Source: Nitrospirota bacterium (GTDB taxonomy: Bacteria > Nitrospirota > Nitrospiria > SBBL01 > JAADHI01). Taken from it: 64,000 nucleotides of DNA. The position numbers and the translations under genes were made by a program. The notes below the pieces were generated by a model. That model had not been told where the DNA came from. It made no database searches and saw only the letters and a program-made list of their open reading frames with translations. Positions 1 through 64,000 of this stretch are shown here, in pieces; within the stretch, counting starts at the first letter, position 1; each line of letters begins with the position of its first letter. The DNA lies in assembly GCA_029261215.1 (NCBI GenBank), contig JAJDBT010000032.1:4002-68001 (forward strand), in the 5' to 3' direction.

Positions 1-56
1 CCGCCCACAGCGCCCGCACCGACCACCAGAATTTTTTTGATCCCCTTACCAGACAA
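1..56 (-). CDS. N-terminal fragment of a Rossmann-fold NAD(P)/FAD-dependent oxidoreductase (gene continues past the window start)
   Basis: The reverse complement of 1-56 reads (TTG)-SGKGIKKILVVGAGAVGG, a GxGxxG dinucleotide-binding fingerprint at the N-terminus. GGAGG (rc of 71-75) lies 14 nt upstream of the TTG. The fragment is too short for a family call. Confidence 0.3.
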   Translation of the reverse strand, partial: MSGKGIKKILVVGAGAVG

Positions 57-217
57 TTCTCCCAAAAAAACCTCCACTTTTTTGTCCCGAGTTTAGAAAA
101 AAAGCAATGATACCTCGAACACGATCATCGAGGCAATTCAAGAACTGGGTCATGCACTTTACCTTCATGGGGTATTTAGGCTGGAGTACAGCCAGAGAAT
201 AGGAGGAAGCCTCTTGG

Positions 218-246
218 TTGACAAAGCTGATGTGAAGGTTTAGATT
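218..246 (+). promoter_or_regulatory. sigma70-type promoter candidate for the zapB-like/zapA operon
   Basis: TTGACA (218-223), a 17-nt spacer, then TAGATT (241-246), about 40 nt upstream of the ATG at 285. Confidence 0.45.
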
Positions 247-284
247 TACCCGATTGAAAACACAGGAACTTTTCAGAGGAAAAT

Positions 285-551
285 ATGGATTTGGAATATT
301 TAGGCATCCTGGAACAAAGGGTTCAAGAGGTTATTGAATTACTCCGAATGACAAAGGAACAAAATCAACGGTTAACACGTGAGTTGGACGAGCAAAAACA
401 GGCATTTCAACAGTTTCAACAAGAGAGGACTGAAGTCCGGCAGCGCGTTGAACATATTCTCGGTCAATTGAACCAGTTAGGGGATGAGACCGAATCAGAT
501 CTTGTCTCACAGGGGGTAGAATCAGAGGGTGAGCAAGAAACTCCATATTGA
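285..551 (+). CDS. ZapB-like coiled-coil cell-division protein
   Basis: 88-aa protein that is almost entirely heptad-like coiled coil (LEQRVQEVIELLRMTKEQNQRLTRELDEQ...) with an acidic tail. It lies immediately upstream of, and overlaps, zapA. Confidence 0.5.
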   Translation: MDLEYLGILEQRVQEVIELLRMTKEQNQRLTRELDEQKQAFQQFQQERTEVRQRVEHILGQLNQLGDETESDLVSQGVESEGEQETPY

Positions 552-825
552 GATTTTTGGTCGCCAGTATGACCTCAAAGGGCAATCTGACCAGGCTTAT
601 GCTGACCAACTGGCCGCATTTATTGACGAGAAAATGCGGGAGATCTCAACCCACTCCCCCGGAAGCCCCTATTCCAAGCTGGCCATTCTGTCCGCGATTA
701 ATATTGCACACGAGCTTTTTCAGCTGAAAGATCAACAACAAGAAATCAATACCTCTTTGGATGGCATCACCCGCACCCTCATTGAAAATATTGAAACCGA
801 AGTCCGTTCTTTTCATTCAAAATAA
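529..825 (+). CDS. zapA: Cell division protein ZapA
   Basis: 98-aa protein. The N-terminal beta segment (HIEIFGRQYDLKG) and C-terminal coiled coil are typical of ZapA. It has a GTG start and is followed by a 6S RNA gene, as in E. coli. Confidence 0.75.
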   Translation: MSKKLHIEIFGRQYDLKGQSDQAYADQLAAFIDEKMREISTHSPGSPYSKLAILSAINIAHELFQLKDQQQEINTSLDGITRTLIENIETEVRSFHSK

Positions 826-873
826 CACCCTTCGTATTTCCTGACATTCATTCTGTATTTCAAACACTCTCCC

Positions 874-902
874 TTGATATTCATAAACATCTTTGGTAAC
901 CT
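874..902 (+). promoter_or_regulatory. sigma70-type promoter candidate for the 6S RNA
   Basis: TTGATA (874-879), a 17-nt spacer, then TAACCT (897-902). The predicted start near 909-912 matches the 5' end of the 6S closing stem. Confidence 0.35.
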
Positions 903-911
903 CAAGCCAAC

Positions 912-1104
912 GATAAAATATGTCCCTGCTTTGTACGTGGGGTGGGTATCTTCGAACCTAACTTTTAAGCAAGGGAGCTGAGTTCAAGGGGGCGGTGAGC
1001 ATGTTCCACTTCGATGGAAAAGCCTAAAACCTTCATCTTGGCGCCCACCTGGTGACCCGGGTTTGAGCTGATCACCCTAACCACGGCAAAGTGGGGATCT
1101 TTTC
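912..1104 (+). ncRNA. ssrS: 6S RNA (SsrS), ends approximate
   Basis: Lies in the non-coding gap between zapA and rarA. GGTGAGCATG (994-1003) ... GAAAAGCCTAAAAC (1017-1030) closely matches the conserved E. coli 6S segment GGUGAGCAUG...GAGAAGCCUUAAAAC. The 5' TCCCTGCTTTG (923-933) pairs with the 3' CAAAGTGGGGA (1087-1097) over 11 bp including 2 G-U pairs, forming the closing stem, which is followed by a U-rich tail. zapA-ssrS synteny is conserved. Confidence 0.75.
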
Positions 1105-1205
1105 TTTTCCCAGAAGTCACAATGTGATACGCCCCAGCAAACCCCTATTGACCCTTTATTTCCCTTTTCGTTTTTTCTGTTTTAATCTTAAGGACTTGAG
1201 TGCAC

Positions 1206-2564
1206 ATGGAGCTTTTTCCAGATCGAACAAAAACCAAAGATCCAATAACGCCCCCAAGTGCGCCCTTGGCCTGGCGGATGCGGCCTGAAGATTTTTCAGA
1301 GTATTTCGGCCAAAGCCATGTACTGGGTCCGGGAAAATTGCTCCGCCGCGCGATTGAAGCCGATCGGGTTTCATCACTCATCCTTTATGGACCACCCGGA
1401 TGCGGGAAAACCGCACTGGCACATTTGATTGCACGATACAGCCGCGCAATATTTACCGACCTCAACGCCGTCACCGCCGGCATTTCAGATATCCGCCAGG
1501 TCATCGCAAACGCACGCAAGACAAAAGCCGCCACAGGACAAAAAACCCTGGTCCTCATCGACGAAATCCACCGTTTCAATAAAGTGCAGCAGTCCGCTCT
1601 TCTGCCCGATGTCGAGCAAGGCTATATCACCCTCGTCGGGGCATCCACACAAAACCCCTTTTTCTCCATTATTCCCGCGCTTTCATCTCGCTCACAAATT
1701 ATCGAACTCAAACCACTTCAACCCGAAGAATTGCTGGGACTACTCAATCGGGCGATTCAAGACAAAAACAGAGGTTATGGTAACTACGCCCTTGAGGTAG
1801 AGGAGGCCGCAAAACAGCATCTCATCAAAACAACAGAGGGTGATGCCCGTAAATTGCTGAATGCCTTTGAAATCGGGGTTTCCACAACCCCGCCGAATGA
1901 GGCAGGTCTGATCCATTTTGATCGGACCGTCGCGGAAGAGTCGATTCAAAAAAAAGGAGTCGTTTATGAAAACAAGGATGACCACTACGATGTCATCTCG
2001 GCCTTCATCAAAAGCATTCGCGGCTCTGATCCCGATGCAGCGATTTATTGGATGGCCAAGATGATTTATGCCGGAGAAGATCCCCTCTTTATCGCCCGAC
2101 GCCTCATTATTTCCGCTGCGGAAGATATCGGCAATGCCGACCCGGATGCCCTGGGCATTGCAGTCGCTGCACATCGCGCCATTGAAGCCATCGGCATGCC
2201 GGAAGGGCGCATTCCACTGGCCGAGGCCGTCACCTACCTGGCTGCCGCGCCAAAGAGCAATGCAGCCTATCTCGCAATTGATGCCGCCCTCAACGAAATC
2301 AGTGCAGGACGGACAATGCCTGTGCCCCAACATTTAAAAGATGCACACTACAAAGGCGCGAAACAGCTCGAACGAGGGCTGGATTATATTTATCCTCATG
2401 ACTTTCCCGGTCACTTTATTCCCCAAGACTATCTTCCGGAAAAACGAGCCTACTATCATCCAAGTGATCAGGGGAAAGAGCAAGACATTGCAGAACGAAT
2501 GAGATTATGGCAAACAATAAAAGAGGCCGCAAAAGATAAATCGCTTCAAAAGAAAAAACCATAG
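1206..2564 (+). CDS. rarA: Replication-associated recombination protein A (AAA+ ATPase RarA/MgsA)
   Basis: Walker A GPPGCGKT, Walker B LVLIDEIHRF, and the conserved MgsA C-terminal domain (DAAIYWMAKMIYAGEDPLFIARRL). ATG at 1206 is preferred over the in-frame GTG at 1200. Confidence 0.9.
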   Translation: MELFPDRTKTKDPITPPSAPLAWRMRPEDFSEYFGQSHVLGPGKLLRRAIEADRVSSLILYGPPGCGKTALAHLIARYSRAIFTDLNAVTAGISDIRQVIANARKTKAATGQKTLVLIDEIHRFNKVQQSALLPDVEQGYITLVGASTQNPFFSIIPALSSRSQIIELKPLQPEELLGLLNRAIQDKNRGYGNYALEVEEAAKQHLIKTTEGDARKLLNAFEIGVSTTPPNEAGLIHFDRTVAEESIQKKGVVYENKDDHYDVISAFIKSIRGSDPDAAIYWMAKMIYAGEDPLFIARRLIISAAEDIGNADPDALGIAVAAHRAIEAIGMPEGRIPLAEAVTYLAAAPKSNAAYLAIDAALNEISAGRTMPVPQHLKDAHYKGAKQLERGLDYIYPHDFPGHFIPQDYLPEKRAYYHPSDQGKEQDIAERMRLWQTIKEAAKDKSLQKKKP

Positions 2565-2575
2565 AGACGATTTAA

Positions 2576-3952
2576 ATGTCCGATGTCGAGGCCATTCCGC
2601 CTTCAAGAAAAAAAATATTTACAGTCCACGAATTGACGGGAGAGATTCGCAGCCTGCTTGAAGATCACTTCTCAAGCCTTTGGGTCGAGGGAGAAATTTC
2701 AGATTTAAGAAGTCCCCGTTCCGGGCACCTCTACTTCACGCTAAAGGACAGCAAGGCAAGCATCAAAATAGTGATTTTTAAGTCTCATCTGCGCTTTTTG
2801 CGTTTTGTCCCGAAAGAAGGGACGCATGTCTTGATCCGCGCACACCTGAGCCTCTATGAACCGAGAGGTGAATATCAACTCATCTGTGACTATATTGAGC
2901 CATTGGGTGCAGGCGCCCTACAGGCCGCTTTTGAAGCGCTAAAAGAAAAACTGCAACAAGAAGGGCTTTTTGATCTTGAAAGGAAAAGGCCGATACCATT
3001 TCTTCCTGTCCGGATCGGGATCATCACCTCCCCAAACGGCGCAGCCATCCAGGATGTGATGAAGGTCCTTCAAAACAGCGATTTTCACTGCCATATTTTT
3101 CTTTACCCGGTCAGTGTACAGGGCTCAAGTGCAGCCAATGAAATCGCACAGGCGCTCGATCAAATCAATCGCTTCAGCCAGGAAGCACCTCATCCCCTCG
3201 ACCTCTTACTGCTCACACGCGGCGGGGGCTCGCTCGAAGATCTCTGGGCCTTTAATGACCCCGCAATTGCCTATGCCATTGCCCATTCAAAAATCCCTGT
3301 TATCTCTGCAGTCGGACACGAAAGTGATACCAGCATCGCAGATCATGTTGCCGACCTGCGTGCGCCAACCCCGACCGCCGCTGCAGAAATCATTGTTCGG
3401 CGCGGCCTGGCAGCGGTCGAATCCTTTTATCGTTTGCATGAAAAACTGCTGACGTCCATGCAACGACAGATGGAATCACACAGAAACCAGCTGTACATGG
3501 CCATGCGACTCCTAACAGCACCCACACATCAAACACACTTTTTAAAAAACAGGATTCAAGACCTGCACCTTCGTTTAAATCAATCGATGGATCATCTTTT
3601 GACTGAACAACGCAGACGTATCCAGTCTGCGAGTCAGGGGCTTGTCCACCTCAGTCCTGTCCATCAATTGACCCATTTCAGGCAACAGCTCAATCAACTC
3701 AAAACACGACTCACACAGGAGGGACGTAAAATCGTCGCCAAAAACAGAACCCTGCTGCAAACGGGCATGAATCAGCTCAATCTCGTGAGCCCTTTGAATA
3801 TTCTGGAACGAGGATACAGCATTACCCGACGGCTTCCCCTAAAGGAAGTCGTCCGAAAAACAAGCGATGTGTGTGTAGGAGACCAAGTAGAAATCAAGCT
3901 GCACAAAGGCAGCCTGATTTGCACAACAGAAGAGATAAAACGGGGAAAATAA
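2576..3952 (+). CDS. xseA: Exodeoxyribonuclease VII large subunit
   Basis: N-terminal OB-fold segment (VWVEGEISDLRSPRSGHLYFTLKD), a catalytic core (TRGGGSLEDLWAFN, GHESD) and a long C-terminal coiled coil. Confidence 0.9.
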   Translation: MSDVEAIPPSRKKIFTVHELTGEIRSLLEDHFSSLWVEGEISDLRSPRSGHLYFTLKDSKASIKIVIFKSHLRFLRFVPKEGTHVLIRAHLSLYEPRGEYQLICDYIEPLGAGALQAAFEALKEKLQQEGLFDLERKRPIPFLPVRIGIITSPNGAAIQDVMKVLQNSDFHCHIFLYPVSVQGSSAANEIAQALDQINRFSQEAPHPLDLLLLTRGGGSLEDLWAFNDPAIAYAIAHSKIPVISAVGHESDTSIADHVADLRAPTPTAAAEIIVRRGLAAVESFYRLHEKLLTSMQRQMESHRNQLYMAMRLLTAPTHQTHFLKNRIQDLHLRLNQSMDHLLTEQRRRIQSASQGLVHLSPVHQLTHFRQQLNQLKTRLTQEGRKIVAKNRTLLQTGMNQLNLVSPLNILERGYSITRRLPLKEVVRKTSDVCVGDQVEIKLHKGSLICTTEEIKRGK

Positions 3953-3972
3953 CAGACCGCTGCTTAGAAAGT

Positions 3973-4374
3973 CTACCTATTTTGGACCATCCGTTTTGGG
4001 CCATCCTTGAAAAGGATTTCGATTTTGTTTCGTTCAATCACCGCAACAATAAAACCAATGCCAAAGGTCGCATGGTCAATCATCTGGTTTTCTTTAAAGT
4101 TGCCCTGTGTACTGTATTTCTTCGCATCAGAATAATCATCCCCTTCAATTTTACCCATCAGCACTTCATATTCAGACTTCTTCGTTTTTCGGGTTGTGCC
4201 GGGCGCTTTTTTCTCCGGGGGTTTCTCACGATAATTATGGTGACCATTACATGTTTTACATTTTGCTTTTTTGGGAAAGTCATCCACCAAGGCGACAATT
4301 TTATGATCTAACATTAACTTACATTTTGTACACCACGATACAATGTCATTGCCCACTTCATATTGGATTGTCAT
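3973..4374 (-). CDS. Hypothetical zinc-ribbon protein
   Basis: 133-aa protein with CxxC...CxxC (CTKCK...CKTCNG), then a Lys-rich linker and a small C-terminal domain. No family recognised. Confidence 0.55.
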   Translation of the reverse strand: MTIQYEVGNDIVSWCTKCKLMLDHKIVALVDDFPKKAKCKTCNGHHNYREKPPEKKAPGTTRKTKKSEYEVLMGKIEGDDYSDAKKYSTQGNFKENQMIDHATFGIGFIVAVIERNKIEILFKDGPKRMVQNR

Positions 4375-4483
4375 AGACTGTCTTTCTTTGACTGGATTAA
4401 AAGATGCACTCGATCACTGACATCATCCTCTAATCGGGCTTCAGAGTCAAGAAAAGGCTCAAAATACGCCAATCTACGCCGCT

Positions 4484-4522
4484 TAAAAAAACACGTTAGA
4501 TGAAAGACCTTCGGGGTTCATC
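4484..4522 (-). terminator. Possible intrinsic terminator after nirB
   Basis: The minus strand reads GAUGAA-CCCCGAAGGUCU-UUCAUC at the nirB stop, then UAACGUG and U7. The 7-nt gap between stem and U-tract weakens the call. Confidence 0.35.
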
Positions 4523-7020
4523 TACCCGTTATTTTCCGCTTCCTGAAGGACTTCAATCAGACCCGGACCATCAAATTGAAAAGGGTACAGCGGGTCTTCG
4601 GCTTCTTTCCACGGATCTTTATAGGCATCCACCGCTTCCTGCATTTTTTCTTCGAGATTGGCACAGATGCCCAAAGAGTCCTCAATCAAAATACCTTTTA
4701 AAAGGTCGATGCCAATCCTTTCGACAAAACCATAGGTCCGCTCCAGATATTTGGCGTGCTGCCGGTAATATTCCAGGAACCGGCTTGTGTACTGGATGAC
4801 CGCTTCAGGGCGATCCACCGTGCAAAGCAGGTCTCCTTTACGAATCGTGCTGCCCGCTGCCCCACCGATATAAATCTCCCAACATCCGCCTTCAATGGCC
4901 ACAATACCAACATCTTTCACATAGGCTTCTGCGCAGTTGCGAGGGCAGCCCGTCACAGCCATTTTGACTTTATGTGGAGATTCCACACCTTGAAAACGGC
5001 GTTCGATTTCCTGTGCCAGAGAAATCGAGTCCCCCAGTCCAAAGCGGCAAAAATCGGTACCGACACAGCTTTTTACGGTACGAAAAGCCTTGGTGTAGGC
5101 GTGGCCGCTGGGCAATCCGATGTCCTTCCAAATGGCAGGGAGATCTTCTTTTTTGATGCCCAGAAGATCAATGCGTTGCCCTCCGGTAAACTTCACCATT
5201 TTGGCTTTATATTTGACAGCGGCCTGGGCAATTCTCAGCAACTCGTCGGGGCTCGTCACACCGCCCATAATTCTGGGAACGACAGAAAAGGTCCCATCTT
5301 TTTGAATATTGGCATGGACACGGTCATTAATAAACCGCGCATCACGCTCGTCTTCGTAATCTTTGGGCCAAAGAGTCTTGAGCAAGGAGGCCAGGCCCGT
5401 TTTTGTGGTCGGATCTTCCTCGCCCTCTCCCAAGACTTGAAGGGTCGCGCTCACTGATTTTAAGCCCCTCGAACGCACTTCTCGAACCAGCTGGGATTTT
5501 TCAAGGGGAATGCCCGGCACATAATAATGCTCGCTGGCGTCGTAAGAGACTTTTCCGATCCTGGATTCAATCAACTGGGCGATAAAACCACGGCACGACC
5601 CACAGCCCTGTCCGGCCCTGGTTTTTGTGCCAATGGCTGCAACACTCGTGCAGTTGTCATTATCAATTGCAGATAAAATGTCGCCTTTGCATACCCCGTT
5701 ACAATTGCAAATCTGGGCGGAATTCGGCAAATCCGCCGCATTGAACAATCGCGCGCCTTCGATCGACCCAAAAAGGATTTCTCCACGATTTTCAGGCAAG
5801 GGTTTTTCATTTTGAAAAAGCTGCATCAGGCTGTCGCTGAGCTCGGTGTCGCCCAACAAAATGGCACCATGAATTTTATTGTCTCGGACAATGAGTTTTT
5901 TATAAACGCCTCGGCTCGGATCGCGGTACACCAAAATTTCGTCATCTGTTTCATCGGTCTCTTTTTCGCCCATCGAGGTCAAGTCCACGCCCATCACTTT
6001 CAGCTTTGTACCCGTCTTCGACCCGATATATTCCGCATCTTCATTCACACCCGTTAGAATATCCGCCAAAACCGCCACCTGCTGCCAAATGGGATCAACA
6101 AGACCATAGGTTTTGCCTCGATGTTCAATACATTCTCCCACCGCATAAATATGGGGGTCATTCGTTCTCATTTGATCATCGACAAGAATACCGCGATTCA
6201 CCTTAAGATGACTCTTATCCGCCACCTCAACAATCGGGACAATGCCTGCGCTGATCACCACCAGATCGGTTTCCAAAAGGCTGCCATCATTAAAAACAAG
6301 CCGACCCACCTTGCCATTTTTTTCAACCAGCTGCGTGCTAAAGGTTCGAGTCAAAACACGCAGACCCATCGCGCCCATCGCGCCCTCTAAAATCTTGGCC
6401 GCTTCCCTGTCCAGCTGGGAAGGCATGAGTTGATCAGCTGCTTCAATGACAGACACCTCCAGATCGTGCGTCATCAGACCGCGCGCCGCTTCCAGCCCCA
6501 GTAGCCCGCCACCGATGACTGCCGCTTTTTTGCAGTTTTTCGCATAGTCCGCAATCAGGTCACAATCATCAATGGTTCTAAATAGAAAAACCCCCGGCAA
6601 ATCACTGCCCTTGATCCTCGGCACAAAAGGGCGTGCACCTGTTGCAACAATCAATTCATCGTAGTCGGCCTCAATCAGATCCGCACCCTTTTCTCCCGCG
6701 ACTTCCGATCCGTAAGGCGGAGTGCCTTTTGAAAGTTTCAGCCCGAATACCTTTTTTTGCGCCCGATCAATATGGGTCACTTTCACCCCGACGTGCAGTG
6801 TAATGTCGTTGTCCGTGTACCATTGCAGCGGGTTGATAAAAATATCATCAGGCGCTTGTGTCTGATTGAGGACGTTGCTCAATAAAATACGGTTATAGTT
6901 TCCGTAGGGCTCTGCGCCAAACATCACAATTTCGAAGGCATCGCGGTCCCGTTTCAATATTTCGTCCACCGCTCTGGCGCCAGCCATCCCATTTCCGATC
7001 ACAACCAGTTTTTTCTTCAC
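4522..7020 (-). CDS. nirB: NAD(P)H-dependent nitrite reductase large subunit
   Basis: FAD site VVIGNGMAG, NAD site AAVIGGGLLGLEAA, a BFD-like 2Fe-2S region (ICNCNGVCKGD...GQGCGSCRG), and a sirohaem/4Fe-4S domain (CVGTDFC...VTGCPRNCAEA). The start is set at GTG 7020, which has a GAGGAG SD 6 nt upstream; the ORF track extends to TTG 7050. Confidence 0.9.
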   Translation of the reverse strand: MKKKLVVIGNGMAGARAVDEILKRDRDAFEIVMFGAEPYGNYNRILLSNVLNQTQAPDDIFINPLQWYTDNDITLHVGVKVTHIDRAQKKVFGLKLSKGTPPYGSEVAGEKGADLIEADYDELIVATGARPFVPRIKGSDLPGVFLFRTIDDCDLIADYAKNCKKAAVIGGGLLGLEAARGLMTHDLEVSVIEAADQLMPSQLDREAAKILEGAMGAMGLRVLTRTFSTQLVEKNGKVGRLVFNDGSLLETDLVVISAGIVPIVEVADKSHLKVNRGILVDDQMRTNDPHIYAVGECIEHRGKTYGLVDPIWQQVAVLADILTGVNEDAEYIGSKTGTKLKVMGVDLTSMGEKETDETDDEILVYRDPSRGVYKKLIVRDNKIHGAILLGDTELSDSLMQLFQNEKPLPENRGEILFGSIEGARLFNAADLPNSAQICNCNGVCKGDILSAIDNDNCTSVAAIGTKTRAGQGCGSCRGFIAQLIESRIGKVSYDASEHYYVPGIPLEKSQLVREVRSRGLKSVSATLQVLGEGEEDPTTKTGLASLLKTLWPKDYEDERDARFINDRVHANIQKDGTFSVVPRIMGGVTSPDELLRIAQAAVKYKAKMVKFTGGQRIDLLGIKKEDLPAIWKDIGLPSGHAYTKAFRTVKSCVGTDFCRFGLGDSISLAQEIERRFQGVESPHKVKMAVTGCPRNCAEAYVKDVGIVAIEGGCWEIYIGGAAGSTIRKGDLLCTVDRPEAVIQYTSRFLEYYRQHAKYLERTYGFVERIGIDLLKGILIEDSLGICANLEEKMQEAVDAYKDPWKEAEDPLYPFQFDGPGLIEVLQEAENNG

Positions 7021-7062
7021 ACACTTCTCCTCTGTTTTTTCAAGACACAAGCAAACAAATGT

Positions 7063-7404
7063 TTACAGCTTCACTAACTCCACCAAAGCCGGGTGATATT
7101 CAATAAAAAGCGTGCCTTCCTCGACCCAGGCCGGAAAAGTCCGAACCGTTTCATTCGGGGCACTTCCCATTCCGGTTTTCAAATCAAACTTGTGACCATG
7201 CAGGGGGCAAACCACTTCGCCATTTCCGATAATCCCTTCAGAAAGCGGCCCGTTTGAATGCGGGCAGCGATTTTCAATGGCCGTCACCAAACCATCCCTG
7301 GATCTAAAAACTGCAATGCCTTCTTCTTCCACTTGATAACACAATCCCTGCCCCAAGGGCACCTTTTCAATGGGGCCGAGATTAATACGCCATGATTTTT
7401 CCAT
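7063..7404 (-). CDS. nirD: Nitrite reductase small subunit (Rieske-like)
   Basis: 113-aa protein with a Rieske-type fold carrying CPH...CPLHG. It lies directly upstream of nirB and has an AAGGAG SD. Confidence 0.85.
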   Translation of the reverse strand: MEKSWRINLGPIEKVPLGQGLCYQVEEEGIAVFRSRDGLVTAIENRCPHSNGPLSEGIIGNGEVVCPLHGHKFDLKTGMGSAPNETVRTFPAWVEEGTLFIEYHPALVELVKL

Positions 7405-7436
7405 TTTGAGCTCCTTGATGTGACATTAAAATCAAT

Positions 7437-7471
7437 AAAAAAAGGCGCCTAGATCAATTGATCCAGGCGCC
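7437..7471 (-). terminator. Intrinsic-terminator-like hairpin 35 nt upstream of the nirD start (putative attenuator)
   Basis: The minus strand reads GGCGCCUGGAUCAA/UUGAUCUAGGCGCC, a roughly 12-bp stem with one G-U pair, followed by U7. The stem is better on the minus strand; on the plus strand the same position is an A-C mismatch. Confidence 0.7.
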
Positions 7472-7527
7472 TTTGCCTAAAAACCGAACAACAACTCACC
7501 TTAAAGTAGTAGCAATCATCATGCCTA

Positions 7528-7583
7528 AAACACTTAGAAAAGGAAAAACCATAAAATATCTTTTTTTTCAAACACTTAGAAAA
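7528..7583. repeat. Two copies of a 14-nt direct repeat AAACACTTAGAAAA in the nas-nir spacer
   Basis: Exact copies at 7528-7541 and 7570-7583, with starts 42 nt apart (about four helical turns). They sit in an AT-rich non-coding region upstream of the nirD leader hairpin. Confidence 0.6.
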
Positions 7584-7725
7584 CAGACAAAAGACTGTCC
7601 CCTCGAATAACCAGGGATCAGACCCTACAATAATGTCTGCTTCCAAACAAAAACCGCAGAAATTGCATCCTAAACCAGAACAGAACAAGACCCTGATTCA
7701 TTCCGGTTCCTCGCTTTTTCAGACC

Positions 7726-9579
7726 TTAATGATCATGCATCACAACGCCCACTTCAGGTCTCTCAGCCAGGCCTGAAGTTCGAGCCAGGTTTTCAAAACG
7801 CTGATTGCCCCAAAAAAATCCTCTTGGAACGGTCGTGGGAACCACCGAGACATAAAACAAGGCACGCCCGATCATCTCATGAGCGACTGCAATAAAAAAG
7901 ACCAGAGCCCAGCTCAACATCCCCCCAGCGGTTGAGGGTGGAAACAGACTAAACAGAATCGCACCAGCCATCAAAAAGCGCCAGCTCATCAAACGTAAAC
8001 GATAGATCTTCCCGTGCTGCTCTGTCATCAGCATCCGGGAAATTGCCGCCTCTTCTCCCCGCCGCGTTAACTCCCGCAGGTGGGCATGCAATGCCACACC
8101 TTGAAGAAGTAATCCGCCCGCAAAAAAAAGCGCCAGCACCCGAAGCAGCGGCGCGACAGTCACACTCGCCCACAGTCCTGTAAAACCAAAAATCAAGGCA
8201 AGCGCACTGCTTCCCAGAATGAACCCACTCGAAGCAAAAGCCGCGCCGGAATGCCAATGATCCCAGAAGGGCCGCGCCGGAATCCGATAACACCGATACA
8301 TGGCATAAATCCCTAATGGGCCAAAAACAGAAGCCGCGCTGCCAATAACGGTCGGCAACAGATTCGTAATCACATCCGGTAACCACGCTGCCAAAACAGG
8401 AAAAACCGTCACAAGGCTGTAGGCGGCGATGAGTCCATAAAATCCTCCCATTGCCGCAATTTCACGGCTCACCCAGGAATGACGCAGGTTGTTCATCGCC
8501 CGATAAAAATATTGCGGCTTGCCCAGATGCAGCGTGGACAACACGAGCCCGAAGGTTTGCAAGGCCACAATTGTAAAAAGCGTCAGCCCCATTGCAATGG
8601 GATGATTTTTAGAAGAGAACAATTCTGCGGCCGTACTGCTGACCTTTGGCAAGAGAAAAAGAGCCAGAAAAGCACCCACGGCAAACTGGGAAATCAGGGT
8701 AAACAACACCAGCGGGTCTTCCCGTGAACGAAGCTTGTCCCACCCCCAATTCACAGGAGATTTCGACTTTTTCCCCTTAATTTTATAATGAGGTGCTGCA
8801 TCCCCATCTGTAGCTGCATTCTTTGTTTGCAAGGTGTCCTGTTCATAACGGACGGGGGCGTCATCGAGTCGTTGAAAAGATTCCGGTAAGGTTTGATTGA
8901 GTTGAAAGCGGATATTTGGACGTGAAATCTTAGGATCCGTAAAAGAGGGGATCGTGAGTTTGACATCCTGTTGTTTTTTCGGAATTTCATCGATCACGCC
9001 AAAATCAAGCGCGTTCGCCAGACAGGCATCCACACAAGCAGGCTGCAAGCCCACTTCAAGGCGGTCAACACACATATTGCATTTTTGAACCTGACCTTTT
9101 TCCGTATCCAGCTGCGGCGCATTATAGGGGCACACCCAGGTACAGTACCCGCAGCCAAAACAAATTTCAGGGTCCTGCAAAACCGCGCCGTATTCCAGAT
9201 ATTTTGTGTACGCACGTGTCGGACACCCTTTCAAACAAACCGGGTCTTCGCAATGGTTGCAGGCCATCGAAATATTAATGCGCGTGACATCGGGATAAGT
9301 GCCGCCCTCGATGCTGCCCACACGCCGATACGCCATATGCGGCGCCAGGTCATTTTTTTCAGAGCACGCCGATTCACAGGCATGGCAGGCAATGCAGTTA
9401 TCCGCATTAAAATGAAAACCATGCTGTTTGTATCGATTGGGATTCGCCTCACTGTTTGGCGTGCAGCCGTAGTCGTTAATCACCAGAGGCGCACCCACAA
9501 GTTCCGGATAGTCTTTATCGAGCGCGATTGTCGTACCGTGTTGACTTTTTAGGCGTAAACCCGTTTCCGTATTACTCAT
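7726..9579 (-). CDS. Fusion protein: four-cluster 4Fe-4S ferredoxin domain (DmsB/NrfC-like) plus an 8-TM DmsC/NrfD-like membrane anchor
   Basis: Four Cys clusters are present: CIACHACESAC, CNHCEDPVCLKGCP, CFGCGYCTWVCP and CNMCVDRL...CVDAC. About 8 hydrophobic helices follow, including the LHLGKP motif. There is no twin-arginine signal. The start is set at ATG 9579 (AGGGGA SD, 10 nt after the upstream stop); the track start at 9606 would overlap the upstream gene by 17 nt. Confidence 0.8.
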   Translation of the reverse strand: MSNTETGLRLKSQHGTTIALDKDYPELVGAPLVINDYGCTPNSEANPNRYKQHGFHFNADNCIACHACESACSEKNDLAPHMAYRRVGSIEGGTYPDVTRINISMACNHCEDPVCLKGCPTRAYTKYLEYGAVLQDPEICFGCGYCTWVCPYNAPQLDTEKGQVQKCNMCVDRLEVGLQPACVDACLANALDFGVIDEIPKKQQDVKLTIPSFTDPKISRPNIRFQLNQTLPESFQRLDDAPVRYEQDTLQTKNAATDGDAAPHYKIKGKKSKSPVNWGWDKLRSREDPLVLFTLISQFAVGAFLALFLLPKVSSTAAELFSSKNHPIAMGLTLFTIVALQTFGLVLSTLHLGKPQYFYRAMNNLRHSWVSREIAAMGGFYGLIAAYSLVTVFPVLAAWLPDVITNLLPTVIGSAASVFGPLGIYAMYRCYRIPARPFWDHWHSGAAFASSGFILGSSALALIFGFTGLWASVTVAPLLRVLALFFAGGLLLQGVALHAHLRELTRRGEEAAISRMLMTEQHGKIYRLRLMSWRFLMAGAILFSLFPPSTAGGMLSWALVFFIAVAHEMIGRALFYVSVVPTTVPRGFFWGNQRFENLARTSGLAERPEVGVVMHDH

Positions 9580-9589
9580 GCCTTGTCCC

Positions 9590-11770
9590 CTAATAGGTTC
9601 GTTCATTCAAAATCGATTTGGCCGCAGCAGCCTGATCACTCACATACTCAAGCCGTACGGCGGATTGTTTGTAGGCGGGCTGCCTTGAATAAGGATCAAG
9701 CAGGCCCAGCGCCAAGCGGTTGACACAGTTGTAATAATGCATGGGAATAAAGATGGCGTTCTCTGCCACCCGCTCCGTCAACTGCGCCAATACAAGCGCA
9801 GAGGAACGGCGCGACACCACCCGGACATAATCCATGGACTGAATCCCCAGTTTCTCGGCAGTTCTTGCGTTAATCTCCATAAAAGGCGTTGGGCTAAATT
9901 TGTTGATATTTCCAATTTTTCCGGTCTTGGTCCGTGTGTGCCAATGCTCCACCAGCCGACCCGTATTCAGCCAAAACGGATAGTCCTCATCAGGCACTTC
10001 ATTGTTGTCGATAAAAGGGAGAGGGATGAGCTTGGCCTTGCCGTCCGAAAATTTGAATTGGCCGTCCGTATAAAGACGTGGACTGCCTTGGGGGTTTTTA
10101 TCGTTACAGGGCCATTGAATACCCCGCGCCGCCTCGATTTTATCGTGGCTCATGCCCGAATAGTCACAAAGCCGCCCCCTGGACGCCTCACGAATTTCAT
10201 CAAACACGGCCTCGGAAGCTTCTGCAAAAGGCATGTCTTTGGCACGTTCAAAGTATTTGGCCAACTGGGTGAAAATCCAAAGATCCGGTTTTGCCTGACC
10301 TGGCGGTTCAACCACTTTTCGCACCAGATTCACACGTCGTTCCGTATTGGTAAACACCCCGGTCTTTTCTCCCCACAAGGCCGCAGGTAAAAAAATATGG
10401 GCCGACTCGGCCGTTTCGACATCCGCGTAGGCATCCTGCACCACCAGAAATTCAAGCTGTTCCAATATTTTTCTGATTTTTGGACTATTGGGCATGGAGG
10501 TCATCGGATTGGTGGCAATGAGCCAAAGGCCCTTGATTTCACCACGCTCGATGGCGGGGAAAATATCTGTTTCGGTCAAGCCGCGTTTTTCGGGAAAGTG
10601 TCGGGCATCAACCCCCCAAAAATCAGCCGCAAAGGCGCGGTCTTCCGCATTTTCCAACTGCCGGTAGCCTGGGAGTCCGGAACAGGAAGAAAACTCGCGT
10701 GTGCCCATTGCGTTACACTGTCCCGTAATCGAAAGCGATGTGCCGCCGGGTTTCCCGATATTGCCCGTCATCAGGTTTAAATTGTTAATCGCCACCACAC
10801 CGTCAGAGCCATGTGTGGATTGATTGATGCCCATCGTCCAGATCGTCATCGCGGCACCTGCACCGGCATATATACGGGCGGCTTTTCGGATCATTTTTGC
10901 AGGGATGCCGCAGATGGGTTCGGCCATTTCCGGGCTGTACTGATCCACCAATGCCTCAAAATCCTGAAATCCATTGGTATGTGCCTGGATATAATCTTTA
11001 TCCTCCAGGCCTTCTTTTAAGATCACGTGAGCCATTGCGTTTAAGAGCACAAGATCCGTACCGGGGGTGATGGGCAGATGCATATCCGCCATTTGAGCAA
11101 ACATGGTCACACGGGGGTCCACCACAATAATGGGAAAGCGGCGGCGGTCGTAAGCTTCTTTTAAGCGGTAATAGATAATGGGGTGCTGCTCCGGCAGATT
11201 GGAGCCGATCGCAAGCAGACAGCCCGTGTGTTCAAAATCGTCATAACACCCTGGCGGTCCGTCACTGCCAAAAGACCGTTTGTAGCCGGAAACAGCGGAA
11301 GCCATGCACAAAGTGGTGTTGCCATCGTAATTGTTGGTGCCAATGACGCCTCGAACCAGCTTTCCCAGGGTGTAAAATTCTTCAGTGTAGATTTGACCTG
11401 TGGACACGATGGCAAAACTGTCTCGGCCATACAAGGCTTGAATTCTTGAAATTTCCGAAGCTGTTTTTCTTAAGGACTCGTCCCAGCTTGTTTCTAAAAA
11501 GGGGTCTGCACGGTCTTTTCGAATCAGCGGTGCGACACCTCGGTTTTTGGACTCAAACACTTCATATTCATAAATCCCTTTTAAACACAGTTTCCCTCGA
11601 TTCACATCGGCATTTTCTACACCGCGGGCCGTCACGGCCTTCCCCGCTTTGTCCACCCCGACTTCAAGAGAACACCCGGTAGAACAATAACCGCAGGTGG
11701 TATACACCCACTTTTCAACCGGCTTTACGGGTAATTGAATCGGATTTTTATGCAAACGTCCAAATAACAT
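9590..11770 (-). CDS. Molybdopterin (bis-MGD) oxidoreductase, Nas/Nap-clade nitrate reductase catalytic subunit, no Tat signal
   Basis: N-terminal C-x2-C-x3-C-x28-C FeS motif (TTCGYCSTGC...LCLKG). The Mo-ligand segment NTTLCMASAVSGY is typical of NapA/NasA/NarB and differs from the Sec/Cys-His of formate dehydrogenases. The protein is 726 aa, about the size of NarB/NasA, and sits next to nirDB. Confidence 0.75.
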   Translation of the reverse strand: MLFGRLHKNPIQLPVKPVEKWVYTTCGYCSTGCSLEVGVDKAGKAVTARGVENADVNRGKLCLKGIYEYEVFESKNRGVAPLIRKDRADPFLETSWDESLRKTASEISRIQALYGRDSFAIVSTGQIYTEEFYTLGKLVRGVIGTNNYDGNTTLCMASAVSGYKRSFGSDGPPGCYDDFEHTGCLLAIGSNLPEQHPIIYYRLKEAYDRRRFPIIVVDPRVTMFAQMADMHLPITPGTDLVLLNAMAHVILKEGLEDKDYIQAHTNGFQDFEALVDQYSPEMAEPICGIPAKMIRKAARIYAGAGAAMTIWTMGINQSTHGSDGVVAINNLNLMTGNIGKPGGTSLSITGQCNAMGTREFSSCSGLPGYRQLENAEDRAFAADFWGVDARHFPEKRGLTETDIFPAIERGEIKGLWLIATNPMTSMPNSPKIRKILEQLEFLVVQDAYADVETAESAHIFLPAALWGEKTGVFTNTERRVNLVRKVVEPPGQAKPDLWIFTQLAKYFERAKDMPFAEASEAVFDEIREASRGRLCDYSGMSHDKIEAARGIQWPCNDKNPQGSPRLYTDGQFKFSDGKAKLIPLPFIDNNEVPDEDYPFWLNTGRLVEHWHTRTKTGKIGNINKFSPTPFMEINARTAEKLGIQSMDYVRVVSRRSSALVLAQLTERVAENAIFIPMHYYNCVNRLALGLLDPYSRQPAYKQSAVRLEYVSDQAAAAKSILNERTY

Positions 11771-11783
11771 GTGTCCTCACTAC

Positions 11784-11821
11784 AAAAAAAGGCGCATAGA
11801 CCAACATTCGATCTAGGCGCC
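11784..11821 (-). terminator. Intrinsic-terminator-like hairpin 13 nt upstream of the nitrate reductase start (putative attenuator)
   Basis: The minus strand reads GGCGCCUAGAUC-GAAUGUU-GGUCUAUGCGCC followed by U7, then GUAGUGAGGACAC-AUG. Both stem arms are near-identical to those of the hairpin at 7437-7471. Confidence 0.6.
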
Positions 11822-11831
11822 TTAGCCAAAA

Positions 11832-11851
11832 GAAACACGTCCTTGTGTTTC
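11832..11851 (-). promoter_or_regulatory. Leader hairpin with hexaloop AAGGAC (ANTAR-target-like)
   Basis: The minus strand reads GAAACAC-AAGGAC-GUGUUUC, a 7-bp stem whose hexaloop has A at position 1 and G at position 4. It lies 10 nt upstream of the terminator 5' arm. Confidence 0.35.
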
Positions 11852-12052
11852 GAACACTTTTATAAAAGCAATATCAGTGCCTTTTTCTAAAAAAAGGCTT
11901 AAACCGCGTTATAACAGACCTAAAAGCATGATGTTCAATAAAACCTGTTTTTTTTAACAGTAGATACGGAACAAAAAACCAACAACTTTGTCGGAAGTCC
12001 GACGAAAAAGAACGATTCAGCCCTGTCCAAGATAGAAGAGAAAACCAGGTCA

Positions 12053-13966
12053 CTATGGATTCAGCGTCAACTGAATGTCATAGGCGCCCAAGAGTCCCGC
12101 CGAAGGCGGGGCATTTTCAGAGCGCATGACTTCAACGGTAAAGGTTCCAGTTTCGGCCGCCGTAAAGGTAATAGACGCCGCGAGCGTGTCTTTGTCATTT
12201 TTTGGGCAGTTGCTGAACCCGGTAAAAGGATTCACGCCGCAAGAAAAGTAGTCGGCGTTACCGGGGTTGTCATTTGTACTGATTGACACACCCGATGGAT
12301 TTTTGATCGTCAAAAAGGGATCTGCCCCATTTGAAAGGTTGAATGTGTTCACAGTGTAGGAGCTTCCCGATGCCGCATTAAACGAGATCACGTCAATGTC
12401 ACCCACAGGGTCAGTCGCATTTAGATAGAGCGTATGATGTTGGGTTGAGCCCACAATGAGTGTAGCTTCAGGGACGTTCAGACCCGCTTCCGATGCATCG
12501 GCAAAAAGTTCGACTTCCCTTCCTTGCAAAAGGGTTTGAAAATCACTGTTAAAAGAAGAAGTCTCACTTCGGATCGAAAACTGCGTCCAGAAGGTCTCAA
12601 GCGTTGTGGGTTTGTCCGCAGGAAAACTTAAAAAGGTGTGAAAGATTTCTGTAAAGCTCAGATCGACCGGATCATTCTCACCGCCACTGCTCTGAACACC
12701 ATCAAAAAGATCCCATAAAATCCCGGAGACTGAAATTTCACTCGTAGTGAAAATCGCAAGTGACGGAAGCTGTCCCACTGACGGAGCAGTATAGTCTTCC
12801 ATATTAATAGAAAGCGCACCGTTAGAGAAGGTGTCCAGGTACACCGGTGAATTCCGCATGGCGAGAGAGAAGAAGTTTGCCCAGCCTTCCGACCAGCTGA
12901 GCCGAATATCCTGATCATTGTCTGTAAAAGTATGGAATCCACCCGGAGAGTCATCCCTCAAAAACTTGCTGACAATAAAATGACCGTATTCGTGAATAAT
13001 CACTGAATCATCATATTCGTCCGAGTCACTCTGGCTGCCCAGCAGTGAGATCGCATCTGCAACATCATCATAAAAAGTTCCTTCCGTGCTGCCCGGCTCC
13101 CAATACACCGTCACCAGGGGCGGCACACAGTCGGGGAAGGGCGATGCGAGGCAGGAGTTAACCGCCTGCACAAAAACACTCGCATCCATCAGAACATCCA
13201 TAATATTAAAGGCCCCGCCGATTCTGTTTGCTGCAGTGGCCAGCAAATTCTGTGTGGCTGAAAAAGTCCCGCCACCGACGCTATCGTCTACGCCCGGAGA
13301 GATGAACCAAAGGACTTCTTTAGTCGTTTTGTTATCTTTGATTTCAATTTTTGTCTTCTGTGTCACATCCGTTTTGCTGAACACCTTAAGAAATACCCCG
13401 CCGCTGTTCTGGCTGTTATCGACCGTCAGGCTGAAATCGCCATCGCCATTCGTCGTTGAAGTCCCGAGCGAAACAAAGCCATCGATCGCAATGACCTCAA
13501 TCACGGCATTTCGAATCGGCTTTGACGTGAGTACCCCCGTAAACCCATTTTGGTTAAATTCACGGTCTTCATAGCTGGCCTTCCCGGAAAGTGAGAGCGA
13601 TGCAGCTCCCAGATTCGCACTCCTGGCCCAGAGAATCGCCGTGCCGCTCACGCCAGCGGAGCTTGCAGTAATGACGGCAACACCCACCTGGTTTGCAGTG
13701 ACAAGCCCATTGGGGTTTACTGAAATCGTAACACTGTCATCCGACTGCCAGGTAAAAACAGCATCTTGAACCACCTCTCCTGTCGAAAGCCGTAAGGTCG
13801 CCGTCAACTGCAAACCCTCTCCTCCAACCACTAGCGTCTTTGTGCTCGGGGTAATGGTAATCGTATTTATTTGAGGCCCAGGAATGCTGTTGCTGCTATT
13901 GTTTTTACAACCATAGCCGAACAAGAGTAGGCTCATAAAAATCAGGGGGAGTATTTTGATTTTCAA
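12053..13966 (-). CDS. Secreted/lipoprotein zinc metalloprotease with Big_2-like, CarboxypepD_reg-like and C-terminal PPC-like domains
   Basis: HExxH motif (IIHEYGHFIV). An Ig-like segment follows the signal peptide, then VIEVIAIDG...NGDGDFSL (carboxypeptidase-regulatory-like), and a beta-rich C-terminus. The start is set at TTG 13966, giving the signal MKIKILPLIFMSLLLFGYGC; the track start at 14035 is also TTG and overlaps the upstream gene. Confidence 0.7.
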   Translation of the reverse strand: MKIKILPLIFMSLLLFGYGCKNNSSNSIPGPQINTITITPSTKTLVVGGEGLQLTATLRLSTGEVVQDAVFTWQSDDSVTISVNPNGLVTANQVGVAVITASSAGVSGTAILWARSANLGAASLSLSGKASYEDREFNQNGFTGVLTSKPIRNAVIEVIAIDGFVSLGTSTTNGDGDFSLTVDNSQNSGGVFLKVFSKTDVTQKTKIEIKDNKTTKEVLWFISPGVDDSVGGGTFSATQNLLATAANRIGGAFNIMDVLMDASVFVQAVNSCLASPFPDCVPPLVTVYWEPGSTEGTFYDDVADAISLLGSQSDSDEYDDSVIIHEYGHFIVSKFLRDDSPGGFHTFTDNDQDIRLSWSEGWANFFSLAMRNSPVYLDTFSNGALSINMEDYTAPSVGQLPSLAIFTTSEISVSGILWDLFDGVQSSGGENDPVDLSFTEIFHTFLSFPADKPTTLETFWTQFSIRSETSSFNSDFQTLLQGREVELFADASEAGLNVPEATLIVGSTQHHTLYLNATDPVGDIDVISFNAASGSSYTVNTFNLSNGADPFLTIKNPSGVSISTNDNPGNADYFSCGVNPFTGFSNCPKNDKDTLAASITFTAAETGTFTVEVMRSENAPPSAGLLGAYDIQLTLNP

Positions 13967-13973
13967 TACGTGT

Positions 13974-14441
13974 TTACTTTCTGAAGTCAAAAATGGATCG
14001 CTGGTTTCCTTCGCGATGGGCGGGGGGACCGGCAAGCGAGCGGTCTTGCCTCAAATCATTTAGGGTCAATTGGTTTTTTTGAACAAATTCCACGCCGTTT
14101 TTCAATCGGATCGTGGCCTTCCCTCCAATCACCGGGTTCACGCCGCTACTGCGAACGGTCCTGATTTTAATCTCTTGTTTATCACCGGCCTGAAGCCGCC
14201 CTTCCCATTCAAGCTCTCCGTCAATCAGCACAATTTCAAGAGGAAGGTCGATGAAAAGCCTGAGAGATTCGGTATCCACATGAACCTGTGCGGTGAGGGT
14301 AATTTCCGTTTCATCGGATGAAAGATTGTTTTGTTGAAATGTCACCTGAACTGGCGGGCGTAACTTGGCCGAATAGACGGATTGAGGCAAAAGGGAGATT
14401 AAAAAGACCATCAGGGAAAAGATCATTTTGCCTTTGAACAT
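13974..14441 (-). CDS. Small secreted hypothetical protein (beta-rich)
   Basis: Signal peptide MFKGKMIFSLMVFLISLLPQSVYSA. The ATG at 14441 has a GAGGA SD. Its stop lies 7 nt before the protease start. Confidence 0.6.
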   Translation of the reverse strand: MFKGKMIFSLMVFLISLLPQSVYSAKLRPPVQVTFQQNNLSSDETEITLTAQVHVDTESLRLFIDLPLEIVLIDGELEWEGRLQAGDKQEIKIRTVRSSGVNPVIGGKATIRLKNGVEFVQKNQLTLNDLRQDRSLAGPPAHREGNQRSIFDFRK

Positions 14442-14498
14442 ATTATCCTCTTTATAAAAAAACAGAGAAACGCGTGGACTCACTTCTATACGCGAATA

Positions 14499-15461
14499 TT
14501 AGATCACCCTATTTGGGACAATGCTCCCCTGGAAGGCCGTCAATAAATTCTCCATCACCATGAACCCCATTTTAACACGGGTTTCCAAGGAAGCCGAACC
14601 GATATGCGGCAGGGTGACCACATTTTTCAGTCGGAGGAGTTCCGGCGAGATCCTCGGCTCTGCTTCAAAGACATCAAGCCCTGCTCCTGCGATCCAATTT
14701 TCTGCCAAGGCCTGACAAAGCGCCTTTTCATCCACAATCGGCCCGCGAGAGGTATTGATTAAAAAAGCACCAGGCTTCATGCGCCGCAAGGCGTCTTGAT
14801 CAATGAGGTGCCGAGAAGCGTCATTTAAGGGAAGATGAAGCGAGACATAATCTGAGGCTTCGAGTAATTCAGACAAGGGAAGAGACCTTACGCCAAGGGC
14901 GGTCTCTTCGGCTTTGGGGAGTGCGTGACGGCTAAAATAAACAATGTTCATCTTAAACCCGGCGGCACGCCGTGCAACCGCTTTTCCAATACGGCCCATC
15001 CCGATCAAACCCAGGGTTTTTCCAAAAACATCCACCCCCATCAGCTCGGTCGGCGCCCATCCCGTCCATTTTCCGGATTGCACCCACTGATGGGCCTCGC
15101 AGATCCTCCGGGCGATTGCCATGAGCAGAACCCAGGTCAGATCTGCGGTGGTTTCAGTCAAGACCCCCGGCGTATTGGTGACGGCGATTTGCCGCGCTTT
15201 TGCAGCTTCAAGGTCGATATTGTTGTATCCAACGGCATAGTTGGCCACGATTTTTAAAGATCGTCCGGCTTCGAGCACTTCACGGTCGATGGTGTCGCTC
15301 AACATGGAAATCATCCCCTCGGCGGCTTGAATGCCTTCCATAATCTGCACCTTGCTGAGCGGAAGATCCGCCGGATTGCAGCGCAGATCAAACGCCGCTT
15401 TTAAACGATCCATCACGGGTTCCGGCAAAACCCGTGTCGAAAAAATAATCGGTTTGGACAT
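14499..15461 (-). CDS. D-isomer-specific 2-hydroxyacid dehydrogenase (glyoxylate/hydroxypyruvate reductase-like)
   Basis: NAD site GLIGMGRIGKAVA and catalytic-region motifs (NTSRGPIVDE, LDVFEAEP, PHIGSAS). Confidence 0.85.
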   Translation of the reverse strand: MSKPIIFSTRVLPEPVMDRLKAAFDLRCNPADLPLSKVQIMEGIQAAEGMISMLSDTIDREVLEAGRSLKIVANYAVGYNNIDLEAAKARQIAVTNTPGVLTETTADLTWVLLMAIARRICEAHQWVQSGKWTGWAPTELMGVDVFGKTLGLIGMGRIGKAVARRAAGFKMNIVYFSRHALPKAEETALGVRSLPLSELLEASDYVSLHLPLNDASRHLIDQDALRRMKPGAFLINTSRGPIVDEKALCQALAENWIAGAGLDVFEAEPRISPELLRLKNVVTLPHIGSASLETRVKMGFMVMENLLTAFQGSIVPNRVI

Positions 15462-15507
15462 ACATAGATCCTATCTGATGTTCATTCAGCTTATTTCCGA
15501 TCAGCAC

Positions 15508-17166
15508 TTATCGCGCGCTGATCATCTCTTCGGCATGGCGGCGTGTAAGATCTGTGATGGTAACGCCCCCCAGCATCCGGGCCAATTCTTCCACCCGCTC
15601 CGGGTAAGACAATTCTCGAATCGAGGTCACGATCCGATCATTGTCGGCTTTTTTTTCTACAAAATAATGGTGATCCGCAAGGGAGGCAATCTGTGGCAGA
15701 TGCGTAATACACAGCACCTGATGTTGTTTGGAAAGTGTGAACAACCGTCTCCCCACGCGCTCGGCAATACCACCGCCCACTCCGGCATCAATCTCATCAA
15801 AGACAAAGGTCGGCACGGGGTCAACCTCCGCCAACACCACTTTTAAGGCCAGCATGATGCGGGAGAGTTCTCCGCCAGAGGCAATTTTTGCTAATCCTCT
15901 AGCGACTTCGCCCGGCAAGGCAATCAAAAACTCAACCTGATCAATCCCCATCGGCGTCGGTTCTGTTTGACGAAGTGCGACTTGAAAGGATGTTTTTTCC
16001 ATGCCAAGTCCGGCAAGTTCCGCCTTCACCCGCGTTTCCAGCTTGAGGCTCTTCTCAGCACGCCCCTGACTCAGTTTTTTTGCGGCGTTCGCCATTTTTT
16101 TTTCAACCGCGCCCAATGCCGCCTCCACTTCATTGAGTCGAAGTTCATTTTCGGAGTGACCGGAAAGACTGTGTTCAAGTGACTCTTGGTAAAGTAAAAG
16201 CTCAGGCACGCTACGCTGATATTTTCGTTTAAGCTGCTGAATAATATAGAGCCGGGCCTCAACCAGCTCCAGGCGGTCAGGAAAATACTCTTCGTCCTGC
16301 ATCCGTGCGCGGAGTAAGCTCGCAAGCTCCTTCATCTGGATCTGTGCGTCTTTCCAAAGGGCCATTTCGCCTTCAGCATCTTCGGTAATAGCGTTTAAAT
16401 TTTGAAGCGCATGGCCCACTTCATCCAGCTGGCCTAAAAGACCACCTTCTTCAGTCAGGCGGGACTGCGCCATTTGAATGTTTGAAAGAACCTGTTCCCA
16501 TTGTTTCAGGGTGCGCTCTTCCCGCTCTAATTCAAGTTCTTCCTCAGAATCAAGCTTTGCGTCCCGAATCTCTGATAATTGAAAAGATACCAATTTGCTC
16601 TGATCGTTTAAGGCTTGAATATCTTGAATGAGGCGGTCACGTTCATTTTTTAGAGCAAACCACTCTTGATATGCAGACTGATAGATGTTGAGTAAGGGGA
16701 TTAATTCACCAAAGTCATCCAAAAGTGTTCGTTGCCAGTCTGGCAGGGTCAACAATTGTTGACCCTGCTGACCATGCACTTCGACCAATCGTTGTCCCAT
16801 ATTTTTCAGCATGCCAAGGGTCGCCATGCTGCCATTGAAATACGCCCTGTTTTTACCTGGGCTCAAAACACGCTTGATCAAGAGCATTTCAGAATCATCT
16901 TCATGCAAACTCAAAACATCACGCTGAAGCGCTGAAGCTTCGGAATCTGGTGAAGGAGGGTCAAAGGCAGCCTCTATCACTGCTTCTTTGGCCCCTTCTC
17001 GAATGCCTTCCAAACCTGAGCGTTCACCCAGGATTAACGAGAGTGCACCAATCAGGATGGATTTTCCGGCACCCGTTTCGCCGGTAATGACATTGAACCC
17101 ATCGGATAGTGACAGAGAAACTTCATCAATAATGGCGTAATGCTTGATGTGAAGTTCTCTTAACAT
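15508..17166 (-). CDS. recN: DNA repair protein RecN
   Basis: SMC-like protein with N-terminal Walker A GETGAGKS, a long coiled coil, a C-terminal signature SGGELSRIMLALK and Walker B FVFDEIDAGVGG. Confidence 0.92.
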   Translation of the reverse strand: MLRELHIKHYAIIDEVSLSLSDGFNVITGETGAGKSILIGALSLILGERSGLEGIREGAKEAVIEAAFDPPSPDSEASALQRDVLSLHEDDSEMLLIKRVLSPGKNRAYFNGSMATLGMLKNMGQRLVEVHGQQGQQLLTLPDWQRTLLDDFGELIPLLNIYQSAYQEWFALKNERDRLIQDIQALNDQSKLVSFQLSEIRDAKLDSEEELELEREERTLKQWEQVLSNIQMAQSRLTEEGGLLGQLDEVGHALQNLNAITEDAEGEMALWKDAQIQMKELASLLRARMQDEEYFPDRLELVEARLYIIQQLKRKYQRSVPELLLYQESLEHSLSGHSENELRLNEVEAALGAVEKKMANAAKKLSQGRAEKSLKLETRVKAELAGLGMEKTSFQVALRQTEPTPMGIDQVEFLIALPGEVARGLAKIASGGELSRIMLALKVVLAEVDPVPTFVFDEIDAGVGGGIAERVGRRLFTLSKQHQVLCITHLPQIASLADHHYFVEKKADNDRIVTSIRELSYPERVEELARMLGGVTITDLTRRHAEEMISAR

Positions 17167-17182
17167 GAGACTTCAAGACTCG

Positions 17183-17512
17183 CTATTGGGAAAGGATTTC
17201 GTCAATTTTTTCTTTGAATTGCTTCTTGGATGCGGCGCCGACGATTTTGTCGATCACCTTCCCTTCTTTAAAGAAGAGGAGAGAGGGGATTCCCATGATT
17301 TGGTGCTGGCTGGCAATTTCGGGACTTTCATCTGTATTCAGCTTGCAGACCTTCATTTGGCCTTTATATTCTTCAGCAAGTTCTTCTATTGTCGGGGCAA
17401 TCATTTTACAAGGGCCGCACCACGCAGCCCAAAAATCAACCATCACCGGTGTTGAAGACTGGACGACTTCTTCTTGCCAAGTTTGACTCGTGACTTCAAC
17501 TGCATTTCCCAT
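17183..17512 (-). CDS. trxA: Thioredoxin
   Basis: 109-aa protein with the WCGPC active site in the context VDFWAAWCGPCKMIAP. Confidence 0.92.
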   Translation of the reverse strand: MGNAVEVTSQTWQEEVVQSSTPVMVDFWAAWCGPCKMIAPTIEELAEEYKGQMKVCKLNTDESPEIASQHQIMGIPSLLFFKEGKVIDKIVGAASKKQFKEKIDEILSQ

Positions 17513-17660
17513 TTGGTCTCCTTATTATTCTGTATTGATGTGATTCCATCTGCGTAAAACACAGTTAAAATCCATACGTTATTTCAAAGCGTGTTTCATT
17601 CTAAAAAAAGTGGACAATGAAGTCAATGGATCAGGCCTCCATCTTCGCTAAACCCGCGAT

Positions 17661-17699
17661 AAAAAAGCCTCCCATTCCGAAGGGTTTGAAATGGGAGGC
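17661..17699 (-). terminator. Rho-independent terminator after groEL
   Basis: The minus strand reads GCCUCCCAUU-(13-nt loop)-AAUGGGAGGC followed by U6, about 30 nt downstream of the groEL stop. Confidence 0.75.
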
Positions 17700-17730
17700 T
17701 TTTAGGTCTAACAAAGTTTGGAAGAGAGGG

Positions 17731-19389
<1,659 letters not shown>

Positions 19390-19473
19390 TCATTCCTCCT
19401 AAAATTATTTACTACAAAGCGTTCCAACTCATGTTTAGATTTCTACCTTTGGCAGAAGATCATCACCTGAGTA

Positions 19474-19755
19474 TTATTCGACCACCCCAAGAATATCTTC
19501 TTCTTTCAAAATCAAATATTCTTCATCATCGATGTTAATTTTGCTGCCAGAATACTTGTCAAAAAGAACTGTCTCTCCAACTTTCACATCCTTGACTTCG
19601 CTGCCGATCGCCTCAATCTTCCCTTTTTGAGGTTTTTCCTTTGCGGCATCAGGAATATAAAGACCGCTTGCCGTTTTTTCAGCTTCTGCAGCATAGCTTA
19701 CAAATACCCGCTCCTTTAGAGGTCTAAACTTTACTGCTGATTTTGTTTCTCCCAT
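19474..19755 (-). CDS. groES: Co-chaperonin GroES
   Basis: 93-aa protein carrying FRPLKERVFV..., the mobile-loop region and the GDxVLFxKYxG motif. It lies upstream of groEL. Confidence 0.95.
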   Translation of the reverse strand: MGETKSAVKFRPLKERVFVSYAAEAEKTASGLYIPDAAKEKPQKGKIEAIGSEVKDVKVGETVLFDKYSGSKINIDDEEYLILKEEDILGVVE

Positions 19756-19864
19756 GTCCGTTCTCCTTCTTCAAATGATGTAACCACTTTTTTTCAAAAC
19801 ATACGGTTCAGCGTAATCTAACAGATAACGACAAACCGCACCAATCATGCGAGGGATGCTGGTA

Positions 19865-19891
19865 TTAGCACTCTCACACAATGAGTGCTAA
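19865..19891. promoter_or_regulatory. CIRCE operator (HrcA binding site)
   Basis: TTAGCACTC-N9-GAGTGCTAA is a perfect match to the CIRCE consensus. The palindrome extends to GGTATTAGCACTC...GAGTGCTAATACC (19861-19895). It lies between the groES promoter and the groES start. Confidence 0.9.
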
Positions 19892-19895
19892 TACC

Positions 19896-19924
19896 TTATA
19901 TAATAATCAAAATCTTAAAATCAA
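19896..19924 (-). promoter_or_regulatory. sigma70-type groESL promoter candidate
   Basis: The minus strand reads TTGATT (19924-19919), a 16-17-nt spacer, then TATATA/ATATAA (about 19902-19896), immediately upstream of CIRCE. Confidence 0.5.
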
Positions 19925-19934
19925 GGGGGGGGGG
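19925..19934. repeat. G10 (C10 on the minus strand) homopolymer abutting the groES -35 element
   Basis: Ten consecutive G at 19925-19934, followed by CTTTG and T9 (19940-19948). Confidence 0.9.
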
Positions 19935-20005
19935 CTTTGTTTTTTTTTAGGAGAGAACGATGGACACGATAATAAGCGATCTCACTGTATTTAATTACTT
20001 TTTTA

Positions 20006-21373
20006 CTATTTTTTCTGTGCAGAAATCACAGTGGGATCCATTTCTCTGAAGATTCTCCAGCCCTTCAAAAGATCAACGGCTTTTTTCAGCTGAGTATCTT
20101 CCTGAGGGGGCAAAACCTCGACAGCGGTTTGAGTGTCACTACTATCATCCACTTCGGGGACTGAAGGGCTTGGGGTGTCTGCATCCGCATCCGGAACCAA
20201 TTCGTTTGTGAGGTGTCTGGCCAGATCCTTCTCCCGAACGATGGGGGAGGACTTGACCTCCTTCGGCACTTCAGGTCTCACAATGATATCTGGATCAATC
20301 CCAGTGTTCTGAATAGAGCGGCCACTTGGAGTGTAATATTTTGCGGTCGTCAGGCGTACGGCAGATCCATCTGATAATGGAAGAATGGTTTGAACAGACC
20401 CTTTTCCAAATGTTGTTGTTCCGACAACAACCGCGCGTTTCCAATCCTGCAAAGCCCCGGCGACAATCTCTGAAGCACTCGCGCTTCCTTCATTGACCAG
20501 GACAATGATCGGCATTTTACCTAAACGGCTGGAACGGCTTGCAATATATTCATCCTCTTTCCCATCACGGGCCTTTATCGAAACAATCAGCTGCCCGTTT
20601 TCAAGGAATTGCTCCGACACTTCTTTTGCGGAATTCAGAAGCCCCCCTGGATTATTTCTAAGATCCAGAACAAGTGAATGCATATCTGTACTTAATAATT
20701 TTGAAATCGCACTGGAAAGGTCTCGGGCTGTGTGTTCCTGAAATTGACTCAAATGGATATAGCCAATGCCCGGTTCGAGAAGCCTGGATTTCACGCTTTT
20801 GATTCGGATCACGTCCCGGATCATTGTAAACACCAATTCTTCGGGCTCAGAGTCGCGATGAATCGTCAGTGTGACGGCCGTTCCTTTTCTTCCTCGCATC
20901 TTTTGAACAGCGTCCATCAGGGTTGTCTCTTCAGTCATCATAAACTCATCCACTTTCAGAACAACATCCCCTGGCTTAATCCCAACCTTTGCAGCCGGGG
21001 TATCGGCAATCGGGGCGACCACAACCAATTTTTTGTCTTTGATCCCTATTTGAAGCCCCAATCCCCCAAACTCGCCCCGCGTATCAACCTGCATTTCCTT
21101 GTAGACTTCAGGAGACATAAAAGCAGAATGTGCATCCAGAGTATTGAGCATCCCTTTAATCGCCCCATAGACCAGCTCCTTCGAATCAATGGGTTCGACA
21201 TAATTTCTTTTGAGCGCAGAGAGAACTTCTGAAAAAACCTTCAGGTCTTTATATCCATCTGTTTCGGCAGAAACCTTTGTTTCCAGGCCTCGGCCCAGAA
21301 ACAAAAAAGATCCAAAAAATCCAAGTGTGGCCAAGAGCAGTAAAGTCGCACTCATTTTTTTCTTAAATTTCAT
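20006..21373 (-). CDS. ctpA: Carboxyl-terminal processing protease (S41 family)
   Basis: Signal/anchor sequence, a PDZ domain (GDVVLKVDE) and the S41 core (LRNNPGG, GSASASEI, catalytic Ser/Lys region TFGKGSVQ). Confidence 0.88.
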   Translation of the reverse strand: MKFKKKMSATLLLLATLGFFGSFLFLGRGLETKVSAETDGYKDLKVFSEVLSALKRNYVEPIDSKELVYGAIKGMLNTLDAHSAFMSPEVYKEMQVDTRGEFGGLGLQIGIKDKKLVVVAPIADTPAAKVGIKPGDVVLKVDEFMMTEETTLMDAVQKMRGRKGTAVTLTIHRDSEPEELVFTMIRDVIRIKSVKSRLLEPGIGYIHLSQFQEHTARDLSSAISKLLSTDMHSLVLDLRNNPGGLLNSAKEVSEQFLENGQLIVSIKARDGKEDEYIASRSSRLGKMPIIVLVNEGSASASEIVAGALQDWKRAVVVGTTTFGKGSVQTILPLSDGSAVRLTTAKYYTPSGRSIQNTGIDPDIIVRPEVPKEVKSSPIVREKDLARHLTNELVPDADADTPSPSVPEVDDSSDTQTAVEVLPPQEDTQLKKAVDLLKGWRIFREMDPTVISAQKK

Positions 21374-21511
21374 TACTCAAACCTCCAAACGCTACTGGCC
21401 ACCCCTTGTCGACGCATATAAAAAATTCTTAGTAAAAATATGTTCTATTCTCTCAGTTTATGAACAACAATCATTCTACCACAGTGTTTCGGAGGATAAC
21501 AGCCTAAGAAC

Positions 21512-22696
21512 TCACTTCCTTTTTTGAAGCCAGGAGAGCGGGTTTGTCGGTTCACCCTGATGTCTGATTTCAAAATAAAGTTTTGCTTCCCGAGATAATC
21601 CGGTCCCGCCGACTTCTCCGATTGTGCGATCTTTTGCAACTTGATCTCCAACGCCAACCAATAATTTGGCCAAATGGGCATAGAGAGAATAATAATTTTC
21701 ACCATGATCAATCATGACCATCATGCCATACCCGCGAAACCAATCCGCAAAAACAACCGTTCCATCAAATACGGAACGAACTTCTCCTCCCTTGGCCGGG
21801 GCAATTTCAATGCCTTTTCTAAATATCGTTTCATTAAATTGGGGATGTTTTTGACGGCCAAATCGCGCTGTAATTCTCCCATCATTTGGCCATCTCAAGG
21901 TCCCTTTTGACTTTGAGAACTTTCCGGATATGACCTCACGCACTTCTTTTTTCTTTTTTTCCAATGACTGTATCAAAGACAGGACTTTTTCAGACGACAG
22001 AATCATTTCAGAAGCCGCTTTTTTAAAAAGAACCTTGTCCTTCCGCACACTAACAATCAAAACATCTTTTTTCTTTCTCTCAGAACGACTTTGGACAATT
22101 TTTTGTGCCAAGGCTTCCCGATCAACAATCATGCGCTCAACCACCTCTGACAATTGATCCTTTTTCTCTGCTAACTCCGCATGTCTGGCTTTAAATTCAA
22201 CTAAAACGCTTTCTTCTTTTTGCGCAACTGTTTTCATGTATTGCAGTTTTCTTAATAAATCCGGGTAATCCTTGGAGGCAAATAAAACCTTTAAGGACGC
22301 ACCTTGTTTTTCCTTGTAAATTGACCGAACCCTGCTCAATATAATTTTTCTACCTTTTTCAATCTCTAAAGTTACTTCACGAATTCGTTCGGAAAGGCCC
22401 TTCGCCTCCTTTTCCTTCTCGCCAATCTTGCGCTCTAACATCGCCGCTTCCTTGCGTAAAAGTGCAAAGCGACGGTCGATGACTTCAAGCTCCATCAAAA
22501 GGGAGCGTTCTTTTTTCTGAGATACAATCGATCGTTTCTTATTTTCACTTATAGCGAATTCCATCTCTTCTAAGGATTTTTTTTCTTTTTGGATTTGCTG
22601 TTCTATATCAAAGACCGTTTCTGCAAAAGAAACGGAGGGGCGACAACAGAGGAGCAAGATAAAAAAAAGGTGCACACTACAAAAAAATATCTTCAT
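21512..22696 (-). CDS. envC: Murein hydrolase activator EnvC-like (coiled coil plus LytM/M23 domain)
   Basis: Signal peptide, about 230 aa of coiled coil and a C-terminal M23/LytM domain (GIEIAPAKGGEVRSVFDGTVVFADWFRGYGMMVMIDHG...). Synteny is ftsE-ftsX-envC. Confidence 0.8.
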   Translation of the reverse strand: MKIFFCSVHLFFILLLCCRPSVSFAETVFDIEQQIQKEKKSLEEMEFAISENKKRSIVSQKKERSLLMELEVIDRRFALLRKEAAMLERKIGEKEKEAKGLSERIREVTLEIEKGRKIILSRVRSIYKEKQGASLKVLFASKDYPDLLRKLQYMKTVAQKEESVLVEFKARHAELAEKKDQLSEVVERMIVDREALAQKIVQSRSERKKKDVLIVSVRKDKVLFKKAASEMILSSEKVLSLIQSLEKKKKEVREVISGKFSKSKGTLRWPNDGRITARFGRQKHPQFNETIFRKGIEIAPAKGGEVRSVFDGTVVFADWFRGYGMMVMIDHGENYYSLYAHLAKLLVGVGDQVAKDRTIGEVGGTGLSREAKLYFEIRHQGEPTNPLSWLQKRK

Positions 22697-22707
22697 AAAC
22701 AGACCTG

Positions 22708-23610
22708 TTACTCTGAGTGGCGGAGTCTCAACAGGTGATTCAGTGAAATAAAACTACCAATTCCACCCAAGGCACAGCCCGCAAGAACCAACCCGCCCAG
22801 CATATTGGGAGATAAAAACTGAAGCCCCTGAAAAGAGCCCATCGCAACCAAAAAACCGCCGATTCGGCCTTTTGTATATTCAAAGATCAAAAAGAGAAAG
22901 AGGATAGATACCACACTGCTGATCGCTCCCATCAAAAATCCTTCAATAAAAAAAGGGATCTTGATAAAACCATGTGTCGCGCCAATCAACTTCATAATTT
23001 CAATCTCATCCTGCCGATTGTAAAAATGCAAACGTACGGTGTTCGCGATATTGGTCATGACAGTCACGCCTAAAAAACCACCAATACCGACACCGATGAT
23101 TTGAAGTAACTTTAAAAAATTGTTTAAATTTTCAAGCCACTCAGACCCGTACTGGACTTCATCCACACCCGGGAAAACCTTGTACTCACTGATAATTTTT
23201 TCCAGGATGTCGGATTCCTGAAAAGCACTTTTGACCACAACTTCAAATGAAGCAGGCAAAGGATTTTCCCCTAATCGCTCAATGAGAGTCTTATCCTGAA
23301 AGGATTGATTAAAAATTTTTAAGGCAGCGTCTTTAGAGATGTAGGTCGATGATAAAATACGCGAATCATTGCTCAGTGTTTTTTTAACATCTTTAATCAG
23401 GTTCTGATCAATACCCTCTTTTAGGTAAACACTAAACTGAACGCTCTCACGCATCGTTTGAACAAACCCTTGCACGTTATTATAAAAAACAAGAAAGGCC
23501 CCAAACAACATCAAGGTCAAACTGAGGGAGATCAGCGAAAAAAACCCCATCGTTTGATTGATTTTAATGTTTTCAAGCGCCGATTTTAAATGATAAAAAA
23601 ACTGCCTCAT
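22708..23610 (-). CDS. ftsX: Cell division ABC transporter permease FtsX
   Basis: Four TM helices with a large first periplasmic loop. The gene overlaps the ftsE stop (ATGA). Confidence 0.88.
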   Translation of the reverse strand: MRQFFYHLKSALENIKINQTMGFFSLISLSLTLMLFGAFLVFYNNVQGFVQTMRESVQFSVYLKEGIDQNLIKDVKKTLSNDSRILSSTYISKDAALKIFNQSFQDKTLIERLGENPLPASFEVVVKSAFQESDILEKIISEYKVFPGVDEVQYGSEWLENLNNFLKLLQIIGVGIGGFLGVTVMTNIANTVRLHFYNRQDEIEIMKLIGATHGFIKIPFFIEGFLMGAISSVVSILFLFLIFEYTKGRIGGFLVAMGSFQGLQFLSPNMLGGLVLAGCALGGIGSFISLNHLLRLRHSE

Positions 23611-24275
23611 TCAGGAAGACCATCAGAAATTATTTTTCCATTTTGCAATACCAACCTGCGGCGGGAGATTTTTGAAAAAAGCTGCCGGGCATGTGTTGCG
23701 ACCACCACAGTCGTACCGGCCGTCTGAATATTTCTCAATAAATCCACAATATCCAAAGCGAGATCCTGATCAAGGTTTCCTGTGGGTTCGTCGGCCAGCA
23801 AAATGGCCGGACGATTTACCAAAGCACGTGCAATGGCAACACGTTGCTGCTCTCCTCCCGAAAGAAAAGCAGGGCGTTGCCCCTGGCGATGTTCTATCCG
23901 AACCATTTTAAGCACTTCATGTACCCGTTTTTTAATCTCGTTTCTTGAAGCCCCAATAATTTCAAGCGGCAAGGCCACATTATCAAAGACTGTTTTCCGC
24001 TGAATCAATTTAAAATCCTGGAAAACAAATCCAATGTTTCGACGTAGAAACGGGATTTGGCGCTCCCTCAGGCGGGAAACATTTTTTCCTCCGATTAAAA
24101 TTTGCCCCTGATCTGCACGCTCCTCACAGAACAAAACCTTCAAAAGGGTTGATTTTCCCGCACCGCTGGATCCTGTGACAAAGACAAATTCCCCTTTTTC
24201 GATTTTTAGGTTGATATCGTCCAAGGCAAGAAAATCTTTCCTATAGTACTTCGATACATGGAACATTTGAATCAT
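23607..24275 (-). CDS. ftsE: Cell division ATP-binding protein FtsE
   Basis: Walker [10 protein letters not shown], signature [15 protein letters not shown], Walker [13 protein letters not shown]. Confidence 0.92.
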
Positions 24276-24403
24276 AACTTAATTTGTGAACCTTTTTAAT
24301 AAAGACACGTGGATTGGTTTCGGGGAATGCATGTGTGTTCTAGAAGAAAGAATACAAGAACGCTTTAGTCAAAGACAAGGACTGAAAAACCAAGACAAAA
24401 GGG

Positions 24404-24853
24404 TCATAAGTGCTCGGCGGCTTCCTTTTTCGCAAGAAATTCAAAAATCAGAGCGTCCAGACCTTTTTTTTGAACCTTGCTTCCTTTCCAATTCATATGA
24501 ATATTTTCTTCGCAGGAAACAAAGGTTTCCGGCTTCTGAGCCACGGAATCCACAACAGGCTTTTCATCCAGGACAGGTTTCTGATCTTGAATATCAGCAT
24601 TCTTTAAATCAAGCTTGCCACTCACCAAATCCCGTAACATTTGCTTGTGCTGTTGCTGCATCATACCCTTTATCGTTTCGTCAAAGCCATCAGATTTCGG
24701 GATATCAAGGTAATGGCTCTTTCTTGCCGAGAGGATTACGCCATTTATAAATAAAATCGTCGTAAGGGTATGCTGGTCTAAACCACCATCTTCTGTCTGA
24801 ACATGGTAAGTTTTGCCTTTATGTTGAATATTTGTATTGATTCCAATAAACAT
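24404..24853 (-). CDS. Hypothetical protein
   Basis: 149-aa protein on the same strand as its neighbours, with a structured-looking N-terminus (MFIGINTNIQHKGKTYHVQTEDGG). No family recognised. Confidence 0.5.
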   Translation of the reverse strand: MFIGINTNIQHKGKTYHVQTEDGGLDQHTLTTILFINGVILSARKSHYLDIPKSDGFDETIKGMMQQQHKQMLRDLVSGKLDLKNADIQDQKPVLDEKPVVDSVAQKPETFVSCEENIHMNWKGSKVQKKGLDALIFEFLAKKEAAEHL

Positions 24854-24885
24854 TGCCCTCAGTATACCGCTTTTTTTGAATTATA

Positions 24886-25275
24886 TTATATTGCCATCTC
24901 AAAGGCATTTCGAATCAGCTCAACATGATAAGATGCCAATTCTTTTCGAACTGCAACGACATCAAAACGACAAGAACAAGGCCTGAGGTTCTCCTTACTT
25001 AAATAAAGAAGTGCCACCTGTGTAATCTTCACCTGCTTTTTCAAATCCACCGCATCCTGAGGTAAACCATAGCTATTCCCGGATCTCGTCTTCACTTCAA
25101 TAAAGACAAGCGTTTCGCCATCGCGCGCAACAATATCAATTTCTCCAAGCGTCGTGCGATAGTTCTGAGCAAGAATCTCATATCCTTCTTTTTTCAAAAA
25201 TCGCGCGGCTGCAGCCTCACCCTTTTGGCCAATCGCTAGGTGACGCCGCGAAATGTTTTTCGGTGCAGAGGGCAT
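24886..25275 (-). CDS. yraN: YraN-family (UPF0102) endonuclease-like protein
   Basis: GEAAAARFLKKEGYEILAQNYRTTLGEIDIVARDG..LVFIEVKTR is the classic UPF0102 pattern. Synteny with rnhB. Confidence 0.85.
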   Translation of the reverse strand: MPSAPKNISRRHLAIGQKGEAAAARFLKKEGYEILAQNYRTTLGEIDIVARDGETLVFIEVKTRSGNSYGLPQDAVDLKKQVKITQVALLYLSKENLRPCSCRFDVVAVRKELASYHVELIRNAFEMAI

Positions 25276-25826
25276 GGCCCAAACTCCTTGATACGACGTA
25301 GATGTTCACGCGTGCCATACCCCTTGTGACGGGAAAAAAGATAATTGGGGTACGTTTCATGATAATCACACATCAGGCGATCCCGCGTCACCTTTGCAAT
25401 TACAGAAGCTGCGGCAATGGACTGCGAAAGATCATCGCCATGAATAATGCCTTTTTGAGGAATTTTAAGGCCAGGAAGGGTCAGCGCATCGATCAACAGG
25501 AAATCAGGTTTCTTTGAAAGACCCTTGAGCGCCTCATGCATGGCCAACAATGTCGCCTGCAAGATATTGACTCGATCGATGGTTTCATTATCAATAATGC
25601 CGACGGCGACGGCGCAGGCCATGGCATTTATGTGATCGAAAAAGATTTCGCGGCGGGTCGGCGAGAGTTTTTTGGAATCACGAAGACCTTCGATAAAACA
25701 GTCTTCTGGCAAGATCACTGCAGCGGCAACCACGGGGCCTGCAAGCGGCCCCCGGCCAGCCTCATCAATACCACAAATTGATCGGTACCCTGTCGAATGC
25801 AGGGCCCTCTCAAAGGAAGTCATCAT
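25236..25826 (-). CDS. rnhB: Ribonuclease HII
   Basis: GIDEAGRGPLAGPVVAAAV (DEAGRG motif), DSKKL and the GYG...H C-terminal region. Confidence 0.92.
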   Translation of the reverse strand: MMTSFERALHSTGYRSICGIDEAGRGPLAGPVVAAAVILPEDCFIEGLRDSKKLSPTRREIFFDHINAMACAVAVGIIDNETIDRVNILQATLLAMHEALKGLSKKPDFLLIDALTLPGLKIPQKGIIHGDDLSQSIAAASVIAKVTRDRLMCDYHETYPNYLFSRHKGYGTREHLRRIKEFGPCPLHRKTFRGVT

Positions 25827-25864
25827 TTAAGAAATGACCTTCTGCCTAATCCACCTTGCGGAAC

Positions 25865-26350
25865 TTATTCTTCAGGTTTAACTTTTGGCGTGGCTTTGGT
25901 CTTAGCCTTGGGTTCGGGTTTCACTTTGACTTCAGCTTTGACTTCAGCCTTGACCTCAGCCTTGACCTCAGGAATTTTCGACACCGATTTTTGTTGCGTA
26001 GGGTAAACCCGTGCTTTTTCTGTGATACGCGCAGCCCGACCCGTTCTTTCTCTCAAGTAATAAAGTTTCGCTCTTCTAACCTTACCCTCACGAACCGTTT
26101 CGACCTGATCAATAAAAGGAGAATTAAACGGGAAAATTCGTTCAACGCCAACCCCAAAAGATATTTTACGAACCGTAAATGTCCTCCGGTTTCGCGTCCC
26201 CTTTATCCGAATCACAATGCCTTCATAAACCTGGATTCGCTCTTTGTCTCCTTCTTTAATGCGAACGTGAACACGCACTGTTTGGCCAATTTTCATTTCC
26301 GGGGTGTCTTTTTTGATCAGCCCCTCTTCAAGTCGCTCTAAACGGTTCAT
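25865..26350 (-). CDS. rplS: 50S ribosomal protein L19 with a roughly 45-aa Lys/Glu/Pro-rich C-terminal extension
   Basis: The L19 core (FRVGDTVRV-like [29 protein letters not shown]...[13 protein letters not shown]) is followed by ...[36 protein letters not shown]. Confidence 0.93.
25926..25972. repeat. 12-nt tandem repeat (about 4 units) encoding the (EVKA)n tail of L19
   Basis: The units are TTGACTTCAGCT, TTGACTTCAGCC, TTGACCTCAGCC and TTGACCTCAGG. Confidence 0.85.
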
Positions 26351-26424
26351 TGCTTTCTTCTCTCCTTTATTCCAGTCTCACCCTTGCACACCTCTGCATT
26401 TTGCAGTATTCATTTTAAGTGAAC

Positions 26425-27147
26425 TCAGGCCAATCGTTTTCTTTCATCTAAGGTCAACGCTGCCCCGGATAACAAATCAGGACGTTTTCGAATCGTATTT
26501 TTTAGGGCCTCTGCTCTACGCCATGCTCTAATCGCGGAATGATTGCCTGAAACAAGCACTTCAGGCACCTGCATCCCCCTAAATTCATAAGGTCTCGTAT
26601 AATGAGGGTACTCCAACAGTGAATCCTCAAAGGACTCTTCCTTTGCCGATGCGACACCCCCCAGCACACCAGGAACCAAGCGCGCTGCCGCATCAATCAT
26701 CGCCATTGCCGGAAGTTCCCCTCCCGTTACGATATAGTCACCCATCGAAACTTCTTCGAGCGGGATACCTTCAATCACTCGGGCGTCAACCCCTTCATAG
26801 TGTCCGCAAATAAACACCAGACTCCGGGTTTCTTTTGAAAAATCCTCCGCCATTTTTTGATCAAAACACTGCCCTTGTGGCGAAGGCAGAATAACACGGA
26901 TGTTATTCTCACGCACGGCTTTAATCTTTTCTATGGCCAAAAAAATCGGCTCAGGCTTCAACAACATGCCACCGCCGCCGCCATAAGGAGCGTCATCGGT
27001 CATACGATGCTTGTCCAGAGCAAAGTCTCTCAACTGGTAAAGGCCAACTTCGATCAGTTGGCGCTCCTGGGCACGTTTTAAAATGCTTTCGCCCAAAGCG
27101 GCCCTGAGCATTTCAGGAAATAGCGTGACAACATCACAGCGCATCAT
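26425..27147 (-). CDS. trmD: tRNA (guanine37-N1)-methyltransferase
   Basis: Conserved TrmD motifs (VVTLFPEM, PYGGGGGM, ICGHYEGVDARV) and synteny rimM-trmD-rplS. Confidence 0.93.
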   Translation of the reverse strand: MMRCDVVTLFPEMLRAALGESILKRAQERQLIEVGLYQLRDFALDKHRMTDDAPYGGGGGMLLKPEPIFLAIEKIKAVRENNIRVILPSPQGQCFDQKMAEDFSKETRSLVFICGHYEGVDARVIEGIPLEEVSMGDYIVTGGELPAMAMIDAAARLVPGVLGGVASAKEESFEDSLLEYPHYTRPYEFRGMQVPEVLVSGNHSAIRAWRRAEALKNTIRKRPDLLSGAALTLDERKRLA

Positions 27148-27665
27148 AATTCTAACAAGCCTTCAATCGGATCAATGCATATCCGGTTTTGTTTTAAATC
27201 AACTTTTTTTACAAACTTTTCAATCATGGGAACCAGAAATTCGCCTTTCTCCCCATTTACAACAAAAATATCATTACTTCCCGTTTCGAGAATATCTGAG
27301 ATTGTGCCGAGAAAGACACCCGAGTGAGTATGAACCTCCATCCCTATTAAATCAGAATGAAAATAACTTCCCTCAGGAAGCACAATCCGTTCGGATTCGG
27401 GAACCTGAAGAAGCCCCCCTCTTAAGACATCGACTTCCCTGACACTCGTTAAACCCACAAAACTTAAATAGACAAAGGATACGCCATGCCTGACTTTTGA
27501 GATTTTAAGCTTGAATCGTTCCTGTACATTATTCAGAACCATCACCTCATCCAGCCCATCAAAACGTTCAGGAAAATCGGTCAACAGAGCAACCTTGACT
27601 TCCCCTTGAAGACCGACCGGCTTGAGAATCATCCCGATGGAAATAAACGCTTCTTCATCCGACAC
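27144..27665 (-). CDS. rimM: 16S rRNA processing protein RimM
   Basis: RimM N-terminal domain (IGMILKPVGLQGEVKV) and a PRC-barrel C-terminus. Operon position supports the call. Confidence 0.88.
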   Translation of the reverse strand: MSDEEAFISIGMILKPVGLQGEVKVALLTDFPERFDGLDEVMVLNNVQERFKLKISKVRHGVSFVYLSFVGLTSVREVDVLRGGLLQVPESERIVLPEGSYFHSDLIGMEVHTHSGVFLGTISDILETGSNDIFVVNGEKGEFLVPMIEKFVKKVDLKQNRICIDPIEGLLEL

Positions 27666-27911
27666 TTATTCTAAAATCTCAAGCACACATCTCTTCCCGA
27701 TTTTAGTCCCAGCAGCATTCAGAATTGTCCGCATCGCCCTGGCTGTTCGGCCTTGTTTACCAATAACCTTCCCCAAATCCTCCTGAGCCACCCTTAACTC
27801 TATAATCGTCGTCTTTTCACCCTCAGTATCTTTAACCTCAACACTTTCAGGCCGATCTACAAGCGATTTCGCAATATACTCAATTAAGTCTCTCATCGAC
27901 GCTACCTCCAT
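27666..27911 (-). CDS. KH-domain RNA-binding protein (YlqC/UPF0109)
   Basis: 81-aa protein carrying [24 protein letters not shown] (the GxxG KH motif). It lies between rpsP and rimM. Confidence 0.85.
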
Positions 27912-27967
27912 TCGAGTTTTCAGGAGAGAGGGATCTTCTTAGGGAAAAGATGTCCTATCTTACCCGA

Positions 27968-28237
27968 TTATGATGCATTCTGTTCCGACGCCTGCTTAAA
28001 CAATTGCGATTTTTTGAAAATTGATTTCACTGTGTCCGAAGGTAAGGCTCCCTTGTTTAACCAATGAATCGCACGATCTGCCTGAACCTTCACGGCTGCT
28101 TCGGCTCCCAAAGGATCATACGTTCCTAAAATTTCAATAAATTTTCCGTCTCTTGGAGACTCAGCATCTGCCACGACCACCCTATAAAACGGTCGTTTAT
28201 GTCTACCCATTCGCGCTAATCTTATTCTAACTGCCAT
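27968..28237 (-). CDS. rpsP: 30S ribosomal protein S16
   Basis: [35 protein letters not shown] is the canonical S16 sequence. Confidence 0.95.
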
Positions 28238-28346
28238 CTAAATATCCTTTTTATGGTTAATATCAGGTTTTTTCTAGACCACCTGATCCGTTTTGATGTG
28301 CTCTTGAATGAAATATCAAGAGCACCCTAATTTAGGCCCGCCCTGA

Positions 28347-29684
28347 TTAAAAAGGCATCATCCCTCGCCCCATGCCCATTCCACCGCCTTTTCCAGATGA
28401 CATCCGCTTCATCATCTTTTTTGCTTGGTAAAACTGTTTTAAGAGGCGGTTCAGTTCTGGAACTGATGTCCCGCTTCCCCTGGAAATACGTTTCCGGCGG
28501 CTCCCATTAATGACACCAGGATCCCGCCGTTCCCTCAAAGTCATTGATGAAATCATTGCTTGAACGGATTTCATTTCTCTCTCTATCTTCGCCTGATCCG
28601 GAAGGGCCTTCATCCGCTGCATCCCAGGAATCATTTCCATTAACTTTGCTGCGCCGCCCATCTTCTTCATCTGCTTCAATTGATCACTAAAATCATCCAG
28701 CGTAAACTTATCGGTTCTTAGCTTGCCTTCAAGAAGCGCGGCTTCCTCTTTATCAACATTCTGCTCTGCAAGTTCAACAAGTGAAAGGACATCACCCATC
28801 CCCAAAATACGAGAAGCCATTCGATCCGGGTGAAACAGCTCCAGGGCATCTAGTTTTTCGCCCGTTCCAATAAACCGGACAGGCGCACCCGTCACCGCAC
28901 GGATCGAAAGAATCGCTCCGCCTCGGGCATCTCCTTCTGTTTTTGTTAAAACAACTCCGGATAGGCCCAATTTTTTGTGGAAGGTATCTGCAACATTCAC
29001 CGCCGCCTGACCCGTCATGGCATCCGCAACCAACAATATTTCATCCGGAGAAACGGCGGCTTTCATCACAGAAAGCTCCTCCATTAAAGACTCGTCCACT
29101 TCAAGACGTCCGGCCGTATCAATCACAACCACATCAAAACCATGGGCTTTTCCGTAATCAATGCCATTCTTTGCCGCAGCGACCGGATCTTTTTCTCCAT
29201 CGGGAAGCACAACATGGACTTCGATGGATTTCCCTAAGGTTTCTAGCTGATCAACTGCAGCAGGACGCTGAAGATCCGCCGCAACCAGCGCCACGCGTTT
29301 TGATTTATCTCTGAAATACCGCGCAATTTTACCCGCGCTTGTTGTTTTTCCAGAACCTTGCAGACCCACCAGCATCACCACGGTCGGTGGCTTTGAGGCC
29401 AAAGCAATGCCCTTGCTCTGACCTCCCATCAACTGAGTCAGTTCATCCGAAACAATTTTGACGACTTGTTGCCCTGGGGTTAAACTTTCAAGAACCACTT
29501 TTCCAACGGCTTTTTCCCGTACGGCTTCGCAAAAAGATTTGGCCACCTTAAAATGGACATCCGACTCCAGGAGAACCAGACGAACTTCCCGGAGAGTTTC
29601 ATCTATATTTGCTTCAGTCAAAAGACCACGACCACGGATCTTCTTGAACAGCTTCTCAAGCCGCTTTGAAATATTTTCGAGCAT
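28347..29684 (-). CDS. ffh: Signal recognition particle protein Ffh
   Basis: N domain, G domain (GLQGSGKTT, DTAGR, TKTEGDARGG) and a Met-rich M domain. Confidence 0.95.
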   Translation of the reverse strand: MLENISKRLEKLFKKIRGRGLLTEANIDETLREVRLVLLESDVHFKVAKSFCEAVREKAVGKVVLESLTPGQQVVKIVSDELTQLMGGQSKGIALASKPPTVVMLVGLQGSGKTTSAGKIARYFRDKSKRVALVAADLQRPAAVDQLETLGKSIEVHVVLPDGEKDPVAAAKNGIDYGKAHGFDVVVIDTAGRLEVDESLMEELSVMKAAVSPDEILLVADAMTGQAAVNVADTFHKKLGLSGVVLTKTEGDARGGAILSIRAVTGAPVRFIGTGEKLDALELFHPDRMASRILGMGDVLSLVELAEQNVDKEEAALLEGKLRTDKFTLDDFSDQLKQMKKMGGAAKLMEMIPGMQRMKALPDQAKIEREMKSVQAMISSMTLRERRDPGVINGSRRKRISRGSGTSVPELNRLLKQFYQAKKMMKRMSSGKGGGMGMGRGMMPF

Positions 29685-29850
29685 GATGAGGAAAATGTCT
29701 CCGACGAAAAATAGGTCGATTATAATAACGAACCCAATTTAAAGTCAAGGCAAATAGAGTGCTTTTGGCATGGATCAAGGATCCCCAAATTATGTGGTAT
29801 TATAGAGTACTGATTGAGAGGAACCACCTCATTCCACACAAATAGACGCT

Positions 29851-30600
29851 ATGTCAGATTACCCACGCAAACATCAGACAATACCAGACACACACTTCCT
29901 TCAAGAGATTAACCTGGACGAAGCCATTCACCTCATTTGTCATGCAGGCTATCCTGACCCAAGAGAATGTGTTTCTTCTGAAAATACGACACAATTACTC
30001 CAGCGTGTTATTGATGATTTATGCACCTTGTCCATGCACGACGGATTGACTGGCCTGAGCAATCTCCGCTATTTTCAAATTGCCCTAAAACGAGAGACTC
30101 ACCGGGCGGCACGAGACGGCACTCCCTGCTCGCTTCTGATGATCGACATGGATCACTTTAAATTAGTCAATGATACCTATGGTCACCCCGTGGGTGATCA
30201 GGCCTTGATCTTTGTGGCCAAACTCCTCAAAAAGGGGATTCGCCCCGGAGATACACTTGCCCGTTATGGAGGGGAGGAATTTGCGGTCATTCTTCCAAAC
30301 TGCTCTTTACAATACGCCATACAGGTTGCGGAGCGATTGAGACATGCGACTGAACAGGCATCCATTCCCATTGCAGGAAAACAACCGCTCTCCTTTACAA
30401 TCAGCATCGGGGTGGCTGAAATCCGGGACACACCGAAACCAGACCTCAAGCGCCTTGTAAAAACCGCAGACGAGGCCCTTTATGAAGCCAAGTCATTGGG
30501 ACGCAACCGCATCGCGTACGAAGCACCCATCACCACAAAAATTTCGTCCGAAGAAAAAAAGGGTTTATTCAAGCACAAACATCGCAAAAAGGGAAAATAA
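29851..30600 (+). CDS. Diguanylate cyclase (GGDEF domain, short N-terminal region)
   Basis: GGEEF active site (RYGGEEF) with an RxxD I-site (RPGD) five residues upstream, plus the metal-binding IDMDHFKLVND. Confidence 0.88.
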   Translation: MSDYPRKHQTIPDTHFLQEINLDEAIHLICHAGYPDPRECVSSENTTQLLQRVIDDLCTLSMHDGLTGLSNLRYFQIALKRETHRAARDGTPCSLLMIDMDHFKLVNDTYGHPVGDQALIFVAKLLKKGIRPGDTLARYGGEEFAVILPNCSLQYAIQVAERLRHATEQASIPIAGKQPLSFTISIGVAEIRDTPKPDLKRLVKTADEALYEAKSLGRNRIAYEAPITTKISSEEKKGLFKHKHRKKGK

Positions 30601-30630
30601 TCATATCCATCCTTCTGCGTCCTCAATGAA

Positions 30631-31764
30631 TCAGAACAGCCGAGGACAGTCGTCCAAACCCGAAAGACCTGAAACAATTTTTTGATGAGCGGTTGAAAAG
30701 GCATAATTCGAGAGACGATCCCGTCGAACCCACTTCAAAGGCAGATGAACCGGAACATCCCCGGCGATCCGCGCCGAAAAAACGTAAAGGGTCATTTTAA
30801 AGTGCGTAAAGACATGTCGAATGGTCATGAAGAGCTGCGCATCTTTAGGAGATTGATTGATTTCGTTTTTAAAAAATGCCTCAAACTGCGGCATGATTGA
30901 TTCTTTCACCAAGGCGTCCTCAAGACGCATACCCGGAAATTCCCAAAGACCCGCCAACAATCCTTTTAAGGGTCTGCGATGGATCAATACCGAATCTCCA
31001 CACACTAACAGCCCGGCAAAATAGTCATAATGCGGAACCTTCTTCCGCTTCTCCCTCATCGGCAACTCGCCCTGAAGCCCCAGGGCTCTTGCTTCGCAAT
31101 GTTTTTCCACCGGGCAGGATAAACAATCCGGGTGTTTTGGCGAGCAAACCGTGGCCCCCAGATCCATAATAGCCTGCAAATAGATCCCGGACAACCGCTT
31201 TGTTGGCATGAGCTTTTCAGAGCACAACCAGAGCCAGGCATCGACAGACTTCTCACGGGGATCTTGAGAAACCGCAAAAAATCGACAAAGCACCCTCCGA
31301 ACATTGCCGTCAAGAATCGGATACCGCTTTTTAAAGGCAATCGTCAAAATCGCCCCTGCGGTGGAACGACCAATGCCCGGGAGACTCATTAATGCCTCAA
31401 AAGTGTCGGGCAAGTTTCCGGAAAACCGCGCGACAACCTCAAGCGCTGCGCGGTGCAGATGGCGTGCACGGGCATAATAGCCCAGCCCCTGCCACAACTT
31501 GAGGACTTTTTCCAGATCGGCTGCGGCAAGATCCGCAATGGTGGGAAAGACCTTTAGAAATCGATCATAATAAGGACGGACGGTCGCCACCTGTGTCTGC
31601 TGAAGCATGATTTCTGAGACCCAAATGGCATAAGGCGTGACTTCGGCACGCCACGGCAAATCCCGCCCCGAAGCGTCGTACCACTGAAGCAAAGGACGGG
31701 TAAATCGAGTCCGGGTTTTGGCATCAATGACCCGTTCCCTCACCCTGCTCGCCTTTGCTTTCAT
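30631..31764 (-). CDS. mutY: A/G-specific adenine DNA glycosylase MutY
   Basis: HhH-GPD segment ([13 protein letters not shown]), a 4Fe-4S cluster loop ([17 protein letters not shown]) and a C-terminal NUDIX-like domain. Confidence 0.9.
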
Positions 31765-32404
31765 CTTCCTCTTTTTTTACACACTTCTCATGAACTTCGT
31801 GTTTCAGCTCCAACAGCTGAAGCTCCAACAACTTAAAGCGATCGGAAATCGGGTCACGCATTTTTGAATGATCCAAATCCCCTTCAGAACTTCGGCGGCG
31901 AATCACTTTCCCTGGAATCCCGACAACAGTCGAATGATCCGGTATGGGTTTGAGTACCACAGAATTCGCCCCGATGCGAACATGGCTCCCGACAATAATG
32001 GCTCCCAGAACCTTGGCGCCCGCACCCACAATCACGTGATCTCCCAAGGTCGGGTGCCGCTTCCCTGGCTCCTTACCTGTCCCGCCCAGCGTTACGCCCT
32101 GATAAAGCGTGACATGATCCCCAATCTCGGCCGTCTCCCCGATCACCACGCCCATGCCGTGATCAATAAAAAACCCTCGGCCAATCACGGCGGCGGGATG
32201 AATTTCTATGCCGGTTAAAAATCGGGAAAGATGAGAAATCAGACGCGGCAGGACAGGAACATGAAGACGACAAAGCCCATGCGCCAAGCGATGGAGTAAA
32301 ACTGCGTGCAGCCCCGAATAGGTCAGTAAAATTTCAATCAGGCTTCGTGCCGCCGGATCACGATCACGAACCGCCTGAATATCCCCTCTAACCGTCTGAA
32401 ACAT
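31724..32404 (-). CDS. cysE: Serine O-acetyltransferase with an acidic/coiled-coil C-terminal tail
   Basis: [21 protein letters not shown] is a typical SAT N-terminus, followed by hexapeptide repeats ([26 protein letters not shown]...). The start is set at ATG 32404; the track extends to 32479. A tail of about 55 aa (..[30 protein letters not shown]) overlaps the mutY start by 41 nt. Confidence 0.85.
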
Positions 32405-32882
32405 GACGTACTTTCTCAAGCAAACAAACCGCTTGCGCCGCAATGCCTTCGCCGCGGCCAATAAAACCCAGCTTTTCAAGGGTTGTGCCCTTCACATTGA
32501 TTTCGTCGGGCGTCATCAAAAGCGTGCGCGCGATTTTTTGCTTCATTTCGTCCACATAGGGCAATATTTTAGGGGCTTCGGCCATCACAACGCTATCACA
32601 ATTCACAACCCGGTATCCCTGGTCTACAATCATTTTTGAAACAATTTCAAGGAGCCTTAAACTGGAAATACCTTTCCATCGTGGATCTCCCGGCTGAAAA
32701 TGCCGTCCAATATCCCCGGCGCCGATCGCACCCAGCAATGCGTCGGAGATGGCGTGAAGCAGCACATCTCCATCCGAATAGCCTTTCAGCCCCTTTTCAT
32801 AAGGGATCTGAACACCGCCAATGAAACAGGGAAGCCCCCTTTCAAGTGGATGCACATCATATCCGATTCCCACACGCATCAT
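32388..32882 (-). CDS. ispF: 2-C-methyl-D-erythritol 2,4-cyclodiphosphate synthase
   Basis: [10 protein letters not shown]..., [11 protein letters not shown]-like ([18 protein letters not shown]). The start ATG overlaps the ispD stop (ATGATG context). Confidence 0.92.
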
Positions 32883-33586
32883 GAAACAACCTTCACCACA
32901 ATCCCCTCGCGTACCCATGATTCGGCGATTTTCAAATCAGCGCGCTCCGTAATTTTAATATTTTGTGCCGGGCCTTCCACACACAATATCGGATGACCCA
33001 AGCGCTCTACAATCATCGCATCGTCCGTCGCGATCACCCCATCCGACAACGCCTTTCGATAGGCCTCCACCAATAGCGACAAACGAAACACCTGAGGGGT
33101 CTGCATCGCCCAGAGGTTTTCTCTCGGAATACTGCGCTGAATCAGACCCTCAGCGGAAACTTCTTTTAAGGAATCGGTCACACGGCGTGCCGCGACAACG
33201 GCACCACAAACCCTGGCCTGCCGAACCAGCGTGGCGACCAAATCAAGACTTAAAAAGGGACGTGCCCCGTCATGAACCAGGACAAGATCGTCCGAGAATT
33301 TGTCTTTTTCAAGATCAAAGAGCGCCTCAGCCACAGAATCCTGACGCGCTGCGCCGCCCGCCACAACTTTTTTGACTTTGGACAAGGGATACTTCGAAAT
33401 GATTTCTTCTGTAAAAACCCGATCTTCTTTGGGCACAACACAAATAATTTCATCAACACAAGATGCCCTTTGAAACAGGGACAGACTATGCACAAAAACA
33501 GGGTGCCCCGCCAAATCTAAAAACTGCTTTTTTTCTCCAAAACGGCGGCCTGATCCGGCCGCAAGGACAATGGCAACAGCGGTCAA
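32879..33586 (-). CDS. ispD: 2-C-methyl-D-erythritol 4-phosphate cytidylyltransferase
   Basis: AIVLAAGSGRRFG P-loop-like motif and VLVHDGARPF. Confidence 0.92.
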   Translation of the reverse strand: MTAVAIVLAAGSGRRFGEKKQFLDLAGHPVFVHSLSLFQRASCVDEIICVVPKEDRVFTEEIISKYPLSKVKKVVAGGAARQDSVAEALFDLEKDKFSDDLVLVHDGARPFLSLDLVATLVRQARVCGAVVAARRVTDSLKEVSAEGLIQRSIPRENLWAMQTPQVFRLSLLVEAYRKALSDGVIATDDAMIVERLGHPILCVEGPAQNIKITERADLKIAESWVREGIVVKVVS

Positions 33587-34698
33587 GGTTTCCCCGCCAA
33601 ACGGCTGGCTTCCTGGGCGGCTGCATCAGAGATGTGCGTATCAGCCGCTCCTCTGCCGGATAGTGACTCCGCTTGGGCTTCTTCACGAAAGCGGCTAAAA
33701 ATCATTCGGCCCGCCGGAGTCTGGAGCACACTGGTCACGGTAATTTCTATTGTTTTTCCGATGAATTTTCTCGCATCATCAATAACAATCATCGTACCAT
33801 CATCCAGATAGGCAATCCCCTGCCCGAGTTCTTTTCCTTCTTTCAAGACAAAAACCCGCATCAATTCTCCGGGAAGCACTACGGGTTTTAATGCGTTGCA
33901 CAGTTGGTTGATATTTAAAACCCGCACCCCCTGAAGCTCTGCCACTTTATTGAGATTAAGATCATTTGTGATGACTTTGGCATTAATCGCTTTCCCAAGC
34001 GCGACGATTTTGGAATCCACTTCACGGATCGAAGGAAAATCGGTATCCACGATACGAATCTCGATATCAGGCATCTGCTGAAGCCGGTGCAACACATCAA
34101 GCCCTCGACGACCGCGTGCACGTTTCATCGAATCCGAGGAATCGGCAATATGCTGCAACTCTTGCAGGATAAACTGCGGCGTGATAAACGCGCCTTCCAA
34201 AAAACCCGTCTCACACAAGTCCCCGATGCGGCCATCAATAATCACACTGGTATCTAAAATCTTGAGACTGCCCGCAGTCCCGGGTGTCGTTAACTGCTTT
34301 TCAGCAGGTCGCGGCGAAAAAAGACGCGGATCCTCTTCAACTCTTAGAAGCAGAACCGTTCCGGCATATGAAAAGAACAAAAGAGATAGCCCCTTCCAAG
34401 CAAAAGAAGTCACCGGAGAAACCCCAAAAAACGGACTAATTACGGTATTAATCAATGTCCCGGCAAACAATCCCGCGACAAACCCGATGGCCCCCCAGGT
34501 GATGCGTTTTATATTTTTTTTCTTCAGGGAGAGAGAAAAAAAGATCAGCGCAACACCAAAAACAAAACCCCCGACTGCGCCGCCGTAAGCGATATTTTCT
34601 CGAAACTCTGACGCAACTGAATACCCGACAAAGGTACTGATCAGGATAAAGAACAAATGAACAATATGATCGATTTTCATAGTACTGCTCCTTTTCAC
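33583..34698 (-). CDS. Membrane-anchored PIN/TRAM domain protein (YacL-like)
   Basis: Four N-terminal TM helices, a PIN domain (ILDTSVIIDGRI) and a C-terminal TRAM-like segment (GKTIEITVTSVLQTPAGRMIFSRF). Synteny is yacL-ispD-ispF. Confidence 0.75.
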   Translation of the reverse strand: MKRSSTMKIDHIVHLFFILISTFVGYSVASEFRENIAYGGAVGGFVFGVALIFFSLSLKKKNIKRITWGAIGFVAGLFAGTLINTVISPFFGVSPVTSFAWKGLSLLFFSYAGTVLLLRVEEDPRLFSPRPAEKQLTTPGTAGSLKILDTSVIIDGRIGDLCETGFLEGAFITPQFILQELQHIADSSDSMKRARGRRGLDVLHRLQQMPDIEIRIVDTDFPSIREVDSKIVALGKAINAKVITNDLNLNKVAELQGVRVLNINQLCNALKPVVLPGELMRVFVLKEGKELGQGIAYLDDGTMIVIDDARKFIGKTIEITVTSVLQTPAGRMIFSRFREEAQAESLSGRGAADTHISDAAAQEASRLAGKP

Positions 34699-34777
34699 TT
34701 ACAATGAAAAAGGTAAGAGACAAGCCTTCACTTATAATGTGCATTTAAATGTAGTATATAAAAATTAGAGAGGTTTG

Positions 34778-36271
34778 TTAAGGGGCAACTGTTAAAAATA
34801 AAGTTCGGTCTCCCCGACGCACCAACAGAAGCACGGGATGCGCCTTATCAACACTAGAAAGCGCATCTTCATAATCCTCAAGATCCCGGATCGGCACGCG
34901 GTTCACTTCCATAATAATGTCTCCGCGCCTTATTCCCGATTCAGCAGCGGGGCTCCCCGGTGCAACTGTCAAAACCACAACCCCTTGCTGGGCCTTTTCC
35001 AGATCAAACTCTTTCGCCAACTCCTCCGTCAAAGAACTGACCGTCATTCCCCCCAGCAGGACGGGGCGCTTTTGCCTGGGCTCACTGGAGCGGCTCTTCT
35101 TTACAAAAAGATCATTGGGCTGTATTTCAATAATGACGTTTAGATCCGCTTTTTCCTGATTTCGAATAATTTCAACCGCGACATGGTCTCCCGCCAGGGC
35201 TTTTGCGACAATATGCCGCAGCTGATTGGTATCCTCAACCGGTTCTCCGGCAAAAGAAAGAATGACATCCCCAGTCTGAAAACCTGCTTTTTCTGCAGGA
35301 CTCCCTGCCATCACCTCACTCACCAGGGCCCCCTTGGTTTCTTTTAATCCCAATCCCTGAGCAATTTGAGGGGTCACTTCCTGTATTGCAACGCCCAGCC
35401 AGCCCCGCACAACTTTTCCCGACTTGAGCAGGCTTCCAAGCACGGAACGCACCATGTCGCTTGGCACAGCAAAACCGATCCCCATATAACCGCCGCTCCG
35501 GGTAAAAATTGCGGTGTTAATGCCAACAAGTTCTCCCTGAATATTCACCATCGCCCCGCCAGAATTACCAGGATTAATCGCAGCATCGGTCTGAATAAAA
35601 TCTTCATAATCAGCCAATCCAATATTGGCCCGTCCCACAGCTGAAACGATCCCCATCGTTACCGTTTGGGTCAAACCAAAAGGGTTCCCGACTGCAAGAA
35701 TATATTCTCCGACCTGCAGTTTTGAGGAATTTCCCCAGGGAATCGTTGGCAACTCCTTTGCGTTAATGCGAACCAGGGCCAAGTCTGTCTTTGGATCTGT
35801 CCCGACCACTGTTCCGATAAACTCCCGTTTGTCCGACAACAGCACCATGATTTCATCCGCATCTTCAATCACGTGATTATTGGTAACGATCAAACCATCG
35901 GATTGGATAATGACGCCCGAACCGGAACCGTCGCCCTTTCGCTCGCCGGGTTTTTGTCTGCCAAAATTGTCCTCAAAAAATCGCCGCAGAGGTCCTTTTA
36001 AAGGCTCATCGGACGAAGGATCCGGTTTTATCCGGCGGGTTGTTGAGATATTCACCACGACCGGGGTCACCAACCTTGAAACAGCAACAAAGGCCTGCTC
36101 GCTCTTGATAATCCCGTTGGGCATGGGACGGGGAACCTCCGTCCCAACCGCTTCCCCCGCAGGAACGATACGGAACTTTGAGCTCAGCATCAGACCGGCA
36201 ATGACGCCCGCAAATAATAAAAAAGCGGAAAAGACGATCCGTCTCATTCCGCTCTGACTTCGTTTCGACAC
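34778..36271 (-). CDS. htrA: Periplasmic serine endoprotease DegP/DegQ (HtrA family, two PDZ domains)
   Basis: His/Asp/Ser triad context (TNNHVI, DLALVRI, GNSGGAMVN) and two PDZ domains (GDVILSFAG, GDIIMEVN). Confidence 0.9.
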   Translation of the reverse strand: MSKRSQSGMRRIVFSAFLLFAGVIAGLMLSSKFRIVPAGEAVGTEVPRPMPNGIIKSEQAFVAVSRLVTPVVVNISTTRRIKPDPSSDEPLKGPLRRFFEDNFGRQKPGERKGDGSGSGVIIQSDGLIVTNNHVIEDADEIMVLLSDKREFIGTVVGTDPKTDLALVRINAKELPTIPWGNSSKLQVGEYILAVGNPFGLTQTVTMGIVSAVGRANIGLADYEDFIQTDAAINPGNSGGAMVNIQGELVGINTAIFTRSGGYMGIGFAVPSDMVRSVLGSLLKSGKVVRGWLGVAIQEVTPQIAQGLGLKETKGALVSEVMAGSPAEKAGFQTGDVILSFAGEPVEDTNQLRHIVAKALAGDHVAVEIIRNQEKADLNVIIEIQPNDLFVKKSRSSEPRQKRPVLLGGMTVSSLTEELAKEFDLEKAQQGVVVLTVAPGSPAAESGIRRGDIIMEVNRVPIRDLEDYEDALSSVDKAHPVLLLVRRGDRTLFLTVAP

Positions 36272-36354
36272 TCAAACCCCTCTTTCAATCCAGACAATTT
36301 GTGATTATACTCTAGGCATTTTTCAGTTGTAAAGGTAATGAAAGGTTTAGATGA

Positions 36355-37761
36355 ATGTCCTCTTCAAAAGATCATAGCATCACATGGCAAAAAAAGGATC
36401 AGCAGCTCATTTGGCACCCCTTTACCCAAATGCGGGAATGGGAGCAAACCGCCCCCACAATTATTGTTTCGGGAGACGGCGTCTGGTTAACCGACATTGA
36501 AGGCAATCGCTTCCTTGACGGGACTTCTTCTCTTTGGGTCAACATTCACGGGCACCGCCATCCAAAAATTGATCAGGCACTGAAAGACCAAATCGATCAA
36601 ATTTCCCATTCGACGCTCCTGGGTCTGGCCAACCTTCCGTCTATCGCATTGGCTGAAAAGTTGATCCAGATTGCGCCAAGCTCCAACGAAACACCACACA
36701 AACTCTCAAAAGTGTTTTATTCCGATAATGGATCAACTGCTGTAGAGATCGCACTGAAGATCGCCTTTGGCTATTGGCAGCATCGTGGGAAACCCTATAC
36801 AACAAAGCAGAAATTCGTTTCATTTTCCAATGCCTATCATGGCGACACCATCGGGTCGGTCAGCTTGGGAGGAATAGACCTCTTCCACCGAGCCTATCAA
36901 CCCCTGCTCTTTGAAACCATTCAAGTCCCTGCACCCACCTGCTACCGCTGCCCTATTTCCCTCGAACACCCTTCCTGCGAAATGGCTTGTGTGGATGAAG
37001 TCGAAAAAATCATTCAAAAAAATGAAACGGAAATCGCGGGGCTTATCATCGAGCCGCTGATTCAAGCCGCCGCAGGCATGCTCACCGCCCCCGCAGGCTA
37101 CTTAAACAAAATCCGAACCCTCTGCACCCGATACGATATCCTCATGATCGCAGACGAAGTCGCGACCGGATTTGGGCGCACCGGGAAAATGTTTGCTTGT
37201 GAACATGAAGCCGTCGTGCCCGACCTCATGGCCATTTCAAAAGGCATTACCGGGGGGTATCTCCCACTGGCTGCAACCCTCACAACGCAAACAATCTATG
37301 ACGCTTTTTTGGGAGAATACGCCGAATTTAAAACCTTTTTTCATGGACACAGTTATACAGGCAACCCCCTCGGTTGTGCGGCAGCGATCGCAAATTTGGA
37401 TATTTTTGAAAGTGAAGATACACTCACACAACTTCAACATAAAATTCAGTTTGTTAAAGACACCATTAAAACCTGGAAGGACTGGCCATATGTCGGGGAA
37501 ATTCGCCAGGCAGGTTTCATGATCGCCATTGAGCTTGTCGCCGACAAAAAAAACAAAACCCCCTTTGCGCTGGAAAAACGGATTGGGGGTCGGGTTTGTG
37601 AGGCAGCCAAATCTCGCGGCCTGATCTTGCGTCCACTTGGAAATGTCGTCGTACTCATGCCGCCGCTTTCAATCGAAATGACCGATTTAGAGCAAATGCT
37701 TTTGATTTTGGGAAACGCAATCCAGGAAGGCATGATGAATATTCAAGAACCCGCTCTCTAA
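36355..37761 (+). CDS. bioA: Adenosylmethionine-8-amino-7-oxononanoate aminotransferase
   Basis: Class-III aminotransferase carrying LIWHPFTQM, SDNGSTAVE, ADEVATGFGRTG and a PLP Lys in AISKGITGGYLPLAA, the typical BioA pattern. Confidence 0.88.
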   Translation: MSSSKDHSITWQKKDQQLIWHPFTQMREWEQTAPTIIVSGDGVWLTDIEGNRFLDGTSSLWVNIHGHRHPKIDQALKDQIDQISHSTLLGLANLPSIALAEKLIQIAPSSNETPHKLSKVFYSDNGSTAVEIALKIAFGYWQHRGKPYTTKQKFVSFSNAYHGDTIGSVSLGGIDLFHRAYQPLLFETIQVPAPTCYRCPISLEHPSCEMACVDEVEKIIQKNETEIAGLIIEPLIQAAAGMLTAPAGYLNKIRTLCTRYDILMIADEVATGFGRTGKMFACEHEAVVPDLMAISKGITGGYLPLAATLTTQTIYDAFLGEYAEFKTFFHGHSYTGNPLGCAAAIANLDIFESEDTLTQLQHKIQFVKDTIKTWKDWPYVGEIRQAGFMIAIELVADKKNKTPFALEKRIGGRVCEAAKSRGLILRPLGNVVVLMPPLSIEMTDLEQMLLILGNAIQEGMMNIQEPAL

Positions 37762-37996
37762 GCCAACATCCGTTTCCTCAAGCCTTTGGCGATTACGCAT
37801 CTTTTAAAGATCTGAATGGTTAAGCGCATATCCCCTTACACCACTCAGAACCACATCCTTGCCAACAATTCATTAAACGGTATACTTACAAGTTATAAGT
37901 AAAATTTAGCTTTTCCACCTGAAGGCCCTTAGGATACAAATATCCTTGGATGAGGGAAGAGCAAGAGCCCTCGCGGCTTTCATCTAAGAGAAGTCC

Positions 37997-39265
37997 ATGA
38001 GTTCAAAACATCGTAAACTTTTTGTCGTAGAAGATGAGCCGGATATGGCTGGCCTGATCAGCGCCGCTGCTGAAATTGAGGGCTATGAAGTCGAAACCTT
38101 TCTGGAAGGGGACACCTTTAAAAAAAGCTATCATGCGGATGTCGCGCTGATACTGCTCGACCTCTCACTCCCACAAGTTGATGGCGTTGAGTTAATCCGA
38201 TTTTTATCGGATGTTCACCATCCCGGCCCCGTGATTCTAGCCAGCGGACTGGATGAAAGCATCCTGCTTTCTGCAGAAAAACTGGCACAGGAACAACAGC
38301 TGAACTGTTTAGGAATATTGAGGAAACCTTTTCGAATTCATTCGCTCCAATTATTACTCTCTCAGGCCAAAACTCAAGCGTCGGAGAGAAACCTGTCCCA
38401 ATCAAAAAACACTCCTCCCGAAAAGGAAAAACCACTCAGCCCACTCAAACCCCGCCCGGTGTTTGTCTATGATGACTTACTTCAAGGCATTCAGAAAGAC
38501 CAGTTTATTGTTTATTATCAACCCCAAATAGACGTTAAAGATCAAAGTATATTCGGTGCGGAAGGCCTTGTACGGTGGCTGCATCCCATGCATGGACTCA
38601 TTGCCCCGAACCATTTTATTCCCCTTATGGAAAAATATGACCTCATCGATGATCTGACATGGATTGTACTCAAACAAGCGATACAACAATGCCAGCGCTG
38701 GCTTGAGGGTCCACTTAAAATGAAAATCAGGGTCAGCGTAAATATTTCTGCAATTACGCTGAAATCGCTCGACCTCCCTGAACGGATAGATCAATTGACG
38801 CGGCAGTATAACGTTGACCCCACCCAGATCGTGCTCGAAATTACCGAGTCGGCCTTGACGCAAGAACTGGTCAAATCACTCGAAATTTTAACCCGGCTCC
38901 GAATCAAAAAATTCAATCTGTCCATTGATGATTTTGGCACAGGTTACTCCTCCATGGTCCAACTCCATCGTGTTCCTTTTTCCGAGATCAAGGTCGATCG
39001 TTCTTTCGTCATGCAAATGGAAAAAGATCATGAAGCGCAGGCCATCGTTGAAACCATTATCATGTTGGGACATAAACTGGGGATGACCGTCATTGCAGAA
39101 GGTGTAGAGACAGAAAAAGTCTTTAATCAACTTGGCCCGCTAGGATGCGACATCGCACAAGGATACCTCTTTGCCAAACCAATGCCCGGCGCGGCATTTG
39201 AAGAATGGCTTTCAGAGAATCATGCCTTAAAGACCACCCTGACAATGCCACATTTTATCAAATGA
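37997..39265 (+). CDS. Response regulator with an EAL (c-di-GMP phosphodiesterase) output domain
   Basis: REC domain (LFVVEDEPD, phospho-acceptor in LILLDLSLPQVDG), a linker, then an EAL domain (YYQPQ, EITES, DDFGTGYSS, EGVET). Confidence 0.88.
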   Translation: MSSKHRKLFVVEDEPDMAGLISAAAEIEGYEVETFLEGDTFKKSYHADVALILLDLSLPQVDGVELIRFLSDVHHPGPVILASGLDESILLSAEKLAQEQQLNCLGILRKPFRIHSLQLLLSQAKTQASERNLSQSKNTPPEKEKPLSPLKPRPVFVYDDLLQGIQKDQFIVYYQPQIDVKDQSIFGAEGLVRWLHPMHGLIAPNHFIPLMEKYDLIDDLTWIVLKQAIQQCQRWLEGPLKMKIRVSVNISAITLKSLDLPERIDQLTRQYNVDPTQIVLEITESALTQELVKSLEILTRLRIKKFNLSIDDFGTGYSSMVQLHRVPFSEIKVDRSFVMQMEKDHEAQAIVETIIMLGHKLGMTVIAEGVETEKVFNQLGPLGCDIAQGYLFAKPMPGAAFEEWLSENHALKTTLTMPHFIK

Positions 39266-40026
39266 ACGCATGTCCTAAAACATGGTTTATCATCATTTTA
39301 ACCCCTATATTCTTGTTGATTACGCCCATGACAAACCGCACCCTGGCCCAGGAAACACTGGTGCTCAATACCTCAATAACCTCTCCCTTGTCTAATGAAA
39401 CGCAGACGGGTTTTGTCGATTTAGTCGTGGGGGAGGCCCTGAAACAACTCGGCTATACCCTCAAATCCGTGCTGCTCCCCGCCGAAAGGGCGCTCATTAA
39501 TGCCAATGCGGGGATTGACGACGGCGAACTGCTCCGAATTGCCGGGCTTCAACAAATCTATACGAACCTCATTCAGGTTCCTGAAAAAATTATCGACATG
39601 GAATTTGTCGTCTTTACTCGTCATGCCTCATTTAAAGTTGAAGGATGGAACAGCCTCAAACCCTACGCAGTAGCTTTTAATACAGGTTGGAAAATTTTAG
39701 AACGCAATGTTCCCGATACCCTTGAAAAAACGTTGCTCAACAATGAGTACCAGCTGTTTTCAGTGCTGATGAAAGACCGAACAGATGTCATTATTTATTC
39801 CCGTTGGCTCGGTTTGGGATATATCCAACAAGCGCACTTGCAGGGCGTCAAAATGCTTCTCCCTCCCCTGGCCCGACGGGGAATGTATGTTTATCTCCAT
39901 AAAAAACATGCGCGCCTCGTAACAAAGCTTGCGGAAGCCCTGCGTGAGATGAAAACCAATGGACGATATCAGGCGATTTTCAAAGAAGTCCTGGGTCCAT
40001 ATTGCGAGGAAAGCCATCCATGCTGA
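39262..40026 (+). CDS. Periplasmic solute-binding-protein-like protein (family 3 fold)
   Basis: Signal peptide MNACPKTWFIIILTPIFLLITPMTNRTLAQE and a type-2 PBP-like sequence of about 230 aa. The ATG overlaps the upstream stop (ATGA); the track start at 39205 lies inside the EAL gene. Confidence 0.65.
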   Translation: MNACPKTWFIIILTPIFLLITPMTNRTLAQETLVLNTSITSPLSNETQTGFVDLVVGEALKQLGYTLKSVLLPAERALINANAGIDDGELLRIAGLQQIYTNLIQVPEKIIDMEFVVFTRHASFKVEGWNSLKPYAVAFNTGWKILERNVPDTLEKTLLNNEYQLFSVLMKDRTDVIIYSRWLGLGYIQQAHLQGVKMLLPPLARRGMYVYLHKKHARLVTKLAEALREMKTNGRYQAIFKEVLGPYCEESHPC

Positions 40027-43000
40027 ATTTGAACTCCCAAACTTTTAAGTCAGGCATCGCCCGAAAACTGACGATTTATACCGTACTCTTCAGTTCACTC
40101 ATTACCTTGCTCATCACAGCCATGCAGCTTTATCGGACATACGATGAAGACATCGCTTTAATACAATCGTCCCTGAAAGACATCGAACAGATTCATCTGA
40201 AAAGCTTGATTTCCGATCTCTGGGCCACAGACTCGGAACAACTGCAAACCCATCTGGAAGGGGTATCCAATATCCGGGATATTCAGTTTTTGGAAGTACG
40301 CGATCACGAAAAAATCTGGGTTTCCATCGGCTCGAAAACATCAGAAAAAGCCATTATGCGTCAGTACCCCATGATTTATACCCACCGGGGAAAGCCCCTC
40401 GAAATCGGTACACTCACCATCGTCGCCAGCTTGAGCGGGGTTTATCAACGCCTCATTGAGCAGACGGGCATTGTTCTCATTCACAATGGCATCAAAACCT
40501 TTCTTGTGACCGGCTTTATTCTGATGATGTTTCATCTCATGATCACCCAACATCTGATCAAAATATCCGATTTTGCAAGAGCCTTGCATATTGACCAACT
40601 CGATCGGCCTTTTAACCTCAGTCGAAAAACAGACGAAAACCACAAAACAGATGAGTTAGACCTTGTTGTCAGCGCCATCCAGCAAATGCAGTTAAATCTT
40701 AAAAAATCCTTTAAGGCCCTTGAAGACAGCGATCAGCGTTTTCAGACGCTGGCCAAAGTGGCTCCCGTTGGTATTTTTCAGACCGATGCCACTGGCAACT
40801 GCACCTACGTCAACGAACGATGGATTGAGTTGGCCGACTATCAAAGCCCCAAGGAAGCCTATGGGGATGGATGGGTACATGCCCTGCATCCGGAAGATCG
40901 CAAACACGTCTTCAACGCATGGTATCAAGCCGCAATAAACAACACCCCGTTTAAGCTGGAATGCCGTTTCCAGCGCCCCGATGGGAGTGTTAGCTGGATA
41001 CTGGCTTCGGCTGAAGCGGAGATCAATAAACACGGCGAAGTCACGGGCTATGTCGGCGCTGTGACCGACATCAGCCAGCAAAAAGAAACCGAAGCCGTCG
41101 TCCATCACATTGCAACGGGCGTTTCTGCAAAAACGGGCGACGCATTTTTTAAATCCCTCGTCATCCACCTCTGTAAACTCTTTAAGGCAGACCATGTCCT
41201 GATCGGTCTGTTTGAAAATGCTAAAACCCAAAGCATTCAAACCGTGGCTCTCTGTGAACGGGGAGAAATAAAAGAGAATATTCAATATGCATTGGCAGGA
41301 ACACCTTGTGAAGAGACACTCCAAAGGACAAGCTGTTATTACGTAGAAAAGGTTCAGGAACATTTTCCGCAAGACCACTATTTACAGGAAGTCGGAGCGG
41401 AAGGATATATTGGCGTGCCGCTTTTTTACACAAATGGGAATCCCATGGGGATCATTGTCGTCGTCAGCTGCTCCCCCATGGAAAAAGTTTCCCAACAGAC
41501 CGATATCCTCGAAATTTTTGCCATTCGAACCTCCGCTGAAATCGAAAGACTCCATACCGAAAAAAACTTTAACGAATCACAGCAAAGACTTCTTCTTCAC
41601 CGCGAACAAGCGCCTTTAGGCATCATTGAATGGACCGCTGATTTCAAAGTGGTGGACTGGAACCCTGCCGCAGAAACCATCTTTGGCTATGCACAGGAAG
41701 AAGTCATTGGAAAACATGGGCTCGATTTGCTCATCCCTGAGTCTCGTCGCAAAAAGGTGATGGCGGCCTGGCAGCATTTTATAAAACACAAGACCTATGA
41801 ACAACATGAGGGTGAAAATAGAACAAAATCAGGCGAACTACGTATCTGTGAATGGTACAACACTCCCTTGGTCAATACGAAAGGGGAAGTCATTGGCATT
41901 ACAACTCTGGTCAAAGACATTACAGAACAACAAAGAATCGAACAGACATTGCAGCGCTCTCTCAAAATGAAGGCCATCGGGCAGCTCGCTGGGGGAATTG
42001 CTCACGATTTTAACAATCAACTTGGGATCATCATTGGCTATCTGGATCTACTCAGTCATCATTTCAGTAAGGAAGAGCAATCTTCCCAATGGCTAAAAAT
42101 CGCGACAAACGCGACTCTGCACTGCTCAGACCTTACTCAGCAATTACTGAGCTTTTCCCGTCGCCAAAGAAAAGGCACCCGTTTTGTGGACCTCAATGCC
42201 TCCATTACCCATATCAATGCCATGATTGCGCATTCTCTCACGCCTGCAATCCAGGTCAACTATGCCCTCACCGATGCGCTCTGGCCAACGATGCTCGACC
42301 TCGCCGAGTTTCAGGATGCACTGCTCAACCTGATCATCAACGCACGGGATGCAATGCCTGGAGGAGGCACGCTCCTTATCGAAACATCCAACATATTCCT
42401 TGACCAGCAATATTGTACATTCAATCCCGGATTGTTCCCCGGAGACTATGTCCAATTGAAAGTGAGTGACACCGGCATCGGGATGAGCAAAGAGGTGCTT
42501 GCCCGTACCTCCGAACCCTTTTTTAGCACAAAACCCGAAGGAGAAGGCACAGGATTGGGGCTAACAATGGTCTTTGGTTTTGTGAAACGCTACCGAGGCT
42601 ATATTAAAATCGTTTCAGAACCGCTCATCGGAACAACGGTTCTGATGTATTTCCCACGACAATTTGAAAAAAGTCCGACAAACACCATCGAAGACACCCT
42701 TCAAATATCCATGCCCGCAGGCCATGAATCGATTCTGGTTGTGGATGACGAAGCAGATCAATTGACTTTAGCCCACCTCTACCTTTCCAAGCTTGGCTAT
42801 CAGGTCTCACTCGCAGAAAATGGTCCGGAGGCTTTGAACATTCTGAGGGAAGATGAATCTATTGATCTTTTGTTTAGCGACATCGTCATGCCAGGCGGCA
42901 TCGACGGAGATGAACTGGCCCAGGAAGCCCTGAAACTGCACCCGAAGCTCAAAGTCCTTTTGACTTCGGGCTTAAACCAGAACCCCTTAAAAAAGAGAGA

Positions 43001-43106
43001 ACATCCCGGCCATTCATCGGATGTCCTCTACAAGCCATACAGGAAAGATGAACTGGCTCAGAGGATTCGGAATCTGCTGGATGAAAAAGAACACGTCAAT
43101 ACATGA
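40020..43106 (+). CDS. Hybrid sensor histidine kinase (2 TM plus periplasmic domain, HAMP, PAS, GAF, PAS, HisKA, HATPase, REC)
   Basis: H-box AGGIAHDFNNQLGII, N/G boxes (NLIINARDAM, GTGLGLTMV) and a C-terminal REC (ILVVDDEADQ...LLFSDIVMPG). The start ATG 40020 overlaps the upstream stop. Confidence 0.88.
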   Translation: MLNLNSQTFKSGIARKLTIYTVLFSSLITLLITAMQLYRTYDEDIALIQSSLKDIEQIHLKSLISDLWATDSEQLQTHLEGVSNIRDIQFLEVRDHEKIWVSIGSKTSEKAIMRQYPMIYTHRGKPLEIGTLTIVASLSGVYQRLIEQTGIVLIHNGIKTFLVTGFILMMFHLMITQHLIKISDFARALHIDQLDRPFNLSRKTDENHKTDELDLVVSAIQQMQLNLKKSFKALEDSDQRFQTLAKVAPVGIFQTDATGNCTYVNERWIELADYQSPKEAYGDGWVHALHPEDRKHVFNAWYQAAINNTPFKLECRFQRPDGSVSWILASAEAEINKHGEVTGYVGAVTDISQQKETEAVVHHIATGVSAKTGDAFFKSLVIHLCKLFKADHVLIGLFENAKTQSIQTVALCERGEIKENIQYALAGTPCEETLQRTSCYYVEKVQEHFPQDHYLQEVGAEGYIGVPLFYTNGNPMGIIVVVSCSPMEKVSQQTDILEIFAIRTSAEIERLHTEKNFNESQQRLLLHREQAPLGIIEWTADFKVVDWNPAAETIFGYAQEEVIGKHGLDLLIPESRRKKVMAAWQHFIKHKTYEQHEGENRTKSGELRICEWYNTPLVNTKGEVIGITTLVKDITEQQRIEQTLQRSLKMKAIGQLAGGIAHDFNNQLGIIIGYLDLLSHHFSKEEQSSQWLKIATNATLHCSDLTQQLLSFSRRQRKGTRFVDLNASITHINAMIAHSLTPAIQVNYALTDALWPTMLDLAEFQDALLNLIINARDAMPGGGTLLIETSNIFLDQQYCTFNPGLFPGDYVQLKVSDTGIGMSKEVLARTSEPFFSTKPEGEGTGLGLTMVFGFVKRYRGYIKIVSEPLIGTTVLMYFPRQFEKSPTNTIEDTLQISMPAGHESILVVDDEADQLTLAHLYLSKLGYQVSLAENGPEALNILREDESIDLLFSDIVMPGGIDGDELAQEALKLHPKLKVLLTSGLNQNPLKKREHPGHSSDVLYKPYRKDELAQRIRNLLDEKEHVNT

Positions 43107-43182
43107 ATTACGGCAGGCATAAGCGTTTGGGAGAAACGCGACTTATCATGAAAGCGCTTCAAAATGGGCTTATCTAAACCCG

Positions 43183-43860
43183 CTAAAGCAACTCTTCCTT
43201 AATCAGAATAGACGATTTTCCTTTCAGTGAAAGGACGTAGGCTTTCGCCGCCCGTTCCCTTTTCTGACTTAAACGCGCTTCAACGCTGCGGCTGGGGTCC
43301 GGTATCTCAGGATCGCTTTCTGCTGCATCCTTTATTTCAGCCGGGGTGAGTGAAACACCATTCTTGATAATGCCCTGAACCTTCTTGATTAACAGCGCTT
43401 CACGCTGTTTGGCCTCAAAGCTTTTCGGGGTAAATTGTTCACGGGATAAAATGCGCTGGTAGAGTGCAGGGTCAAATTTTCCATCGGTGTGAAATGCCTC
43501 CAAGGCCACAACTGAGCCTCTCAAAGTATCATCACTCACCGCAAGCGACATGCGACGCGCCTCCTGAAGCCATAGTTTCTGTTCAACCAAGGCTTCAACC
43601 ACCCGTTGACGCAAGGCCGCATCGTCATAATCGTCCTGAAAAAGCTCACGGTAAAAACGGGATTCATTTCGGTATGCCCGTTTGTACTCATCAATCGTGA
43701 TGCGCTCCTCACCCACCTGTACAATGGTATTGTCTACGCGTTCATCACCTCCGAAACCCCACCATCCCATTGAAACGGCAAAAACGGCCGCAATACCCAG
43801 CATGATGATACGAAAAAACCAGGGGTTATCAATGGCCCCTTCCCGAATATTCTTAAGCAC
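43183..43860 (-). CDS. SurA N-terminal-domain / PpiD-like periplasmic chaperone (short form)
   Basis: (M)LKNIREGAIDNPWFFRIIMLGIAAVF membrane anchor followed by a SurA_N-like helical domain. The start is set at GTG 43860, which has a perfect AGGAGG SD 5 nt upstream; the track extends to 43914. Confidence 0.65.
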   Translation of the reverse strand: MLKNIREGAIDNPWFFRIIMLGIAAVFAVSMGWWGFGGDERVDNTIVQVGEERITIDEYKRAYRNESRFYRELFQDDYDDAALRQRVVEALVEQKLWLQEARRMSLAVSDDTLRGSVVALEAFHTDGKFDPALYQRILSREQFTPKSFEAKQREALLIKKVQGIIKNGVSLTPAEIKDAAESDPEIPDPSRSVEARLSQKRERAAKAYVLSLKGKSSILIKEELL

Positions 43861-43931
43861 AGAACCCTCCTTAAAAACCTTGCACAGCCTAGCATTCGCC
43901 CCGTAAAAAATCAATCTTCATGACGCAGCGA

Positions 43932-44528
43932 TTAGCGACATCGTGTCAATCGATTTTCATCGGTGTGATGAAACAATTCCTTTTTTCCAAACACTTTGAG
44001 CACCGTGTCTTCCGCGTAACTAAAACTGCCGTCTTCGTGCAGGGTGATTCTTAAATCATATCGCACCGTCTTAAACGCGTCATTCAAAAACGGATTTGAA
44101 AGAATGCCATAAATCTCTGACCCCGCTTCTGCCGACATTTCGAGACTGGTCGAGTGCGAATCCGCAGTCCCCCCGGCATTCACCAAAACACCCCTCGGCA
44201 CGATAAAACATCGCATCACCTGCTGTTCCTTGGCATCCCACAACCAATACCCTACTTCTTCATGAAAGGGCTTGTCCTGATCCAACGGCCAGGCGGTCGT
44301 CATGTATTTTAAACCATACAACACTTGAGGCCCATTCACGACCGGCCCCAGCGGGTCAAGCGTCATGCGTTCCCGATAAGGCGTCTCGACGGGGCCATTT
44401 TTAGATAAGGACACATCAATCCCCTGATCTCCTTCCCAGGTGCCTGCCAAAGAAGAAAAAGGGCCCAGGTTTTTAAGAATGTTTTCATCAATCACTGCCG
44501 GTTTGTCAAACACATCCACTTTATGCAC
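43932..44528 (-). CDS. Nitrobindin/FABP-like beta-barrel (DUF1794-type haem-binding) protein
   Basis: LAGTWEGDQG..., HEEVGYWLW and C-terminal LFHHTDENRL match the pattern of nitrobindin-like lipocalin-fold proteins as I recall it. Confidence 0.5.
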   Translation of the reverse strand: MHKVDVFDKPAVIDENILKNLGPFSSLAGTWEGDQGIDVSLSKNGPVETPYRERMTLDPLGPVVNGPQVLYGLKYMTTAWPLDQDKPFHEEVGYWLWDAKEQQVMRCFIVPRGVLVNAGGTADSHSTSLEMSAEAGSEIYGILSNPFLNDAFKTVRYDLRITLHEDGSFSYAEDTVLKVFGKKELFHHTDENRLTRCR

Positions 44529-44552
44529 CTCCTTTTTCTTCTGCCTGAGGGT

Positions 44553-45440
44553 TCACTTCGATTTTCTGGGGTGAGATTCATCATACACTTGCATTAAATG
44601 GTCGATTTGAAGGTGGGTATAACGCTGTGTAGTCGATAAACTCACATGGCCCAAAAGCTCCTGTACCGCACGCAAATCTGCGCCGCCTTCGAGCAGATGG
44701 GTGGCATAGGTATGACGCAAGGAATGAGGACTCGCACCCGGTTGATCAATTTGAGCAAGATATTTTTTAACAATCCGGCTGACGCTTCGATCGGTCAAGC
44801 GTCCTCCCCGGTGGTTTAAAAATACGCCTTTTCCTGTAAAAGGACGCGCTTTGAGATAGACCTGCATCGCTTCAATCGCTCGGGTGCCAATCGGGACAAT
44901 CCGCTCTTTTCGCCCTTTCCCGTAAACCCGCAGTGTGCCTGAATCCCAGTAAAGATCCCTTTCGTCCAATCCCACGAGTTCAGAAAGACGAATCCCCGTC
45001 GAATAAAATGTTTCGAGAATCGCCCGGTCCCTCAAAATCATCCAGCCCTCCCCTTTCGGCAAGACCACCAGGTTGCACGCCTGATCCACGGTCAAACAAC
45101 TGGGCAGCGGCTTTTCCTGCTTTGGACTGGCCACCTGCTTTGCGGGATTGAATGCAATAACACCTCTTTCTAGTAAGAACTCAAAAAAAGAACGGAGTAC
45201 GGTCAGCTTCCGCGCAACAGTCACTTTTCGGAGCCCTTTTTGACGAAGCGCCGCCAAAAAACCCCGAATCGTTAAATAGTCAATCCGCGCGGGGTCAAAG
45301 TCCGCAGGGCTGCAGAATGATTTTGAAACCAGGTAGGCCCGAAAGTGAGTCAGATCGGAAAGATAGGAGCGAAGCGTATGGGGAGAAACGTTTCGTTCTA
45401 CCGCGAGATATCGTCCAAAATCCTGTATTGAGTCATCCAT
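44553..45440 (-). CDS. xerC: Tyrosine recombinase XerC/XerD family
   Basis: N-terminal SAM-like domain (FGRYLAVERNVSPHTLRSY) and catalytic R..HxxR..Y (ARPF..RLSE; HSLRHTYATHLL; LGHVSLSTTQRYTH). It follows trmFO, matching the gid-codV synteny of other bacteria. Confidence 0.85.
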   Translation of the reverse strand: MDDSIQDFGRYLAVERNVSPHTLRSYLSDLTHFRAYLVSKSFCSPADFDPARIDYLTIRGFLAALRQKGLRKVTVARKLTVLRSFFEFLLERGVIAFNPAKQVASPKQEKPLPSCLTVDQACNLVVLPKGEGWMILRDRAILETFYSTGIRLSELVGLDERDLYWDSGTLRVYGKGRKERIVPIGTRAIEAMQVYLKARPFTGKGVFLNHRGGRLTDRSVSRIVKKYLAQIDQPGASPHSLRHTYATHLLEGGADLRAVQELLGHVSLSTTQRYTHLQIDHLMQVYDESHPRKSK

Positions 45441-46777
45441 AAGTTGAGATCATCCAATGCACGGTCCACGATTTTTTGATACCGGTCGGCTTTTTTCATC
45501 TTTCGACGGCCTTTTTGAGGGGTTTCTACCGGCGGGAAGAGACCAAAATTCGTGTTAATCGGTTGAAAAAATGAGGGATCGCTTTTTGTAATATATTGAA
45601 TGAGCGCACCATGAGCAGTCGTTTCAGGCGGAACCGCTGGCGCTTCCCCCGAGAGCAATCTGGCCGCATTCATGCCCGCAAGATAGCCCATCGCCGAGGA
45701 TTCAACATAACCCTCCACGCCCACAATCTGTCCGGCCAAAAAAAGGCCGGGTCGGGTGCGAAGCTGCAAAGTTTCGGACAAAAGGCGCGGTGAATTTAAA
45801 AAGGTATTGCGATGAAGACTGCCCAGTCTCAAAAAGGAAACCTCCTCCAAACCCGGAATCAGTTTAAAAATACGGCGCTGTTCAGGCCAGGTCATCTTAG
45901 TCTGAAATCCAACCAGGCTATATGAGGTGCCATAACGGTTTTCCGCTCGAAGCTGCACAACCGCAAAGGGCTGTTTTCCCGTGCGCGGGTCTACCAGGCC
46001 GACGGGTTTCATCGGGCCAAACAAAGGCGTTTTTTTGCCGCGCTCCGCGAGCACCTCAATCGGCAAACAACCTTCAAAATAATTTATCTTTTCAAAAGAC
46101 TTGGCCTTCACCCGCTCGCCACCCATCAATGCTTCGTAAAAAAGGTCGTATTGCGCTTCATCCATCGGGCAATTGAGGTAATCATCGCCTCCTTTCCCAT
46201 AACGGGAAGCCCGAAAAACAACGTCCATATTGATGCTGTCCGCTTCGACAATGGGTGAAATGGCGTCATAAAAATAAAGGTGCTCTTGTGCCGCTGCATG
46301 TTTAATCGATTCGGTCAAAGCTTCCGAAGTGAGCGGACCGGATGAAACCACTGCGGTAGTGCCTTCTGCCGGGATTTCTTTGACTTCTTCATGAAGTACC
46401 GTAATATTCGGGTGGGTCTTGATCGCCTCTGAGATGGCTTTTGAAAACTGATCCCGATCTACGGCAAGCGCACCACCCGCAGGCACAGATGACGCCTCGG
46501 CTTTTTCGATAATAATCGAACCCAGACGCCGCATTTCTTCTTTCAGGAGACCGGGGGCACTCACCGGATTCAACGATCCAAGCGAGTTGCTGCACACCAG
46601 CTCGGCGAGATGTCCTGTTTCGTGGGCGGGGGTCAATTTCACAGGCCGCATTTCGTAAAGTGTGACTTGCACTCCGCGTGAAGCGGCCTGCCACGCCGCT
46701 TCCGAGCCCGCGAGGCCGCCGCCAATCACGATGAGTTTTTTTTCTGAGTTTTTTTCCGGTGTGCTCATAAGTTCCAC
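45398..46777 (-). CDS. trmFO: Methylenetetrahydrofolate--tRNA-(uracil54-C5)-methyltransferase TrmFO
   Basis: FAD site VIGGGLAGSEAAWQAA and the LAELVCSNS motif with catalytic Cys; length is about 440-460 aa. Confidence 0.9.
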   Translation of the reverse strand: MELMSTPEKNSEKKLIVIGGGLAGSEAAWQAASRGVQVTLYEMRPVKLTPAHETGHLAELVCSNSLGSLNPVSAPGLLKEEMRRLGSIIIEKAEASSVPAGGALAVDRDQFSKAISEAIKTHPNITVLHEEVKEIPAEGTTAVVSSGPLTSEALTESIKHAAAQEHLYFYDAISPIVEADSINMDVVFRASRYGKGGDDYLNCPMDEAQYDLFYEALMGGERVKAKSFEKINYFEGCLPIEVLAERGKKTPLFGPMKPVGLVDPRTGKQPFAVVQLRAENRYGTSYSLVGFQTKMTWPEQRRIFKLIPGLEEVSFLRLGSLHRNTFLNSPRLLSETLQLRTRPGLFLAGQIVGVEGYVESSAMGYLAGMNAARLLSGEAPAVPPETTAHGALIQYITKSDPSFFQPINTNFGLFPPVETPQKGRRKMKKADRYQKIVDRALDDLNLWMTQYRILDDISR

Positions 46778-46780
46778 TTT

Positions 46781-47590
46781 CTATTCATACCCTTCCTCTT
46801 CCGTTGGAAATTTCCCGGAAAGGACATCAGATTTATAACGTGTAAACGCATCCGAAGCGATCGCGGTCAAATCCGCATAACGCCGGACAAACTTTGGATG
46901 AAAACGGGTAAACAAACCCAGCAAGTCATGCATCACCAGCACTTGTCCGTCACAATGTGGACCAGCTCCAATTCCGATGGTCGGAATTTCAAGAGCATTT
47001 GTGATTTCAGCGGCGAGGGTATTCGGGATGCCCTCCAAAACGATCGAAAATGCACCGGCCGATTCAAGTGATTTTGCATCATTCAACAATTGTTTAGCCA
47101 TTTCACTTTCCCGTCCTTGTACTTTGTACCCCCCCATACGATGGACAGATTGTGGGGTGAGGCCAATGTGTGCCATTACGGGAATATCATAACGGCTTAG
47201 GGCTTCCACACGGTCCACGACCGCAGCGCCACCCTCGAATTTGACGGCGGCTGCACGACCTTCCTGCACAAAGCGCCCTGCATTCTTAATCGTTTCTTCC
47301 ACACTACTTTGATAGGACATAAAGGGCATATCGGCCACGACCAGCGCATGTTTTGCCGCGCGGGTCACCATTTGGGTATGGTACAGCATTTGATCCATCG
47401 TCACGGGCAGAGTACTCTCTTCCCCCTGAACAACGATGCCAAGCGTATCGCCGACTAAAATAACATCCATCCCCGCTTCATCAATCAATTTTGCGAAGGG
47501 ATAATCATAGGCCGTCAATACGGTAATCTTTTCACCCTCTGCCTTTTTTTTTCGTAATACGGGAACCGTGATTCTGCTATTAGCCATCAC
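46781..47590 (-). CDS. panB: 3-methyl-2-oxobutanoate hydroxymethyltransferase
   Basis: [30 protein letters not shown] and GGYKVQGR are canonical PanB sequences. Confidence 0.93.
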
Positions 47591-48537
47591 ACCCTCTCCT
47601 CTACAGACTGAGGTGAATCAACACGACAGGGGTAAAGTCCGGCTTCATCCAGAATAACAGGAATCTGGCTTTCAGCCCCAATGGCCATAATGTGTACGCC
47701 GTCACACAAGTTACGGATGGCTTCAATCGTGGCGACCGCAATCTCGATTCCCGCTTCAAGACCGCCATCCTTTCCGGCTTTGGCCAGTTTGTGAATGAGC
47801 GGATCCGGCACACGAATACCGGGAATATGACGCGAAACATAGCTTGCCATTTTATCCGACCGCAAGAGCAAAATCCCTGCGATGATTTTCACATCAAATT
47901 GTCGTGCAAAATCCATGAAGTATTTGAATTGATCGGGATTAAAGACAGCCTGCGTTTGAAAAAACCGGGCACCGGCCATCACCTTTTTCTGAAACTTGAT
48001 GAGCAGGGCTTCAAGTGAGTCGCTTTCAGGAATGGCAACTGCACCGGGGAAAAGCGTCGTTTTTCCTTTCAACTCGTTATCCACCATGTCCCGCCCTGCA
48101 TTCAGATCCGCCAAGACTTTAAGGATTTGGACTGATTCCAAATCAAACACGGGTTTGGTTTCGACCTGATTGCCAACCGTGACATAATCTCCGGTAAGAC
48201 ACAGGACATTTCGAATACCCAAAATATGCGCGCCCAATAAATCGGATTGAATCGCGAGCCGGTTACGATCTCGTCCCGTAACCTGAAAAACCGGGTCATG
48301 CCCCAGATCGAGCAGGATTTTACTCATCGCCAGGGAACTGGCCCGCATAATCGCAGCTTGATTGTCTGTTACATTCAAGGCATGAACACGGCCCAGCAAT
48401 TTTTTAGCCCGATCACAAAAGGGGCCGATATCACTCCCTTTCGGGGGTGCGGCCTCTGCCGTCAGAATAAACTCCCCGGATTCGCACGCGTCTTGCAGCG
48501 TTTTCACAACAGGTCTATGTGTCAAGTCGGTCTTCAT
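47587..48537 (-). CDS. metF: Methylenetetrahydrofolate reductase (MetF, the type that partners with MetV)
   Basis: MTHFR TIM-barrel pattern ([30 protein letters not shown]). A MetV-type zinc-ribbon gene lies directly upstream. Confidence 0.8.
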
Positions 48538-48544
48538 CGTGTTG

Positions 48545-48856
48545 TTATGAGGATTGATCTCTATTTTTAATCAAGTCCGCATAAAAGTTCGTACTGCGCG
48601 GGGCCTGGATTTGAAGCATTTTATCAAGCTCGTTATTTTTTTTCATTTCATCGTAAATTTTAACCCAAACACAGTCAAAGGCTTCAATCACTTCGCATTT
48701 TCCGCCGGCCCTAATCCCCCCGCAGGGGCCGTTGACCAATTCTTTGGGACATCCGACAATCGGGCAGATTCCGCCCGTCTGTTCACAAAGATGGTTGTGT
48801 GTGCAATTGGGAAATTTATAAGGCATCGCAAGCGGGCTTTTAGCCCTGTCCTTCAC
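48545..48856 (-). CDS. metV: Methylenetetrahydrofolate reductase C-terminal-domain protein (MetV-like zinc ribbon)
   Basis: [21 protein letters not shown] is the signature of the MTHFR_C/MetV family as I recall it. Confidence 0.7.
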
Positions 48857-49694
48857 TGTATTTTACGGATTGCAAGGTGTTTAAAAGCAGCATCGCGATG
48901 GTCATCGGACCCACGCCGCCCGGCACCGGCGTAATCGCACCTGCCACTTCGCTCACGCCTTCAAAATCAACATCCCCGACCAGACGGCCGTCTGGCAGAC
49001 GATTGATCCCGACATCTATCACCGCCGCTCCGGGTTTCACCATATCCTTTGTTATAAATTGGGGTTTTCCAATCGCCGCGATCAGGATATCGGCCTCACG
49101 GCAGACCGCAGCTAAATCGCGTGTCCTTGAATGACAGATCGTGACTGTGGCATTTCGGTGAAGTAAAAGAAGCGCCGTCGGTTTTCCAACGATGTCACTG
49201 CGACCCACAACAACGGCATTCGCGCCTGAAATCTCAATCTTGGAACGGTCGAGCAATTCAATAACACCCAAGGGTGTGCAGGAAACAAAACCCGGCCGGT
49301 TGGCCACGAGCTTGCCCACGTTGAGATAGTGAAATCCATCGACATCTTTATCGGGACTGACCGCATCCAGCACTCGGCGGGAATCGATTTCCTTGGGTAA
49401 GGGCAGCTGGACCAGAATGCCGTGAATCTTTGGATTTTGGTTCAAGGCTTCTATTCGTTCAAGCACTTCGGATTCTTTGGCCGTTTCAGGCAGACGATAT
49501 TCCTCCGAGTAAATACCGACGGCTTCACACATTTTACGTTTGTTTCGGACATAAATCTGTGAAGCAGGGTCGTCTCCCACCAAAACCACTGCGAGACCTG
49601 GCACCCCTTTTGCGCTACGCGCCGCAACTTCCCGCTGAATATCATCACGGACTTGCTGCGCAATCTGTTTTCCGTCAATTCTTGCTGCTCTCAC
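48840..49694 (-). CDS. folD: Bifunctional methylenetetrahydrofolate dehydrogenase/methenyl-THF cyclohydrolase
   Basis: (M)[14 protein letters not shown] aligns with E. coli MAAKIIDGKTIAQQV. Also present are [20 protein letters not shown] and PGGVGPMT. The start is set at GTG 49694 (GAGAGG SD 6 nt upstream); the track extends to 49715. Confidence 0.92.
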
Positions 49695-50298
49695 ATTCAT
49701 CCTCTCTGCAAACAATGGTTTGTGTCTCTGTCATAATAAAATCTACCGGGACATCCGTGGGTTCAGCGGGCAATTGCGGCACGAGCTGGATGTCAAAGGC
49801 CAAACCAATAACCGGCTTTTGATGCTGATAGAGAATCCTATCATAATAACCGCCCCCATAACCCAGGCGGTTCCCCTTTTTATCAAAAGCAATGCCCGGA
49901 ATCACCCAAAGATCTATCTCCTTGACCATGACCTTTTTCTGAAAAGGACGTCTGGGCTGAATCACACCGAAAGGGCCTTCCTCCAGTGTTTCCGGCTCCA
50001 TTGACCGCAGTTCTGAAAAAGTGAGCAATTCACTTTCAGAACCAAGCAGAGGGACGACAATCCGTTTTTTCAGTCTCTGGGCTGTATCAATGAGAAACCC
50101 GGTACTGACTTCATCCCGCATTGAAAGATAGAACTGAATTGATTCCGCCCCTTGAAACTGCTTCGAGGCCATCAATCGATCCGAAATTTCCCGGCTATTA
50201 CGTTCTCGATCGCCAAGGCTCAATCGCCTCCGAAGAAGTAACTGAGCGTGCCGGATTGACTGCTTTGTTAACGCTTTATCTTTATGAAAAGTGGGCAA
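49675..50298 (-). CDS. 5-formyltetrahydrofolate cyclo-ligase
   Basis: [13 protein letters not shown].. N-terminus, the Gly-rich GYGGGYYDR motif and a TTG start. Confidence 0.8.
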
Positions 50299-50345
50299 TT
50301 TTTTCAGAGTAACAACCTGAGAAAGAACTTGTCAAGAAGCGCCAC

Positions 50346-50381
50346 TTGATACACCCCCCTCTTTTGAGGGGATTGTATCAA
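50346..50381. promoter_or_regulatory. 36-nt imperfect palindrome in the divergent 5-FCL / exosortase intergenic region
   Basis: TTGATACA-CC-CCCCTC-TTTT-GAGGGG-AT-TGTATCAA pairs as 8 bp + 6 bp with a 2x2 internal mismatch. Confidence 0.6.
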
Positions 50382-50465
50382 CAAGCCATATCCACATAGA
50401 ATACCCATTTAAGATTCACTTACTCAGCCTTATTTTTAATTTTAATGTATCATTAAATGTACGGT

Positions 50466-50492
50466 TGAAAGCCTGTACCGTACAGGCTTTCA
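50466..50492. promoter_or_regulatory. Perfect 13+1+13 palindrome upstream of the exosortase gene
   Basis: TGAAAGCCTGTAC-C-GTACAGGCTTTCA, 40 nt upstream of the xrt start. Both flanking genes diverge from it, so it is not a terminator. Confidence 0.6.
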
Positions 50493-50531
50493 TTCTAAAC
50501 ATGTTTGAATAAAATGTAAAAAGGATCATTG

Positions 50532-52112
50532 ATGCCCTCAAATGTGTCCAGATTATTCTATAAACCACAATTCTGGTTATTTACCGCCATAACCACAGTC
50601 GTTTTTTACTTGTACTACCCTGTCCTCCTCGGACTCGCAGACGACTGGTGGAATGACCCTGATTATTCTCATGGATTGCTTGTGCCCTTGATTAGCCTTT
50701 ATTTTATTTGGGGCAAAAAAGAGCATCTCAAAATGCTTTCTTTCAGGCCCGACTATTTCGGACTTCTGGTCTTGCTCGGCGGGGTGGGCTTGCTTACACT
50801 GGGCAATGCAGGCTCAGAACTCTTTTTAATGCGGATTTCTTTATTGATCACTATTTCAGGTCTCATCATTTTTCTTCTAGGATTTAAAACACTGAATACC
50901 ATTCTTTTTCCAATCGGCTTCCTTTTTTTTATGATCCCCCTGCCCGCCATTGTATTTAACGCGGTTGCTTTTCCATTGCAGCTCTTCGCAGCCCAAACGG
51001 CAGCGTTTTGCCTTCAGGTGGTCAGAGTACCCGTACTCCGGGAAGGAAACCTGATCTACCTCGCCTCTTCAATCATGGACGTAACGGAAGCCTGCAGCGG
51101 CATTCGTTCACTGATGACCCTTTCCGCCCTGGGGACACTTTTTGCGTACATTACGCAAAAAACACACCTAAAAAGAGGGCTGATGATGGCCTCAACGATC
51201 CCTATTGCGATCTTCTCAAATGCCTTTCGCGTAACCGGCACCGGGCTGCTCGCTCAATTTGTTGGAGAAAAAGCAGCACAAGGCTTTTACCATACCTTTA
51301 CAGGCTGGCTGGTTTTTATTGTCGCCTTTATTTTAATGCTGCTTGTCGGGTTTATTTTATCGAAATTTCCAGACAAAAAACCCATTCCCAAAGATGCAGT
51401 CCCAACAGAGAAACCACTTCGAAAGAAAGGCCTTACTTGGGTGCCTCTTACAGTTTCAGCCTTAATCCTTGTAGGGGGCATTTATATCAACCAAAGCATT
51501 TTACTGCATGGACAACCCATATTGCTGGAAGAATCACTCTCCGGCATGCCGTATACAATTGACCAATGGTCTGGAAACGATCACCCTTTTGAGGAAAAGA
51601 CAATCAAGGTTCTTGGGGTCACAGACTACATTAATCGATTATATGTTACAAAGGCAGATCATTCAGAAGTGTCCGATTCTTTATGGCTCTATGCAGGATA
51701 TTACGCCAGTCAACGCTCGGGAGCGACCTACCATAGCCCAAAAAACTGTCTTCCCGGAAGCGGTTGGGAAATTGTTGAGATTGAAAACCTCTCCGTGCCT
51801 ATGGCCTCTGCGACGGGGAATTCATCAATGCAGGTCATCAACAAAGTCATTGTGCAAAAAGGATTGGATCGGCAACTCATCCTTTATTGGTACCAGGATC
51901 GCGGACGCATTATCACCAGTGAGTATTGGGCAAAAATATATCTCATTTGGGATTCAATCACAAAAGGCCGGACAGACGGCTCAATGATTCGTGTTTCGAT
52001 TCCCATCGCCAAAGGCGATACCCCCGATAAGGCCCTCGCATTGGGAACCCTGTACATTAACCAGGTCTCACCCTATCTGGTGAAATACCTGCCGGGGCCA
52101 CATACGGCCTAG
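50532..52112 (+). CDS. xrtA: Exosortase (XrtA-like) with a fused C-terminal EpsI-family domain
   Basis: Multi-TM N-terminal half with exosortase catalytic motifs (TEACSGIRS Cys; SNAFRVTGTG Arg). The C-terminal periplasmic domain of about 200 aa resembles EpsI. A PrsK-like kinase is immediately downstream. Confidence 0.8.
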   Translation: MPSNVSRLFYKPQFWLFTAITTVVFYLYYPVLLGLADDWWNDPDYSHGLLVPLISLYFIWGKKEHLKMLSFRPDYFGLLVLLGGVGLLTLGNAGSELFLMRISLLITISGLIIFLLGFKTLNTILFPIGFLFFMIPLPAIVFNAVAFPLQLFAAQTAAFCLQVVRVPVLREGNLIYLASSIMDVTEACSGIRSLMTLSALGTLFAYITQKTHLKRGLMMASTIPIAIFSNAFRVTGTGLLAQFVGEKAAQGFYHTFTGWLVFIVAFILMLLVGFILSKFPDKKPIPKDAVPTEKPLRKKGLTWVPLTVSALILVGGIYINQSILLHGQPILLEESLSGMPYTIDQWSGNDHPFEEKTIKVLGVTDYINRLYVTKADHSEVSDSLWLYAGYYASQRSGATYHSPKNCLPGSGWEIVEIENLSVPMASATGNSSMQVINKVIVQKGLDRQLILYWYQDRGRIITSEYWAKIYLIWDSITKGRTDGSMIRVSIPIAKGDTPDKALALGTLYINQVSPYLVKYLPGPHTA

Positions 52113-52185
52113 CCAGCGCATCTTTTAGCTGTTATCATACTCCCCTTAAGTATTCATTCTTCATAATTTATAGAAGGTCTTTCTG

Positions 52186-54279
52186 ATGGACTCTGTTTCC
52201 CTAACAACACTTCCTTCACTCATTAGTGCCTTATTTTCCTTTGGCTTTGCTGTTTTTGTCGGATTAAGGGGCCTTAGACGACCTGCTAATCTGGGGTTTG
52301 CGCTCGCGATGCTGGGGCTTACGCTTCAGGAAACCAACACACTGCTGATCGGAAATAATCCTGAGCCAAACCGTCTGATTTTCTTTGGGAAATTGACTGT
52401 TTTTGGTGCGGTCTTCATGAGCGGGGGCTGGTTACTCTTTTCGATGAACTTTGCACGCACCCAGGATTCCAAAGTCCGTAGAAACAACACGCCGACCTGG
52501 GCGCTTTACGGGATACTGATTTTCTTTTCTTTGTTTTCGCCATTTGATTACCCCTCGCTCATAAACACGCCAGCGGTCACGCTGCATATTAATACAAGCG
52601 GTTTTGTGTTTTTTACTGTTTATCTCTGTGTTCTGGTATTGATTCTAACGAATCTTGAACAGATTTTTCGAGACTCCTCCGGGGCGACCCGATACAAAAT
52701 CAAATACATGTTACTTGGCACGGGAGCCATCCTCGCGCTCGAAGTTTACAAAACGGGTCAGATCCTTCTTTTTTCAGTCTTCGGATTAAAGACCCTGCCG
52801 CTTTACTCCATTGCGATCACCATTTCTTACCTTCTAATCCTATTTGCGCTCGTTCGTCATCGGCTCTTGAACATCGATGTGTTTGTCTCCCGCTATGTGG
52901 TCTATAAATCAGTAACCCTGCTTGCAGTCGGCGCATACCTTGGAACAGTGGGGTTGATGATTATTGGCGTTCAGCGCTTTGGAAACAAAACGTATATCCA
53001 ACTTATTCCGATTGGGGTATTTGCGGCACTCTTGGCCCTGATCATCCTGCTCCTCTCAGAAGAACTCCGACGGAAGCTGCAAACCTTTATTAATGTGAAT
53101 TTTTATCGCAATAAACACGACTATCGAAATAAATGGCAGGAATTTACCCATGCGGTAGGCTCCAAACTCCTTTTACCAGAACTGCTGCATTCCCTTGTCA
53201 CATGGCTTAGCGAAACAATGGGAACGAACGATTGTGCGATCTGGCTTTTAGACAGTGAGCGCAATCGTTATTACCTGGCCAGCAGGAAAGGCTTTTCATC
53301 CGCACCCAGCATCTGGGCCAGTCAAAGCCCTCTCATGGACTCCATTAAAATGGGGGGCTCCGCATTTGAATTGACTGAAAACAACCTGCTCTTTGAAGAA
53401 ATCACCAAAGAAGCGCCGATTTTTTTCGAGAAAAACCGTATTACAGCATGGATTCCACTCTATTCAAATGAAGAGATGATCGGAGTGCTCGCCCTGGGTC
53501 AAAAAATCGTACATGATCATTATGACTACCATGACCTGGATTTACTCATGACGATCGCCGATCAGGCCGCAGGCCAGATCGACCGGGTTCGACTCATCGA
53601 AGAACTCGGGGTCGTTCGCGAACTGAAAGCCATACACACCCTGTCTTCTTTTTTTCTACATGATCTAAAAAATTACACATCAACCTTGTCTCTTCTTGCT
53701 CAAAATGCCTCCAAACACGGGTCAAACCCCGCTTTTCAAAAAGATGCCTTTGAAACCATCAAGGGGACAGTCGATAAAATGAATCAGCTCATCAAACATA
53801 TTACCGTAGTCGCCAAAGGCTTGATGCTTTCCCGAACGACACTTGATCTTAATCTTCTCGTGGAGACAACTCTCTCAGGGCTGGATGGGGCTTTGGGTTT
53901 AAAAGGCCGAATCTGCTCCATGTTTTCCGACATCCCCACCCTGTCGGGCGACCCGGAACAACTGGCCAATGTTTTACGCAATCTGATCATCAATGCCTGC
54001 AACGCAAGCGATGAAGAAGGAACCGTCACGATTGAAACCCGTTCTGAAAATGATCATGTCTATTTTTCGGTAAGCGACCAGGGCTGCGGCATGACGGAAG
54101 AATTTATAGCCACAAAACTGTTCAAACCCCTACGCACATCGAGAGCTGCAGGATGGGGAATCGGACTCTTCCAGTGTCAGCAGATTGTCAAAGCCCATGG
54201 CGGGAAAATCCATGTCGAAAGTCAGGTCGGAGCGGGAAGTACGTTTACCGTTGAATTACCGATCGGGGAAGAAAAATAA
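52186..54279 (+). CDS. prsK: PEP-CTERM-system-type sensor histidine kinase (PrsK-like)
   Basis: About 300 aa of polytopic membrane domain, a GAF-like domain, an H-box (FFLHDLKNYTSTL) and an HATPase domain (NLIINACNA, DQGCGM, GWGIGL). The architecture and the position next to the exosortase match PrsK. Confidence 0.7.
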   Translation: MDSVSLTTLPSLISALFSFGFAVFVGLRGLRRPANLGFALAMLGLTLQETNTLLIGNNPEPNRLIFFGKLTVFGAVFMSGGWLLFSMNFARTQDSKVRRNNTPTWALYGILIFFSLFSPFDYPSLINTPAVTLHINTSGFVFFTVYLCVLVLILTNLEQIFRDSSGATRYKIKYMLLGTGAILALEVYKTGQILLFSVFGLKTLPLYSIAITISYLLILFALVRHRLLNIDVFVSRYVVYKSVTLLAVGAYLGTVGLMIIGVQRFGNKTYIQLIPIGVFAALLALIILLLSEELRRKLQTFINVNFYRNKHDYRNKWQEFTHAVGSKLLLPELLHSLVTWLSETMGTNDCAIWLLDSERNRYYLASRKGFSSAPSIWASQSPLMDSIKMGGSAFELTENNLLFEEITKEAPIFFEKNRITAWIPLYSNEEMIGVLALGQKIVHDHYDYHDLDLLMTIADQAAGQIDRVRLIEELGVVRELKAIHTLSSFFLHDLKNYTSTLSLLAQNASKHGSNPAFQKDAFETIKGTVDKMNQLIKHITVVAKGLMLSRTTLDLNLLVETTLSGLDGALGLKGRICSMFSDIPTLSGDPEQLANVLRNLIINACNASDEEGTVTIETRSENDHVYFSVSDQGCGMTEEFIATKLFKPLRTSRAAGWGIGLFQCQQIVKAHGGKIHVESQVGAGSTFTVELPIGEEK

Positions 54280-54306
54280 CGGTGAGTAAAATAAAAAAAG
54301 CCTGGA

Positions 54307-54819
54307 TCAATGCCCGTCTTTTTTTAAATGATATTCCCAGGGAGGGATAGGAGCCTCTGCCACCCATAGCCCCACCCTCATTTCACGGGCAGCTTCTTCC
54401 AAGTCGCCATAAGACACGTCGTCAGAGGTTTTCCAGGACCACCACGCAAGTCCGGCTTTAATCAATTCGCGGTTAAGGTTCAGGCTTTGATCCATCAAAA
54501 TAACCTCCGCAACCGCTTGCCCACGCCGGTCAAGTTCTTTGACATTAACCCTGACTGGCCCTGCATACACCAGCATCATGCTAAACTTTTTCGCTTCATT
54601 GGAGAAGGCCTGTCCCTCTTCAGGACAATCCACATCCGCCAAGCGCACTTTAACCCGCTTTCCTTTGTGGAGGACGCTCAGCAAATCCCCTTCGAGCACA
54701 TCCAGCACCGTTCCGTTGAAGGAATGGGAAAAACCCGGCTCAGCACTTGCGGTAAATGAAAAGAAAGAGATCAATAAAAGGACAAACACCACATTTTTTA
54801 TAAAATTTAAAACACCCAT
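54307..54819 (-). CDS. Secreted thermonuclease (staphylococcal nuclease-like)
   Basis: Signal peptide and SNase-fold motifs (VKVRLADVDCPE, RRGQAVAEV, LNRELIKAGLAW, EAAREMRVGLW). The start ATG overlaps the upstream stop (TAATG). Confidence 0.85.
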   Translation of the reverse strand: MGVLNFIKNVVFVLLLISFFSFTASAEPGFSHSFNGTVLDVLEGDLLSVLHKGKRVKVRLADVDCPEEGQAFSNEAKKFSMMLVYAGPVRVNVKELDRRGQAVAEVILMDQSLNLNRELIKAGLAWWSWKTSDDVSYGDLEEAAREMRVGLWVAEAPIPPWEYHLKKDGH

Positions 54820-55352
54820 TACTGTGCTTTCAATGAAGAAAGAAGGCCATCTTTAAAAAAAAGAACTTTCCTTTTTGTAAAATAGTACCAACGCTCAGTA
54901 TTCATAAATGTCCCGATTGCGGGTTTAACTTCTTCCGGTTTGCCTAAACTGGCCTGGACACTTTCCTGTGTCATCCCCACAACAACACGACCGGCTTTGA
55001 TTGCCTCCCGTATCTTTGGGTCTAAATCAGTGTGCGTTTCCAGATAATTTTTCTTTCGCTGTTTTTCAAAAACCCGATAGGCTTCATCGTAAAGCGTGTT
55101 TTTGTCCGACTTGGAAAGCTCCCAACCCGAGATGTAAACAAGATAGGCCATCTCTTTTTTTTTCTTCATATGACTTAATTGTTCATCTGCCACAACAGGA
55201 ACCAGCATTTCAATCAACTCGTCATGCGTCGCTTTTCTTCCGGCCTCGAAAAGACGATCCAGCAACAAGAGAGACGCATCATTCAGAGCAAACGCGGTCG
55301 AAGAAATATAGAGGAAGGAAAGGAAGAGACTGTGAAAAATGACTCGTTTCAA
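54819..55352 (-). CDS. Secreted hypothetical protein with a BamE/SmpA-OmlA-like C-terminal domain
   Basis: The start is set at TTG 55352, giving the signal peptide MKRVIFHSLFLSFLYISSTAFA. The C-terminal GMTQESVQASLGKPEEV...ERWYYF resembles the BamE fold. The track start (TTG 55394) lies inside the palindromic element. Confidence 0.6.
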   Translation of the reverse strand: MKRVIFHSLFLSFLYISSTAFALNDASLLLLDRLFEAGRKATHDELIEMLVPVVADEQLSHMKKKKEMAYLVYISGWELSKSDKNTLYDEAYRVFEKQRKKNYLETHTDLDPKIREAIKAGRVVVGMTQESVQASLGKPEEVKPAIGTFMNTERWYYFTKRKVLFFKDGLLSSLKAQ

Positions 55353-55374
55353 AATAGAACCCAGAGGTTGACCA

Positions 55375-55493
55375 TAGAGGAACCTCTGATTCAATCTCGA
55401 ATAGGTACAATGAAGCGGGTTTCGGTGTCAGCACAAAATGGCCAAACACCCGACTTCATCCATTCAAGTCAGACTGAATCAGAGGTTCCTCTA
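55375..55493. repeat. 119-nt palindromic element: a perfect 19-bp inverted repeat flanking 81 nt that itself folds
   Basis: TAGAGGAACCTCTGATTCA (55375-55393) and its exact reverse complement TGAATCAGAGGTTCCTCTA (55475-55493). The interior contains a second roughly 16-bp imperfect stem (ATGAAG(T)CGGGT.. / ..ACCCGCTTCAT). Confidence 0.85.
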
Positions 55494-55525
55494 CAAAAAA
55501 GTTTATCACAAGCACCGGATAAACT
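55494..55525 (-). terminator. Weak intrinsic terminator after the 87-aa gene
   Basis: The minus strand reads AGUUUAUC-CGGUGCUUGU-GAUAAACU followed by a U-tract. The stem is A/U-rich. Confidence 0.4.
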
Positions 55526-55566
55526 GTCAACAGTCAAGCAATGAGGTGATGACTCTGATTTCATCT

Positions 55567-55830
55567 TCATCCTGCAACCCGAGTCTTGTTTTCAACTTGA
55601 GCTTCTGCCTGAGTCAAAACAGGTTCTCCGGTAAAAGGCCTATCGATTCTCTTGTAATCCATCGGAACAGGAATGCCTTGTTTCATGAAACCAAGCAATT
55701 CGCGGGTCAACTCACTAAAAAAGGCGTTAATCTCCGGCCTTAAATTCTTAAACAATGCAAAAGTGGTCAATGCCAATATCAAGAAAATGGCAGGTACTCC
55801 TAAGCTTATGGCTAAAATCTGATTGATCAT
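55567..55830 (-). CDS. Small single-pass membrane protein, hypothetical (sigma54-dependent)
   Basis: 87-aa protein with an N-terminal TM helix (ILAISLGVPAIFLILALTTFALF) and a GGAG SD 7 nt upstream. A perfect sigma54 promoter lies about 55 nt upstream of the ATG. Confidence 0.6.
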   Translation of the reverse strand: MINQILAISLGVPAIFLILALTTFALFKNLRPEINAFFSELTRELLGFMKQGIPVPMDYKRIDRPFTGEPVLTQAEAQVENKTRVAG

Positions 55831-55896
55831 CTTCTTCTCCTTTTTGAGTGTCCATTCAAAGTGGGACAGGGTTAATCTTTAATGATCCATACATAA

Positions 55897-55912
55897 AGCA
55901 ATCGGCGTGCCA
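55897..55912 (-). promoter_or_regulatory. sigma54 (RpoN) -24/-12 promoter
   Basis: The minus strand reads TGGCACG-CCGA-TTGCT, an exact match to TGGCACG-N4-TTGCW. GG is at 55911/55910 and GC at 55899/55898. Confidence 0.8.
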
Positions 55913-55930
55913 AAACAACTATACCTTAAA

Positions 55931-55943
55931 AATCAATGCCTTA
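55931..55943. promoter_or_regulatory. IHF-site consensus between the enhancer and the sigma54 promoter
   Basis: AATCAATGCCTTA matches WATCAANNNNTTR and sits in AT-rich flanks. Confidence 0.5.
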
Positions 55944-55974
55944 TATATTAAATGGTTATTGAGATCCATATCTA

Positions 55975-56033
55975 TGTTCCATTTGGAAACATACTCTGAT
56001 GTTTCCAAATGGAACATGTTCCTTGATGGAACA
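55975..56033. promoter_or_regulatory. Three tandem 17-bp dyads (TGTTCC-N5-GGAACA), putative enhancer (UAS) for a sigma54 activator
   Basis: Site 1 is TGTTCCATTTGGAAACA (55975-55991). Site 2 is TGTTTCCAAATGGAACA (56000-56016). Site 3 is TGTTCCTTGATGGAACA (56017-56033), a perfect dyad. Sites 1 and 2 together form a perfect 19-bp inverted repeat (55974-55992 / 55999-56017). The centres lie about 97, 122 and 139 bp upstream of the predicted start. Confidence 0.65.
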
Positions 56034-56059
56034 CAAAAAATGACGGGGTTATTGTTTGG

Positions 56060-58078
56060 CTATTCGCCTGTGTAGAGGAAACAACTTGTTTCGTGATGGC
56101 CGTCAAACCGGGAAAGAGTCGGGTATTCTTCCCGGCAAACAGGCATCGCTTGAGGACAGCGAGGATGGAAATAACAACCCTTCGGCGGGTTGACCGGAGA
56201 AGGCAGATCACCCTCGATTCGAATAATCTTTCGTTTTTTTTCTGGATCGACCTGAGGAACCGCAGACAATAGCGCTCGTGTATAGGGATGTTTTGGATTA
56301 CCCAAAACGGACTCGACAGACCCGTATTCCACAATCCGGCCGAGATACATGACCGCCACCTCATCGGCAAAGTAGTTTACCACCGAAAGGTCATGTGTAA
56401 TAAAAAGATAAGCTAAACGATATTTCGATTGCAATTGCTTCAAAAGATTGAGCACCTGCGCCTGAACCGAAACATCCAGGGCACTTGTGGGCTCATCACA
56501 AACAATCAATTTCGGCTGCACAGCCAGTACGCGGGCGATGCAAATGCGCTGACGCTGTCCACCCGAAAATTCATGGGGATAGCGGTGTTTGGCATCGGGG
56601 CTCAGACCCACCTGCTCCAGCAGTTGATCAAGCCAGGTCTCACCCTCCCCATGATCAATTTTCAGCGCCTTTACCCCTTCCTTCAAAATATCACCCACCA
56701 ACATACGAGGATTTAATGAAGAATACGGATCTTGAAAAATAATCTGGAAGTCACTTCGCCTTTTGCGCAAGGACTCCCCGGAAAGCGTCGACAAATCGGT
56801 CCCTTCCAAAGACACAGAACCTGCGGTCTGGGAAATCAGCTGTAAAATCGCCTTTCCCACGGTTGTTTTTCCGCAGCCGCTCTCCCCCACAAGCGCAACC
56901 GTTTTGCCTTGTTTGATTGCCAAAGACACGCCATCAACAGCCTTCACATGTCCGACCACCCGTTTAAACAAGCCTTTTTGAATCGGGAAATGGACTTTTA
57001 GGTCTGAAACGCGGAGCAATTCCTGCTGTTCATTTTCTGATACCGACGAGACAGCCTCTCCCTGCGCTGAAACCAAGACCTGCTTGATCAAGGGTTTCGC
57101 CGCCTTTTCCGGATTTTCGGCCAAATGGCAGCGAACACCTCCTGTTTCGAAAGTCGCCCATTGAGGAACCTCTTGCTCACATCGTTCCCACGCACTGTCA
57201 CAGCGGTTGGCAAAACGACACCCTTGAAAAACGCGATTCAAAGCCGGGACTGTCCCCCGAATCATTTCAAGCGCTTCACCGCGTTGTTTGTTTCCTGGAA
57301 GAGAGCTCAGTAATTTTTGAGAATAAGGATGACGTGGGTTTGCAAAAAAGGCGGTACGCTCCGCCGTCTCCACAATCTCACCCGCATACATGACCGCCAC
57401 TTGATCCGCCGTCTCTGCCACAACCCCAAGATCATGTGTAATCAATAAAATGGCCATCCCCCGCTCTTTTTGAAGACGGCGAAGCAAGTCCAGAATTTGC
57501 GCCTGTATCGTCACATCCAGAGCCGTCGTCGGCTCATCGGCAATCAACAAATCCGGCTCGCCCGAAAGGGCCATCGCAATCATCACCCGCTGCTTCATTC
57601 CGCCGGAGATCTGATGCGGATATTCATCGTAACGTTCCTGTGGATCCGGAATGCCGACCAGGGCCAGCAATTCGATGGCGCGGGTTTTAGCGGCCTTCGG
57701 ATCTAACTTGATGTGGTATTCAAGCGTTTCACGAATTTGATCCCCCACGGTAATGACGGGATTCAGGCTGGTCATCGGCTCCTGAAAAATCATCGAAATC
57801 CGATTTCCACGCAGCCCCCGCATCGCCACTTCGGGAAGAGGACACAAATCTTCTCCATCCAGCAAAATTTGACCGGACACAATCCGACCCGCAGGTTGCG
57901 GCACCAGTTTCATAATCGAAAGCGCGGTCATCGATTTTCCGCAGCCCGATTCGCCAACCAGGGCAAAGGTTTTCCCCCGCGGGATGTCAAAGGACACCCC
58001 ATCCACCGCACGAACCACCCCGCCATCTGTGGTAAACCAGGTTTTAAGATCTTTAATCTGTAAGAGGCCTTGACTCAC
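56060..58078 (-). CDS. Fused double ABC ATPase of a peptide/opine-type importer (YejF/GsiA-like)
   Basis: Two complete ABC cassettes are present: Walker A GESGCGKS twice, signatures ISGGMKQRV and FSGGQRQRI, and oligopeptide C-terminal Cys-rich segments. Confidence 0.88.
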
Positions 58079-58087
58079 AAAAATCCA

Positions 58088-58510
58088 TTACTTCCCGATA
58101 AAATAAACACCAATCAAACACAGCACAATACCAAGCATTTTAGAAAGACTTAAATCAGAACCAAATAAAAAAACAGAACCGATCGCCACCACGACCGCAC
58201 TTAAACTCGTAATCCCTCCCACGTAACCGGGATTTGGCGCAGAAGCCATCGCCATAAGAGAGAGTTGAAGAATCAGATAGGCCCCCAATGCCGCGATCAC
58301 AATATAGCTCCACTGGGATGAGGGCAGTCGGTATCCCCGGCCTGAAACAAGCTGCTGCGCAACAATAAAAATCAAGACCAACAGGAAGACATTTAAATTA
58401 ATCCTTCCGATATCGAAGCCGCTCTTTGTCATTTTGGCCATCGCCAAAGAATGCATGGCCAAAGAAAGCGCCGCTAGTATTGAAAGAGGAACCCAGGTCA
58501 TCGCTGCCAC
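58088..58510 (-). CDS. Small EamA/DMT-like membrane protein (single-domain, about 4-5 TM)
   Basis: 140-aa hydrophobic protein with a C-terminal GIVLCLIGVYFIGK typical of EamA-domain ends. It is inserted between the permease and ATPase genes. Confidence 0.55.
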   Translation of the reverse strand: MAAMTWVPLSILAALSLAMHSLAMAKMTKSGFDIGRINLNVFLLVLIFIVAQQLVSGRGYRLPSSQWSYIVIAALGAYLILQLSLMAMASAPNPGYVGGITSLSAVVVAIGSVFLFGSDLSLSKMLGIVLCLIGVYFIGK

Positions 58511-58513
58511 CTC

Positions 58514-59932
58514 TTAGCGTCCCCGCAGACGCGGATCAAAAGCATCCCGTACCGCATCGGAGAACACATTGGCCGCCAGGACCAAGACAAACATGAACAC
58601 AAACGCCGCACTCAGTGACCACCACACGACAGGTTCACGCGCAAGCTCCAATCGCGCACTGTTAATCATATTGCCCCATGAAATCATCGCAGGATCCACA
58701 CCCACCCCGACATAGGACAAAACGGCTTCGGCCAACACCAGCCCGCTAAAATCGAGCACAACGGCAATCAACACGAGGTGCATCACATTCGGTAAAATAT
58801 AATGCGTGATAATGCGCTGATTGCCGACTCCCAGGGTTTTTGCCGCCTGAACATATTCCATTTCGCGGAGTTTCAGGGTCTCTCCCCTCAACATTCGGCA
58901 AAGACCGATCCAGCTGGTCATCCCCAAAATCAAACAGAGAAACAGGAGACGGATGTCCGCCCGTTCGGTCACGCTTGCAAAAGCATCGGCATTTTTATCC
59001 ATATAAACTTGCAGAATCAGAACCGACGCCGCAATCAGCAATACCCCCGGAATGGAACTTAGAGTCGTATAGAGGTATTGAATCGCATCATCTACCTTTC
59101 CCCGAAAAAAACCGGCGGAAATACCCAAAAAAATCGCAAAGGGGAGCATCACCAGCGTTGTGAGTGTGCCAATCACCAAACCCGTCCGTATCCCTTTAAG
59201 CGCAAGATACAAGACGTCCTGCCCAACCTTGTCCGTGCCAAAAAGGTGATACTTTACACTTAAAGACGCAGCAATGCCCACCAGAATAAATAACAGGCCC
59301 AGGGTGAACAAAATCGCCCGCCAGGCCGTTTCTGTCTCCCCACGGAAAACCTTCCGAGCCATTTCCCCCGGCGGAGTCTGATGTTTTTGACTGAGAATGA
59401 GAATGACCAAAGCACTAAATAACACAACAATGACAAGCCCAAAAATGGCACGCTCACCTACCAGGAGCAACAAGTCGGGCCCTCGTTCCGTATCCGGGTT
59501 TGTAAGGTGTGCGCCTCCGTACTTTAAACGCGGGTAAACGCGTGTTTTTGTTCCGTCCGGCCCTTCGACCATTTCTTTGTTGAATGCATACGCAGCGAAG
59601 GGTGCGGAATAGGTCCGCTCAACATTGTTCTTGAGACGCTCAAGCACGACATCCAGCAAGGACAGAACTTCGGGATCATATTGCAGTTCCTGACGCGTAT
59701 CAGCCCTCGGGAGCTCTTTTCTAAAATGCACAGAATCCATCAGTCCGATTGAAATATAACACCCAAGCAAAACAAGCGCGGACATGGCAAGAGGCCGACG
59801 ACGGATTTGCCGCCAGGGTGCACATAAATGTTCTTTTCCCGACACATAGAGAAAAAAACCAAGAACCAATACAAGCAAGAGATAGATCAGCCAGTCCGTC
59901 CAAAGCGGCTCAAATTGAAAGGGAAAAGACAT
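58514..59932 (-). CDS. ABC transporter permease (DppC/YejE-like) with a long N-terminal extracytoplasmic extension
   Basis: Binding-protein-dependent transport signature region (EYVQAAKTLGVGNQRIITHYILPN). At 472 aa it is longer than the roughly 300-340 aa usual for this family. Confidence 0.85.
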   Translation of the reverse strand: MSFPFQFEPLWTDWLIYLLLVLVLGFFLYVSGKEHLCAPWRQIRRRPLAMSALVLLGCYISIGLMDSVHFRKELPRADTRQELQYDPEVLSLLDVVLERLKNNVERTYSAPFAAYAFNKEMVEGPDGTKTRVYPRLKYGGAHLTNPDTERGPDLLLLVGERAIFGLVIVVLFSALVILILSQKHQTPPGEMARKVFRGETETAWRAILFTLGLLFILVGIAASLSVKYHLFGTDKVGQDVLYLALKGIRTGLVIGTLTTLVMLPFAIFLGISAGFFRGKVDDAIQYLYTTLSSIPGVLLIAASVLILQVYMDKNADAFASVTERADIRLLFLCLILGMTSWIGLCRMLRGETLKLREMEYVQAAKTLGVGNQRIITHYILPNVMHLVLIAVVLDFSGLVLAEAVLSYVGVGVDPAMISWGNMINSARLELAREPVVWWSLSAAFVFMFVLVLAANVFSDAVRDAFDPRLRGR

Positions 59933-59976
59933 CGTTTAGACCTTCCCTCTGTTTGGATCCAGAACAATAACATCCC

Positions 59977-60951
59977 TCACAGCCGCACCCTCGGATCAAC
60001 CCAGGTATAGGAAATATCCGTAAGAATCAGACCGAAAATGTAGAGGACTGACCCTAAAAACACCATGACACGAACAATGCTGAAATCCTGGCTGTTGATC
60101 GCGTCAATCGTGTAGCTGCCCAGACCGGGGATGCTGAAAAACGATTCTGTAACGAGGCTCCCCATAAACAAAAGCGGAATGACGACCACCACACCCGTTA
60201 AAATAGGAACCAGTGCATTTCGAAGCACGTGTCTAAACAAAACAGTGAGCTCGGACAGTCCCTTGGCCCGCGCCGTGCGCACATAATCTTTCCCGATTTC
60301 TTCCAAAAAAATACTCCGATACCAGCGGGTACCGCTGCCGATACCGCCAACAAGACCCACCAGCACAGGTAAAATCAGAAACTTGATTGCATTCAAACCC
60401 CCGTCATACCCTGAAATCGGCACAAGGCGAAAAAGTTTACTCAAGACAAACTGGCCGCCGATGATGTAAAAAAGCGAAGAAACCGACATCATGCCCACCG
60501 CCACAATAATGCCCCAGGTATCAATGTATGTTGCCCGGAAAAAAGCGATGAGCATCGCGACCGTAATGTTCACAAAAAGACCAACAATCAAACTCGGCAA
60601 TGCAATGGCCAGGCTGGGCCACATGCGCTCACGGATATCTGCGCCAATATTTCGCCCATCGTCTGCAAAGCCAAAATCGAAGGCAAACAGACTGATCGAC
60701 TTTTTGAAAAAAATCGTTTCAGTGATTTTATCGACCCCCTTGGCTGAGGCGTTCCAGGCCACGGGGATATTGTAACCATGATCGGCTTTCCATTTTTCTA
60801 TCGCTTCCGGAGTCACCCGTTTCATGCCCAAATGAAGACGCGCCATATCGTCTGGCGTATTCACCACAAAAAACAAAATGAAGGTTAACAGGTTCACCCC
60901 AATGAGGATCGGAATCGCATACAATACACGGCGGATGATATATGTAATCAC
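59977..60951 (-). CDS. ABC transporter permease (DppB/YejB-like)
   Basis: MITYIIRRVLYAIPILIGV N-terminus and DYVRTARAKGLSELTVLFRHVLRNAL (EAA loop). Confidence 0.88.
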   Translation of the reverse strand: MITYIIRRVLYAIPILIGVNLLTFILFFVVNTPDDMARLHLGMKRVTPEAIEKWKADHGYNIPVAWNASAKGVDKITETIFFKKSISLFAFDFGFADDGRNIGADIRERMWPSLAIALPSLIVGLFVNITVAMLIAFFRATYIDTWGIIVAVGMMSVSSLFYIIGGQFVLSKLFRLVPISGYDGGLNAIKFLILPVLVGLVGGIGSGTRWYRSIFLEEIGKDYVRTARAKGLSELTVLFRHVLRNALVPILTGVVVVIPLLFMGSLVTESFFSIPGLGSYTIDAINSQDFSIVRVMVFLGSVLYIFGLILTDISYTWVDPRVRL

Positions 60952-60954
60952 GGC

Positions 60955-63096
60955 TTAATTCTCCCGCTCTTTTTTACGGTAGGTCATAATTGCGGGCAGC
61001 GTCCCGACAAAAAGCAGTCCGGCAATAACAATCAGAGGCCACACCCGGGGTTTGTTCCAGTCTGCGCGGTTTTTCGTTCGAAGCAGCGGATCGACCTTGG
61101 TATATTTGAGTGTGTTGTTGGCCATTAAATTGGGTTTAATATTTTCGTACCACGCATGGTAGAGACCAAATTGTTTGGGATGAAATCCCGAGACCCAGGG
61201 AGCGTCATATCGAAAAACCTCGGTCATTTCGTTGATGATCTCCTGCCGCTCCGGCCCATTTTCCATGTTTTTCATTGCTTCAAACAAGGTATCAAATCGG
61301 GGGTTGGCGTAGTTAGAAGCGTTTTCCCCATTTTTCCCGGCTTTGGCATTTGGACCATAGAGCAGGAATAAAAAATTTTCAGGATCGGGATAATCGGCAT
61401 TCCAGCCCCACTGAAACATCTGGGCTGTCCCTTTCAGCATTTTATCCTGAAAACGGTTGTAGTCGGTATTTCGGACAACCAGCTGAATTTGCAGTTTTTC
61501 AAACTGCTTTCGCATCCAGTCAAACTGGGCCTTCACTTCCGGCCCGGACCCTGCGGTATCAAAATGAATTACGAGGGGTTTTCCCGTTAAGGCGTCCCGA
61601 CCTTCAGGGTAACCCGCTTCGGTCAGCAAACGACGGGCTTCCTGTATTGTTTTTCGCCTCGCCTGGCCGTTCACGACATCATACACATAAGGATTGATCC
61701 CGGACTCTCCTTCGAGATAACCAAAAATACCGGGCGGTAAAGGGCCCTGCATGGCAATGCCGCGTCCATTCTGAAAAATACCAATAAATTCCTCTTGATC
61801 AATCGCAATCGCAATGGCTTGACGGATTTTACGGGCCGATTCACTTGATCCCCCCACCACGGCATCCAGCATATTAAACGCCATATAATAAGTGGATGCG
61901 GCGGCACTGGTGAGAAGGCGAATGCCTTGTTTGGCCATCTCATCACTTAATGCAGCATCGCCATTCCCCGTGACCCGGACAGCCTGATCAAAACTGTCAG
62001 AGGAAATGCCTGAACTATCGTAATAACCCTGTAAAAACTTATTCCAGACGGGAAGGCTTTCCTTCTCTAAGCTAAAGATCACCTTGTCGATAAAAGGCAG
62101 CGGTTTTCCGGCATCGGCGAGCAGGCCTGCGGCTTCATCTCCCGGCGCGCCTTCTCTCGGGTAAGTCTCCCGATGAAAATGAGGGTTCTTTTCCAAAACC
62201 ATCTGGCGATTGGGATTATTCACGGTGAGCATGTAAGGACCTGTCCCTACGGGAAACCAGTCGAGTGTGATATTTTTTTCCACCAAACCGGCCTGTGCGT
62301 AAAATTGGTCTGCTTCATATGGAACAGGTGCAAAAAAAGGCATCGCCAGCCAATACACAAACTGCGGATATTTCCCTTTTACTTTAATCCGATAGGTATA
62401 CCGATCTACGACTTCGGCCCCCTCGAGCGGAAAATCCCGAAGATCGAGAAACCCCGTTTTTTCTGACACTGCGGATTGGAGCGTTTGGCTTAATTCATGA
62501 AGGCCGACGATATATTCAGACATAAATCCAAAAATCGGGGAATGAATCTTGGGATGCCCAAGCCGTTTGATTTGGTAGACATAATCTTCCGCAATCAGTT
62601 CTCGGGAACCTGTTTCCTTAAAATCACTCAGGGTGTCAATCTGACTGAGCGCTTCCTGGCTCAAATTCAAATAGCGGGGCTTGCCACCGGGGTCTACTGC
62701 AAAAGCCGGATGCGGCTGATATTGAATCCCCGGCACAATCCGGATTTCATATACACTCCAGGCCACAGCTTCTAAAGTATCTTCTTCGCTGAGCACTTCC
62801 CCTTGCGCATTCAGATAAACCGGGTGCGGCACTTCAGTCGTGGTCAGCGGAATAAGGGTATAGGGGCGCTTTAAATAATGGTACTGGAAGGGAGGCTCGT
62901 AAATCTGGCCTGTAAAGATAATCTCGTTCGACGAGTAGGATTGTGCCGGATCAAGGTGTTTCGGTCGGGCGCTAAAAGAACTGTAGAGCACATCCTTTTC
63001 TCCCTCTCCTGCCGGATAAGGATTGTTCAAAGGGGTATTTGAACATGCATTCAGAAATAAAAAAATGAGCCCTAATCTGGCGAAAGACCGATACAC
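60955..63096 (-). CDS. Family-5 extracellular solute-binding lipoprotein (YejA-like) with a C-terminal TM anchor
   Basis: The start is set at GTG 63096 (GGGGAG SD 7 nt upstream), giving the lipoprotein signal (M)YRSFARLGLIFLFLNAC. The body is SBP_bac_5-like. The C-terminus VWPLIVIAGLLFVGTLPAIMTYRKKEREN is a hydrophobic helix followed by a basic tail. The track start at 63201 would overlap secG. Confidence 0.8.
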   Translation of the reverse strand: MYRSFARLGLIFLFLNACSNTPLNNPYPAGEGEKDVLYSSFSARPKHLDPAQSYSSNEIIFTGQIYEPPFQYHYLKRPYTLIPLTTTEVPHPVYLNAQGEVLSEEDTLEAVAWSVYEIRIVPGIQYQPHPAFAVDPGGKPRYLNLSQEALSQIDTLSDFKETGSRELIAEDYVYQIKRLGHPKIHSPIFGFMSEYIVGLHELSQTLQSAVSEKTGFLDLRDFPLEGAEVVDRYTYRIKVKGKYPQFVYWLAMPFFAPVPYEADQFYAQAGLVEKNITLDWFPVGTGPYMLTVNNPNRQMVLEKNPHFHRETYPREGAPGDEAAGLLADAGKPLPFIDKVIFSLEKESLPVWNKFLQGYYDSSGISSDSFDQAVRVTGNGDAALSDEMAKQGIRLLTSAAASTYYMAFNMLDAVVGGSSESARKIRQAIAIAIDQEEFIGIFQNGRGIAMQGPLPPGIFGYLEGESGINPYVYDVVNGQARRKTIQEARRLLTEAGYPEGRDALTGKPLVIHFDTAGSGPEVKAQFDWMRKQFEKLQIQLVVRNTDYNRFQDKMLKGTAQMFQWGWNADYPDPENFLFLLYGPNAKAGKNGENASNYANPRFDTLFEAMKNMENGPERQEIINEMTEVFRYDAPWVSGFHPKQFGLYHAWYENIKPNLMANNTLKYTKVDPLLRTKNRADWNKPRVWPLIVIAGLLFVGTLPAIMTYRKKEREN

Positions 63097-63112
63097 AGAC
63101 GCGCTCCCCTGC

Positions 63113-63448
63113 TTAATCCGAAGTGGCATCCTCAGGGGTTTCAATCGGCGTCGGAACTTCGGTGCTGCCCGTGCTCGTACTTCCTGTATTACTGGGGTCA
63201 ATCACGGAAGAGCCAAGGCTGGCGCCGCCTTTCAGCATCGAAAGGGAAAGTGACGTCATCATAAAGATAATGGCCGCCCCCACAGTCAGCTTACTTAAAA
63301 AGGTTGCCGCTCCGCGACTACCAAAAATAGTCTGACTTGATCCTCCAAAAGCGGCACCCATCTCGGCACCTTTACCCGTCTGAAGCAAGACCACACTAAT
63401 TAAAATCAAACACACAGTCACATGAACTACTAAAATAAAAGTGTACAT
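63113..63448 (-). CDS. secG: Preprotein translocase subunit SecG
   Basis: MYTFILVVHVTVCLILISVVLLQTGKGAEMGAAFGG is the canonical SecG motif (LLQ.GKG...FGG). The ATG at 63448 has an AAGGAG SD. Synteny is tpiA-secG. Confidence 0.88.
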   Translation of the reverse strand: MYTFILVVHVTVCLILISVVLLQTGKGAEMGAAFGGSSQTIFGSRGAATFLSKLTVGAAIIFMMTSLSLSMLKGGASLGSSVIDPSNTGSTSTGSTEVPTPIETPEDATSD

Positions 63449-63473
63449 CCTTCTCCTTAACTTTCTTTTGTGT

Positions 63474-64000
63474 TTATTGTTTTTCTGAAACGCCCAATTC
63501 AATGAGTTTAAAAAATGTTTCCGAGGAGAGACTGGCTCCGCCCACTAATACGCCGTCGATATTGGGCATTTCCATAAATTCCAAAATATTTTGCTCAGAA
63601 ACACTTCCCCCATAGAGTGTCGCGGGAATCCCTTTCCCAACATGCTTGCGAATAAAAGCCTGAATCTGCTGATGAATCTCTTCGACTTCTCCGGGCTTTG
63701 GCGTTTCCCCTGTTCCGATGGCCCAAACCGGCTCATACGCAATCACCCACTCAGCGACATTCTCTGCAAGGCCCATCTTCATTAAATCATCTGTTAATGC
63801 GGCCGACAACTGCGCTTGTAAACGATCCCATGTTTTCCCGGCTCGGCGGTCTTCGAACGTTTCTCCAATACAAAGAATGGGCAGCATCCCCGCTTTTCTT
63901 ACGGCGAAAAGCTTCTGCCGAACTACCTCGTCACTCTCTCCAAAAAGGGTACGGCGTTCCGAGTGCCCGATAATAACGTATTGACACCCACTTTCGCAAA
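63474..64000 (-). CDS. tpiA: Triosephosphate isomerase (5' end beyond the window)
   Basis: The frame is open to the window edge. It reads ..CESGCQYVIIGHSERRTLFGESDE.. (GHSERR motif), AYEPVWAIGTG and YGGSV..N. Confidence 0.92.
   Translation of the reverse strand, partial: CESGCQYVIIGHSERRTLFGESDEVVRQKLFAVRKAGMLPILCIGETFEDRRAGKTWDRLQAQLSAALTDDLMKMGLAENVAEWVIAYEPVWAIGTGETPKPGEVEEIHQQIQAFIRKHVGKGIPATLYGGSVSEQNILEFMEMPNIDGVLVGGASLSSETFFKLIELGVSEKQ

Follow-up and report, generated by a model that had tools for sequence, protein, structure and literature searches.

Two adjacent genes within the 64,000-nucleotide stretch of Nitrospirota DNA analyzed here (contig JAJDBT010000032.1; hereafter, the window) probably encode a cytoplasm-facing, membrane-anchored quinol:nitrate oxidoreductase for nitrate assimilation, which would pass its nitrite on to an NADH-dependent NirBD. 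Their products would most likely make up a complex iron-sulfur molybdoenzyme consisting of three modules on two polypeptides; complex formation between the two, quinol as the donor, and an assimilatory role are what we infer from their sequences and gene neighborhoods.

Catalytic subunit

Judging by its sequence, the catalytic subunit, a predicted cytoplasmic 726-aa Mo-bisMGD enzyme (positions 9590–11770 on the minus strand, where all genes of the locus lie in the order molybdoenzyme, fusion gene, nirD, nirB), belongs to the Nas/Nap nitrate reductase group, within which it falls into a clade of its own, and is not a formate dehydrogenase. Molybdop_Fe4S4 (residues 19–65), Molybdopterin and Molydop_binding were all matched in a Pfam profile search, and the FS0 [4Fe-4S] motif C26-x2-C29-x3-C33-x28-C62 (11585–11695, minus strand), pointed out in an earlier note made on this DNA, is evident in the translation itself. 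The note had also taken the Mo-ligand segment N151–Y163 (NTTLCMASAVSGY; 11282–11320, minus strand), with its Cys155-Met156, to be of the Nas/Nap type and unlike that of formate dehydrogenases, and this is borne out by several lines of evidence: the active-site alignment has CM(A/S)S in the Nas/Nap references versus CH or CQ in the FdhF references, with CMAS in the window enzyme; the tree groups the family with Nas and Nap at 97–99% bootstrap and with FdhF at 0%; and 11 of the 14 columns separating nitrate reductases from formate dehydrogenases hold the nitrate reductase residue, the catalytic His of formate dehydrogenases and an Arg conserved in the FdhF references being replaced by Met and Thr, respectively, as in nitrate reductases. 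The NTTLCMASAVSGY segment is identical in seven of the eight family members aligned, the Methylocaldum sequence having CMSS.

The enzyme scores far below the cutoffs of the NasC and NasA equivalog models (528 vs. 1100 and 464 vs. 1000 bits, respectively) and below that of the dmsA model (135 vs. 778), and a motif, S(I/V)TGQCNAMG, common to this family and to a sister clade from the PVC group (see below) takes the place of the LTGQPNAMG of canonical Nas. In public databases, molybdoenzymes of the family already bear the automatic annotation “assimilatory nitrate reductase”. The 726-aa reading frame opens at the first start codon past an in-frame stop, approximately 22 residues ahead of the first Cys, and no RR motif is seen within these residues; a Tat-like motif was found in none of the 59 molybdoenzyme orthologues whose whole upstream open frames were checked, nor was a Tat motif found in any of the 63 fusion homologues, so that the absence of Tat signals from both proteins stands as first noted.

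Fusion protein and its predicted orientation

The partner gene (7726–9606, minus strand) encodes a fused electron-transfer and membrane subunit of 626 aa if started from the ATG at 9606, which overlaps the molybdoenzyme gene (stop TAG at 9592–9590) by 17 nt, or of 617 aa if started from the ATG at 9579, 10 nt past that stop; both options had been recognized previously, and the latter, preceded by AGGGGACAAGG and chosen by the gene callers, is likely the true start. The earlier description of a DmsB-type four-cluster domain fused to an eight-helix DmsC-type anchor containing LHLGKP agrees with the profile and alignment data. The ferredoxin domain (residues 61–211; 8974–9426, minus strand), in which Fer4_11 matches residues 112–204, shares 41% identity with E. 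coli DmsB (E = 3e-44), and its 16 Cys, arranged in four cluster motifs, are invariant across 63 sequences; the DmsB model TIGR02951 gives 170 bits, under its cutoff of 214, the narH model gives only 51 bits, and AlphaFold models this domain poorly (pLDDT of approximately 30). A hydrophilic linker (residues 212–295; 8722–8973, minus strand) follows, its Lys/Arg-rich end lying just ahead of the first helix (a mean of 5.7 Lys + Arg over the family in the 25 residues before it).

The membrane domain (residues 296–586; 7849–8721, minus strand), predicted to have its N-terminus inside, is matched by the DmsC family PF04976 over residues 296–585 (73 bits vs. a cutoff of 22), is 27% identical to E. 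coli DmsC across the whole length of the latter, and has eight hydrophobic helices between residues 299 and 586, for which the AlphaFold pLDDT is mostly above 90; in structure comparisons, it matched ActC, ActF and PsrC best, and no conserved transmembrane His pair points to a heme site. Beyond the region alignable to E. coli DmsC lies a conserved, predicted cytoplasmic C-terminal tail (residues 587–626; 7729–7848, minus strand), its pattern, PTT.P..FFW.N..FE..AR..GLA, being conserved in A1 and A2.

The loops on the N-terminal side of the membrane carry 24 Lys + Arg versus 2 on the other side in the window protein, with means of 21.8 versus 0.9 over the homologues and the same bias in 63/63, while the E. 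coli DmsC control shows the opposite bias (4 vs. 8). By the positive-inside rule, the iron-sulfur domain and the quinol-site loop would both lie on the cytoplasmic side, opposite to what the same calculation gives for E. coli DmsC, and the inversion relative to DmsABC that the earlier note had called for is thereby predicted. The loop in question (H360–E382, LHLGKP...S377..S380.E382; 8461–8529, minus strand) was delineated by alignment to DmsC, whose S62, H65, S82 and E87 correspond to S357, H360, S377 and E382 of the fusion, all invariant in the family, which argues for a functional quinone site; a role of these DmsC residues in menaquinol oxidation, including the mutational evidence for H65 and E87, has been summarized elsewhere (PMC8076601).

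Gene neighborhood and family distribution

Downstream of the fusion gene lie nirD (7063–7404, minus strand), whose product has the complete set of Rieske ligands (C47-x-H49...C66-x2-H69), and nirB (4522–7050, minus strand), encoding an NAD(P)H-dependent siroheme nitrite reductase (TIGR02374, 833 bits vs. a cutoff of 578; Pyr_redox_2, Fer2_BFD and NIR_SIR matched), for which the gene callers place the start 10 codons later (832 aa). That these genes follow on the same strand was correctly noted, although “directly” needs qualifying, as a 321-nt gap separates the fusion gene from nirD and holds a strong terminator-like element, a hairpin with a perfect 15-bp stem and a T-run after it (7441–7474, minus strand; 37 nt upstream of nirD), which may terminate or attenuate transcription between the gene pairs. 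The presence of this hairpin between the pair and nirDB in the window counts against the main reading.

The molybdoenzyme–fusion pair is not a rarity: it represents a large, widespread and strongly conserved family, with at least 581 species genomes encoding a relative of the fusion. Wherever flanking sequence sufficed, the molybdoenzyme gene was found directly upstream of the fusion gene in 57 of 60 loci, often overlapping or closely abutting it, and the reverse look added three further molybdoenzyme orthologues, each adjoined by a fusion gene. Recurrent neighbors are amt, PII, a narK-type MFS transporter gene, a PP2C/kinase gene, mobA/MOSC, nirB and nirD, making the genetic coupling to NirBD claimed from the window alone a tight and wide one; the NirD proteins of these clusters have all four Rieske ligands in 53/57 cases. 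Betaproteobacterial loci have the molybdoenzyme and fusion genes sitting between nirB and nirD, and the pair is kept without nirD in some Nitrospirota loci (L001, L005 and L011 among them) and in two PVC-group loci. Exceptions to the pairing were also seen: in L007, L010 and L014, the fusion gene has no molybdoenzyme gene adjacent. L067, which lacks the family molybdoenzyme, speaks for the partnership with a Nas-type enzyme, its fusion gene adjoining a canonical BFD-domain NasA. As canonical NasA lies immediately downstream of the fusion in 8/80 loci, the family molybdoenzyme does not in every case stand alone as candidate nitrate reductase.

A distant sister pair, only 33–35% identical, was found in the two PVC-group genomes examined, where the fusion once more has a Nas-type partner of its own in nitrate assimilation clusters (order fusion–molybdoenzyme, 4-nt overlap, with nirA and an MFS transporter gene adjoining). 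Fusion homologues are named as Planctomycetes and Verrucomicrobia. The carriers named in the sequence records, Sulfurirhabdus autotrophica, Parahaliea aestuarii and Methylocaldum being examples of carriers, are largely taxa that we take to be chemolithoautotrophs or methanotrophs, organisms in which making NAD(P)H comes at a high cost. Nitrate supplies the nitrogen in the medium used to maintain Ca. Manganitrophus enrichments (PMC9040806).

Proposed function and alternatives

In the mechanism envisaged, quinol (menaquinol or ubiquinol) would be oxidized near the cytoplasmic face at the DmsC-type site (S357/H360/S377/S380/E382), and the electrons would move via the four [4Fe-4S] clusters in the DmsB-like domain of the same polypeptide to the FS0 cluster and on to the Cys155-ligated Mo-bisMGD of the Nas-type subunit, which would reduce nitrate to nitrite in the cytoplasm, leaving the step from nitrite to ammonium to the NAD(P)H-dependent NirB with NirD. 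Electron flow from menaquinol (approximately −74 mV) or ubiquinol (approximately +100 mV) to the nitrate/nitrite couple (+420 mV) is downhill. If this holds true, the electrons for nitrate assimilation would come from the quinone pool instead of from NADH or ferredoxin. The quinol-driven route all the way from nitrate to ammonium that was first suggested would have to be narrowed to its nitrate-to-nitrite half, since NirB possesses a complete FAD/NAD(P)H-binding module along with a BFD-like 2Fe-2S domain (Pfam), and nitrite reduction is therefore probably NADH-dependent.

These very features of NirB, together with the full Rieske ligands of NirD in the window and related loci, make an NADH-driven route conceivable (NADH to NirB to NirD to the molybdoenzyme, with NirD acting as NasG does in the Paracoccus NasB-NasG-NasC system), in which the fusion would be an accessory, be it a tether or an alternative/overflow connection to the quinone pool. 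The betaproteobacterial arrangement would fit such a scheme, but the conserved core is the molybdoenzyme with the fusion, not with NirD, the pair persists in the loci that lack nirD, the invariant quinol-site residues argue for a working quinone site, and molybdoenzymes with an FS0 cluster canonically have a four-cluster domain of the DmsB type as their direct partner, all of which makes us regard this scheme as unlikely, if still worth considering. We think it rather improbable, too, that the same chemistry serves a dissimilatory or redox-balancing purpose, i.e., a cytoplasmic quinol:nitrate electron sink analogous to NarGHI but devoid of heme b, amounting with NirBD to nitrate ammonification under oxygen limitation; the link to the quinone pool is like that of respiratory reductases, a canonical NasA is additionally present in some carriers, and NirBD of enterobacteria serves NADH re-oxidation, yet the neighbors are markers of assimilation (amt, PII, a narK-type transporter with a kinase), respiratory accessory genes are absent close by, and the catalytic subunit is of the Nas/Nap rather than the NarG type.

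Hardly credible, in turn, is a formate dehydrogenase or another oxyanion/sulfur oxidoreductase, possibly working towards quinone reduction like SoeABC. The best NCBIfam match of the molybdoenzyme is indeed Fdh-alpha (TIGR01591), its best PDB sequence match is an FdhF chain, and no annotated nitrate reductase is more than approximately 41% identical to the enzyme; the TIGR01591 score (618 bits), however, stays below the cutoff of 666, the diagnostic His and Arg are replaced, grouping with FdhF has no bootstrap support, the nirBD/narK/PII neighborhood is conserved across phyla, and electron transfer from nitrite to quinone would be strongly uphill. The quinol:nitrate oxidoreductase remains our preferred reading.

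Comparison with known systems

A full-text literature search found no published description of the molybdoenzyme–fusion system, and the pairing is apparently uncharacterized, as the earlier note had supposed; its inverted anchor, however, has a precedent, a cytoplasm-facing DmsC-type anchor having already been proposed for the sulfite dehydrogenase SoeABC, with His65, Ser82, Ser85 and Glu87 listed as SoeC quinone-site residues and inversion relative to DmsC expected (PMC8076601). Compared by description alone, SoeABC of Allochromatium vinosum and Aquifex aeolicus likewise combines a molybdoenzyme, a four-cluster protein and a heme-less DmsC-like eight-helix anchor, but acts on another substrate and in the opposite direction (sulfite to quinone), with SoeB and SoeC described as subunits of their own. 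E. coli DmsABC shares sequence identity in both domains of the fusion, the quinol-site residues and the eight helices, whereas its DmsAB is Tat-exported and periplasm-facing, its DmsC is oppositely oriented by the positive-inside rule, its catalytic subunit is of another clade, and DmsB and DmsC are separate proteins.

NarGHI, too, is membrane-bound, faces the cytoplasm, transfers electrons from quinol to nitrate and includes a four-cluster subunit, but NarG belongs to a different clade and has an Asp ligand, and NarI is a diheme cytochrome b oxidizing quinol at the periplasmic face, hence a redox loop. Nap with NapGH also delivers quinol electrons to a Nap/Nas-type subunit via non-heme iron-sulfur and membrane proteins, yet NapA and NapG are Tat-exported and periplasmic, NapH has four helices and is unrelated, and the cytochromes NapB and NapC usually take part. 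NarB, NasA, NasC and NasN, finally, are alike in being cytoplasmic Nas/Nap-group enzymes with FS0 and a Cys-Met Mo-bisMGD site, encoded in clusters with nirBD or nirA and narK; their donors, however, are soluble (ferredoxin/flavodoxin, NADH via NasB, NasC or NasG, or a fused NADPH diflavin module), whereas the window enzyme has its own clade, GQC instead of GQP, and a membrane iron-sulfur/quinol partner.

Results

All genes of the nitrate/nitrite cluster are located on the minus strand of the window. The molybdoenzyme gene (9590-11770) encodes a 726 aa protein with Molybdop_Fe4S4, Molybdopterin and Molydop_binding domains, in the translation of which both the motif of the N-terminal [4Fe-4S] cluster FS0 (C26-x2-C29-x3-C33-x28-C62) and the segment NTTLCMASAVSGY are visible. 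The adjoining gene (7726-9606), coding for a DmsB-like ferredoxin domain fused to a DmsC-like membrane anchor (hereafter, the fusion), can be read either from ATG 9606 (626 aa), overlapping the molybdoenzyme gene by 17 nt, or from ATG 9579 (617 aa), which is found 10 nt past the molybdoenzyme stop codon (TAG, 9592-9590) behind the purine-rich AGGGGACAAGG and is the start chosen by the gene callers. Further on the same strand come nirD (7063-7404) and nirB (4522-7050; 833 bits with TIGR02374, well over the cutoff). The earlier note had these gene features (motifs, fusion, 10-nt gap or 17-nt overlap, and nirD-nirB on the same strand) right in every detail, to which a hairpin within the 321-nt gap between the fusion gene and nirD can now be added. 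Situated 37 nt 5' of the nirD start (7441-7474, minus strand), it has a perfect 15-bp GC-rich stem, AAAGGCGCCTGGATC-AATT-GATCTAGGCGCCTTT, followed by the T-run TTTTTATT, and looks like an intrinsic terminator or attenuator, so that transcription of the molybdoenzyme-fusion pair and of nirDB may be controlled separately, as two units; an Rfam scan of window positions 4000-12600 matched no RNA family, the hairpin included.

The four-gene cluster sits among housekeeping genes (window 1-22700), namely, zapB/zapA and those for an MgsA-type AAA ATPase, xseA and a 2-hydroxyacid dehydrogenase, as well as recN-like, groEL, ctpA-like and M23 peptidase genes, and no homologue of a nitrate transporter, PII, kinase or regulator was found across the whole window. 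The contig is also present in two Logan assemblies (SRR15505515 and SRR15505519).

Profile and sequence matches, when taken by themselves, are ambiguous as to what the molybdoenzyme is. The formate dehydrogenase alpha profile TIGR01591 gave 618 bits, under its cutoff of 666, neither the NasC (NF047855, 528 bits vs. a cutoff of 1100) nor the haloarchaeal NasA (NF041323, 464 bits vs. 1000) equivalog was passed, the NapA profile gave 408 bits, and the DmsA model TIGR02166 gave 135 bits vs. 778, indicating that the protein is not of the DmsA type. The best PDB sequence matches were an FdhF chain and Desulfovibrio NapA, and the translated matches in a plasmid collection were topped by annotated nitrate reductases (37-39.5% identity), with fdhF at 32-36% and napA at around 30%. 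The family was therefore aligned with 17 annotated references (Nas, NarB and NasN types, NapA, FdhF and a YdeP outgroup), and a neighbour-joining tree was built from 674 columns with 300 bootstraps, the replicates of which were compared as unrooted splits. The family molybdoenzymes formed a clade of their own with 100% support; clustering with a non-nitrate clade was looked for and not seen, as the family fell within the Nas+Nap group in 97% of the replicates and with FdhF in 0%. The Mo-ligand segment follows the Nas/Nap pattern, being NTTLCMASAVSGYKRSFG in seven of the eight family members (CMSS in Methylocaldum), in contrast to the C-H or C-Q of the FdhF references. Out of the 14 columns that separate nitrate reductases from FdhF, the family is nitrate-reductase-like in 11 and formate dehydrogenase-like in one, the catalytic His of formate dehydrogenases is replaced by Met, and an Arg kept in the FdhF references is replaced by Thr. 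A formate dehydrogenase, the identity to which the best NCBIfam and PDB matches would point, is rejected on the basis of these active-site residues and the tree. The assignment of the catalytic subunit to the Nas/Nap nitrate-reductase clade, with a Cys-Met Mo-ligand segment and no Tat signal, thus stands as a reading of its residues and phylogeny.

The absence of a Tat signal, also claimed earlier, extends to the relatives: none of the 63 fusion homologues has an RRx-hydrophobic motif ahead of its first Cys motif, and none of the 59 molybdoenzyme orthologues has one in its entire upstream open frame. As both window ORFs already begin at the first start codon past an in-frame stop, there is no room for a hidden Tat leader in either protein, and one read from an upstream start is ruled out by these ORF starts together with the RR-free upstream frames of the orthologues.

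The soluble part of the fusion (residues 61-211) is 41% identical to E. coli DmsB (E = 3e-44), and its 16 Cys, arranged in four groups (C71/74/77/81, C116/119/124/128, C149/152/155/159 and C176/179/191/195), are conserved without exception in 63 sequences. Residues 296-585 match the Pfam DmsC model PF04976 (73 bits vs. a cutoff of 22) and align with the entire E. coli DmsC at 27% identity. In this pairwise alignment S62, H65, S82 and E87 of DmsC correspond to S357, H360, S377 and E382 of the fusion, all four invariant across the 63-sequence alignment; it is exactly the equivalents of these four residues that are described as the DmsC quinone site in a review, which also cites mutational evidence that H65 and E87 are required for menaquinol oxidation (PMC8076601). 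The AlphaFold model of the membrane domain is confident (pLDDT mostly above 90), its best structural matches being the NrfD-like subunits ActC, ActF and PsrC, and the FeS domain is modelled poorly (pLDDT around 30). Two stretches conserved in the family, an N-terminal one (residues 20-60, window 9427-9549; SQHGT.I.L...YP.L.G.PL.ING..NPNRYKQHGF) and the C-terminal tail (residues 587-626, window 7729-7848; PTT.PG.FFW.N..FE.HAR.TGLA..PQVGV...H), lie almost wholly outside the parts aligned to E. coli DmsB/DmsC and are candidates for the surfaces that contact the Nas subunit.

A hydropathy scan places eight helices within residues 299-586 of the fusion, and the loops on the side of the N-terminal FeS domain carry 24 Lys+Arg vs. 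2 in the opposite ones. The same bias is seen in every one of the 63 homologues (means of 21.8 vs. 0.9), whereas E. coli DmsC, analyzed with the same script as a control, has the reverse one (4 vs. 8), in agreement with its experimentally established N-out topology. This distribution of charges predicts a cytoplasmic location for the FeS domain, the LHLGKP loop and the conserved tail at the C-terminus, and an orientation of the DmsC-like domain inverted relative to that of DmsABC, which is what the earlier note had expected.

More than 3,500 relatives of the fusion are found in the database at E <= 1e-10, and the best 120 of these have a query coverage of at least 85% (nearly all of at least 92%) and identities of 50-100%. 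At least 581 genomes encode a relative in a scan with one genome per species. The best 80 of them, from which the taxonomy was drawn, include Nitrospirota (Ca. Manganitrophaceae, the closest named genome among the matches listed, Nitrospira MAGs and Troglogloeales), Gammaproteobacteria (Sulfuricaulis, Acidiferrobacterales, Thioalkalispiraceae, Thiohalobacter, Methylocaldum and the cultured Parahaliea aestuarii) and Betaproteobacteria (Thiobacillaceae, Nitrosomonadales and Burkholderiales). A survey of the gene neighbourhoods, suggested by the earlier note, placed a family molybdoenzyme immediately upstream of the fusion in 57 of the 60 loci with sufficient upstream sequence (58-84% identical and almost always exactly 726 aa) and a NirB homologue in 38 of the 44 loci longer than 12 kb. 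The pair stays intact while the surrounding gene order changes: molybdoenzyme-fusion-nirD-nirB in the window and its closest relatives, nirB-nirD-molybdoenzyme-fusion in Gammaproteobacteria, nirB-molybdoenzyme-fusion-nirD-MFS-kinase in Betaproteobacteria (including the cultured Sulfurirhabdus autotrophica), and amt-PII-MFS-kinase-molybdoenzyme-fusion-mobA/MOSC-nirB-amt-PII in other Nitrospirota.

Some of the related loci (numbered with the prefix L) show further peculiarities. In Nitrospirota, a gene with MOSC and NTP_transf_3 (MobA-like) domains comes after the fusion (L001, 11973-12914; also L009, L011 and L012), which fits a local supply of the bis-MGD cofactor. A canonical NasA-type gene directly follows the fusion in eight loci (L050, L059, L039, L041, L021, L076, L067 and L079), and such canonical proteins near the fusion are 33-36% identical to the window molybdoenzyme. 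Those of L067 and L101 bear a C-terminal BFD-like 2Fe-2S domain; in L101 (Sulfurirhabdus autotrophica), the gene is found a few kb upstream of the cluster (2049-4808), and in L067, it encodes the sole neighbouring molybdoenzyme, the family one being absent, which hints that the fusion can serve more than one Nas type. In a Troglogloeales MAG (L014, 7-4462), a fusion homologue (52% identical) stands right behind two NuoM/NuoN-like Proton_antipo_M genes on a 6.2-kb contig from which a molybdoenzyme gene is absent. Two more Nitrospirota loci (L007, 1141-6494, and L010, 90-3891) have a nirB-like (1061 aa) or nirA (554 aa) gene, PII and then the fusion, with no molybdoenzyme gene adjoining it; as these contigs are short, that gene may be past their ends.

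Fused DmsB-DmsC proteins reach well past the window family (588 clusters at E <= 1e-30 in an exhaustive search of 50%-identity representatives). One distant branch, with fusions 33-35% identical to that of the window and homologues named Planctomycetes and Verrucomicrobia, was followed. In both genomes examined (L105, 8001-11965, and L106, 8001-11974), the fusion gene comes first and overlaps a downstream gene for a 745-758-aa molybdoenzyme by 4 nt, so the two are translationally coupled, and the pair adjoins genes for a nirA-type nitrite reductase, an MFS transporter and a CysJ-like diflavin reductase. The active-site segment of this molybdoenzyme is CMATA, and in the tree, it is the sister branch to the window family (63% bootstrap) within the nitrate-reductase group (99%), both clades sharing S(I/V)TGQCNAMG vs. 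the LTGQPNAMG of canonical Nas. A Nas-type enzyme paired with a Tat-less fused DmsBC-like protein thus recurs in the nitrate-assimilation clusters of widely separated phyla, and this recurrence is what argues most strongly for a joint function of the two proteins.

Discussion

Judged by its conserved residues, predicted topology and gene context, the pair is best read as a quinol:nitrate oxidoreductase that faces the cytoplasm. In this scheme, quinol would give up its electrons at the H360/E382 site, close to the membrane's inner face, and these would pass through the four [4Fe-4S] clusters to FS0 and the Mo cofactor for the cytoplasmic reduction of nitrate to nitrite. What ties the two proteins into one putative complex is that the adjacency of their genes is conserved and that the coding regions overlap. 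By established redox potentials, the step from menaquinol or ubiquinol to nitrate is strongly downhill. The earlier note had envisaged the whole route from nitrate to ammonium as quinol-driven; this may hold for the nitrate step, whereas the reduction of nitrite to ammonium is most likely driven by NADH, as NirB retains its FAD/NAD(P)H module.

That very module is the starting point of the main rival, a less probable, Paracoccus-type route from NADH through NirB and NirD (as NasG) to the molybdoenzyme, in which the fusion protein would have only an accessory part. The window NirD, at 68.7 just short of the nirD equivalog cutoff (74.65), has all four Rieske [2Fe-2S] ligands (C47-x-H49...C66-x2-H69), and these are complete in 53 of the 57 NirD homologues of related clusters, so that a role of a NasG-like redox-active ferredoxin may apply; the molybdoenzyme-fusion pair, however, persists in loci without nirD. 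A dedicated NasB- or NasC-type reductase gene is absent, and it is the membrane fusion that is the conserved partner of the molybdoenzyme. The same quinol:nitrate chemistry could also serve dissimilation or redox balancing, but the amt, PII and narK-type MFS genes of related loci point to assimilation; in the window itself, the pair is accompanied by nirD and nirB. A substrate other than nitrate is made unlikely by the active-site residues and the tree.

A bolder extension of the quinol:nitrate reading is that the NrfD/DmsC-like domain is not only a passive quinol dehydrogenase and releases or pumps protons outward, whereby nitrate assimilation would conserve energy. The driving force from quinol to nitrate is around 0.3-0.5 V and proton pathways have been proposed for NrfD-like proteins, yet we consider this rather improbable. 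If true, membrane nitrate reductases would gain a third mechanistic class, one that lacks haem and faces the cytoplasm, and a new class of electron donor would be added for nitrate assimilation in Proteobacteria, Nitrospirota and PVC-group bacteria.

A quinol-fed Nas would be an additional electron-donor class for assimilatory nitrate reductases, the textbook representatives of which take electrons from soluble ferredoxin, flavodoxin or NAD(P)H modules. Oxidisers of sulfur, iron, manganese, nitrite and methane otherwise need reverse electron flow to obtain NAD(P)H or ferredoxin, and many of the carriers named in the records belong to chemolithoautotroph or methanotroph taxa; using quinol instead would spare them this expense and make nitrate cheaper wherever substrates deliver electrons at the quinone/cytochrome level. 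That Ca. Manganitrophus enrichments were grown with nitrate as the nitrogen source (PMC9040806) is compatible with such a role, albeit not gene-specific. The ecological reach of the family is high, and its putative function, if true, would change both the cost models of nitrogen assimilation and gene annotation. In the databases, the automatic label of the catalytic subunit is either “nitrate reductase” or “assimilatory nitrate reductase catalytic subunit”, and metagenomic surveys already count it as “nasA”. Its partner, wrongly taken for the anchor of a DMSO reductase, goes under “DmsC/YnfH family molybdoenzyme membrane anchor subunit” or “DMSO reductase iron-sulfur subunit”.

The modules per se are all known, and the architecture, comprising an FS0-bearing Mo-bisPGD subunit, a four-cluster 16-Cys protein and an NrfD/DmsC-type anchor with a predicted quinol site, is that of a complex iron-sulfur molybdoenzyme. 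Apparently undescribed are a nitrate reductase of the Nas type in the role of catalytic partner, an FeS protein covalently fused to the anchor, and the quinol-dependent assimilatory nitrate reduction that these would imply. No published description of a Nas-type enzyme paired with a DmsBC/NrfD protein was found in the full-text literature, the coverage of which leaves out most subscription journals, and a nitrate reductase complex is absent from a 2021 survey of NrfD-like complexes (PMC8076601). The earlier note, which knew of no characterised example, can thus be followed for the pairing; the inverted topology that it required is not unprecedented, as an inverted, cytoplasmic DmsC-like anchor has already been proposed for SoeABC (PMC8076601).

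When plasmids were searched by tblastn with the membrane domain of the fusion, all matches were of the DmsC type. Compared with DmsABC, in which the Tat-exported DmsAB faces the periplasm and DmsC is N-out, the window pair is Tat-less and has the reverse Lys+Arg bias. It is SoeABC, likened here by its description, that is proposed to share the cytoplasm-facing orientation predicted for the pair (PMC8076601). If the prediction is true, the fusion would be the second inverted, cytoplasm-facing NrfD/DmsC-type anchor after the one proposed for SoeABC, and, being covalently joined to its FeS partner, a convenient system for studying the NrfD/DmsC fold in either orientation.

Follow-up and report, generated by a model that had tools for sequence, protein, structure and literature searches.

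A putative ANTAR-type transcription attenuator behind a sigma-54-type promoter, upstream of a probable nitrate reductase gene in a Nitrospirota bacterium

Introduction

Among the closest described systems, nasF of Klebsiella oxytoca M5al is regulated by NasR, described as a NIT-ANTAR antiterminator (Chai & Stewart 1998/1999, as relayed in PMC3369931), and Klebsiella nasF combines sigma-54/NtrC control with an ANTAR leader (PMC12591593). In Paracoccus, Azotobacter and Pseudomonas, the REC-type ANTAR protein NasT is paired with the nitrate-binding NasS (PMC3795266, PMC10783516), and NasT of Pseudomonas putida is bound by c-di-GMP, which prevents antitermination (PMC10783516). The hexaloop consensus of ANTAR targets has A as its first and G as its fourth nucleotide (A1/G4; PMC3369931, PMC8934654).

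We found no paper linking ANTAR proteins to Nitrospirota, in which the control of nitrogen assimilation outside the nitrite oxidisers is essentially undescribed. In Geobacter sulfurreducens, GnfK/GnfR is reportedly a two-component system whose REC-ANTAR response regulator acts on nitrogen-fixation and assimilation genes. GAF-ANTAR is listed as an architecture in the literature, where we found no characterised example.

Here we analyzed a leader in a 64,000-nucleotide stretch (the window) of contig JAJDBT010000032.1 from a Nitrospirota bacterium. A preliminary description of this sequence had pointed out an ANTAR-like hexaloop hairpin and a terminator before a nitrate reductase gene, and had proposed nitrate/nitrite-responsive antitermination as for nasF.

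Results

Structure of the nasA leader

The leader lies on the minus strand, directly upstream of a molybdoenzyme gene (here nasA), and contains the following features:

12010-11979 (-): inverted-repeat block CTTTTTCGTCGGACTTCCGACAAAGTTGTTGG, about 100 nt upstream of the -24 element
11881-11867 (-): sigma-54 (RpoN) type promoter GGCAC-TGATA-TTGCT, with GG at -24 and GC at -12
11851-11832 (-): P1, a 7-bp hairpin with an ANTAR-type hexaloop (A1, G4); 5' arm GAAACAC 11851-11845, loop AAGGAC 11844-11839, 3' arm GUGUUUC 11838-11832
11827-11816 (-): P2, a 3-bp hairpin; GGC 11827-11825, loop UAAGGC 11824-11819, GCC 11818-11816
11823-11784 (-): intrinsic terminator including U7, with 14 positions per arm and a 7-nt loop; 5' arm (AA)GGCGCCUAGAUC 11823-11810, loop 11809-11803, 3' arm GGUCUAUGCGCC(UU) 11802-11789, U7 11790-11784
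11778-11774 (-): Shine-Dalgarno sequence GAGGA of the molybdoenzyme gene, with its ATG at 11770-11768

Re-reading the minus strand gave letters for P1, P2 and the terminator identical to those reported earlier. With P1 (7 bp) and P2 (3 bp), separated by a 4-nt UUUU linker and followed by the terminator, the leader has a tandem-hexaloop arrangement. The terminator stem consists of 13 pairs, including a G-U pair, and a single C/U mismatch. It has GGCGCC/GGCGCC at its base and runs straight into U7, in line with the sequence features of a Rho-independent terminator. The mismatch, the G-U pair, U7 and the distance of 13 nt between the end of U7 and the ATG are all as the preliminary description had them. 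Its statement that the space from terminator to ATG has no room for a promoter also holds, and a conserved sigma-54 promoter sits upstream of P1, supporting the claim that all nasA transcripts must cross the terminator.

P2 and the terminator are mutually exclusive

We used RNAfold to compare the competing structures. The minimum-energy fold of the nasA leader is P1 plus the terminator. A 141-nt segment folds at -42.7 kcal/mol (z = -3.75; 0 of 200 shuffles as good), and the 73-nt leader at -28.0 kcal/mol. The terminator alone gives -18.5 kcal/mol and P2 alone -3.9 kcal/mol. P1 plus terminator, at -26.7 to -28.0 kcal/mol, wins over P1 plus P2, at -12.1 kcal/mol; because the latter is about 15 kcal/mol weaker, a protein would be needed to hold the antiterminator form.

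The terminator 5' arm begins with 8 nt (11823-11816) that also make up positions 2-6 of the P2 loop and the 3' arm of P2. When P2 is enforced, the leftover hairpin in the nasA leader ends 8 nt short of the U tract, and therefore P2 and the terminator exclude each other. The overlap agrees with the earlier proposal that P2 sequesters the terminator 5' arm. The GGC...GCC stem is kept even in two related leaders (L013 and L014) in which the P2 loop lies outside the terminator stem. All related leaders have a terminator (-12.8 to -32.1 kcal/mol), whose stem differs in sequence between them. When 11000-12600 was compared with Rfam under a permissive threshold, no curated family was found and all matches were at chance level, the best reaching 22.7 bits where the gathering score is 56.

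Promoter and upstream block

Transcription is predicted to start near 11856, which leaves about 5 nt ahead of P1. The motif GG[CT]A[CT]-N5-TTGC occurs 29-70 nt upstream of P2 in 26 of the 29 leaders collected from relatives, and is also present in the genus alignment of nasA leaders. The genome encodes RpoN and about 15 sigma-54 activators, none of which is on the contig of the window. In the relative G009, a PAS-sigma-54 activator is encoded within the cluster. Genome-wide there are 69 sigma-54-like sites, only two of which are accompanied by the leader. Two other leaders in this genome, on contigs C105 and C77, have sigma-70-like promoters, and thus the switch is not tied to one type of promoter.

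Blocks related to the upstream inverted repeat (…AGACAAAAATGTCGT…) occupy the same position in leaders L005-L009, L013-L015, L068, L081 and L089, next to differing upstream genes, and a similar GCAGACATTATTGTAGG precedes the nirD promoter. Given its position, the block at 12010-11979 is likely an enhancer (UAS) for a sigma-54 activator. The protease gene upstream of the leader ends at 12053. We considered the hairpin and T-run at 11994-11979 as a mere terminator of this gene, and rejected that reading since the sequence is conserved beside unrelated upstream genes; it may double as the protease-gene terminator. The sigma-54 promoter and the enhancer-like repeat are new relative to the preliminary description.

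Genes of the operon and a second leader before nirD

Downstream of the nasA leader, the minus strand carries:

9590-11770 (-): cytoplasmic molybdopterin oxidoreductase, 726 aa; Pfam Molybdop_Fe4S4, Molybdopterin, Molydop_binding
7726-9606 (-): second operon gene, encoding a 626-aa protein in which a DmsB-like 4Fe-4S subunit is fused to a DmsC-like membrane anchor
7525-7437 (-): second leader copy, before nirD, 4.3 kb downstream
7525-7511 (-): sigma-54 promoter of the nirD leader, GGCATGATGATTGCT
7477-7466 (-): P2 of the nirD leader, GGC-[AAAGGC]-GCC (A1, G4)
7473-7437 (-): terminator of the nirD leader, AAGGCGCCUGGAUC-AAUU-GAUCUAGGCGCCUU plus U7
7063-7404 (-): nirD, Rieske small subunit; Pfam match, NCBIfam 68.7 bits, just under cut-off
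4522-7050 (-): nirB, NAD(P)H nitrite reductase large subunit; Pfam match, NCBIfam 833 bits, over cut-off

The 726-aa protein is a probable NasA/NasC-like assimilatory nitrate reductase, with NCBIfam scores that are all below cut-off (Fdh-alpha 618 bits against 666, NasC 528, NasA 464); its orthologues in relatives stand in operons with an MFS transporter and NirB/NirD. The 626-aa fusion matches Pfam Fer4_11 and DmsC, and DMSO_dmsB of NCBIfam at 170 bits, below cut-off. The nirD leader scores 65.4 bits with covariance model R1 and 21.6 bits with model R2, and folds at -26.8 kcal/mol. The same leader was found in G001, G002 and G004. A search for P1 in the nirD leader gave none that was convincing.

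P1 covaries around an ANTAR-type loop

The leader element is kept upstream of the nasA orthologues of the genus, which bears out the conservation at orthologous loci that the preliminary description had set as a check. In the P1 loop of 20 aligned leaders, position 4 is always G, position 1 is A in 15 and G in 5, and positions 2, 3, 5 and 6 are variable. The closing pairs C-G and A-U are invariant, and four of the seven stem pairs are changed on both sides. P1 pairing is present in 94.9% of the alignment cells, compared with at most 57.6% in slid controls, and none of 500 shuffles reached its covariation score. The ANTAR signature suggested for this hexaloop is thus upheld by an invariant G4, A or G at position 1, free remaining positions and a covarying stem.

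P2 behaves differently. In alignment A3, the 18 leaders with the motif all have the same GGC/GCC stem, and two diverged ones (G005 and G006) have GGC/GCU; because the 3-bp stem never varies among the former, P2 has no covariation support. G4 of the P2 loop is invariant in this alignment. Position 1 is U in the nasA copy (UAAGGC) and A in the nirD copy (AAAGGC), with G4 in both; it is A, G or U in leaders where P1 is present, and always A in those without P1. Judged by its fold z-score, its conservation before orthologous genes and its further copies, the nasA leader is above chance.

Related leaders precede other nitrogen genes

Models R1 and R2 recover the nirD leader and one on contig C18 in this genome. 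The latter heads a porin/multihaem-cytochrome operon that is nitrite-reductase-like. A generic dual-hairpin scan adds the C105 and C77 leaders, which share the AC..GU closing pairs and the GGC/GCC stem of the family; the C105 leader heads a porin-ureD-urtABCD operon (urea uptake). From sequence, the genome would thus contain about five switches of this type before nitrogen-uptake genes.

The scans differ in what they can tell. The exact motif GGCNANGGCGCC has eight genomic sites, with a terminator at the nasA and nirD sites only, and is therefore too restrictive to recover the regulon. An initial, permissive dual-hairpin scan was discarded; its 132 matches lay mostly within genes. The tightened scan gave 12 loci, compared with 6 when the genome was reversed and 0-3 when it was shuffled. 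About half of its matches could be due to chance, and because of the ratio to the reversed genome we kept only loci with the family features.

Covariance model R1, built from the leader, matches copies in 29 of 41 related genomes. R1 leaders in relatives head PII, NirB, MFS or NasA operons, with PII-like genes first behind many of them, and family-like leaders also precede PII/amt genes. Related copies are thus found before nitrate, nitrite, urea and PII operons within this order of class Nitrospiria. In a class-wide search, R1 matches were almost confined to the order of the window; the model depends too closely on sequence to follow the leader beyond it.

A single GAF-GAF-ANTAR protein

The preliminary description had found no ANTAR regulator in the window. 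A genome-wide search gave a single PF03861 match (81-85 bits), a 421-aa GAF-GAF-ANTAR protein on another contig, C76. Exactly one ANTAR gene per genome was found in 35 of the 41 relatives. Compared with EutV, the G4 contacts R142, K149 and E160 are identical and Y164 is replaced by F. M172, N173 and R175 are identical as well, and two EutV RNA contacts are lost (R168 to Q, R177 to T), likewise in Rv1626.

GAF1 resembles the PtsP GAF (PDB 3ci6, E = 1.6e-21; NCBIfam PRK11061, 138 bits) and GAF2 the N-terminal GAF of NifA (98 bits), both at the level of domain similarity under family cut-offs, which is how any assignment of a ligand to them is to be read. The PtsP-type GAF binds glutamine in EI-Ntr (PMC4848567). 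Among the PDB matches of the two domains there was no nitrate-binding GAF structure. The genome has no NIT-ANTAR or REC-ANTAR protein, its single ANTAR protein being without a receiver domain, and its only NIT domain belongs to a 1058-aa NIT-PAS-GGDEF-EAL protein.

In 30 genomes of the order, no R2 leader lies within 1.5 kb of the ANTAR gene. In G038, the ANTAR orthologue is 3 kb upstream of a canonical dual hexaloop and terminator before porin-amt-amt-PII. An oligoribonuclease gene lies behind the ANTAR gene in 17 of 29 relatives. Six genomes had no ANTAR found; four of them, from three families (G018, G019, G020 and G024), have nasA without the leader. Co-occurrence of ANTAR and leader gives a Fisher p of 0.02-0.05, for kin that are not independent. 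Some families have the ANTAR protein and no leader matched by R1, and two genomes have a leader and no detected ANTAR gene (G012, 93% complete; G032, 79% complete), so that the phyletic link is weak.

Discussion

Taken together, we consider it fairly probable that the nasA leader is an ANTAR-type, protein-operated transcription attenuator of a sigma-54-dependent operon, gated by the GAF-GAF-ANTAR protein, with nitrogen status as the likeliest signal. Protein binding, read-through, the choice of the acting protein and the ligand are what we infer from sequence. Sigma-54 RNA polymerase would initiate near 11856 once an enhancer-binding protein acts at the upstream repeat. By default, the nascent RNA would form P1 and the terminator, and transcription would halt at U7, 13 nt before the start codon. 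An active dimer of the 421-aa protein would take the P1 hexaloop and then the P2 hexaloop; with P2 (GGC/GCC, loop UAAGGC) held, 8 nt would be lost from the base of the terminator 5' arm, and the polymerase would read into nasA because what is left of the hairpin would stop 8 nt short of the U tract.

The GAF-GAF-ANTAR protein probably runs this switch, and it is probably the gate to a small regulon serving alternative nitrogen sources, since switches also precede nirD and the porin/multihaem-cytochrome and porin-ureD-urtABCD operons. Its likeliest signal is cellular nitrogen status, as glutamine and/or 2-oxoglutarate sensed via the two GAF domains, rather than nitrate, because the genome lacks NIT-ANTAR and REC-ANTAR proteins, urea genes are in the candidate regulon and the GAFs are PtsP/NifA-like.

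The antitermination reading of the preliminary description therefore stands in part: sequence and comparison favor an ANTAR-type leader, and the nitrate/nitrite-responsive NasR analogy is not supported. It is unlikely that the same RNA mechanism has nitrate or nitrite as inducer, sensed by the GAFs directly or via a partner protein. Three copies in this genome do precede nitrate/nitrite reduction genes (nasA, nirD and the C18 operon), relatives have the leader before MFS-NirB-NasA operons, and sigma-54 could supply the nitrogen-limitation input and leave the attenuator for the substrate, as at nasF (PMC12591593). The genome even has a NIT-domain nitrate/nitrite sensor protein, but this sole NIT domain is part of a GGDEF-EAL enzyme, and the sole ANTAR protein is GAF-GAF. 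Moreover, family-like leaders are also found before urea uptake genes here and, in relatives, before PII and ammonium-transporter genes, which are not nitrate-specific, and the GAFs match the PtsP/NifA type, with no nitrate-binding GAF among their PDB matches.

A low probability also goes to a conserved attenuator worked by a non-ANTAR factor, such as a PII-like or other RNA-binding protein, a small RNA or kinetic control, with the hexaloop likeness coincidental or meant for a different reader. The ANTAR gene is unlinked to the leaders and the phyletic match is imperfect; yet 35 of 41 relatives each encode a single ANTAR protein, lineages without ANTAR carry nasA without the leader, and the G038 orthologue adjoins a canonical dual hexaloop. 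The most conserved part is a sequence block, GGC-NANGGC-GCC, not a covarying helix, P2 position 1 is not A in the nasA copy, and PII-like genes come first behind many leaders. Against this, the P1 loop is constrained only at positions 1 and 4, which is ANTAR recognition specifically, and the G4 pocket residues are kept in the GAF-GAF-ANTAR protein.

The oligoribonuclease gene behind the ANTAR gene (17 of 29 relatives) and the P. putida NasT case prompted a further reading, which we regard as quite improbable. Nitrate input would come via c-di-GMP, whose level the NIT-PAS-GGDEF-EAL protein would set, and the GAF tandem would read c-di-GMP/pGpG with glutamine/2-oxoglutarate. If this were true, substrate and nitrogen status would come together in a single orphan antiterminator serving an entire nitrogen-source regulon throughout class Nitrospiria. 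It is scarcely credible, finally, that there is no switch and the hairpin constitutively terminates part of the transcripts, stabilizes the RNA or ends transcription of the upstream protease gene: a hairpin with U7 is the standard terminator shape, and a simple scan puts terminator-like sites near background frequency within the window, but the P1/P2/terminator element recurs before nirD and in 29 of 41 relatives, at nitrogen genes with differing upstream neighbours, a terminator that always stops transcription would silence the operon, and this one cannot serve the protease gene because it is downstream of the conserved sigma-54 promoter and 13 nt from a start codon.

An attenuator gated by the GAF-GAF-ANTAR protein would provide this orphan regulator with candidate RNA targets, namely nasA, nirD, the multihaem nitrite-reductase-like operon and urea uptake, in a layered design of a sigma-54 promoter and then an attenuator. 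For annotation, the terminator before nasA should not be taken as an operon boundary. The natural one- and two-hairpin variants could test the model that a single hexaloop is enough.

Like GnfR, the proposed regulator is an ANTAR protein that would act on several nitrogen-metabolism leaders in a sigma-54-reliant bacterium, and differs in target genes and phylum. As with NasS/NasT, ANTAR antitermination would act on nas/nirBD leaders with nitrogen control layered on top; unlike there, the genome has no REC-ANTAR protein, and the c-di-GMP link is conjecture only. The eut leaders of EutV/EutW in Enterococcus faecalis (PMC3369931, PMC8934654) share the dual A1/G4 hexaloop, the P2 that overlaps the terminator and the presence of several leaders per genome, and the residues for the flipped G4 (R142, K149, E160, aromatic 164) are kept here. 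Whereas EutV is a phosphorylated response regulator for ethanolamine genes, the protein here has a GAF tandem sensor. Some leaders here, unlike the eut leaders, have one hexaloop hairpin only, which fits the 2022 proposal of a single hexaloop as the minimal site.

The NasR/nasF system shares, here at the level of sequence, a nitrate-assimilation operon whose sigma-54 promoter has an enhancer upstream and is followed by a leader with an A1/G4 hexaloop hairpin and an intrinsic terminator (PMC12591593), as well as a second small hairpin at the terminator's 5' base that is an alternative to the terminator. In contrast to NasR, the regulator here has two GAF domains, not NIT, and is encoded away from the leaders. 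A second leader copy precedes nirD, related leaders stand before urea genes and further nitrogen genes, the P2 loop of the nasA copy has U at position 1, and the signal is probably not nitrate. ANTAR antitermination itself is already known, and the gain is in scope and sensor, not in principle.

Leader of the nasA-like gene

The ATG at 11770 starts a 726-aa reading frame whose product carries the Fe4S4, molybdopterin and dinucleotide-binding domains of a Nas/Nap/Fdh-type molybdoenzyme (Pfam). Since it scores under all curated NCBIfam cut-offs (Fdh-alpha, 618 bits against 666; NasC, 528; NasA, 464), the label nitrate reductase is probable from context and not proven. A DmsB-DmsC-like fusion gene, nirD and nirB follow downstream in this order, all on the minus strand (Pfam, NCBIfam). 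The partner of this cytoplasmic, Tat-less enzyme (7726-9606, minus strand) is a fused DmsB-like FeS/DmsC-like membrane-anchor protein, which is an unusual electron route if the molybdoenzyme is an assimilatory nitrate reductase.

We read the leader from the minus strand and found it identical to the string given in the preliminary description.

Elements of the nasA leader, read from the sequence
11851-11832, minus: hairpin P1, GAAACAC-[AAGGAC]-GUGUUUC
between P1 and P2, minus: linker UUUU
11827-11816, minus: hairpin P2, GGC-[UAAGGC]-GCC
11823-11810, minus: terminator 5' arm, (AA)GGCGCCUAGAUC
11802-11789, minus: terminator 3' arm, GGUCUAUGCGCC(UU)
11790-11784, minus: U7 tract
11778-11774, minus: GAGGA
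11770, minus: ATG of the molybdoenzyme gene

Pairing of the terminator arms is interrupted by one C/U mismatch and includes one G-U pair. Folding with RNAfold, a check that the preliminary description had proposed, gave P1 plus the terminator as the minimum-energy structure (z = -3.75), and none of 200 shuffles was equally stable. An Rfam search of the leader region returned no family match.

Conservation of P1, P2 and the terminator

A covariance model built on P2 and the terminator recovered leaders in 29 of 41 relatives, and its matches across the class were almost entirely limited to the order of the window. Substitutions in the P1 stem are compensatory among the seven genus members, whose loops read AAGGAC, AAGGAA, GAGGAG, AAUGUC, AAGGAU, AGCGUC and AGCGUC. 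In a set of 20 leaders drawn from the order and class, G is invariant at loop position 4, position 1 is either A (15 leaders) or G (5), the other four positions (2, 3, 5 and 6) are free to vary, and the closing pairs C-G and A-U are unchanged. In a plain MAFFT alignment of these leaders, four of the seven P1 pairs changed on both sides, 94.9% of cells were paired against at most 57.6% with slid partners, and the covariation score was reached by none of 500 shuffles.

The GGC/GCC stem of P2 is invariant in 18 of the 20 leaders, namely those retaining the motif, which is compatible with a helix without lending it covariation support. In one leader group (L013, L014), the P2 loop (AAAGGC/AAUGGC) is conserved although it falls outside the terminator stem; moreover, loop position 1 is always A in leaders without P1, and A, G or U in those with P1. 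These two patterns suggest that P2 is more than the foot of the terminator. A strong terminator is retained in every leader (-12.8 to -32.1 kcal/mol), each with its own stem sequence, and the P2/terminator part is degraded in two genus members (G005 and G006). Taken together, the nasA leader is very probably a conserved regulatory attenuator.

Promoter and upstream region

An alignment of the upstream regions of 21 orthologues in related genomes shows that GGCAC-N5-TTGCT at 11881-11867 is conserved; the sequence has the -24/-12 pattern that marks sigma-54 promoters. In 26 of 29 collected leaders, the motif occurs 29-70 nt upstream of P2, and the genome encodes RpoN and about 15 sigma-54 activators. 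The earlier claim that no promoter fits between terminator and ATG stands: with the promoter upstream of P1, the leader measures about 85 nt, and all transcripts must pass the hairpin. About 100 nt further upstream, an inverted-repeat block (12010-11979) recurs in relatives whose upstream genes differ, and for this reason is likely an enhancer. A PAS-sigma-54-activator gene (L095, 6137-7543, in the related genome G009) lies inside a leader-headed nitrate-assimilation cluster; its product is a candidate binder of the conserved repeat.

Further leaders in this genome and in relatives

The P2-terminator model recovered two copies in the window, before nasA and nirD, and a model of P1 plus P2 found a third leader on contig C18 (23.9 bits, E = 0.002). 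A generic scan for two hexaloop hairpins with an overlapping terminator gave 12 loci, against 6 in the reversed genome and 0-3 in shuffles; besides nasA, two of the 12 share the AC..GU closing pairs and GGC/GCC P2 stem of the family.

Further leaders
7525-7437, minus: before nirD; sigma-54 promoter GGCATGATGATTGCT, P2 GGC-[AAAGGC]-GCC, 14-bp terminator and U7; no convincing P1 on inspection
C18:15003-14920, minus (L108, outside the window): P1 AAAUAC-[AGUGUU]-GUAUUU, then GCAAAGGCG, strong terminator and U7; no sigma-54 motif upstream
C105:31533-31460, minus (L110): before porin-ureD-urtABCD (urea uptake); sigma-70-like promoter
C77:1165-1090, minus (L111): before an unknown 146-aa gene; sigma-70-like promoter

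Directly upstream of the nirD promoter (7528-7583, minus), identical 14-mers (UUUUCUAAGUGUUU) occur twice, 42 nt apart, the downstream copy ending 2 nt short of the -24 GG; IHF or an activator might bind them. The C18 leader lies 22 nt before a porin (Alginate_exp-like) gene. Behind the porin come genes for an unknown protein (286 aa), a flavoprotein resembling the N-terminal part of NirB (656 aa) and a multihaem cytochrome c (464 aa); this may be a nitrite reductase system of the octahaem type.

Leaders of relatives are followed by genes for nitrogen assimilation. Most families of the order have, as the first gene, a conserved 367-aa fusion that joins a sulfite-oxidase-type molybdopterin-binding domain (PF00174) to PII (PF00543), as in L078/L093 322-1425 (G026), L070, L071, L073-L077 and others; it is absent from the present genome, and we know of no described function for it. 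Leader-headed operons include fusion-PII-NirB-PII (G026), MFS transporter-NirB-NirD fusion-NasA (G013) and PII-like-PII-MFS-NirB-PAS-sigma-54 activator-NasA (G009).

The GAF-GAF-ANTAR protein

As the preliminary description noted, the window holds no ANTAR gene. The genome search that it proposed found exactly one, on contig C76; its 421-aa product carries two GAF domains followed by ANTAR at the C-terminus. The protein is single-copy and 59-91% identical in 35 of 41 relatives, and is recorded publicly as 'GAF and ANTAR domain-containing protein' (Nitrospiria, Ca. Manganitrophaceae, Nitrospira). In an alignment with EutV (PDB 6WSH/6WW6), set against the published RNA contacts, the residues that touch the flipped G4 are conserved (R142, K149 and E160 identical; Y164 to F), as are M172, N173 and R175; at R168 and R177 the protein has Q and T, respectively, like Rv1626.

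Within the order, the protein is encoded by 24 of the 26 genomes that bear a leader. Of the six genomes lacking the protein, four (from three families, each at least 93% complete) carry nasA without a leader; the co-occurrence (Fisher p = 0.02-0.05) is overstated by kinship. The ANTAR gene adjoins no leader in this order. In another family of the class (G038), its orthologue lies 3 kb upstream of a canonical dual hexaloop, GGAAAC-[AACGAC]-GUUUCC ... GGAC-[AAUGAC]-GUCC, with a terminator, heading a small ORF, a porin, two ammonium transporters and PII. We consider it fairly likely, on this comparative evidence, that the protein operates the nasA leader. In 17 of 29 related loci (families f1, f2 and f5, not f4), orn (oligoribonuclease, RNase_T family) directly follows the ANTAR gene, here at L001 1737-2291 on C76.

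Proposed mechanism, signal and comparison with known systems

Folding energies favour the P1-terminator form (-26.7 to -28.0 kcal/mol) over the P1-P2 antiterminator form (-12.1 kcal/mol) by about 15 kcal/mol, so termination would be the default and P2 would need a protein to hold it. By default, the nascent RNA would fold into the terminator and transcription would stop. With P2 enforced, the leftover upper hairpin stops 8 nt short of the U tract; if the protein held P2, this hairpin should not terminate. Such a mechanism would match the published ANTAR model, where a dimer binds P1 and then captures P2 on emergence (PMC3369931, PMC8934654). The nasA leader has the defining features of an ANTAR target RNA, apart from the U at position 1 of the P2 loop.

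ANTAR-type antitermination, as first proposed, thus gains comparative backing, while its nitrate-specific part does not: the genome encodes no NIT-ANTAR or REC-ANTAR protein. The sole NIT domain of the genome, for nitrate/nitrite sensing, belongs to a NIT-PAS-GGDEF-EAL protein of 1058 aa (C106:97864-101040, minus; L062 4865-8041), a possible nitrate input into c-di-GMP signalling. Nitrate/nitrite is an unlikely signal for the switch. Nitrogen status, although still a tentative choice, is likelier, because the candidate regulon extends to urea uptake and, among relatives, to genes for ammonium transport and PII. GAF1 is closest to the N-terminal GAF of PtsP/EI-Ntr (3ci6, E = 1.6e-21; PRK11061, 138 bits), which binds glutamine (PMC4848567), and GAF2 to that of NifA (98 bits).

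The suggested analogy with Klebsiella nasF holds for the design, a sigma-54 promoter with enhancer followed by an ANTAR leader (PMC12591593), but not for the sensor, NIT-ANTAR there and GAF-GAF-ANTAR here. The different regulator architecture places the switch outside the NasR and NasT systems. In 2012 no GAF-ANTAR protein had been characterised (PMC3369931), and a 2025 review gives GAF-ANTAR only as an architecture (PMC12591593); our literature search found no paper on ANTAR in Nitrospirota. A GAF tandem with its ligand, if demonstrated, would set this switch apart as a variant of ANTAR systems; otherwise it would be a further example of known ANTAR antitermination.

Follow-up and report, generated by a model that had tools for sequence, protein, structure and literature searches.

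A conserved, predicted sigma54 promoter region with enhancer-like dyads upstream of a small membrane-protein gene in Nitrospirota, and its candidate activator

The minus strand of positions 55897-56033 of the window (the whole 64,000-nucleotide stretch analysed here) carries a sigma54-type promoter and, further upstream, three closely spaced dyads in front of a gene for an 87-aa protein. The locus raises the question of which activator would bind these dyads and which other genes would be governed through them. The sequence-only reading had taken the region for a sigma54 promoter with an IHF site and a triple enhancer and had assigned it to the exosortase regulatory system. Both parts of this proposal were followed up in the genome of the window, a 3.37 Mb, 97%-complete assembly (MAG) of an uncultured Nitrospirota bacterium of the manganese-oxidiser type, and in its relatives.

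Results

Architecture of the promoter region

The elements of the region are as follows.

55912-55897, minus strand: predicted sigma54 promoter TGGCACGCCGATTGCT, that is TGGCACG-CCGA-TTGCT
55911-55910 and 55899-55898, minus strand: GG of the -24 and GC of the -12 element
55840-55837 and 55830, minus strand: GGAG and ATG of the 87-aa protein gene
55931-55943, plus strand: IHF-like site AATCAATGCCTTA (consensus WATCAANNNNTTR), centred at about -51
55991-55975, minus strand: proximal dyad TGTTTCCAAATGGAACA, centred at about -97
56016-56000, minus strand: middle dyad TGTTCCATTTGGAAACA, centred at about -122
56033-56017, minus strand: distal dyad TGTTCCATCAAGGAACA, centred at about -139, a putative third activator site
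56017-55999 and 55992-55974: arms of a perfect 19-bp inverted repeat with a 6-nt loop, formed by the two main dyads and their spacers

The claimed promoter upstream of GGAG-ATG was found at these coordinates, and its GG and GC doublets lie ten bases apart within TGGCAC-N5-TTGCW. The distance from the -12 C to the ATG is 68 nt, which gives a predicted leader of about 56 nt, and transcription would begin near 55887 on the minus strand. Exact matches to TGGCAY-N5-TTGC are found at only 29 sites on both strands of the genome, TGGCACGCCGATTGCT being one of them. The proposed genome search for dyads paired with such promoters returned two of the 29, with the dyads 70-200 bp upstream, and no others. 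Within the window alone, TGGCAC-N5-TTGC with at most one mismatch was observed five times against 4.7 expected. Another exact match, at 49599-49613 of the window, apparently falls within a coding region and was counted as a chance match. The genome has rpoN, as a Sigma54_DBD match (196.7 bits) in a 495-aa frame on contig C50.

The three 17-bp dyads occupy 55975-56033 as had been described, the two arms of the perfect inverted repeat are in place, and the spacing is TGT-N11-ACA in all three dyads, unlike the TGT-N10-ACA of NifA, as had been remarked. TGTTCC-N5-GGAACA with at most one mismatch occurs at only four positions in 3.37 Mb, three of which make up the 59-bp cluster of the window. When two mismatches were allowed, the count in the window alone (4 observed, 3.1 expected from shuffles) was not above chance. 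A distance of 24-25 bp separates the two main dyads and does not correspond to a whole number of helical turns. The IHF-like site lies between the dyads and the promoter with its centre 39 bp upstream of the -12 C, and the genome has seven HU/IHF-family genes (Bac_DNA_binding matches, a family common to HU and IHF).

Conservation among relatives

The promoter region was compared at 20 orthologous loci from two Nitrospirota families, comprising 15 genomes of the window's own family and five of the nine genomes of one sister family. TGGCAC-N5-TTGC was invariant at all 20 (TGGCAC-N5-TTGCT being kept) and stood 42-71 nt before the ATG. The check on dyad conservation that had been called for came out clearly, as every one of the 20 loci has at least one dyad and usually two. 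The proximal dyad lies 84-87 bp from the -12 C at all 20 and the second 107-110 bp from it at nearly all, the positions being constant to about 1-2 bp. Equivalents of the distal dyad, weaker and 125-127 bp from the -12 C, are present in only some relatives (G006, G003 and G007). The IHF consensus noticed upstream of the promoter recurs in exact form exactly 39 bp from the -12 C at 9 of the 15 own-family loci, and the block ATAAnnnnTTGATnT is conspicuous in the promoter-anchored alignment. This architecture has been conserved despite differing flanking genes.

The proposed consensus TGTTCC-N5-GGAACA holds for the dyads of the window but not for the lineage, the consensus of which is YGTTTC-N5-GAAACR; TGTTCC/GGAACA is a local, species-level variant of the latter. 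Judged by its sequence, the segment is a genuine and deeply conserved sigma54 promoter region, and phylogenetic footprinting strongly backs the prediction of a sigma54 promoter, an IHF site and an upstream enhancer.

The 87-aa gene and its neighbours

The gene behind this promoter and the elements that follow it are given below.

55567-55830, minus strand: 87-aa protein gene; the product has a TM helix, a second helix and the conserved tail FMKRGIPIPxDYKRIExPFxGEPVL
55375-55493, minus strand: long rod-like hairpin between the 87-aa gene and the next gene
55394-54819, minus strand: gene for a BamE-like lipoprotein (Pfam BamE)
54819-54307, minus strand: gene for a secreted SNase-fold nuclease (Pfam SNase)

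The 87-aa gene was found in all 15 own-family genomes and in five of nine genomes of one sister family, and not in the remainder of the class sample. Its product has no Pfam match and gave only nine representative matches (about seven small-protein clusters) among 1.84 billion proteins, and AlphaFold models it as two helices with a disordered tail. The BamE-like and nuclease genes may be co-transcribed with it. The long hairpin that lies between the 87-aa gene and these two (-82.5 kcal/mol, z -6.6) occurs once in the genome, and same-genus relatives have conserved arms at the equivalent place; it may limit the transcript as a terminator, an attenuator or a processing site. A search for consensus intrinsic terminators came up empty, and Rfam gave no credible RNA family in 54200-56200. 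The synteny is variable, the BamE-like gene being absent from three same-genus genomes and both the BamE-like and the nuclease gene from genus g2.

A candidate activator and a second promoter class

No enhancer-binding protein is encoded in the window, as had been stated, and a sigma54-activator gene is absent from its whole contig. About 15 full enhancer-binding proteins are encoded in the genome, and the dyad motif is associated, by association only, with one gene for an activator having GAFTGA and an HTH.

C76:29076-30383: candidate activator of 435 aa with a Rossmann-type N-terminal domain, a sigma54 AAA+ domain and a Fis-type HTH

The C76 protein matches Sigma54_activat, AAA_lid and HTH_8. 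Its orthologues in relatives are about 75-90% identical, and the recognition helix SRTTLWR is invariant. The promoter directly behind its gene is predicted to drive a Zn-ribbon/NuoF-like/IscA-like operon, for the Zn-ribbon protein of which Pfam has no family. At 17 of 18 C76-orthologous loci, YGTTTC-N5-GAAACR dyads, an IHF-like TTGAT block and TGGCAY-N5-TTGC come after the activator gene, and at most of these loci a distance of 84-89 bp separates the proximal dyad from the -12 C. Perfect dyads such as TGTTTCTAAATGAAACA and CGTTTCAAATAGAAACG are also present on two distant Nitrospirota contigs that share the gene order mdh-EBP-small gene-nuoF-iscA.

When the genome was scored with a matrix built from the activator-adjacent dyads of other genomes, the C76 site ranked first in 3.37 Mb, and TGTTCCATTTGGAAACA and TGTTTCCAAATGGAACA of the window ranked 5th and 6th of 3.37 million positions. 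The other top-scoring single dyads have no sigma54 promoter nearby, and about half of them lie inside ORFs. A family-wide pattern scan returned 21 matches, 17 of them at the two promoter classes, against one match for the reversed control. The dyads beside the activator gene of the window's own genome (G000) read CGTTTC...GCAACA and CGTTTC...AAAACA; they do not match the window's TGTTCC/GGAACA sites exactly in type and are weaker. Furthermore, G003 (93% complete) keeps the promoter and dyads, yet no C76 activator orthologue or operon was found in it. The C76 protein is most likely the activator of the window's promoter and the best candidate for it, an assignment based on the motif that the two promoters have in common and on the position of its gene beside the other promoter, not beside the window's own. 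We give a probability of about 0.65 to the reading that the region is the sigma54-dependent regulatory region of the 87-aa gene, activated by the C76 protein, and the remote second member of a two-promoter regulon.

The N-terminal domain of the C76 protein has GAGKGG and an acidic residue after strand 2, and its Pfam matches are weak (NAD_binding_3, 35 bits). A fold search with the C76 model, which matches solved sigma54 activators, recovered the AAA+ core only and nothing on the sensor domain, and a PDB sequence search with the sensor domain gave only insignificant matches to Rossmann dehydrogenases. The protein may sense NAD(H), as far as a GxGxxG motif and the weak Pfam matches suggest. In Nitrospirota this input domain is found in further fusions, with HisKA_3 kinases and with a GAF/GGDEF protein; if it does sense a dinucleotide, it would therefore be an undescribed modular redox-sensing domain.

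Alternative activators and a hairpin role

The sequence-only reading had proposed that the promoter is an output of the PrsK/PrsR two-component system of PEP-CTERM/exosortase, in which phosphorylated PrsR would bind the dyads. PrsK (52186-54279, 1.3 kb away) and an exosortase do adjoin the gene cluster, and this neighbourhood is retained in genus g1 and parts of g3. The prsR genes, once located, proved to lie elsewhere than the window, in a canonical exosortase-PrsK-PrsR locus on C93 and as an orphan PrsR-type gene (C107:9922-11274) that could partner the orphan PrsK. However, PrsK is convergent with the cluster of the 87-aa gene and not co-transcribed with it, and the promoter and dyads are kept where PrsK is not a neighbour, over about 9 kb in genus g2 and over the 1.5-kb flanks examined in the sister family. 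Two examined promoter regions of the C93 locus have sigma54-like elements and no dyad, nor is there a dyad near either PrsR gene. The 87-aa product ends in ...ENKTRVAG, without a PEP-CTERM motif, a C-terminal TM helix or a basic tail. The dyad type consistently flanks a non-PrsR activator gene, at 17 of 18 orthologous loci and on the two distant contigs. Because the dyads sit with another activator, persist without an adjacent PrsK and are missing from the two C93 promoter regions examined, the PrsK/PrsR link is not supported and is regarded as improbable, and the analysis thereby corrects a tempting mis-assignment. About as improbable is an OrpR-like PAS/cysteine-rich enhancer-binding protein (C46:40707-42116). 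It is encoded in every one of the 15 family genomes, and the clustered cysteines of its PAS_4 domain are reminiscent of the iron-sulfur redox sensor OrpR (PMC8359166). In G010 an orthologue with 70% identity is the divergent neighbour of the small gene, its start lying about 490 bp away on the opposite strand, but this adjacency is seen in only one of 15 genomes. This neighbouring activator was set aside as the regulator because the dyad is missing at the other 14 orthologous loci (within about 1.5 kb); in G000 the C46 gene lies beside polysaccharide-export genes, likewise with no dyad, and the OrpR operator GGGCGYRTTTTGCGCCC is unrelated to the dyads of the window.

That another of the approximately 15 enhancer-binding proteins, or one missing from the 97%-complete assembly, binds the dyads, the motif shared with C76 being due to a paralogue of like specificity, is unlikely. 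The indirect nature of the C76 assignment, the lack of a detectable C76-type activator in G003 and the C76 paralogues of some relatives (44-51% identical) speak for it, whereas the motif beside a sigma54 promoter is found at none of the other activator loci of G000 and the HTH sequence of C76 is shared by none of the other activators. The inverted repeat might also act mainly as a nucleic-acid hairpin, forming a cruciform or serving the upstream peptide-transporter operon as a terminator or 3'-end stabiliser. Its perfect 19-bp stem starts about 44 nt past the transporter stop codon and folds strongly as RNA (-34.8 kcal/mol, z -6.1), and within the genus the hairpin is maintained by co-variation of the N5 spacers, both sides having changed in 6 of 16 pairs, which goes beyond the requirement of a protein site alone. 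On the other hand, no T-run follows the stem, and the sole terminator-like call is the weak distal dyad. At the orthologous loci compared from other genera the hairpin is lost while the half-sites and their distance to the promoter are retained, G005 and the sister family keep the dyads with no transporter upstream, and the other promoter class has the same dyads without a joint hairpin. A mainly hairpin role is thus hardly credible, and a dual role of the inverted repeat as hairpin and enhancer is possible.

Discussion

Proposed mechanism and meaning

With the C76 protein as activator, the elements could work together as follows. Sigma54-RNA polymerase would wait as a closed complex on TGGCACG-N4-TTGCT (55912-55897), and dimers of the enhancer-binding protein would occupy the 17-bp dyads at -97 and -122. 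The species of the window has a third dyad at -139, and therefore three dimers could furnish one hexamer. A bend at about -51, introduced by an IHF-type protein, would bring the activator ring into contact with sigma54, ATP hydrolysis would open the promoter, and transcription would begin near the predicted start. The transcript would cover the gene of the 87-aa membrane protein, perhaps continuing past the long hairpin into the BamE-like and nuclease genes. The promoter of the C76 operon would be the other member of the two-promoter regulon, which may report NAD(H) or redox state.

More tentatively, and with the odds somewhat against it, the dyads would be the operator of a Nitrospirota-specific single-component sigma54 activator, the Rossmann-type input of which senses NAD(H) or another dinucleotide, and through the regulon a stand-alone NuoF-like flavoprotein module would be coupled with a small membrane protein restricted to the lineage. 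If true, this would link such a module and such a membrane protein in manganese-oxidiser-type bacteria. If the Rossmann-type sensor reads NAD(H), the redox state would be tied to NuoF-like electron input and to the small membrane protein, giving a lead into the poorly understood energy metabolism of manganese-oxidiser-type Nitrospirota. The analysis yields an operator that can be tested (YGTTTC-N5-GAAACR), together with a precise promoter geometry and a candidate activator identified by name. No sigma54 regulon in Ca. Manganitrophaceae-type Nitrospirota is described in the literature searched. These bacteria are uncultured or available as enrichments only.

Comparison with known systems

The NtrC-activated enterobacterial promoters of the glnAp2 type have -24/-12 elements and 17-bp dyads, TGCACC-N5-GGTGCA, about 100-140 bp upstream. 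The present region is similar in its -24/-12 elements, in 17-bp dyads of the 6-N5-6 form (here TGTTTC-N5-GAAACA) at about 100-140 bp upstream, in the proposed assembly of several dimers into a hexamer and in the Fis-type HTH of the activator. It differs in half-site sequence, in the spacing of the sites (24-25 bp and 17 bp here, about 32 bp there) and in having an IHF-like site; moreover, its predicted activator does not belong to the response regulators, and its genes have no relation to nitrogen metabolism. The nif promoters of NifA share the order of UAS, IHF bend and -24/-12 elements and the outer bases TGT...ACA. They differ in the UAS, which is TGT-N10-ACA against TGT-N11-ACA here; in addition, the candidate activator scores at best 389 bits with a NifA model, short of the curated cut-off of 529, and no nif genes are present in the genome context. 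The CbrB sites of Pseudomonas are TGTTAC-N12-GTAACA, and CbrB is a response regulator. The half-site TGTTAC is a lead in being one base off TGTTTC/TGTTCC, whereas the spacer is 12 bases instead of five and the lineage is unrelated.

A full-text literature search for the dyad motif with sigma54 gave irrelevant matches only, the half-sites are not mentioned in the Desulfovibrio regulome paper, and searches on Rossmann-type enhancer-binding proteins and on Manganitrophus with sigma-54 brought up nothing relevant. OrpR of Desulfovibrio vulgaris is a single-component, redox-type enhancer-binding protein with a two-promoter regulon and a requirement for IHF (PMC8359166; PMC3897727); it binds GGGCGYRTTTTGCGCCC and senses through a PAS domain with an iron-sulfur cluster (PMC8359166). 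Its motif has no resemblance to the dyads, its sensor is unlike the Rossmann-type domain here, and the second target of the C76 protein would be remote, on another contig. The orp system and the one proposed here are alike in a very small, two-promoter regulon, in 17-bp imperfect palindromes and in a regulator gene that lies beside one of its targets.

Organization of the sigma54 promoter region

The elements that the sequence-only reading had described upstream of the 87-aa membrane-protein gene, namely the sigma54 promoter, the IHF-like site, the three dyads and the inverted repeat, were all present when the region was read again:

56033–56017, 56016–56000 and 55991–55975, minus strand: three 17-bp dyads (sequence reading)
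55931–55943, plus strand: IHF-like site AATCAATGCCTTA (consensus match)
55912–55897, minus strand: sigma54 promoter TGGCACG-CCGA-TTGCT (sequence reading)
55840–55837, minus strand: GGAG, before the ATG at 55830
55830–55567, minus strand: 87-codon frame opened by that ATG
55375–55493, minus strand: rod-like hairpin of 119 nt (−82.5 kcal/mol, z −6.6) between the 87-aa gene and a BamE-like gene

The −12 C of the promoter lies 68 nt from the ATG of the 87-aa gene, and the dyad centres are located 127, 110 and 85 bp upstream of this C (approximately −139, −122 and −97). The arms of a perfect 19-bp inverted repeat (loop of 6 nt) are the two dyads nearest the promoter, each extended by one base at either end. 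Within the window, the dyad and promoter counts at loose mismatch settings were not above those of shuffles, and the rarity of the dyads and of promoter–dyad pairs at genome level gave the decisive picture. TGTTCC-N5-GGAACA with at most one mismatch was found at 4 positions in 3.37 Mb, 3 of which make up the window's cluster, and exact TGGCAY-N5-TTGC occurs at only 29 sites on both strands. When the genome was searched for dyads paired with such promoters, as had been suggested earlier, only 2 of these 29 sites had dyads 70–200 bp upstream. The window's other exact TGGCAC-N5-TTGC match (49599–49613, plus strand) is apparently intracoding with no dyads upstream, and was taken as a chance occurrence.

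Conservation of the promoter and the dyads

Orthologues of the 87-aa protein were found in all 15 genomes of its own family and in 5 of the 9 from one sister family, and none in the ~175 further genomes of the class sample; among 1.84 billion representative proteins searched, only nine matched. Thus, the gene is lineage restricted. In all the 20 orthologous loci, TGGCAC-N5-TTGC is kept 42–71 nt before the ATG, and at least one dyad, usually two, is present with centres 84–87 and 107–110 bp from the −12 C. Absence of dyad conservation had been named as a point against the promoter/enhancer reading; the dyads are kept at a fixed distance in these loci. Nine of the 15 own-family genomes have the exact IHF consensus at a constant 39 bp from the −12 C, and an anchored alignment shows the block ATAAnnnnTTGATnT across all 20 loci. 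The dyad consensus of the loci is YGTTTC-N5-GAAACR, often TGTTTCA-N3-TGAAACA; only the window's genome (G000) and a few others show the TGTTCC/GGAACA form and a third dyad. The geometry remains constant despite differing flanking genes, and in several relatives the upstream peptide-transporter operon is absent and PrsK/exosortase genes do not adjoin the small gene. A dyad position fixed to 1–2 bp with respect to the −24/−12 element is expected of an enhancer and not of a terminator of the upstream operon, and the promoter/enhancer interpretation is thus supported by conserved elements and fixed geometry.

The regulated gene and its surroundings

For the 87-aa product, a TM helix (residues 2–28), a second helix (30–51) and a disordered tail are predicted; the tail carries the conserved sequence FMKRGIPIPxDYKRIExPFxGEPVL, and the protein matched no family in Pfam. 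The hairpin at 55375–55493 is single-copy in the genome, and its arms are kept at the corresponding place in relatives of the same genus; termination, attenuation or transcript processing are possible roles for it. The presence of the BamE-like and SNase genes past this hairpin varies among the relatives, indicating that conserved regulation extends to the small gene only. In the one genome examined from genus g2 (G001, L048), a Sir2/CobB-type NAD-dependent deacylase gene follows the small gene on the same strand; BamE-like and SNase genes occupy this position in the window's genus. Some relatives have paralogues of the 87-aa protein, at L037 (G007:C182), L038 (G006:C13) and L040 (G006:C23), that are without the sigma54 promoter and lie behind a large palindrome CAAACTTTATATTTGGGAATATAATCCCAAATATAAAGTTTG, which suggests a different regulator for them.

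A candidate activator encoded on another contig

The G000 assembly (97% complete, 125 contigs) encodes rpoN, seven HU/IHF-family proteins and ~15 full-length sigma54 activators, none of which is on the window's contig, in agreement with the earlier remark that the window encodes no enhancer-binding protein. Scans of the genome for dyad pairs, and for dyads ahead of sigma54 promoters, returned one place besides the window, at C76:30382 and 30412. These sites precede TGGCATAGACTTTGC by 114 and 84 bp and come immediately after the stop codon of a gene (C76:29076–30383) for a 435-aa activator. This protein has a Rossmann-type N-terminal domain (matches to Pfam NAD_binding_3 and to GFO_IDH_MocA, the motif GAGKGG and an aspartate following strand 2), followed by a sigma54-interaction AAA+ domain with GAFTGA and a Fis-type HTH. 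Its structure model matches solved sigma54 activators; it reached no curated NCBIfam equivalog, and this likely activator belongs to no named family.

Orthologues of the C76 activator with 75–90% identity were found in 13 of 14 other family genomes and in all 5 sister-family genomes searched. In 17 of these 18 loci, the region past the activator gene has dyads of the same type, a TTGAT block resembling an IHF site, and a promoter of the form TGGCAY-N5-TTGC; in most of them 84–89 bp separate the proximal dyad from the −12 C. The operon of the C76 promoter encodes a 63-aa Zn-ribbon protein, a NuoF-like flavoprotein (Complex1_51K, SLBB, NADH_4Fe-4S) and an IscA-like protein. The gene order mdh, activator, small gene, nuoF-like, Fe-S_biosyn was also seen on two much more distant Nitrospirota contigs, both with perfect dyads ahead of a TGGCAT-N5-TTGC promoter (TGTTTCTAAATGAAACA on one; CGTTTCAAAAAGAAACG and CGTTTCAAATAGAAACG on the other). 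The cluster kept across Nitrospirota (C76:28079–32500, L056, L154 and L156) comprises a malate/lactate dehydrogenase, the Rossmann-type sigma54 activator, the sigma54 promoter, a 63–66-aa Zn-ribbon protein, a stand-alone NuoF-like flavoprotein and an IscA-like protein.

A weight matrix trained solely on activator-adjacent dyads from other genomes ranked the C76 site 1st and the window's two main dyads 5th and 6th among 3.37 million positions; none of the other top-scoring positions has a sigma54 promoter, and roughly half fall within ORFs. The family-wide pattern GAAAC-N58-70-TGGCAY-N5-TTGC gave 21 matches, 17 of them at the two promoter classes, and its reversed control gave one. Both results support a link between the window's promoter and the C76 activator, and the most economical reading is that this protein would control a regulon of two promoters, one local and the other, that of the window, remote. 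The weakness of this assignment is G003, a 93% complete relative that keeps the promoter and dyads, where no orthologue of the activator or its operon was found; it yielded no more than a kinase sharing the sensor domain and, behind a TetR-type gene, a paralogue of the Zn-ribbon protein. A perfect palindrome AACATAGATTTCTATCTATTCATAGATAGAAATCTATGTT lies between the latter two genes (L130, G003:C5:600–720).

Alternative explanations for the dyads and their regulator

A purely structural role of the inverted repeat, as a nucleic-acid hairpin, is an unlikely alternative. As RNA, the two main dyads would fold with −34.8 kcal/mol (z −6.1), and among seven genomes of the genus 6 of 16 stem pairs are changed on both sides. 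The N5 spacers vary between species and are mutual reverse complements in 6 of the 7, a co-variation that a protein-binding site alone does not require. However, the complementarity does not extend to the other genera or to the activator-adjacent promoter, no T-run follows the stem, and the upstream transporter operon is missing in one same-genus genome, which argue against a purely structural role. The hairpin was therefore treated as a genus-level overlay on the dyads, which could have come from template-switch homogenisation of a quasi-palindrome, or could act secondarily where transporter transcripts end (3′).

The sequence-only reading had proposed the promoter as an output of the exosortase PrsK/PrsR system and the location of prsR as a check. 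Two G000 proteins exceed the PrsR equivalog cut-off. One is encoded on C93 in a complete, canonical exosortase-PrsK-PrsR locus, behind which lie genes for two signal-peptide proteins with sigma54-like promoters TGGCACAAATATTGT and TGGTACTGATTTTGC (C93:666–7859); the other, the orphan C107:9922–11274, could plausibly pair with the orphan PrsK of the window. Yet no dyads occur near either PrsR gene or in either of the two C93 promoter regions examined, the window's promoter persists without the PrsK neighbourhood in genus g2 and the sister family, and the 87-aa product has no PEP-CTERM signal; the PrsR proposal is thus not supported. A PAS/cysteine-rich activator resembling OrpR (C46:40707–42116) is a further rival, as in G010 its orthologue and the small gene lie side by side in divergent orientation, but the dyad is absent from all the other 14 orthologous loci of this activator. 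OrpR itself recognises a palindrome unrelated to the window's dyads (PMC8359166).

Proposed mechanism and the sensor domain

The cis-regulatory module is well supported, and the C76 activator is a plausible candidate trans factor. Its dimers would bind the dyads, three of which could here seed a hexamer from three dimers, IHF would bend the DNA at about −51, ATP hydrolysis would open the complex through the GAFTGA loops, and transcription would start near 55887, with NAD(H) or redox state as a possible signal. The enhancer-IHF-sigma54 layout is the textbook arrangement of NtrC/glnAp2, NifA/nif and OrpR/orp. The dyad shares the 6-N5-6 geometry of NtrC sites but differs in sequence, and it fits neither the NifA spacing nor the OrpR operator sequence. 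Our literature search found no paper on this dyad motif or on the C76 activator type.

The system is of value mainly for an input domain that may sense NAD(H), together with the small regulon of the activator. The sensor domain of the C76 activator recurs in Nitrospirota at 55–63% identity in HisKA_3 kinases and one GAF/GGDEF protein, which suggests that it is a modular sensor domain. This ~110-aa Rossmann-type domain is fused to HisKA_3/HATPase kinases and the GAF/GGDEF protein in proteins P0104–P0120, G003:C78:8278–8622 and G105:C1:2556233–2556574, and one HisKA_3-type record with it, from Nitrospira defluvii, is annotated as a Gfo/Idh/MocA oxidoreductase.
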